This document shows, piece by piece, positions 1-9,321 of a DNA stretch of 9,321 bases. Numbering within the stretch: the stretch's first letter is position 1; the number at the start of each line of letters is the position of its first letter. The notes under the pieces were generated by a model. That model was not told where the DNA came from, did not search any database, and worked only from the letters and a program-made list of their open reading frames with translations. The stretch comes from a virus (lineage: Duplodnaviria > Heunggongvirae > Uroviricota > Caudoviricetes). The translations under genes and the position numbers were made by a program. The stretch lies in the IMG/VR virus record IMGVR_UViG_2728369185_000012; one strand, 5' to 3'.

Positions 1-243
1 TGTGGTGATCCCGTTTTCCCGGAAAGCCAGAACCCACTGGCGGCGGATTTCGTTCAGTTCGTTCTGGTCACGGTTAGCCAGACTCGCCGGGAAAGTTGCC
101 AGTAACTGGCTGAACACACCGTTGATGATCTGCGCTACCTGCTGTACCTGCGGCTTTTCGTCGTACTGTTCCGGCATGTTGTTGGCGATCCGACGCATCT
201 GCTCACGGTCAAAATTAACCATCTGTGCGGCGATGTTTTTCAT
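1..243 (-). CDS. P: Replication protein P (DnaB helicase loader), N-terminal 81 codons; the gene continues beyond the window start
   Basis: Reverse-complement of 1-243 translates from ATG (241-243) as MKNIAAQMVNFDREQMRRIANNMPEQYDEKPQVQQVAQIINGVFSQLLATFPASLANRDQNELNEIRRQWVLAFRENGITT, which I recognise as the lambda P N-terminus. The start overlaps the O stop (ATGA). It is absent from the ORF track only because it is open at the window edge. Confidence 0.9.
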   Translation of the reverse strand, partial: MKNIAAQMVNFDREQMRRIANNMPEQYDEKPQVQQVAQIINGVFSQLLATFPASLANRDQNELNEIRRQWVLAFRENGITT

Positions 244-1169
244 AAATCCACCCCGTAAATCCAGTCAGTGTTTGTCAGGTCGAGTTTTGGTTTGCAGGCT
301 GTCACACCTGCCTGTTGCTTGTTACGGTTGATTTCGAGCTGGGTCCACTTGTCGCGGAGTTTGGCCGGGCTCAGCACGTTACCGGACCAGAAGTTGTCCT
401 GGCATGCCCAGCGGAACAGTACACACATGTCGCGATGGTTACGTCCGTCACGTTCACGCATCAGGCGGATATCGTTAGCCCACCCTGCAAAATTCGGTTT
501 TCTGGCTGATGGCGCGATGGTCTTCACCATGTCAAACATCCACTCTGCGGCGGTCAGGTCTTCTGCTGTCCCCCACCTGCTGCCGCTCTGAATTGCAGCA
601 TCTGGTTTCTCCACAGGAAGGTCGTTTTCTGGCTGGTCAGAGGATTCGCCAGAATTCTCGGACGAAAAAGGTTTTATATTGTCTTTTGTTAGTTTGTCTT
701 TTGTGTTTACCTGATTCGGGTAAACGTCTTTACCTGATTTGGGTAAACTTTTTTTACCTGATTCAGGTAAATTTACCTCTTTCAGGTAAACTTTATTTTT
801 CTTACCTGATTCGGGTAATGTTGACCATTCACTGACCACATTATTAATGCCGATATTCCGCCCGCTCTGAATAAAAATCCCACGCTTTACCAGAACACTT
901 TTTGCAGCAGAACACTTGTGCGGCAATATCCCGGTCAACTCGGAAAGTTGCTCGTTGCTCACCCAATCCAGTTTTTTATTAAAGCCATATGTTTTGCGCA
1001 TGACAGCCAGGAAGACCAGAAGCTGGTGCTGTGTTAATCCGGCCAGCATTACAGCTTCCAGCAACTCATTTGCAATGCGCGTATAACCATCATCGAGATC
1101 TGCCACGCGCGGCTCCTTTTGTGCCGCATCCGGCACTGGAAAATTGAATATCTCAGCAGTGTTTGCCAT
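240..1169 (-). CDS. O: Replication initiator protein O (origin-binding), about 309 aa
   Basis: The ORF-track protein from the internal Met (MANTAEIFNF...VADLDDGYTRI...) aligns with the lambda O N-terminus (MTNTAKILNF...VADLDDGYARL), and the C-terminus (...NFWSGNVLSPAKLRDKWTQLEINRNKQQAGVTACKPKLDLTNTDWIYGVDL) is lambda-like. GGAGG lies 4 nt upstream of the ATG at 1167-1169. The ORF track's longer 1259 start is an upstream in-frame extension. The TGA stop at 240-242 overlaps the P start. Confidence 0.88.
   Translation of the reverse strand: MANTAEIFNFPVPDAAQKEPRVADLDDGYTRIANELLEAVMLAGLTQHQLLVFLAVMRKTYGFNKKLDWVSNEQLSELTGILPHKCSAAKSVLVKRGIFIQSGRNIGINNVVSEWSTLPESGKKNKVYLKEVNLPESGKKSLPKSGKDVYPNQVNTKDKLTKDNIKPFSSENSGESSDQPENDLPVEKPDAAIQSGSRWGTAEDLTAAEWMFDMVKTIAPSARKPNFAGWANDIRLMRERDGRNHRDMCVLFRWACQDNFWSGNVLSPAKLRDKWTQLEINRNKQQAGVTACKPKLDLTNTDWIYGVDL
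707..819. repeat. Replication origin iterons: five tandem copies of a ~19-bp inverted-repeat unit (TTACCTGATTCGGGTAAAC and variants) inside the O coding region, with an AT-rich tract at about 640-706
   Basis: Directly seen copies at about 707-725, 730-748, 755-773, 774-792 and 802-819, each with TTACC...GGTAA dyad symmetry. The adjacent tract 640-706 is T-rich (gttttatattgtcttttgttagtttgtcttttgtg). The layout matches lambda ori, which has iterons plus an AT-rich region within O. Confidence 0.75.
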
Positions 1170-1255
1170 AATTCCTCCCGCAATGAGTGTGTTACGATTT
1201 GCACCTGAAAGTCGGTTCTGTTCCCGCAGACCGACTTTCGCCATTTTTGAACCTG

Positions 1256-1801
1256 TCATATTGCCCCCAGCATGGTGGTGACCATCGCCATCAATGGACC
1301 AGCCAGATCCGGGTCCACTCGAAACATCGACACAATGCCTTCACTCATCTCCTTCAGTTTCTGGTGGCGTGGTGCGTTGAGAATGACCGCCTGCTTTGCC
1401 TCACTGAGTTCCTTTTCCATTTCAGCCAGCCGAGCCATGAAGCTATCCTGCTCAACCAGGTGGCCGCGATATTCCAGCGGTAGTACCGCCAGAATTGCCG
1501 GGGTCAGTTCACGCACGTTATTTCGGTATTTTTCAGAATCGAATTTGTTATCGAGGAAGCGGAACAGCTTCTGGCGTGCACGACTGACATCATCAGGAAA
1601 ATCGATGGTGCCGCCGCCCTGTGCTCGATACTCATTCACAATGAGTGCGGCAACTACATCCTGATTATCTTCAGCAGACCAGGCGCGGACGGCATCACGA
1701 ATTTTTTCGTGGCCTGGCACCTGTTTTATTTGAGAACGATTTATCACCGCAGTCGGGCTAAATCCGCTAGTCTGTTGGTATGTAAGTGGTTGCATAATCA
1801 T
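1256..1801 (-). CDS. CII-position regulatory protein (YdaT-like, CII functional equivalent), 181 aa
   Basis: ORF between cro and O on the same strand. ATG at 1799-1801 with a weak AAGG upstream; the stop overlaps the upstream in-frame extension of O. The protein (MIMQPLTYQQTSGF...) is not lambda CII. Its position and size fit the YdaS/YdaT-type immunity modules of CP-933P/Rac-like prophages; family assignment is from memory, not a search. Confidence 0.65.
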   Translation of the reverse strand: MIMQPLTYQQTSGFSPTAVINRSQIKQVPGHEKIRDAVRAWSAEDNQDVVAALIVNEYRAQGGGTIDFPDDVSRARQKLFRFLDNKFDSEKYRNNVRELTPAILAVLPLEYRGHLVEQDSFMARLAEMEKELSEAKQAVILNAPRHQKLKEMSEGIVSMFRVDPDLAGPLMAMVTTMLGAI

Positions 1802-1825
1802 CGCCTTATCAGTTAACGCCGCAGA

Positions 1826-2053
1826 TTAGGCGGCAGAATTACTCGCGTTAAACAATGGTGCGAGGTCGGGACGAATATCTGCTGGCTTAATCTTTCCACC
1901 AGTGGCTGAGACAATTTTCATTACATAGCGGGCATCAATTCCGCCACCGTGTAGCCAACGCCAAACAGTGGGCTGGGCTACACCGCATAGATCTGCCAGT
2001 CGTTTTTGACTACCTGTAATACTGATTGCGAGTTGAATGGTTTGATTTGTCAT
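1826..2053 (-). CDS. cro: Cro-like HTH repressor (YdaS-type), 75 aa
   Basis: First gene leftward from the divergent operator region. ATG at 2051-2053 is preceded by AGGA; the ORF-track start at 2059 is a TTG two codons upstream. HTH segment SQKRLADLCGVAQPTVWRW; stop TAA at 1826-1828. Confidence 0.75.
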   Translation of the reverse strand: MTNQTIQLAISITGSQKRLADLCGVAQPTVWRWLHGGGIDARYVMKIVSATGGKIKPADIRPDLAPLFNASNSAA

Positions 2054-2084
2054 TATCAATTCCTATTGGTATTACAATGAATGA

Positions 2085-2113
2085 ATAATAGCAATGCGTA
2101 TTAACCATGGCAA
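2085..2113 (-). promoter_or_regulatory. PR-like sigma70 promoter for cro with overlapping operator (OR1-like site at about 2085-2103; second AATAGCAAA copy at 2112-2120)
   Basis: On the minus strand: -35 TTGCCA (plus 2108-2113), 17-bp spacer, -10 TATTAT (plus 2085-2090), about 25 nt upstream of the cro RBS. The 19-mer spanning spacer and -10 (TAATACGCATTGCTATTAT) matches the PL unit at 3966-3984 in 15 of 19 positions. Confidence 0.45.
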
Positions 2114-2127
2114 TAGCAAAACGTGTT

Positions 2128-2156
2128 TTGACCATCAATACGCAAGCGTATAAATT
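2128..2156 (+). promoter_or_regulatory. PRM-like promoter candidate for cI (weak; transcript probably leaderless)
   Basis: -35 TTGACC (2128-2133) and -10 TATAAA/TAAATT (2149-2156) with a 15-17 bp spacer, placing the start site at or near the ATG at 2164. There is no Shine-Dalgarno before 2164, as with lambda cI from PRM. Palindrome ATACGCAAGCGTAT at 2138-2151 overlaps it. Confidence 0.3.
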
Positions 2157-2163
2157 AAAACTT

Positions 2164-2856
2164 ATGAAAAAAGAAACTCTTGCTGATCGCTTAAACCTAG
2201 CGATGGAACAATCTGGGATGTCTCAAGGCGCTCTTGCAAAGGCGTCTGGCGTAGCTCAACCCACAATCTGGAGACTGACAAGCGGCAACGCGCGCGGCTC
2301 AACAAAAATTGTTGAAATAGCTAATGCATTGGGTGTTCGAACAGAGTGGCTCTCATCAGGCATAGGCCCGATGAGAAATGACGGTCAACAATCAGGGAAG
2401 CCTACTGTCAACCATTCCAAATACTTCAAGATTGACGTTCTTGATATAGAAGTCAGTGCTGGGCCGGGAGTCATCAACCGTGAGTTTGTAGAAGTCCTAC
2501 GCTCGGTTGAGTACTCGTTTGACGATGCTCGTCACATGTTCGATGGCAGGAAGGCGGAAAATATCCGCATCATTAACGTGCGTGGTGACAGCATGTCAGG
2601 AACGATCGAACCAGGTGATCTGCTGTTCGTTGATATCACGGTTAAATCTTTCGACGGTGATGGCATCTATGCGTTTCTGTACGACGACACCGCCCATGTA
2701 AAGCGCCTGCAAATGATGAAGGATAAGCTGCTGGTTATCTCTGATAACAAGAGCTACTCACCGTGGGACCCGATCGAGAAAGACGAGATGAACCGGGTGT
2801 TCATCTTCGGTAAGGTTATTGGGAGCATGCCCCAGACGTACAGGAAACATGGATAA
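2164..2856 (+). CDS. cI: CI-type prophage repressor (N-terminal HTH plus C-terminal LexA/S24 autopeptidase domain), about 230 aa
   Basis: HTH SQGALAKASGVAQPTIWRL; candidate Ala-Gly cleavage site (EVSAGPG); S24 catalytic motifs GDSM (Ser) and HVKRL (Lys). Start chosen at ATG 2164 (MKKETL...) to leave room for the divergent operators; the ORF-track start at 2107 is an alternative. Stop TAA at 2854-2856. Confidence 0.85.
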   Translation: MKKETLADRLNLAMEQSGMSQGALAKASGVAQPTIWRLTSGNARGSTKIVEIANALGVRTEWLSSGIGPMRNDGQQSGKPTVNHSKYFKIDVLDIEVSAGPGVINREFVEVLRSVEYSFDDARHMFDGRKAENIRIINVRGDSMSGTIEPGDLLFVDITVKSFDGDGIYAFLYDDTAHVKRLQMMKDKLLVISDNKSYSPWDPIEKDEMNRVFIFGKVIGSMPQTYRKHG

Positions 2857-2922
2857 TCAGCACTGTGCTGATGAGTCGTTTAGGGGATAGTAAATTTAAT
2901 TAGAATTAGACGAGAGCGATTT

Positions 2923-3786
2923 ATGGATTGTGACGCTTTACAGGATATAAAAATCTCTCTTAGGTATGACGGAAAAGATGCTTTAAATCATGAAATAGAT
3001 TTGAACTGCCTAGGAGAATCCCTAAAGGGTTTTTCTAAAGTTCTCTCAACAGCAGCTTCTTTCTCTGTTACACAAAAATATAGTAAATACATTAATTATC
3101 AGGAAGTTAAGGTTTACGCACGCGAAGCAAAAGCTAACTGCTTTACTCTTGAAGCAGTTCTTAACTTCGCCACTCAGAACCAGTTGTTCTCGGGGATCGC
3201 CGCAACTATACTTGGCGCAATACTACAATATATTTTTGCGAGAAATTCTAACAAGAAAGATGAAATGAAAGCTTTGCAGCAGTCACTTGAAAAGGCCATA
3301 GAGGCACTAGGAAACAAGGATGCTGGAACCATTGATAAGTTGATCTCTTTGATTGACCGAATGGCTGTAGAGCTTCGCCCCTCTGTAAGGCAGGCAGTAT
3401 CACCTATTGGTAATACTTGCGATCAGATAAGTGTTGCAACAAATGTTGACGGCTGCCTTCTAAAAGTTAATGAGAGAGATAAAGCTGAAATTGATAGGCT
3501 TGATGATGATGAAGTTCTCGGTCTTCGTGAGTATCGTGCTTTTCTTACAGAATTTGATGCACAAAATATGACAGCTAAAATAATTTTAGATGGTGATGAC
3601 TCAAAAAAGAGAATCACTGCTGAAATTAGCGATCCAGCTGCAGGAAAGAAGAATAACCCGTATATTAGAGCTCTTAGTGCATATATATCAACCAAAGGTG
3701 ATCCATCTGCAGTATTCACTATAACCGCAAAGGCTACTGTTAAAAAAGGCCAGATAAACAGGTTATTTATTGTAGATGCGAAATGA
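2923..3786 (+). CDS. Hypothetical protein of unknown function, 287 aa, cotranscribed with cI; AT-rich moron in the slot equivalent to lambda rexA-rexB; candidate defence/exclusion gene
   Basis: Clean ORF starting 67 bp after the cI stop on the same strand, with an intrinsic terminator immediately downstream. The first 60 nt sample about 37% G+C. One hydrophobic segment ([19 protein letters not shown], about nt 3184-3240) lies between hydrophilic domains. I recognise no similarity to RexA/RexB or any other family. Confidence 0.8.
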
Positions 3787-3788
3787 TT

Positions 3789-3817
3789 TCCCCGGCCGTC
3801 GTGCCGGGTTTTCTTTT
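3789..3817 (+). terminator. Rho-independent terminator ending the cI-moron operon
   Basis: Stem CCCGGC (3791-3796), loop CGTCGT, stem GCCGGG (3803-3808), followed by TTTTCTTTT (3809-3817), directly after the stop at 3786. Confidence 0.75.
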
Positions 3818-3938
3818 GCCTCCCCTCATCACACACCGTTCAAAAAACCACCATAACCCCCGCTTCAGTTATCGCTATGCGATGCAAGTCACAAAATTAA
3901 TTCCTTTTGCTATCAAACAGTTAATATCAAAATGCATC

Positions 3939-3984
3939 AATCAATAGCAATAAGTATTGATATCACTAATAGCAATAGCTATTA
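3939..3984 (+). promoter_or_regulatory. PL-like sigma70 promoter with two operator sites (OL)
   Basis: -35 TTGATA (3956-3961), 17-bp spacer, -10 TATTAT (3979-3984). An 18-bp palindrome TAATAGC-AATA-GCTATTA (3966-3983) overlaps the spacer and -10. A second site, TCAATAGCAATAAGTATTGA (3940-3959), has TCAATA/TATTGA inverted arms. The 9-mer AATAGCAAT occurs at 3942-3950 and 3967-3975. Confidence 0.5.
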
Positions 3985-4178
3985 TCACCATGTCGCAACA
4001 ACACAACGATACGGCAACCACCTGATTCGCCGTTGCGATGACCGCTTAGATCCGCAGCTTGAATTTCAGCAGGCTCCGGGGAGTGCGAGGGGTGAAGCGG
4101 ACGCGTTAACGTCGGTGTGACCAGCTGAAATCAACTCAACACTTCATACCTCAGTCGCTTCAACGAGGCGGCTTAGTT

Positions 4179-4469
4179 ATGACAACCGGCGGCCATCCAC
4201 CGCCTGAATACGCGCAGAAGTCTCTATATGTTCAGCAGCCCAGCTTACGGGCAGGAGTTTTTATGGTTCATCAACATTACGGAACTCAGACCGTTAATCG
4301 CGGTGCCGTCCGGCCAGGTATGCTGGTTAAACACAAAGATGGTACCTGGACGGCATCAGCTAATTTGCGCGGTCGGCTTTACTTGCATCGCGGCATCGAA
4401 CGAACGTACACAAAAGATTTGCTCGTGGAGGTTTACCTGAATGGTACTGGCGGTGGTCTGAGCCACTAA
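4179..4469 (+). CDS. Hypothetical basic protein, 96 aa; first ORF downstream of the PL-like promoter (N-position); coding status uncertain
   Basis: ATG at 4179 preceded by GAGGCGG. The protein is net basic and Gly/Pro-rich (MTTGGHPPPEY...) with no Arg-rich N-terminal motif. No homology recognised. Confidence 0.3.
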   Translation: MTTGGHPPPEYAQKSLYVQQPSLRAGVFMVHQHYGTQTVNRGAVRPGMLVKHKDGTWTASANLRGRLYLHRGIERTYTKDLLVEVYLNGTGGGLSH

Positions 4470-4473
4470 CTAC

Positions 4474-4779
4474 TCACTTGTTTGGGCCGTGTGGAGCCAA
4501 AGCAAATTCAAGGTTGTAGATACTCCCATCAGGGGCTTTGAAATCAACCTCAAACCGAGATGGCGGATTGAATGGATCGAGTACATTTTCTGCTACGCAT
4601 GTAGATCTCCAATTGATATGGCCTTTGCCAAGCGAGCGAGATTCCCACCAAGCTCTCCAGGTCTGGTCTTGCGGTTGATCACTCCCCTTTTCCCTTACAT
4701 ACCAATGATTCTTTTTCGACTGCTTACCCATTTCTGCGGTTGGGTACATCGGAGAAGACTTTAACTTATCAATCAGCAT
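4474..4779 (-). CDS. Hypothetical protein, about 101 aa, transcribed opposite to the PL operon (sieB-like orientation)
   Basis: ATG at 4777-4779 with AAGGTG 6 nt upstream on the minus strand; the ORF-track start at 4788 is GTG. The protein (MLIDKLKSSPMYPTAEMGKQSKKNHWYVREKG...) has balanced composition, whereas the plus-strand ORF 4489-4764 on the opposite strand looks less protein-like. No homology recognised. Confidence 0.45.
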   Translation of the reverse strand: MLIDKLKSSPMYPTAEMGKQSKKNHWYVREKGSDQPQDQTWRAWWESRSLGKGHINWRSTCVAENVLDPFNPPSRFEVDFKAPDGSIYNLEFALAPHGPNK

Positions 4780-4917
4780 TCTAGACACCTTATTTATCAG
4801 ATTTTGAGCAAGACATAGTGTGATCCAACATTTTGATTAATCAAGCGAGTTCATTCAAACAACTATGCAGTTAACGCACTGTCTGGATCCGCACATCAAA
4901 ATTTCAGGAGTTTATCC

Positions 4918-5214
4918 ATGAACGCTTATTACATTCAGGATCGTCTTGAGGCTCAGAGCTGGGCGCGTCACTACCAGCAGATCGCCCGTGAAGAGAAAGA
5001 GGCAGAACTGGCAGACGACATGGAAAAAGGCCTGCCCCAGCACCTGTTTGAATCGCTATGCATCGATCATTTACAACGCCACGGGGCCAGCAAAAAAGCC
5101 ATTACCCGTGCGTTTGATGACGATGTTGAGTTTCAGGAGCGCATGGCAGAACACATCCGGTACATGGTTGAAACCATTGCTCACCACCAGGTTGATATTG
5201 ATTCAGAGGTATAA
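4918..5214 (+). CDS. gam: Gam, host RecBCD nuclease inhibitor (short GamS-length form, 98 aa)
   Basis: Protein [60 protein letters not shown]... matches lambda Gam from the GamS start. AGGAG RBS at 4906-4910. An in-frame TGA at 4834-4836 and the absence of an upstream in-frame ATG rule out the long form. Confidence 0.95.
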
Positions 5215-5219
5215 AACGG

Positions 5220-6065
5220 ATGAGTACAGCACTCGCAACGCTGGCTGGGAAGCTGGCTGAACGTGTCGGCATGGATTCTGTCGACCCACAGGAACTGATC
5301 ACCACTCTTCGCCAGANNNNNNNNNNNNNNNNNNNNNNNNNNNNNNNNNNNNNNNNNNNNNNNNNNNNNNNNNNNNNNNNNNNNNNNNNNNNNNNNNNNN
5401 NNNNNNNNNNNNNNNNNNNNNNNNNNNNNNNNNNNNNNNNNNNNNNNNNNNNNNNNNNNNNNNNNNNNNNNNNNNNNNNNNNNNNNNNNNNNNNNNNCGT
5501 TCCGGTGGTGGGCGTTGATGGCTGGTCCCGCATCATCAATGAAAACCAGCAGTTTGATGGCATGGACTTTGAGCAGGACAATGAATCCTGTACATGCCGG
5601 ATTTACCGCAAGGACCGTAATCATCCGATCTGCGTTACCGAATGGATGGATGAATGCCGCCGCGAACCATTCAAAACTCGCGAAGGCAGAGAAATCACGG
5701 GGCCGTGGCAGTCGCATCCCAAACGGATGTTACGGCATAAAGCCATGATTCAGTGTGCCCGTCTGGCCTTCGGATTTGCTGGTATCTATGACAAGGATGA
5801 AGCCGAGCGCATTGTCGAAAATACCGCATACACTGCAGAACGTCAGCCGGAACGCGACATCACTCCGGTTAACGATGAAACCATGCAGGAGATTAACACT
5901 CTGCTGATCGCCCTGGATAAAACATGGGATGACGACTTATTGCCGCTCTGTTCCCAGATATTTCGCCGCGACATTCGCGCCTCGTCAGAACTGACACAGG
6001 CCGAAGCAGTGAAAGCTCTTGGATTCCTGAAACAGAAAGCCACTGAGCAGAAGGTGGCAGCATGA
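5220..6065 (+). CDS. bet: Bet (Redbeta) single-strand annealing recombinase; the central part is masked by an N-run
   Basis: The N-terminus [32 protein letters not shown] and the C-terminal 188 aa ([26 protein letters not shown]...ATEQKVAA) match lambda Bet. Reading frame is preserved across N 5317-5497. Start is 5 nt after the gam stop; the stop overlaps the exo start (ATGA). Confidence 0.9.
5317..5497. other. Run of 181 undetermined bases (N) inside bet
   Basis: Directly seen. The flanking codons are in the same frame. Confidence 1.
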
Positions 6066-6742
6066 TACCGGACATTATCCTGCAGCGTACCGGGATCGAC
6101 GTGAGAGCTGTCGAACAGGGGGATGATGCATGGCACAAATTACGGCTCGGCGTCATCACCGCTTCAGAAGTTCACAACGTGATAGCAAAGCCCCGCTCAG
6201 GAAAGAAGTGGCCTGACATGAAAATGTCCTACTTCCACACCCTGCTGGCTGAGGTTTGCACCGGTGTGGCTCCGGAAGTTAATGCTAAGGCGCTGGCCTG
6301 GGGAAAACAGTACGAGAACGACGCCAGAACCCTGTTTGAATTCACTTCCGGCGTGAATATTACTGAATCCCCGATCATCTATCGCGACGAAAGTATGCGC
6401 ACCGCCTGCTCTCCCGATGGTTTATGCAGTGACGGCAACGGCCTTGAACTGAAATGCCCGTTTACCTCCCGGGATTTCATGAAATTCCGGCTCGGTGGTT
6501 TCGAGGCAATAAAATCGGCTTACATGGCCCAGGTGCAGTACAGCATGTGGGTGACGCGAAAAGATGCCTGGTACTTTGCCAACTATGACCCGCGCATGAA
6601 GCGTGAAGGCCTGCATTATGTCGTGATTGAGCGGAATGAAAAGTACATGGCGAGTTTTGACGAGATGGTGCCGGAGTTCATCGAAAAAATGGACGAGGCA
6701 CTGGCTGAAATTGGTTTTGTATTTGGGGAGCAATGGCGATGA
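6062..6742 (+). CDS. exo: Exo, lambda 5'-3' exonuclease (Redalpha), 226 aa
   Basis: Protein [54 protein letters not shown]...GFVFGEQWR is nearly identical to lambda Exo as I recall it, and the 681-nt length equals lambda exo. Confidence 0.95.
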
Positions 6743-6921
6743 CGCATCCTCACGATAATATCCGGGTAGGCGCGATCACTTTCGTCTACTCCGTTACAAA
6801 GCGAGGCTGGGTATTTCCCGGCCTTTCTGTTATCAGAAATCCACTGAAAGCACAGCGGCTGGCTGAGAAGATAAATAATAAACGGGAGGCGGTATGCACA
6901 AAGCATCTCCTGTTGAGTTAA
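6739..6921 (+). CDS. Lambda orf60a-like small protein, 60 aa
   Basis: [60 protein letters not shown] matches lambda orf60a as recalled. ATG at 6739 overlaps the exo stop (ATGA). Confidence 0.8.
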
Positions 6922-7006
6922 GAACGAGTATTGAGATGGCACATAGCCTTGCTCAAATTGGAGTCAGGTTTGTGCCAATACCAGCAGAAACAGACGAAGA
7001 ATTTCA
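6894..7006 (+). CDS. Lambda orf63-like small protein; only the first 37 codons are visible and the 3' end lies inside the N-run
   Basis: GGGAGG RBS at 6883-6888 and ATG at 6894. [37 protein letters not shown] matches the lambda orf63 N-terminus. By the length of lambda orf63 the stop would fall near 7085, inside the masked run. Confidence 0.75.
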
Positions 7007-7100
7007 NNNNNNNNNNNNNNNNNNNNNNNNNNNNNNNNNNNNNNNNNNNNNNNNNNNNNNNNNNNNNNNNNNNNNNNNNNNNNNNNNNNNNNNNNNNNNN
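7007..7100. other. Run of 94 undetermined bases (N) covering the orf63 3' end and the junction with orf61
   Basis: Directly seen. Its length is consistent with the missing orf63 codons plus a short spacer. Confidence 1.
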
Positions 7101-7316
7101 ATGACACCTCAGCAAGAAAACGCCCTTCGCAGCATTGCCCGTCAGGCTAATTCTGAAATCAAAAAAGCCAGACAGCATTTTCCGGATAAAAACGTCGATG
7201 ACATTTGCCGTAGCGTACTAAAGAAGCACCGCGAAACGGTAACGCTGATGGGATTCACACCGACTCATTTAAGCCTGGCGATCGGCATGTTGAACGGCGT
7301 CTTTAAGGAACGGTGA
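7101..7316 (+). CDS. Lambda orf61-like small protein (start could lie inside the N-run)
   Basis: MTPQQENALRSIARQANSEIKKARQHFPDKNVDDICRSVLKKHRETVTLMGFTPTHLSLAIGMLNGVFKER with stop TGA at 7314-7316. The ATG at 7101 is the first base after the masked run. Confidence 0.75.
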   Translation: MTPQQENALRSIARQANSEIKKARQHFPDKNVDDICRSVLKKHRETVTLMGFTPTHLSLAIGMLNGVFKER

Positions 7317-7336
7317 ACATGAAAAGCAAAATCATC

Positions 7337-7361
7337 AGGGAGCTACAGGCTCCTTTTTTAT
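7337..7361 (+). terminator. Candidate rho-independent terminator
   Basis: Stem GGGAGC (7338-7343), loop TACAG, stem GCTCC (7349-7353), followed by TTTTTTATT. The stem is short, so confidence is moderate. Confidence 0.45.
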
Positions 7362-7414
7362 TATTCGCATTTACCCTCAAGCGTATTAACCAACAATTCA
7401 GGGATTAATGAAAG

Positions 7415-7633
7415 ATGGCAGACATCATTGATTCAGCATCAGAAATCGAAGAATTACAGCGCAATACAGCAATAAAAATGCGTCGTCTGAACTACCAGAC
7501 TGTATCCGCAACTCATTGTTGTGAGTGTGGCGATCCGATAGATGAGCGAAGACGCCTGGCTGTTCAGGGTTGTCGGACTTGTGCGAGTTGCCAGGAGGAG
7601 ATCGAACTTAAGAACAAACAATGGGGACTGTGA
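7415..7633 (+). CDS. TraR/DksA-family C4-type zinc-finger protein, 72 aa
   Basis: Four Cys in a C-x2-C ... C-x2-C arrangement (CCECGDPIDERRRLAVQGCRTCASC). Size and motif are typical of phage TraR-like proteins. Confidence 0.8.
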   Translation: MADIIDSASEIEELQRNTAIKMRRLNYQTVSATHCCECGDPIDERRRLAVQGCRTCASCQEEIELKNKQWGL

Positions 7634-7680
7634 TGGCCTCAAAGCAGCAAATTTCAACATCGTCCAACTGAGGTGTAAAA

Positions 7681-7959
7681 ATGTTCAGAATCATTTTTCC
7701 TAACACCTGGTACGTCGACCACCACGGCACTCCCTGCAAAATCCTGCGTTCTACCCACAACAAAGTTCACTACATCCGAAAAGGCAGAACATGTATCGCC
7801 AGCATGTTCCGCTTTAATCATGACTTTGAACCTGTGAATAAAGCTGATGCAGATCGGATAGCAGAAGAGATCGAAACGGCAGAACACATTAAGAAGTTAC
7901 GTGACATGCGTTCAAAAAGCAGAGGTAACCATGGAATCATACAGCCTCACACTCGATGA
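7681..7959 (+). CDS. Hypothetical protein, 92 aa
   Basis: GAGGTG RBS at 7670-7675, 5 nt before ATG 7681. The 3' end overlaps the xis start by 29 nt. No homology recognised. Confidence 0.55.
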   Translation: MFRIIFPNTWYVDHHGTPCKILRSTHNKVHYIRKGRTCIASMFRFNHDFEPVNKADADRIAEEIETAEHIKKLRDMRSKSRGNHGIIQPHTR

Positions 7960-8302
7960 GGCCTGTCAGTTTCTTAAGATATCCAGACCAACCGCCACCA
8001 ACTGGATACGAACAGGCCGCCTACAGGCAACACGTAAAGATCCAACCAAGCCAAAATCTCCTTACCTCACAACACGGCAAGCCTGCATTGCGGCGCTTCA
8101 GTCTCCGCTGCATACTGTCCAGGTGAGCGCGGGTGATGGCATAACAGAGGAAAGAAAATGTCACTCTTCCGCAGAAATGAAATATGGTATGCCTCGTATT
8201 CGCTCCCGGGCGGGAAACGAATTAAGGAATCTCTTGGCACAAAGGACAAGCGGCAAGCTCAGGAGTTGCACGACAAGCGAAAAGCAGAACTCTGGCGAGT
8301 AG
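7931..8302 (+). CDS. xis: Excisionase-like DNA-binding protein (AlpA/Xis-type HTH)
   Basis: AGAGG RBS then ATG 7931. N-terminus [33 protein letters not shown] is an excisionase-type HTH, located immediately upstream of int. The ORF runs 145 nt into int, so the true product may be shorter than the 123-codon ORF. Confidence 0.6.
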
Positions 8303-9321
8303 AAAAGCTAGGGGATTTACCTGATGTCACTTTTGAAGAGGCCTGCCTAAGATGGCTTGAGGAAAAAGCTGATAAAAAATCTCTCGATTCAGATAAAAGC
8401 CGGATTGAGTTCTGGCTTGAACATTTTGAGGGTATAAGGCTTAAAGATATCTCGGAGGCAAAGATTTACTCTGCTGTAAGCAGAATGCATAACAGAAAGA
8501 CGAAAGAAATATGGAAACAGAAAGTTCAGGCCGCCATCAGGAAAGGTAAAGAACCGCCTGTTTATGAACCAAAGCCAGTATCAACTCAGACAAAGGCAAA
8601 GCATCTTGCCATGATAAAGGCCATTCTCCGTGCTGCAGAACGCGACTGGAAGTGGCTGGAAAAAGCGCCTGTCATCAAGATACCAGCGGTCAGAAACAAG
8701 CGAGTCAGATGGCTGGAAAAGGAGGAAGCAAAACGCCTTATTGATGAGTGCCCCGAACCACTGAAATCTGTCGTCAAGTTTGCGCTGGCAACTGGTCTGA
8801 GAAAGTCGAACATCATAAATCTGGAATGGCAACAAATCGACATGCAGCGACGAGTTGCCTGGGTGAATCCAGAAGAGAGCAAATCAAACCGCGCCATTGG
8901 TGTGGCGCTGAACGATACCGCCTGTAAAGTGTTGCGTGATCAAATAGGCAAGCATCACAAATGGGTGTTTGTACATACCAAGGCGGCTAAGCGAGCAGAT
9001 GGAACATCAACGCCTGCGGTCAGGAAGATGCGCATCGACAGCAAGACATCATGGCTATCAGCTTGTCGTCGTGCAGGAATTGAAGATTTCCGTTTCCATG
9101 ACCTCAGACACACCTGGGCAAGCTGGCTGATTCAGTCAGGCGTCCCATTATCAGTGCTTCAGGAAATGGGCGGATGGGAGTCCATAGAAATGGTTCGTAG
9201 GTATGCTCACCTTGCGCCTAATCATTTGACAGAGCATGCGAGGAAAATAGACGACATTTTTGGTGATAATGTCCCAAATATGTCCCACTCTGGAATTATG
9301 GAGGATATAAAGAAGGCGTAA
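8158..9321 (+). CDS. int: Tyrosine site-specific integrase (Rac IntR-like), 387 aa
   Basis: GAGGA RBS before ATG 8158. N-terminus [40 protein letters not shown] is typical of IntR/P4-like integrases. Catalytic-region motifs [10 protein letters not shown] and the Tyr in VRRYAHL are present. Stop TAA at 9319-9321. Confidence 0.95.

Follow-up and report, generated by a model that had tools for sequence, protein, structure and literature searches.

The window, that is, the whole 9,321-nucleotide stretch of DNA analysed here, reads as the early region of a lambdoid prophage, with its map running right-to-left relative to that of lambda. On the minus strand lie the replication gene O with iterons (240-1259), a gene for a YdaT-type cII analogue (1256-1801), and cro (1826-2053), which heads the PR operon and whose 75-aa product has a YdaS/P22-Cro-type HTH and was identified from its ORF, Pfam and phrog_35. 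On the plus strand, the cI repressor gene (2164-2856; ORF and Pfam, 230 aa, HTH_3 and Peptidase_S24) is followed by a cargo gene (2923-3786; DUF7946/DUF7947) and an intrinsic terminator of 6 G-C pairs and a T run (3791-3818), which is conserved in relatives, closes the cI-cargo operon and lies upstream of OL; kil, gam, bet, exo and int are located farther downstream on the same strand. Repressor (HTH plus S24) and cro genes are thus arranged divergently around a short intergenic region, as in lambdoid immunity regions, and the DNA between them is 71% A+T. E. coli chromosomes carry near-identical sequence (99.8% identity, 97% of the window covered), and the phages PhiR30_1, Perceval, 4A7, D2, 1W and 3W match the window at 96-97% identity in the immunity region. 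Several deposited phage genomes already annotate these genes as cI and Cro.

For cI, Pfam returned Peptidase_S24 (1.3e-18) and HTH_3 (1.8e-6). A phmmer search of its N-terminal domain (residues 6-67) against the PDB yielded the 434 repressor (1sq8, 2r63, 1per; E 1.6e-5 to 6.7e-5), and the PDB search also matched cI to UmuD. The cI recognition helix is GVAQPTIWRL (residues 29-38), and Ala99-Gly100, Ser143 (GDSM) and Lys180 (VKR) stand where a LexA-like self-cleaving repressor is expected to have them. Cro matched Pfam YdaS_toxin (E 9.6e-15), weakly P22_Cro, and the Xfaso1 Cro structure 3bd1 (E 1.2e-3); its recognition helix is GVAQPTVWRW. Cro and the N-terminal domain of cI are themselves homologous (E 4e-9) and have the helix GVAQPT(I/V)WR in common.

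An N-like ORF is absent after PL in the window. An Rfam scan of the window gave sub-threshold microRNA/sRNA noise only; neither OR, OL nor the PL leader matched a known RNA family. The idea that the PL leader (3992-4178) folds into a put-like antiterminator RNA, of the kind annotated in HK639, was rejected, since the folding energy of this stretch was no better than that of shuffles (z -0.61).

Operators and promoters at OR and OL

The original prediction was built on a 9-mer, AATAGCAAT, placed at 2087-2095, 3942-3950 and 3967-3975, with the variant AATAGCAAA at 2112-2120 and 25 bp between copies in OR and OL alike. The first copy, the variant and the 25-bp distances were found as described, whereas the two OL copies had been placed 1 bp too low and lie at 3943-3951 and 3968-3976. 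AATAGCAAT occurs in exactly 3 copies in 9321 bp against 0.07 expected, a number reached in 0/200 shuffles. While the copies are real, the 9-mer is not the full unit: it represents the left half plus the centre of a 14-bp pseudo-palindrome, ATAGCAATnnGTAT, which grows to 18 bp once the flanking (T/C)A...T(A/G) bases are counted. The resulting operator consensus is (T/C)AATAGCAATnnGTATT(A/G), with the half-sites ATAGCAA and ATACsnA. For the pattern ATASSN6TAT, 8 strand-hits were counted against 0.61 expected, 7 of the 8 falling inside four of the operators. With a PWM derived from the three OR sites only, the best other matches in the 9.3 kb were OL1, OL2 and then a site over the cro ribosome-binding site (2059-2072), and local-composition shuffles gave a site match probability of ~3e-5 per position. 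The operator sites are far above chance.

At OR, three related dyad-symmetric sites lie over the divergent promoters PR and PRM, with starts at 2088, 2113 and 2138, i.e. at 25/25 bp. OR1 (ATAGCAATGCGTAT, 2088-2101; 18-bp form TAATAGCAATGCGTATTA, 2086-2103) is located over the PR -10 and spacer. OR2 (ATAGCAAAACGTGT, 2113-2126), the right half of which is weaker, occupies exactly the 14 bp separating the PR -35 (2108-2113) from the PRM -35 (2128-2133), with its centre at ~-44 relative to the predicted PRM start. OR3 (ATACGCAAGCGTAT, 2138-2151) has perfect 6+6 arms and lies within the PRM spacer and -10; it is the sole site without an ATAGCAA half and is made of two ATACGC halves. It is the palindrome that had been reported to overlap the putative PRM -10, and the overlap amounts to 1-3 bp. 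Another palindrome, CAAAACGTGTTTTG (2117-2130), was considered as an alternative OR2 and discarded in favour of the 25-bp register, since the right half of OR2 and the PRM -35 together account for its conservation.

PR (2085-2113, minus strand; TTGCCATGGTTAATACGCATTGCTATTAT as the reverse complement of these positions) consists of a -35 TTGCCA (2113-2108), a 17-bp spacer and a -10 TATTAT (2090-2085) preceded by TG, and has its predicted start near 2078. No promoter match in the region scores higher (10/12), and the TTG of its -35 as well as its -10 are conserved in relatives. PRM (2128-2156, plus strand; 9/12) consists of a -35 TTGACC (2128-2133), a 17-bp spacer and a -10 TAAATT (2151-2156), the latter being a weak 4/6 match. 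In the relatives, both PRM hexamers are invariant, and the gap between the -10 and the cI ATG always measures 7 nt while its sequence varies. A Shine-Dalgarno sequence is absent upstream of the cI start at 2164, which, like the fixed gap, agrees with a repressor mRNA lacking a leader, the situation in lambda and CP-933P; the cI mRNA is probably leaderless, with its predicted start at A2164.

PL lies at 3957-3985 on the plus strand, with a -35 TTGATA, a 17-bp spacer, a -10 TATTAT (10/12) and a predicted start near 3992. The predicted PL unit, TTGATATCACTAATAGCAATAGCTATTAT, is present, although at these coordinates and not at 3956-3984. Direct comparison bore out the near-identity of the PR and PL units, which have a common -35 position, spacer length and TATTAT -10, and whose 19-nt elements match at 15/19 positions; the two units are arranged as an inverted repeat of 31 nt with 71% complementarity. 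Within 1700-4300, PR and PL rank first among the sigma-70 matches, at 10/12 each. As promoter-like matches are not commoner in this scanned region than in shuffles (6 vs 5.6), the promoter calls are based on position and conservation.

PL, beyond cI as seen from OR, carries a further cluster of these operators, at an OR-OL separation of 1.83-1.88 kb in the window. OL1 (ATAGCAATAGCTAT, 3969-3982; 18-bp form TAATAGCAATAGCTATTA) lies over the PL spacer and -10. OL2 is a composite 20-bp near-palindrome, ATAGCAATAAGTATTGATAT (3944-3963), that abuts or contains the PL -35 and offers two 14-bp registers, of which 3944-3957 (ATAGCAATAAGTAT) is strong and 3950-3963 weak in the window; the relatives in Klebsiella and Raoultella prefer the alternative OL2 register, 19 bp from OL1. 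A weak OL3 candidate, ATATCAAAATGCAT (3924-3937), came from the ungapped OL alignment and PWM scans and is below threshold in the window, whereas its position is held by a strong site, ATAGCCATTGCTAT, in the Klebsiella, Raoultella and Kluyvera relatives. Upstream of OL, a conserved block on the plus strand (3900-3923) is composed of a half-operator-like sequence, ATTCCTTTTGCTAT (3900-3913), and an IHF consensus, TATCAAACAGTTA (3911-3923). As an OL operator, 3900-3913 was rejected, since just one half fits and the sequence overlaps the conserved IHF consensus. A comparable A/T-rich block is located upstream of PL in lambda, where IHF stimulates this promoter; by this analogy, the block is more likely an IHF/upstream element of PL than an operator.

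Conservation and exchange of the operators

In a motif search of related immunity regions, the operators were found conserved, with 25/25 OR spacing in 10/10 loci scanned. These 10 homoimmune loci, defined by the same cI N-terminal domain and found via BLAST and protein searches, stem from Escherichia, Salmonella (P22-like phage), Klebsiella, Kluyvera, Citrobacter and Raoultella. Except for single-base changes in OR1 and OR2, their OR sites are unchanged, as are the PRM hexamers, while sequence diverges in the leaders and in the spacers of 8 bp (OR1-OR2) and 3 bp (OR2-OR3). A pattern scan added 120 viral contigs, which brought the set to 130 loci, spread over six or more genera and comprising 72 different OR sequences. 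The pattern used for the contigs fixed 2119-2151, so that conservation of OR3 and of the OR2 right half is built in and only the 10 loci are independent there; in these 10 independently found loci, OR3 is invariant. Across the 130 loci, OR1 varies at core positions 9-10 only, and the left half of OR2 mainly at position 6. For OL, loci with sufficient downstream sequence and at least two clustered matches were used; the OL1-OL2 25-bp register was present in 96/96 of them, with the 19-bp register found too in 46. Depending on the cargo, OR and OL lie 0.96 to 3.1 kb apart in these loci. The operator sites thus present themselves as phylogenetic footprints.

The immunity module has also been swapped naturally. 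Between PhiR47_2 and the window, YdaT is 98% identical, cI residues 83-230 are 100% identical and the flanks on either side of OL are near-identical, whereas Cro is only 48% identical and the cI N-terminal domain differs, with the recognition helix VSQAAIQKI in place of VAQPTIWRL. Every OR and OL site is replaced in PhiR47_2 by a site of the ACAACC-N2-GGTTGT type, and the six best ACAACC-type matches in its 5.4-kb locus all fall in OR or OL; PhiR5_1 and a K. grimontii prophage have the same ACAACC-type OR sites and repeat the pattern, with YdaT retained at 98% and the cI C-terminal domain at 100% identity next to a different N-terminal domain and Cro, and with ACAACC-type sites at OR and OL between unchanged flanks. 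The cI DNA-binding domain, Cro and the operators have therefore moved together between phages that are homologous elsewhere, and sequence comparison shows the operators changing in step with Cro and the N-terminal domain of cI, which is how imm modules classically behave. Since YdaT and the cI C-terminal domain were kept while the sites were swapped, both are excluded as site determinants. As cI and Cro always co-travel with the sites, they are inseparable in silico as binders.

Proposed regulation and alternative explanations

Gene context, site position, conservation and covariation with the DNA-binding domains all favour the original proposal that these are the repressor and Cro operators of a non-lambda immunity. 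That the specificity differs from that of lambda likewise holds, the cI N-terminal domain being 434-like and the operator sequence different. We are highly confident that the sites are the operators of an immunity region in a lambdoid prophage, interlocked with its promoters and governing the choice between lysis and lysogeny; the specificity type may be called 'ST104/BTP1/4A7'.

In the mechanism proposed, cI dimers and Cro dimers would recognise the same 14-18-bp pseudo-palindromes. In the lysogen, cI on OR1 and OR2 would block the PR -10 and -35, and cI on OL1 (3969-3982) and OL2 (3944-3957) would block PL; the equal 25-bp spacing would suit pairwise cooperativity of adjacent cI dimers, and the 1.83-1.88 kb between OR and OL would permit a loop. 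From OR2, directly upstream of the PRM -35, cI probably activates PRM, which would produce a leaderless cI-cargo transcript ending at the terminator 3791-3818, and at high cI levels OR3 would be occupied, resulting in negative autoregulation of PRM. Upon induction, RecA-stimulated self-cleavage at Ala99-Gly100 would remove cI, and Cro made from PR would then shut PRM via OR3. Being the sole site composed of two ATACGC halves, OR3 may be the preferred or first target of Cro, and its lack of an ATAGCAA half offers a plausible basis for cI and Cro telling sites apart. Occupancy order, cooperativity, looping, PRM activation and exact transcript starts are inferred from lambda and 434. OR3 is also the best palindrome of the set; a lambda-like occupancy order would fail if cI bound OR3 tightest.

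That the repeats are just a side effect of two AT-rich sigma-70 promoters being alike, or of a promoter cassette having been duplicated, with no dedicated repressor involved, is very hard to sustain. PR and PL are indeed alike in -35 position, spacer length and -10, and intergenic DNA of 71% A+T favours chance ATA/TAT words; yet OR2 and OR3 lie outside the PR and PL cassettes and still display the same motif in the same 25-bp register, matches are as rare as ~3e-5 per position in the local-composition shuffles, the motif arms are kept while promoter spacers drift, and the sites are swapped wholesale when just the cI N-terminal domain and Cro change. It also appears improbable that one regulator alone, or another protein such as YdaT or a host factor, binds the sites, with cI and Cro not sharing them. 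YdaT proteins bind inverted repeats (PMC9986795), and a YdaT-like TTGATT-N6-TATCAA is found at 2042-2059. YdaT is, however, 98% identical in PhiR47_2 despite entirely different operators, which rules it out as their binder, and the Salmonella and Klebsiella relatives keep the operators with a CII-family gene in YdaT's place. The recognition helix common to cI and Cro moreover leads us to expect common half-sites, and hence shared operators, as in phage 434, and the footprints of the repressor and YdaS overlap in CP-933P (PMC8630535).

The switch could still follow a logic different from the three-site one of lambda, with four working OR-side sites (including 2059-2072) and three or four OL-side sites, and with a different occupancy order, cooperativity and cro control; we regard this as a serious possibility that falls a little short of an even chance, and as a refinement of the preferred explanation, not a replacement for it. 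Its centrepiece is a probable fourth operator on the OR side, the candidate 'OR4' ATTCCTATTGGTAT (2059-2072; reverse complement ATACCAATAGGAAT), which lies across the cro Shine-Dalgarno sequence, at ~+7 to +20 on the transcript predicted from PR. With a PWM score of 13.0, it is on par with OR2 and has a chance probability of ~0.001 per 30 bp; ATTCC-N5-GTAT is kept at this position in 129/130 loci, while neighbouring bases vary. The heteroimmune sibling type has a site of its own type over its own cro ribosome-binding site, in the same place, and four equally spaced intergenic repeats are present in CP-933P (PMC8630535), paralleling the candidate fourth site. On the OL side, the strong OL3 of the Klebsiella, Raoultella and Kluyvera relatives and the two registers of OL2 point in the same direction. 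Against this, half of 2059-2072 is the Shine-Dalgarno sequence, which would be conserved for translation anyway, the site lies 29 bp from OR1 (28 bp in certain loci) and hence off the 25-bp register, and OL3 is below threshold in the window. We tentatively put forward, as one possible version, a switch using this fourth operator over the cro Shine-Dalgarno sequence, at which bound repressor or Cro would act as a roadblock and exert autoregulation on cro, a feature absent in lambda; the device would recur, with matched specificity, in at least two heteroimmune YdaS-type modules, and would be accompanied by the OL2 20-bp palindrome with its alternative registers 19 or 25 bp from OL1.

Relation to known immunity systems

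The element shares with lambda the divergent cI and cro genes with ~110 bp between them, the three related pseudo-palindromic operators, the back-to-back arrangement of PR and PRM with predicted starts ~86 bp apart, and an OR2 abutting the PRM -35. Also common to both are a probably leaderless cI, cargo that would be co-transcribed with cI, a repressor of the S24 type with predicted self-cleavage, and a second operator cluster on PL ~1.8-1.9 kb away. It differs from lambda in its operators, which are 17 bp long in lambda and 14-18 bp in the window, of the ATAGCAAT..GTAT type and equally spaced at 25/25 bp; in its 434-like cI N-terminal domain, its all-helical Cro of the YdaS/P22-Cro type and its YdaT in place of cII; and in having no N-like ORF after PL, two strong OL sites only and possibly a fourth OR-side site.

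The operators of phage 434 are 14 bp long, with conserved outer bases, a variable centre and the consensus ACAA-N6-TTGT. With 434, the window has in common a homologous cI N-terminal domain, a repressor and Cro that are homologous HTH proteins with a shared recognition helix, and a 14-bp operator core. The 434 specificity itself is not found: the sites of the window follow ATA(G/C)(C/G)-N4-(C/G)(G/C)TAT, so that the half-site is ATA(G/C)(C/G) and not ACAA, and the helix AQPTIWR is not that of 434. C-terminal domain, Cro length and flanking genes differ as well. To judge from these comparisons, the element resembles 434 in the way it works, without being homoimmune with that phage.

In CP-933P of E. 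coli O157:H7, YdaS serves as a Cro analogue and YdaT as a CII analogue, and the repressor is encoded by a leaderless gene (PMC8630535). The YdaS-type Cro, the YdaT-type CII analogue, the leaderless repressor gene and the distant PL/OL are paralleled in the window, where cI is probably leaderless (PMC8630535, PMC9986795). The CP-933P repressor PaaR2, however, has no sequence similarity to lambda CI, whereas the repressor of the window has an S24 domain; the CP-933P repeats are 18 bp long with the consensus GTTTAGTAA, and its YdaT site is located at the ydaS end.

The closest counterparts are the Salmonella phages ST104, BTP1, SE1 and ST160, with 85% identity in cI, and the E. coli phages 4A7, PhiR30_1 and Perceval, with 99%. 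Salfasec13b, its cI likewise 85% identical, has ATAGCAATGAGTAT, ATAGCAAAACGTGT and ATACGCAAGCGTAT at 25/25 spacing, and PhiR30_1 and 4A7 have the same OR sites as the window, save one base in OR2 of PhiR30_1. The window matches the ST104/BTP1 type in cI recognition helix and, as read from Salfasec13b, in operator set; PhiR30_1 and 4A7 are predicted to be homoimmune with it and PhiR47_2 to be heteroimmune. The cargo after cI and the spacers differ among these counterparts, and the Salmonella phages have CII- and N-type genes in place of YdaT. 'ST104' has already been catalogued as a separate predicted repressor specificity (PMC2629481), and in BTP1 lysogens, cI and the downstream cargo gene bstA are transcribed from a single start site (PMC7067206). 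Literature searches for the operator sequence, BTP1/ST104 operators, DUF7946 and GevT returned no characterisation or binding data for this operator set, and within the library searched these sequences appear in no paper as phage operators.

The OR region is present in 718/5426 complete E. coli genomes, O157:H7 included, and the immunity type also occurs in P22-like phages of Salmonella (BTP1, ST104) and in prophages of Klebsiella, Kluyvera, Citrobacter and Raoultella. It is thus a common immunity type that has apparently never been studied biochemically. Its architecture is textbook, and the lambda/434 paradigm is confirmed by it, not extended. The operator map would allow homoimmune prophages to be predicted and reporters as well as virulent or clear-plaque mutants to be designed, and would serve the study of the cI promoter that drives the variable defence cargo beside cI.

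Sites at the cro start and upstream of PL

A YdaT-operator-like sequence, TTGATTTGTCATTATCAA (2042-2059), overlaps the start codon of cro. In CP-933P the YdaT operator is TTGATT-N6-AATCAA (PMC9986795), and the sequence here departs from it at a single base. The site was found in the E. coli relatives, among which PhiR30_1 and 4A7 carry a gene of equal size at the position of ydaT. It is missing in the Salmonella and Klebsiella relatives whose annotation has a CII-family gene instead.

On the far side of cI, an IHF consensus, TATCAAACAGTTA (3911-3923), precedes the predicted start of PL transcription by about 75 bp. The block enclosing it, AAATTCnTTTnGCTATCAA, is conserved in all homoimmune relatives and partly conserved in HK639.

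PL leader and replication origin

Between PL and kil (4263-4469) lies a conserved plus-strand leader of about 190 nt without an open reading frame (3992-4178), and an N-like gene is absent. The leader, which the heteroimmune PhiR47_2 and PhiR5_1 also keep, had no match in Rfam, and its predicted fold was no better than that of shuffled sequences (z -0.61). It is possible that the leader acts as a nut- or put-like antitermination site.

Within the O replication gene, about four origin iterons (TTTACCTGATTCGGGTAAAC; 702-799) recur with a period of 19-23, an arrangement like that of the lambda ori. Two masked runs of N, of 181 bases (5317-5497) and 94 bases (7007-7100), break bet and a reading frame further downstream, respectively, and appear as X in translations across them.

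Cargo slot and the O157:H7 copy

The plus-strand gene between cI and PL (2923-3786; phrog_5147) encodes a protein with DUF7946 and DUF7947; its PADLOC match to PDC-S42, a candidate defence family, is weak (E 1.5e-4). In the homoimmune and sibling phages, this slot holds genes annotated as GevT/GevA, HipA/HipD, SIR2 or ASCH, and in BTP1 it is occupied by bstA. Given these varied annotations and the PDC-S42 match, the slot looks like a hotspot for defence cargo, co-transcribed with cI.

A prophage of E. coli O157:H7 strain 7409 (locus L015, 4292-4514 in its own coordinates) has the same OR region, at 96% identity, but the annotation gives its cro a frameshift, and the gene after cI is of the SIR2 family. 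This prophage may represent a copy of the present immunity type that is defective and locked in.

Follow-up and report, generated by a model that had tools for sequence, protein, structure and literature searches.

A cI-linked cargo gene of the DUF7946/DUF7947 family in a lambdoid prophage of Escherichia coli as a candidate single-protein anti-phage determinant

The gene located directly downstream of the cI-type repressor in the 9,321-nt stretch of prophage DNA analysed here (IMG/VR record IMGVR_UViG_2728369185_000012; the window) encodes a protein of the DUF7946/DUF7947 family. The explanation that we propose, with a probability of about 0.45, is that this gene is a moron cotranscribed with cI whose product works as a single-protein defence with a membrane effector. 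The window contains the immunity and early-left region of a lambdoid prophage, and the features on which the argument depends are the following:

240-1259, minus strand: replication gene O
1256-1801, minus strand: YdaT-type cII-like gene
1826-2059, minus strand: YdaS/Cro-like gene
2053-2163, no strand assigned: OR region, with an operator repeat (2053-2072) and the PR-like and PRM-like promoters
2113 to 2085, minus strand: PR-like promoter
2128-2156, plus strand: PRM-like promoter, TTGACC-17-TAAATT
2164-2856, plus strand: cI-type repressor gene from its RefSeq start, 230 aa, HTH and Peptidase_S24
2857-2922, plus strand: spacer of 66 nt between the cI stop and the ORF under study
2923-3786, plus strand: ORF under study, 287 aa, 31.6 kDa, DUF7946 and DUF7947, PHROG 5147, ortholog of phi80 40A
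3791-3818, plus strand: predicted intrinsic terminator closing the cI-cargo transcript
3894-3988, no strand assigned: OL operators (3894-3913, 3944-3963 and 3969-3988) and PL-like promoter
3957-3985, plus strand: PL-like promoter, TTGATA-17-TATTAT, driving kil-gam-bet-exo

The remaining genes of the window are kil, gam, bet, exo and those encoding DUF1317, a TraR/DksA zinc finger, DUF4222, an HTH_17 (helix-turn-helix) ORF and a tyrosine integrase. A minus-strand ORF of 137 aa (3423-3836) that overlaps the ORF under study is absent from the RefSeq annotation and was not counted as a gene, and an Rfam scan of the window gave no RNA family.

The 287-codon ORF co-oriented with cI that had been described in a previous sequence-only reading was found at 2923-3786. 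It does follow cI directly, at a distance of 66 nt (2857-2922, the cI stop ending at 2856) instead of the 67 bp first given. As that reading had also claimed, nothing terminator-like is present on the plus strand of this spacer, in which we identified one 7-bp hairpin without U-tract (2857-2871, -7.9 kcal/mol); a Shine-Dalgarno sequence, GAGAG, is located at 2912-2916, ahead of the ORF. The strong terminator reported after the gene exists, its coordinates being corrected from 3789-3817 to 3791-3818. Its hairpin begins 4 nt past the ORF stop codon and has a stem (3791-3808) with 6 G-C pairs and -12.1 kcal/mol, followed by TTTTCTTTTG. The PL-like promoter announced after this terminator was likewise recovered (TTGATA-17-TATTAT). 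Three copies of an operator repeat, ATAGCAAT-N4-ATTGNTAT, which is a palindrome of about 20 bp, are found 3' of the terminator, and the repeat appears again at OR, between cro and cI (6 matches versus 0.1 expected by chance). As the PL-like promoter overlaps two of the three downstream copies and these recur at OR, the region 3' of the terminator can be considered as OL/PL. With respect to cI, the mechanical ORF list placed its start at 2107, and this was replaced by the RefSeq start at 2164. A PRM-like -10 hexamer ends 7 nt before this ATG and, as a consequence, cI is probably transcribed from the PRM-like promoter without a leader, as in lambda. The low G+C content sampled previously was confirmed over the whole ORF, with 38.3% and a GC3 of 29%, versus 47.5% in cI and 50-53% in kil, gam, bet and exo; the base composition is thus moron-like relative to the neighbouring genes, as had been proposed.

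The sequence-only reading had recognised no family for the protein, a claim that did not survive the Pfam and PHROG profile searches. Residues 11-191 matched DUF7946 over profile positions 1-183 of 183 (E 3.8e-55, 187 bits, cut-off 27), residues 201-287 matched DUF7947 (E 1.4e-18, 67 bits, cut-off 27), and PHROG 5147 matched positions 1-287 of 287 (E 1.5e-178). For Pfam membership, a match along the whole domain with a score exceeding the curated gathering score was required, and this protein gives such matches. The three families are all annotated as of unknown function, and no mention of DUF7946, DUF7947 or PDC-S42 was found in the literature searched. DUF7946 was present in 108 of the 108 aligned relatives and DUF7947 in 107 of them; a search with the N-terminal domain profile only did not reveal other architectures, DUF7946 without DUF7947 being found only in truncated entries. 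At an E of 1e-3 or better the family comprises 496 clusters at 50% identity, nearly all of them of 270-300 aa, from Enterobacterales, Pasteurellaceae, Neisseriaceae, Burkholderiales and others. Querying the PDB chains with the profile of the family yielded nothing meaningful, the best match (E 0.02) involving short helical stretches. NCBIfam LAPAL_fam was sub-threshold (26 bits versus a cut-off of 60) and was discarded, as were PHROG holin or "hol-like" matches (E about 0.1), which reflect the hydrophobic helix of the protein. The low G+C content, one copy of the gene disrupted by IS1 and several truncated database entries could suggest that the ORF is spurious, or in decay, within AT-rich DNA. 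However, the dN/dS of about 0.05, calculated with homologs sharing 85% nucleotide identity, denotes strong purifying selection, and this result, together with the near-constant length over 496 clusters, the full-length Pfam matches with scores well in excess of the gathering cut-offs and the confident fold prediction described below, makes the probability of such an artefact negligible.

The genetic context was compared in 98 loci, comprising the window, RefSeq and IMG/VR matches, and contigs encoding distant relatives; the profile scan of genome contigs yielded 8 loci. An S24 repressor was located directly upstream and co-oriented in 84 of the 97 evaluable loci, with a gap of 7-447 nt (mode 66). 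No terminator was identified before the gene in 26 representative loci, and all 26 had one within 40 nt after it. The same repressor-gene arrangement was also present in prophages of Morganella, Vitreoscilla, Neisseria and Mannheimia, whose replication modules are unrelated. The linked repressors form 23 clusters at 70% identity versus 16 clusters of the gene, and one gene cluster at 90% identity was paired with 7 different repressor clusters, which indicates that the gene moves independently of the immunity type and yet reaches the same slot. Judging from this sequence context, the gene is very probably a lysogenic one cotranscribed with the repressor. In the other 13 evaluable loci the upstream repressor was absent and the gene lay, in the manner of a moron, at other places in prophages or in islands, such as a Serratia AlpA island in which it is beside Abi_2. 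Concerning other neighbours, the gene is followed by a SIR2 gene (PDC-S25) in Vitreoscilla and by higBA in Neisseria, and DinI-like genes adjoin it in a Rahnella locus.

Among 5,426 complete E. coli genomes, 718 contained a full-length copy of the cI allele of the window and 76 contained the gene. The same cI/cro/kil/gam/bet backbone alternatively carries SIR2 (PDC-S25), PDC-M11A/B or two small ORFs, PDC families being candidate defence genes only. In AVS0710 the slot holds a two-gene cassette matching PDC-M11A/B, and in 2014C-3307 two small ORFs of no assigned function. The four cargo types were present in 76, 166, 275 and about 200 genomes, the sum of these totals per type being close to 718. 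In alignments of the cargo alleles, homology is lost at the cI stop or immediately beyond it, so that the left junction falls in the 66-nt spacer; two of the three alternative alleles (2014C-3307 and AVS0710) become alignable again from the terminator onwards. Because it is common to these two other alleles on the same backbone, the terminator at 3791-3818 is probably a backbone element and not part of the moron. On this sequence evidence the interval from the cI stop to the terminator is a site of cargo exchange, and the gene under study is most likely a DUF7946/DUF7947 moron that prophages exchange horizontally.

The constant association with S24 repressors could also be explained by a lysogen function other than defence, whether tuning of induction through an OB fold sensing ssDNA or the RecA filament, host physiology or lysogenic conversion. 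In agreement with this, the partners are almost exclusively RecA-cleavable S24 repressors, DinI-like genes adjoin the gene in the Rahnella locus (L015), OB-fold matches include SSB, RPA and PriB, and no validated defence family was matched. However, unrelated defence-candidate cargo fills the same slot on the same backbone and, as a consequence, the position denotes a cargo site and not a functional coupling. Pairing with as many as 23 repressor clusters, the 13 loci without upstream repressor, and the defence or toxin-antitoxin genes found as neighbours elsewhere (SIR2/PDC-S25, HigBA and Abi_2) also argue against it. A non-defence function is possible and we consider it unlikely, and the putative role suggested by the sequence context is, with fair probability, an anti-phage one.

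The comparison with PADLOC-DB v2.0.0 did not give any significant match of the protein to a validated system, and only PDC-S42 was detected (E 1.5e-4, residues 9-127 on profile positions 4-113 of 302). This profile was matched by 52 of 108 family members over their N-terminal part, with a best E of 3e-8; beyond it, PADLOC v2 over the 108 members produced scattered single matches with E of 2e-4 or weaker. Both PDC-S42 and the family studied here are single-gene candidates of about 300 aa which match in their N-terminal 110 residues or so, but the C-terminal two thirds of the profile remain unaligned and the match falls short of full length. From these alignments, PDC-S42 is a sister family that shares an N-terminal module with the DUF7946/DUF7947 proteins.

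In its position the gene resembles rexA and rexB of lambda, as it occupies the slot from cI to OL/PL and is co-oriented with cI without a terminator between them. Further candidate likenesses would be transcription from PRM in lysogens and a phenotype in which T-even-type phages are excluded, and RexAB, a sensor plus a membrane effector, is a possible functional analogue. RexAB excludes T4 rII and other phages by way of a loss of membrane potential, and for a comparable effect of the present gene the T4 and P1 phenotype of phi80 lysogens (PMC2885432) would be an indirect lead. Nevertheless, here there is a single gene followed by a terminator, with neither a RexB-like partner of four transmembrane segments nor homology to RexA; the lack of similarity to both Rex proteins stated previously was corroborated by hhalign (probability 0.2% to each). 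In the literature the cI-N interval figures as a mosaic hotspot, occupied by rexAB in lambda and by bstA in BTP1-like prophages, two abortive-infection systems that are presumably transcribed from the promoter of the repressor (PMC8585504). BstA of BTP1 and its relatives is also encoded by a single gene directly downstream of the prophage repressor, with a presumed use of the repressor promoter and its own terminator after the gene (PMC8585504). In contrast to BstA, the ORF protein has no KilA-N or other DNA-binding N-terminal domain according to Pfam, which did not give a match to the BstA C-terminal domain either. An annotated protein with the BstA C-terminal domain is encoded elsewhere in the same prophage, and its hhalign probability with the ORF protein was 0.1%. 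By analogy, the gene resembles rexAB and bstA in position and probable role, yet it belongs to neither. HepS, the HEPN protein of Gifsy-1, was also considered as an identity of the ORF protein and discarded as it is a different gene.

An ortholog of the gene is present in phage phi80, whose gene 40A (YP_007947967; formerly split into 40A and 40B) encodes a product 62% identical to the ORF protein over 99% of its length. Gene 40A is found in the same slot, in the order cI, 40A and OL/PL, with a terminator directly after it, although the repressor, the operators and the backbone of phi80 are other than those of the window. A published function of 40A was not found in the literature searched, and the label "acetate kinase superfamily" in the phi80 record received no support from Pfam, NCBIfam or PDB searches. 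Unlike lambda lysogens, phi80/Lula lysogens do not allow T4 to plate and reduce the yield of P1 about 10-fold, no gene having been named for it (Rotman et al. 2010, PMC2885432). Two defences of phi80 have been described: Cor inactivates FhuA and targets FhuA-dependent phages, and Tai (orf63, 26 kDa, near Q) blocks the tail assembly of certain siphophages. Tai is a different gene from that of the ORF protein and 40A, and neither Cor nor Tai obviously explains the T4 resistance of phi80 lysogens. As both fit poorly and the slot is the same, 40A is a reasonable candidate, by analogy, for the cause of the T4 and P1 phenotypes.

The AlphaFold2 model of the protein, obtained from the 108-sequence alignment, was compact and confident (pLDDT 91.2, pTM 0.73). 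The previous division into 85 residues, a transmembrane segment and an acidic C-terminal domain of 180 residues had to be abandoned, since the model and Pfam give a first domain at residues 1-195 (DUF7946, with the helix inside) and a second one at 197-287 (DUF7947), and the latter is mildly acidic only (pI 6.6). The corresponding features are:

2953-3495, plus strand: DUF7946 domain, residues 11-191, beta/alpha
3184-3240, plus strand: hydrophobic helix by Kyte-Doolittle, residues 88-106, rich in small residues
3511-3783, plus strand: DUF7947 domain, residues 197-287, OB-fold-like five-stranded barrel

The DUF7946 domain carries a conserved RYDGxDAxxHxIxLxxLGxSLxG motif and a PIGxxC loop, and no match to it was obtained among solved structures. 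The predicted topology of DUF7947 is b1-b2-b3-alpha-b4-b5, that is, the closed barrel of five strands with a helix between strands 3 and 4 that defines an OB fold, and its conserved residues are D212, R230, D237, P238, N245, Y247 and K270. A Foldseek search against BFVD returned only three matches, all of them uncharacterised phage proteins. The best-conserved positions in the family are G17, S33, G36, P161, G163, D237, P238 and Y247, those of H23 and C166 being less conserved. A Cys-His-Asp catalytic site (C166, H23 and D16) was considered and rejected, as these residues are only 77-87% conserved and, apart from D237 and Y247, the near-invariant positions are for the most part Gly, Pro or Ser; inspection of the conserved positions of the family revealed no convincing catalytic constellation.

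The membrane-spanning segment claimed by the sequence-only reading was upheld as a hydrophobic stretch (Kyte-Doolittle mean of 1.85 over residues 88-106) and weakened as a membrane span, because the simple Hessa-scale sum is +1.63 kcal/mol, a borderline value. This sum is positive in all 108 family members, with a median of +3.4 kcal/mol. The equivalent helix reaches a Kyte-Doolittle value of at least 1.6 in 60 members and stays below it in 48, and in divergent members it contains charged residues. In the ORF protein no charged residue is present over the 19 positions, which show a GxxxG-like spacing of small residues; the flanking helices are amphipathic, a basic flank (RNSNKK) comes after the helix, and the protein has no signal peptide. 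Since hydrophobicity is not kept across the family and the model is compact, a buried core would be no worse an explanation of helix 88-106 than a constitutive membrane span. The compact model points to a soluble globular protein, contrary to the membrane step of the proposal.

These data bear on the main rival within defence, namely a soluble protein whose OB fold binds a phage component and blocks it stoichiometrically, helix 88-106 being just the core of the N-terminal domain. Possible targets would be intermediates of replication or recombination and structural proteins, with interference at assembly as by Tai or Tab, or at replication sites as by BstA. The compactness and confidence of the model, the equivalent helix being not transmembrane-like in about 45% of the family and charged in some members, and the positive Hessa sum in all 108 members are as expected for such an inhibitor. 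Ligand binding is a classic use of the OB fold, no set of catalytic residues stands out, and the context evidence for defence applies equally to it. Both the lack of conserved hydrophobicity and the compact model favour the soluble inhibitor. Against it, 19 uncharged positions rich in small residues and with GxxxG-like spacing would be unusual for a simple core helix, and no ligand is known. All in all, we regard this alternative as a minor one, although ahead of the other two rivals that assume a real gene.

The other one is a constitutive superinfection exclusion at the inner membrane, such as those of SieA, Imm and Sim, in which the helix would be an anchor and the protein would block the entry of phage DNA. 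The hydrophobicity of residues 88-106 and the expression expected in the lysogen agree with it, and the basic flank after the helix would fit a cytoplasmic C-terminal part. However, the N-terminal part of 87 residues would need to be exported without a signal peptide, the hydrophobicity of the helix is not kept across the family, Pfam and AlphaFold see residues 1-195 as one domain spanning the helix, and OB folds are typically soluble ligand binders. Constitutive exclusion is possible, if improbable.

In the proposal of a cotranscribed single-protein defence with a membrane effector, the PRM-like promoter would give in the lysogen a cI-ORF bicistronic transcript ending at 3791-3818, a step suggested by the conserved architecture, and the ORF would be translated from its own weak Shine-Dalgarno sequence. 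Acting by itself, the protein would protect the lysogen, and hence the prophage, from unrelated phages, and the phenotype of phi80 lysogens makes T-even phages and P1 the obvious candidate targets. The C-terminal OB-fold barrel would sense a phage-made ligand, nucleic acid or protein, and the N-terminal domain would be the effector. In the resting state, helix 88-106 would be buried among the amphipathic helices; upon activation it would be freed, self-associate and perturb the inner membrane, and the outcome would be a Rex-like abortive infection caused by one unrelated polypeptide. CBASS effector Cap15 is a membrane-disrupting single protein with a beta-barrel sensor, and the likeness resides in hydrophobic helix or helices and a small ligand-binding beta-barrel in one polypeptide. 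The putative effector step itself, membrane perturbation as derived from the model, is tentative and we hold it to be doubtful. More speculative still is the broadest version, in which the family would be a new and widespread class of single-polypeptide abortive systems wired to the repressor promoter. In it, the OB-fold sensor would keep the N-terminal domain latent and soluble until a phage product binds, the freed helix would oligomerise in the inner membrane and collapse it, and one unrelated protein would do the work of RexA and RexB; it would also be the cause of the resistance of phi80 lysogens to T4 and P1.

A defence candidate in the cI-PL slot will not surprise the specialist. The points of interest are that the protein is unrelated to known systems, that its N-terminal domain has no match among solved structures and that its link to the repressor is kept with unusual consistency. 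If it is defensive, it would add a mechanistically uncharacterised single-gene system with about 500 clusters at 50% identity, and would offer a candidate genetic basis for the resistance of phi80 lysogens to T4 and P1, so far unexplained. Bacteriophage phi80 is a common laboratory contaminant and, being a classical phage, offers a ready test. Furthermore, the slot is a small and well-bounded place in which to look for new defence genes, given that two of the four cargo types, the pair of small ORFs and the gene under study, are without assigned function. Concerning the occurrence of the prophage, identical DNA was found in 76 of the 5,426 complete E. coli genomes, every copy being chromosomal, and in strain N68 the prophage is located at the argU/DLP12 site, adjoining folD.

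Upstream of the repressor gene cI, a promoter resembling that for repressor maintenance was identified:

2128-2164: PRM-like promoter, TTGACC-17-TAAATT, with 7 nt between its end and the RefSeq cI ATG (2164)

Because this promoter ends only 7 nt 5' of the RefSeq ATG, its position suggests that the cI mRNA is leaderless, like that of lambda. The start at 2107 obtained by mechanical ORF calling would make cI overlap the PR-like promoter of the opposite strand.

Regarding the cargo gene located downstream of cI, the spacer RNA separating both genes (2857-2925) was predicted to fold at -16.5 kcal/mol (z -2.8), and in this fold the GAGAG Shine-Dalgarno sequence (2912-2916) and the start codon of the cargo gene were base-paired to 2871-2882. 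With its ribosome-binding site paired in this way, the cargo gene may be translated less efficiently. A small hairpin directly 3' of the cI stop codon was also present in the cargo allele of E. coli 2014C-3307, which carries alternative contents in the same slot. Furthermore, an IS1A element was found inside the gene in one genome, that of E. coli VG1046-3E9 (NZ_CP128594.1, 3681489-3683129), and several database entries were N-terminal fragments of 87-193 aa; therefore, the gene is inactivated now and then.

In the early-left operon, no ORF for an N-like antiterminator was identified at 3990-4262, the interval from PL (3957-3985) to kil (RefSeq 4263-4469). The leader of about 190 nt (3990-4180) was near-invariant among the cargo alleles compared. 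The operon also contained an antisense ORF, flanked by kil and gam:

4474-4788, minus strand: RefSeq-annotated 104-aa ORF, PHROG 16212 (unknown function)

A Pfam search of this ORF gave no match, and it may be another moron. Two N runs (5317-5497 and 7007-7100) partly masked bet and the ORF at 6894-7316, and the composition profile was distorted at both.

Distant homologs of the cargo gene adjoined defence or toxin-antitoxin genes at three loci:

L007 (Vitreoscilla), 6661-8274: SIR2 gene of PDC-S25, a PADLOC candidate defence family
L012 (Neisseria), 4019-4564: HigB/HigA
L009 (Serratia island with AlpA), 2446-3408: Abi_2 gene

Finally, the same prophage in E. coli N68 was found to contain accessory genes in its nin region, at positions beyond the window (locus L001, 1573-2502 and 3136-5252):

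BstA C-terminal-domain protein
P22AR C-terminal-domain protein
serine recombinase (ybcK)
emrE

Because of these nin-region genes in N68, the element carries several accessory or defence-like morons.

Follow-up and report, generated by a model that had tools for sequence, protein, structure and literature searches.

Early antitermination by N is a textbook part of lambda biology, and the locus described here raises the question of how a lambdoid phage in which no N can be recognized transcribes the early operon that starts at PL. The locus lies in a stretch of 9,321 nucleotides (IMG/VR record IMGVR_UViG_2728369185_000012), which in its entirety is referred to as the window. A sequence-only reading had pointed to a PL-like promoter followed by a structured, C/A-rich leader of about 190 nt, and it had suggested that antitermination might be provided by a divergent N encoded at 4179-4469 or by an RNA-based or other mechanism. 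The interval is OL/PL followed by the long leader RNA of the early-left operon, in a phage type that has no N. Based on the evidence given below, transcription from PL to kil most likely requires no antitermination.

Lambdoid phages without an N homologue, such as LLS, have already been reported, and put was suggested for them by default (PMC12315714). The phage is therefore a variant of a known architecture, with one small additional element, the module formed by a hairpin (HP1) and a short leader ORF. No description of this module was found in database records or in the literature, and a literature search, whose coverage did not extend to the phi80 genome paper, found no study of this leader.

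Prophage type and the early-left region

The window is the early region of a DLP12/Perceval-type lambdoid prophage at argU, a very common prophage type of E. coli. In a genome comparison its leader was 100% identical to the copy in E. coli WP2-W18-ESBL-08, where the element is located at argU, adjoins intD, emrE, and ybcK, and is therefore a full-length DLP12-type prophage. The nearest phage records are Perceval (genus Bievrevirus), 4A7, Lambda_4C10, the PhiR series, and Turner. The same leader, and no annotated N, is found in the records of Perceval, 4A7, the PhiR series, and Turner, all of which entered the databases as complete phage genomes and state a propagation host or an environmental source.

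The principal features are collected in Table 1. Downstream of the leader the order is kil, a reverse-strand ORF, gam, bet, exo, small lambda-like ORFs, xis, and int, and the early-left operon holds several small early genes without known function. Two masked runs of N (5318-5507 and 7008-7100) break bet and the orf61-like gene and make the sequence there unreadable. Within O, four or five TTACCTGATTCGGGTAAA-like repeats at 700-830 are presumed to be origin iterons. In the 24 nt that separate the cro-like from the cII-like gene there is a hairpin on the minus strand (1806-1822; GCCGC-CUAAUCU-GCGGC, then GUUAAC) that is not followed by a U tract; an 8-mer, GCGUUAAC, is common to it and to positions 4103-4110 of the PL leader, which is about chance level.

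The slot between cI and OL/PL, which holds rexAB in lambda, carries a different cargo in each relative. It encodes the DUF7946/DUF7947 proteins in the window, a SIR2-family protein in O157:H7 (locus L005, 2049-3650), a HipA-like toxin pair in PhiR5_1 (L008, 1-1465), and two genes of unknown function in Perceval (L002, 3444-4994), and the slot has the appearance of a hotspot of defence or toxin genes. The intrinsic terminator that closes the cI-moron operon is also present in Perceval.

Table 1. Positions of the main features of the window
Feature	Position	Strand	Basis
O	240-1259	minus	ORFs and profile matches
YdaT-type cII-like gene	1256-1801	minus	ORFs and profile matches
YdaS-type cro-like gene	1826-2059	minus	ORFs and profile matches
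S24 repressor (cI)	2107-2856	plus	ORFs and profile matches
DUF7946/7947 gene	2923-3786	plus	ORFs and profile matches
Intrinsic terminator closing the cI-moron operon, 5' of OL/PL	3791-3818 (terminator scan, 3791-3808)	plus	CCCGGCCGTCGTGCCGGG then TTTTCTTTTG
OL operators and PL promoter	3905-3985	plus	Promoter scan and repeat motif
Immunity-linked, C/A-rich transcript start	3992-4025	plus	Alignment across immunity types
Conserved 120-nt leader core	4026-4145	plus	Genome survey
G-free tract of 26 nt between core and HP1	4128-4153	plus	Base composition
HP1, 9-bp hairpin just 5' of the leader ORF	4153-4173	plus	Covariation
Leader ORF (MTTGGHPPP...)	4179-4262	plus	In-frame fusion to kil in the window
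HP2	4188-4192/4200-4204	plus	GGCGG-CCAUCCA-CCGCC, nearly invariant
kil, FtsZ/septation inhibitor, first gene of the PL operon	4263-4469	plus	phrog_294 profile
Sole intrinsic terminator-like site of the window's PL operon	7337-7362	plus	Hairpin of -7.4 kcal/mol then TTTTTTATTATT

PL itself is a sigma-70 promoter, TTGATA-17-TATTAT, with a -35 hexamer at 3957-3962 and a -10 hexamer at 3980-3985 that together match at 10 of 12 positions in a promoter scan. The operator motif AATAGCAAT occurs three times near PL, at 3905-3913 (inverted), 3942-3952, and 3967-3977, where it overlaps the promoter, and is found again at OR (2086-2118). These features bear out, at the level of sequence, the earlier proposal of a PL-like promoter, and the position of the -10 hexamer predicts that the transcript starts at 3992. 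In relatives of other immunity types the OL/PL stretch is swapped wholesale, with the break at the transcription start. In comparisons with L008-L011, L005, and IMG/VR loci, the joint between three immunity regions falls at 3985-3995, and a second recombination joint is located at the kil start, where two alleles about 10% apart are found. The leader behaves as a conserved linker joining exchangeable modules.

The ORF at 4179-4469 (96 aa) matches the Kil profile phrog_294 with an E-value of 1.4e-36, residues 20-95 corresponding to profile positions 4-79 of 83. It occupies the early-left position upstream of gam, bet, and exo, with only a 104-aa ORF of the other strand between it and gam, and its homologues are annotated as Kil in phi80, HK225, and other related phages. 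The ORF is Kil, and the profile match rules out the divergent N that had been proposed for it. The intervening ORF (4474-4788, minus) matches phrog_16212 (E 1e-69), a family of unknown function, and is missing in Perceval and in the O157 variant. It converges on kil; only 4 nt separate the two stop codons and a terminator is lacking, so that its transcript would run antisense into kil.

The annotation by PGAP places the start of kil at 4263, which gives a 68-aa protein preceded by an AGGAG ribosome-binding site. Because this start is the likely one, the leader is 271 nt long rather than 190; the earlier estimate holds as the distance to the ATG at 4179, which is 187 nt.

Antitermination elements and terminators along the early operons

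When the window and the complete Perceval genome were searched by tblastn with a panel of N-type proteins, no match had an E-value below 0.4. The panel consisted of the N proteins of lambda, P22, 21, and phi80, the Nun protein of HK022, and the products of the genes that HK225 and KO-TP1 carry between PL and kil; the queries for lambda, P22, and 21 were entered by hand, and the others were taken from records. All Arg-rich ORFs lie in frames overlapping known genes, and the 65 annotated genes of Perceval include Q and no N. Searches for boxA (CGCUCUUA or GCUCUUUAACAA) with up to three mismatches gave no match in 3992-4262 or downstream of PR, with counts at or below chance, and no boxB-like hairpin, with a short GC stem and a purine-rich, GNRA-like loop, was found in the leader. 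Both the absence of a lambda-type N and that of lambda-like boxA and boxB elements, which had been noted from the letters of the window, are confirmed by these searches. The ops/RfaH element and Chi are also absent. A search of Rfam 15 at a relaxed E-value returned five chance-level matches, none of them in 3819-4262; those at 700-820 are attributable to the origin iterons located there.

A similar result was obtained for put. The put RNA needs no phage proteins and works in cis, through the beta-prime zinc-binding domain of RNA polymerase. The putL/putR system of HK022, also present in HK639 and HK75, resembles the window in that N is absent, a non-coding segment directly follows PL, and terminators lie further downstream. 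A put model was built from eight sites, namely the L and R sites of HK022 and those of HK639, S9-5, CobraSix, phiEt88, PdC23, and UPF_BP1, and its consensus structure contains seven covarying pairs. This covariance model (R1) recovers six known put sites at 56-97 bits. In the window, the best score for the two-stem consensus (GAACGG...GUCGG...GGCGGGUUCAGGAUGAACGGCAAU) with filters off was 8.3 bits (E = 4.4), at a position inside cI. In contrast to HK022, the window has no match to the eight-site model, no two-stem fold above chance, and no second site, and a put-like RNA in the leader is ruled out by R1. Overall, this is a phage type without an early antiterminator of any known kind.

The terminators of the operon provide a further comparison. 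The scans covered terminators of the intrinsic type. In two scans for a GC hairpin followed by a U tract, no intrinsic terminator was found in the leader (3992-4262), and the path from PL through kil, gam, bet, and exo is free of them. All seven phages or prophages with N-region genes or put have one or more intrinsic terminators in the interval from PL to kil, and in each of these one terminator is situated directly 5' of HP1, with the form GCCGCCUAACCAGCGGC-U6 or CCCGCC..GGCGGG-U6. None of seven leaders lacking both N and put, which comprise the type found in the window and a second type from other prophages, Silvania, and Kluyvera, has an intrinsic terminator in this interval. The terminator-free path in the N-less leaders indicates that kil, gam, bet, and exo most likely need no antitermination here.

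Phages with N and nutL, such as lambda, P22, 21, and phi80, share with the window the layout of cI, OL/PL, early-left recombination genes, and xis-int, as well as the kil-proximal module and the distal terminator. They differ in possessing an N gene, boxA, boxB, and a tL1 terminator between PL and kil, all of which the window lacks. The put phages likewise keep a tL1-type terminator before the kil module, whereas the window phage does not. A parallel is provided by the N-independent variants of lambda (nin deletions, byp), which express early genes without N where terminators are absent or bypassed. While these are laboratory mutants, the N-less architecture of the window is natural and occurs in about 41% of complete E. 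coli genomes.

The one terminator-like site of the operon (7337-7362) is preceded by the orf61-like gene and followed by the ea8.5/TraR-like gene, xis, and int, and is kept in Perceval. The segment around it is 96-100% identical in lambda, 21, 933W, and many Stx phages, all of which carry N, so the distal terminator is common to phages with and without N. A need for antitermination of the PL operon, as had been presumed, does not extend to the terminator-free stretch from PL to exo and stands for the distal part beyond 7337-7362. The PR operon of Perceval also contains intrinsic terminators, after emrE and ybcK (39027-39052 and 41101-41122 in locus L007) and before ninB-Q. Together, the distal terminator of PL and the terminators that precede Q in the PR operon indicate that some read-through device may still be needed. 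A promoter-like site at 42436-42464 of Perceval, just 5' of ninB, suggests that Q may not depend on read-through from PR.

The leader RNA and its kil-proximal module

An alignment of 49 distinct versions of the leader, from IMG/VR, phage records, and genomes, describes a mosaic of three parts: an immunity-linked start at 3992-4025, the core at 4026-4145, and a kil-proximal module at 4146-4262. The O157-type variant has a different sequence over roughly the first 35 nt of the leader and retains six of the seven pairs of the 5'-terminal stem (3993-3999/4032-4038). This stem is an exact inverted repeat with a fold of -11.7 kcal/mol (z = -1.5 against shuffles). The C/A-rich tract recorded by the sequence-only reading does exist, at 3996-4022. 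However, no other part of the leader is less conserved, the O157-type variant carries another sequence in its place, and the C/G ratio of the tract, 1.4, is inside the background of the window (95th percentile, 1.8).

The core was detected in 2209 of 5426 complete E. coli genomes, always with at least 90% identity and at full length in 2208 of the 2209. No homologue of the core more than 10% divergent was found in the 5426 genomes, and a Kil scan of genome contigs recovered five loci only, none with the core. The core is 94-99% identical where the adjoining kil coding sequence is about 90% identical, and it is kept across three immunity types and two kil alleles. It contains a second inverted repeat (4063-4073/4121-4131; 11 nt, 91%) and a small hairpin (4100-4103/4110-4113). 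All three inverted repeats described previously are real, but their positions had been off by 0-3 nt each. The description of the leader as structured did not hold up. The whole leader folds no better than shuffled sequence (z = +0.17), and the same is true of the domain of the second repeat (z = -0.9) and of the core (z = +1.0). The first 150 nt of the leader have neither excess stability nor covariation, and among homologous prophages no covariation was found in the core or in the helices proposed earlier; there is little variation, and the changes are mostly one-sided and pair-preserving, with few breaks.

The leaders of other N-less kil loci, designated type B, were also compared with the core. 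Homology based on the motifs UCCGGGG, GAGGNGGUGA, and UUAACG, which had been noticed by eye, was rejected when the alignments gave z-values of 0.2-1.9 against shuffles. In local alignments, the real similarity between core-type and type B leaders is confined to the kil-proximal part. N-less PL-to-kil leaders of a second family measure 80-250 nt and are associated with several immunity types, including HK022-like operators without putL. They share only the kil-proximal motif GUUCCGCCAGCCUGGCGACAAGGGCA with the window; these loci (L024, L026-L031, L035, L062, L066, L073, and L100-L102) were compared over the 250 nt 5' of kil.

The sole element of the leader that folds better than chance is HP1, a hairpin absent from the earlier list of repeats. 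Sequence comparison supports HP1 as a covariation-proven hairpin. In 10 sequences from eight phage types, six of its nine pairs have changed on both sides and 96.7% of cells are paired, a level reached by none of 500 shuffles and compared with 35-55% in slid controls. Together, HP1 and HP2 fold with z = -2.4. HP1 was considered as an intrinsic terminator and rejected because its tail, which is UUAGUUAU here and AAGUUAU or CGUUAU in relatives, is not U-rich in the relatives.

The leader ORF follows HP1. Its start, within the sequence TTATGA (UUAUGA, with the ATG at 4179), is invariant in all 10 sequences, and in each of the eight phage types the frame stays open over 20 codons or more, encoding 20-21 aa in four of them. 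In KO-TP1 its stop codon overlaps with the ATG that follows, and in the window and in CobraSix the ORF continues in frame into the downstream gene. No consistent Shine-Dalgarno sequence precedes it. The nucleotides of HP2 are retained even where the peptide differs (L103, CobraSix), which points to a constraint at the RNA level besides translation.

The module is common to phi80, HK225, KO-TP1, HK639, S9-5, CobraSix, and an Enterobacteriaceae genome, so that N-type, put-type, and N-less phages share it, and it sits before kil or before the gene preceding kil. Elsewhere it was located at about 10340-10470 (minus) in L003, 4000-4135 in L004, 2497-2620 in L012, 3650-3780 in L094, 2500-2640 in L095, 2870-3000 in L096, and 3400-3510 in L103. 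In phi80, downstream of N (tL1A and the start of t-L1), HP1, the invariant UUAUGACAACCGGCGGCCAUCCACCG, and the short ORF are all homologous. The phi80 module follows N and an intrinsic terminator, while that of the window follows a 154-nt leader and has its short ORF in frame into kil. The t-L1 feature annotated by the phi80 depositors begins inside the module, and the Rho-dependent tL1B is annotated slightly further downstream. In HK639, a feature annotated as a terminator overlaps the module around HP2.

Possible functions of the leader

The explanation favored here, at about an even chance of being correct, is that the leader is terminator-free and N-independent from PL to kil, and that its conserved elements control the fate of the mRNA and the translation of kil. 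Once the repressor is lost, unmodified RNA polymerase would read kil, gam, bet, and exo, and the leader would act after initiation as an ordinary composite 5' UTR. The 5'-terminal stem probably shields the end of the mRNA, and HP1 together with the weakly initiated leader ORF (4153-4262) probably sets the amount of the toxic Kil. HP1 would mask the ribosome landing site of the leader ORF, to which the translation of kil would be coupled. This translational role is suggested by the anatomy of the module alone. The ea8.5-like gene, xis, and int would be reached by partial read-through of the distal terminator or from another promoter. Several observations count against this explanation. The core is more conserved than kil and complete in nearly every genome that has it, which would not be expected of an inert spacer, the terminator at 7337-7362 is present in identical form in phages that carry N, and the PR operon of Perceval has terminators ahead of Q.

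A Rho-dependent attenuator is an unlikely function, although it accounts for some features of the leader. According to this model, C-rich, G-poor patches at 3996-4022 and 4128-4153 flank a structured middle and load Rho, and translation of the leader ORF decides how much transcription reaches kil and beyond. The 187 nt before the leader ORF are untranslated and include the 26-nt G-free tract, which is a possible Rho-binding patch. The arrangement would be analogous to that of lambda tR1, which has the layout rutA-boxB-rutB, and the homologous module of phi80 stands at the start of the annotated t-L1 with the Rho-dependent tL1B nearby. However, the C/G ratios at both ends of the leader (1.3-1.8) are unexceptional, being inside the background of the window itself, and the first C/A-rich patch changes from one immunity type to another.

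It is rather improbable that the 120-nt core is a new cis-acting, factor-independent antiterminator RNA, similar to put in action but unrelated to it, that carries RNA polymerase through 7337-7362. The phage has no N, the core is positioned like putL, right after PL, its conservation over three immunity types and two kil alleles is high, and the downstream terminator is shared with phages that carry N. On the other hand, the core matches neither the put model nor Rfam and folds no better than shuffles, and its few substitutions do not covary; a candidate pair at 4073/4095, for instance, was rejected when it proved to be broken in several sequences. Moreover, no second copy of the leader or its motifs was found in the PR operon, which also meets terminators, or elsewhere in Perceval, and the PL and PR leaders share only one 8-mer. 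The high identity of the core may also reflect recent spread within E. coli. The RNA-based mechanism that had been proposed receives no positive support from these results.

Conservation without a structural signal would also fit a sequence-specific binding site, and the operon has several small early genes without known function. The core might then be the RNA or DNA target of an unrecognized phage regulator encoded elsewhere, either an antiterminator other than N or a repressor of kil. This seems quite improbable given that there is no candidate protein and no Arg-rich ORF outside frames overlapping known genes, that no motif recurs within the core, and that PR lacks a copy. Release of part of the leader as a stable small RNA, for which the argument is an analogy between this conserved non-coding segment in an operon encoding a cell-division inhibitor and DicF, which is released from the dicB operon of prophage Qin, is very improbable, as the leader has no Rfam match, including to DicF, no terminator inside it, and no stable fold in its core.

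In conclusion, one of the commonest prophage types of E. coli, along with several isolated phages, manages without N, nut, or put. Were the core nevertheless an antiterminator, it would be a third, unrelated kind of factor-independent early antiterminator, an RNA carried by prophages in about 41% of complete E. coli genomes. The comparison of terminators leads to a testable rule, according to which a terminator precedes the kil module only where an antiterminator exists, and it leaves the site at 7337-7362 as the one remaining terminator, the place of action of any further read-through device. Together, HP1 and the leader ORF would represent a conserved control element for a toxic gene, present in N-type and put-type phages as well.

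Follow-up and report, generated by a model that had tools for sequence, protein, structure and literature searches.

A conserved opposite-strand gene between kil and gam in the early-left arm of an N-less lambdoid prophage, a candidate accessory locus

The stretch of viral DNA analyzed here (the window; 9,321 nucleotides) represents the early-left arm of a lambdoid prophage located beside tRNA-Arg at the DLP12 site (intD). The prophage is N-less, and its PL direction corresponds to the plus strand of the window. The genes and elements of this region are listed below in gene order, with the opposite-strand gene between kil and gam designated orfX.

Leftmost in gene order, minus strand: O-like replication gene and YdaT-domain gene
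Next in gene order, before cI, minus strand: cro-like gene
2107-2856, plus strand: cI
2923-3786, plus strand: DUF7946/DUF7947 gene in the rex slot
3791-3808: terminator between the DUF7946/DUF7947 gene and the PL-like promoter
3943-3958 and 3968-3983: two 16-nt operator repeats flanking the PL-like promoter
3957-3985 (whole element 3943-3985), plus strand: PL-like promoter TTGATA-17-TATTAT, setting the direction that orfX opposes
4263-4469, plus strand: kil of the KilR type, a member of the FtsZ inhibitor family and the first ORF after PL
4435-4901: 467-bp cassette not found in close relatives, comprising the last ~12 kil codons, orfX and the orfX upstream region
4474-4779, minus strand: orfX, located between kil and gam; coding sequence for 101 aa (WP_000904075.1; phrog_16212), stop codon TGA at 4476-4474
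4780-4917: spacer of 138 bp from the orfX start to gam
4786-4791, minus strand: Shine-Dalgarno sequence AAGGTG, located 6 nt upstream of the ATG; most relatives share AAGGTGA
4822-4817 or 4820-4815, minus strand: predicted -10 hexamer of orfX, CACACT (spacer 16) or CACTAT (spacer 18), both weak (3/6)
4833-4844: perfect 12-bp palindrome TTGATTAATCAA, zero mismatches
4839-4844, minus strand: predicted -35 hexamer TTGATT of orfX, the palindrome half read first on the orfX strand
4918-5214, plus strand: gam, divergent from orfX (PF06064, E 3e-65)

Downstream of gam are bet, exo and, farther on, int. Two runs of N (masked sequence) fall at ~5318-5600 inside bet and at ~7005-7100 inside ORF 6894-7316. 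The window lacks N, cIII, ral, ea10 and sieB, and no N-like ORF was found between the PL-like promoter and kil (window 3986-4262). The first-pass annotation had suggested that this block replaces lambda cIII, kil, ral and sieB, which is not supported, since a kil gene of the KilR type is present. The same annotation had treated 4179-4469 as an unknown ORF, but its 3' part (4263-4469) is this kil gene: it matches phrog_294 (E 1.4e-36) and NF008465 (E 9e-17, though under the curated cut-off) and is labeled 'cell division inhibitor protein' by PGAP.

A put-like RNA antiterminator has been proposed for other N-less lambdoid phages (PMC12315714), and by analogy the phage of the window may use one too. 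A search of Rfam with 3780-5000 produced no match at E<=1, and the fold z-score was only -0.55. Within the PL leader of ~270 nt, the part at ~4143-4223 is 85-87% conserved in phi80 and Enterobacter phages. A 62-aa ORF (3932-4120) without a family match overlaps the PL-like promoter and its operators.

On the other side of the immunity region, the gene in the cII position (1256-1801, minus strand) bears the RefSeq name 'toxin YdaT domain-containing protein' and the cro-like gene encodes a 77-aa HTH protein, so that the right immunity side resembles the Rac-type (YdaS/YdaT) arrangement rather than lambda cro-cII. The DUF7946+DUF7947 protein (2923-3786, plus strand), encoded at the rexAB position between cI and PL, has a weak match to the PADLOC family PDC-S42 (E 1.5e-4). 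In similar prophages the slot between cI and PL (L001 3797-5347, L002 944-2346, L050 944-2494 and L052 1289-1883) differs in cargo, which elsewhere consists of two hypothetical proteins, DUF6932 with a hypothetical protein, a hypothetical protein with a membrane protein, or nothing annotated. This slot looks like a variable accessory or defense hotspot that is co-transcribed with the repressor. In L013 and L014, the slot gene was recovered in two tblastn pieces, possibly owing to a frameshift.

A minus-strand ORF at 4474-4779 with an AAGGTG ribosome-binding site, a 138-bp spacer and a perfect palindrome had been described previously at this locus, and all four features are found where they were reported. 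The ORF listing extends the frame to 4474-4788 from a GTG, which falls within the Shine-Dalgarno sequence. The orfX start was assigned to the ATG at 4779-4777 based on the MLI... N-terminus, which is conserved in 17 aligned homologues, in contrast to the upstream extensions; PGAP has the same start. Searches recovered 47 related loci, of which two came from a collection with one genome per species and 45 from IMG/VR, with 36 distinct gene sequences among them. The minus-strand frame is complete in 36 of these 36 genes. Relative to the window gene, pN ranges from 0.13 to 0.30 and pS from 0.70 to 0.88 (saturated), and dN/dS is no higher than 0.17 where calculable. In the minus-strand frame, the numbers of variable codon columns at positions 1, 2 and 3 are 57, 58 and 98 of 106, respectively. 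A protein alignment of 17 sequences, including 16 homologues with 63-99% identity to the window protein, contains 34 invariant columns, among them five Trp residues, H54 and C61.

The window allele also has an open 91-aa ORF on the plus strand (4489-4764), which runs antisense to orfX in the PL direction, and orfX could in principle be no gene at all, being a chance ORF or the shadow of this plus-strand frame. This has next to no probability, because ORF 4489-4764 is open only in the four E. coli alleles and is broken in all 32 non-E. coli sequences (longest open stretch 26-65 codons), and third codon positions in the orfX frame vary far more than first and second positions. Frame conservation and the codon-position pattern refute orfX as a shadow ORF and identify ORF 4489-4764 as the shadow instead. 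Thus, as judged from codon-level comparison, orfX is shown to be a genuine protein-coding gene under strong purifying selection, and its original description as a separate small gene on the opposite strand stands.

The predicted orfX protein is basic (11.7 kDa, pI 8.8) and, as noted in the first-pass annotation, hydrophilic and Trp-rich, with a GRAVY value of -0.94 and five Trp residues, all of which are invariant within the family. It has no predicted membrane segment (maximal 19-residue Kyte-Doolittle mean 0.19). The protein had not been recognized from its sequence, and none of the libraries tried here gave a characterized relative. Its sole match in PHROGs is phrog_16212 ('unknown function'), the RefSeq entry WP_000904075.1 is 'hypothetical', and all source names read 'hypothetical protein'. 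There were no matches to Pfam and NCBIfam profiles, no PADLOC defense families at E<=1, no tblastn matches among 50,697 phage records and no HMM matches to PDB sequences. A search for fold relatives of the AF2 model was also negative, but this negative is soft given the moderate confidence of the model (pLDDT 75.9). A literature search for WP_000904075 turned up nothing, and none of the inspected papers on kil, gam, morons and lambdoid phages treats orfX.

Searching 5.8 billion proteins with a word index gave 19 clusters, all of them full-length members of the orfX family or N-terminal fragments and chimeras of the E. coli protein. When 1.84 billion representatives were searched exhaustively with an HMM, the only additions were one more full-length representative, some fragments and one repeat protein. 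The hosts belong to Escherichia, Shigella, Klebsiella, Enterobacter, Citrobacter, Lelliottia, Cronobacter, Raoultella and Huaxiibacter, and the exact E. coli protein is present on at least 1000 public contigs. Based on these searches, orfX appears to represent a small orphan family found only in lambdoid prophages of Enterobacteriaceae. Separately, P0021, a metagenomic dockerin-containing repeat protein of 1110 aa, carries 10 copies of the motif ...VDQVSWSLWWDNILGTSGHIIWAS..., which match orfX residues 24-61, the most conserved stretch of the protein (SDQP.DQSW..WW.S.SLG.GHI.WRS). The hmmsearch E-value is 1.5e-11 summed over the repeats, and hhalign to one repeat gave a probability of 74% (E 2.8e-5). 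This likeness could reflect a shared small structural motif or chance.

The upstream region of orfX has a conserved organization. A TTGA[T/C]N hexamer is located 61-82 nt before the orfX start in 36 of 36 distinct upstream regions, and all 36 have a -10-like hexamer at a spacing of 16-18 nt, with the sequence CAGAAT (18 regions), CAAAAT (10), TATAAG (3), CACACT (3) or TGGATT (2). When 14 upstream lineages were aligned (59% identity on average), two conserved blocks emerged, CTTGATTAA and, 16-18 nt on, CA(G/A)AAT. A promoter scan independently found the homologous site in the related locus L023 (TTGATA-16-CAAAAT, 9/12). The same scan did not call the orfX promoter in the window, which matches the consensus at 7/12 positions (TTGATT 4/6, CACACT 3/6), and because of this weak match and the negative scan its assignment rests on conservation. 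The in silico evidence agrees with the earlier proposal that orfX has its own upstream control region.

The palindrome that contains the TTGATT hexamer exceeds chance expectation weakly: a perfect 12-bp palindrome occurs in just 4.3% of shuffled 138-bp spacers, whereas the whole window has three such palindromes against 2.4 +/- 1.5 in shuffled sequences, which is a chance number. It had been proposed as a regulator-binding site, and lack of conservation in relatives had been named as evidence against that role. No allele other than that of E. coli shows perfect symmetry; in relatives 1-5 pairs are mismatched (2-5 in most lineages). Only the TTGATT half is invariant, paired with the -10-like hexamer at 16-18 nt, whereas 3 of the 6 positions in the other half are variable. 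For this reason the conserved elements are best read as a predicted sigma-70 promoter and not as a symmetric operator. A true operator for a dimeric host or phage regulator of orfX, gam or both, conceivable in the E. coli allele, would fit the perfect symmetry, the overlap with the predicted -35 box (where repressor sites are typically found) and the persistence of the 10-bp core TGATTAATCA in about five otherwise diverged upstream lineages. However, the sequence is also unlike the cI operators of this phage and no plus-strand gam promoter can be built on it, which together with the variable half and the chance count make an operator decidedly unlikely. Two further candidates were rejected. 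Neither a LexA box nor a cI operator was seen by inspection at the orfX promoter, and the scan for cI operator-like 16-mers placed such sites elsewhere, at OR and OL only. A gam promoter on the plus strand using the palindrome would have no -10 hexamer at usable spacing.

The borders of the cassette were defined by BLASTN comparison with phage Perceval, which is 93% identical to the window over 334 bp up to position 4434, through most of kil, and again 97% identical over 99 bp from position 4902, at the gam ribosome-binding site, into gam. Perceval and the E. coli R2 and 07_3986 prophages have only 75 nt between kil and gam. The left joint of the cassette thus lies within the last ~12 codons of kil. 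Among 5426 complete E. coli genomes, 2212 carry this kil type and 27 carry orfX, and those with orfX have a distinct kil allele (a class of >=99% identity with 28 genomes). Because the kil type is present in 2212 genomes and orfX in only 27, orfX is, on sequence comparison, a rare insertion. The G+C content of its coding part (0.48-0.51) is similar to that of kil and gam (0.49-0.53), and only the upstream spacer is A+T-rich (G+C 0.37). Many relatives have a G+C-rich hairpin-like element, e.g. ccgggctggcttcacgcagccggg (PL strand), immediately ahead of the gam-like gene's ribosome-binding site. It is found in L021-L044 at ~90-125 nt upstream of orfX, in L050 at 3185-3230 and also in Perceval, and the window has a different sequence in its place.

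At every locus, orfX opposes the surrounding early operon and is located between the immunity region and the recombination module, always converging on a gene close to PL, either kil or N. Of the 36 distinct gene sequences, 25 meet kil tail to tail, and in all kil-linked loci exactly 4 nt separate the two stop codons, including L016 and L017, where kil is only 38% identical. In L040 and L045, orfX is tail to tail (12 nt) with a homologue of lambda N (PF11438). No kil is present within 5 kb of orfX in 11 of the 36 sequences (L003, L020, L026, L027, L038, L040 and L045-49), and kil occurs without orfX in ~2185 of the 2212 kil-bearing E. coli genomes (~99%) as well as in 16 sequenced phages. In the window, a scan revealed no intrinsic terminator after orfX, and the downstream RNA has a fold z-score of +0.59, whereas a bidirectional terminator follows orfX in L047-49, where the gene is not next to kil.

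This arrangement resembles that of lambda sieB, as had been suggested from its orientation relative to PL: sieB (34482-35036, plus strand) abuts N (35037-35438, minus strand) tail to tail, and orfX has the same relationship with kil or an N homologue. Both are opposite-strand genes inside the PL operon that converge on and abut the first PL gene. The proteins themselves are different, since lambda SieB is a membrane protein of 184 aa, whereas the orfX product has 101 aa, is predicted to be soluble and lacks a hydrophobic segment. There is no sequence relation between them: hhalign against lambda SieB gave a probability of 0.15%, which led us to reject orfX as a SieB homologue, and no SieB match was found in Pfam or PHROGs. 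Like sieB, orfX is presumed to have its own lysogen-active promoter, with PL transcription necessarily antisense to it. In phage P22, sieB is an opposite-strand gene in the same operon position and is controlled by the antisense RNA sas (PMC7067206, PMC12197685).

The orfX gene also shares several features with morons, a concept introduced for lambdoid phages by Hendrix and Juhala and exemplified by lom, bor and HK97 gene 15. It sits between two genes, kil and gam, that are adjacent in close relatives, and it has its own predicted promoter (weak in the window allele), an orientation independent of the operon and a rare, patchy distribution. Genes antisense to prophage lytic genes and having their own promoter have been described as characteristic accessory (moron) loci (PMC7067206). 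Unlike morons, orfX has no terminator of its own in the window allele (though it has one in L047-49) and has the same base composition as its flanks, and therefore two classical hallmarks of morons are missing; in addition, its left recombination joint lies inside kil and not between genes. Convergent or antisense elements are well known in phages, including lambda OOP/cII, PRE antisense to cro, P22 sar/ant and the face-to-face promoters of coliphage 186. As in those systems, orfX and kil are convergent units that no terminator separates, and their transcripts would be mutually antisense. In contrast to them, the 'antisense' unit of orfX encodes a conserved protein.

Taken together, these data are consistent with orfX being a self-contained accessory unit (moron) acquired with the 467-bp cassette between kil and gam in an N-less lambdoid prophage at the argU/DLP12 site, a reading to which we give roughly an even chance. 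The gene would be transcribed from its own modest sigma-70 promoter, with the TTGATT half of the palindrome as the -35 box and the -10 hexamer 16-18 nt downstream. There is no cI operator at this promoter, and it should therefore be active in the repressed prophage; there is also no terminator between orfX and kil, and the orfX transcript should therefore run antisense into kil. Once PL fires, transcription would proceed antisense through orfX and, by analogy with P22 sieB and sas, should shut it off. The gene would then be expressed in the lysogen and silent while its own phage grows lytically, and such silencing would protect the phage from the orfX protein. By the same analogy, the product is most likely an accessory protein serving the lysogen, which may interfere with incoming phages, acting against superinfection as SieB does, or bind and modulate a host protein. 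A role in exclusion specifically is suggested tentatively and with some doubt, and the protein itself gives no hint of exclusion or defense, having neither a PADLOC match nor, unlike SieB, a membrane segment. Of the functions originally suggested for this gene (accessory, exclusion or toxin-like), the first two are plausible, but nothing supports a toxin-like function.

Two other explanations relate orfX to its neighbors. In N-less phages kil is exposed to any PL leak because it is the first gene after PL, and orfX might restrain it in the lysogen through antisense read-through RNA or through a protein that neutralizes Kil. The exact 4-nt gap, retained even next to the divergent kil of L016 and L017, and the lack of a terminator between the two genes would suit such control, as would the terminator that follows orfX in L047-49, where kil is not adjacent. 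However, the linkage could simply reflect a gap too short to leave room for recombination, and purifying selection across the whole orfX protein makes control by RNA alone unlikely. Moreover, the two genes occur separately, orfX without kil within 5 kb in 11 of 36 sequences and kil without orfX in most kil-bearing E. coli genomes and in 16 phages. The co-occurrence expected of an obligate antidote or partner of Kil, in the manner of toxin-antitoxin systems, is lacking in both directions, and we consider Kil control in general rather unlikely. An equally small probability is given to orfX being an early host-takeover or anti-defense protein of the Ral or Gam class, which would be made upon infection from a constitutive promoter of its own and act in lytic growth, not in the lysogen. 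Many small, soluble host-modifying proteins are encoded in the PL-proximal region of lambdoid phages, and orfX borders the recombination/Gam module at all loci. Against this, its anti-PL orientation at every locus would produce head-on transcription exactly when the protein is needed, and it has no significant similarity to known anti-defense proteins.

Returning to the accessory-unit reading, a more elaborate version would combine it with Kil control, so that orfX and kil form a convergent, terminator-less module with two states. In the lysogen, the orfX promoter would drive production of a protein with a new fold that excludes or aborts superinfecting phages, while the read-through RNA of orfX would silence the PL-proximal toxin gene kil; upon induction, antiterminated PL transcription would turn orfX off and kil on. 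This scenario is quite improbable, but if the module exists, orfX would be the founding member of a new family of single-gene exclusion systems in the sieB niche.

Most likely, orfX is real but not unusual in kind, an uncharacterized moron occupying the niche of sieB. Early operons are already known to harbor morons on the opposite strand, so that this gene will not surprise phage specialists, and no mechanism is visible in its sequence. If it is expressed in lysogens, it would represent an uncharacterized single-gene accessory function in the niche of lambda and P22 sieB, found in lambdoid prophages of Escherichia, Shigella, Klebsiella, Enterobacter, Citrobacter and Cronobacter. Its small and presumably soluble product, inexpensive to assay, makes it a reasonable candidate for exclusion or host-modulator screens, and the invariant 4-nt junction with kil makes the locus well suited to examining how convergent transcription works next to a toxic gene.

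In some relatives without kil, orfX is followed by more small genes on the same strand, such as L026 5459-5629, L047 5704-5961 and L038 5070-5381 (all plus strand in their own records), with no Pfam match. One of these genes encodes a protein of ~56-60 aa with the sequence pattern MSD..NPL...ELI/VKAGKI..., and in those phages a small anti-PL operon may begin with orfX.
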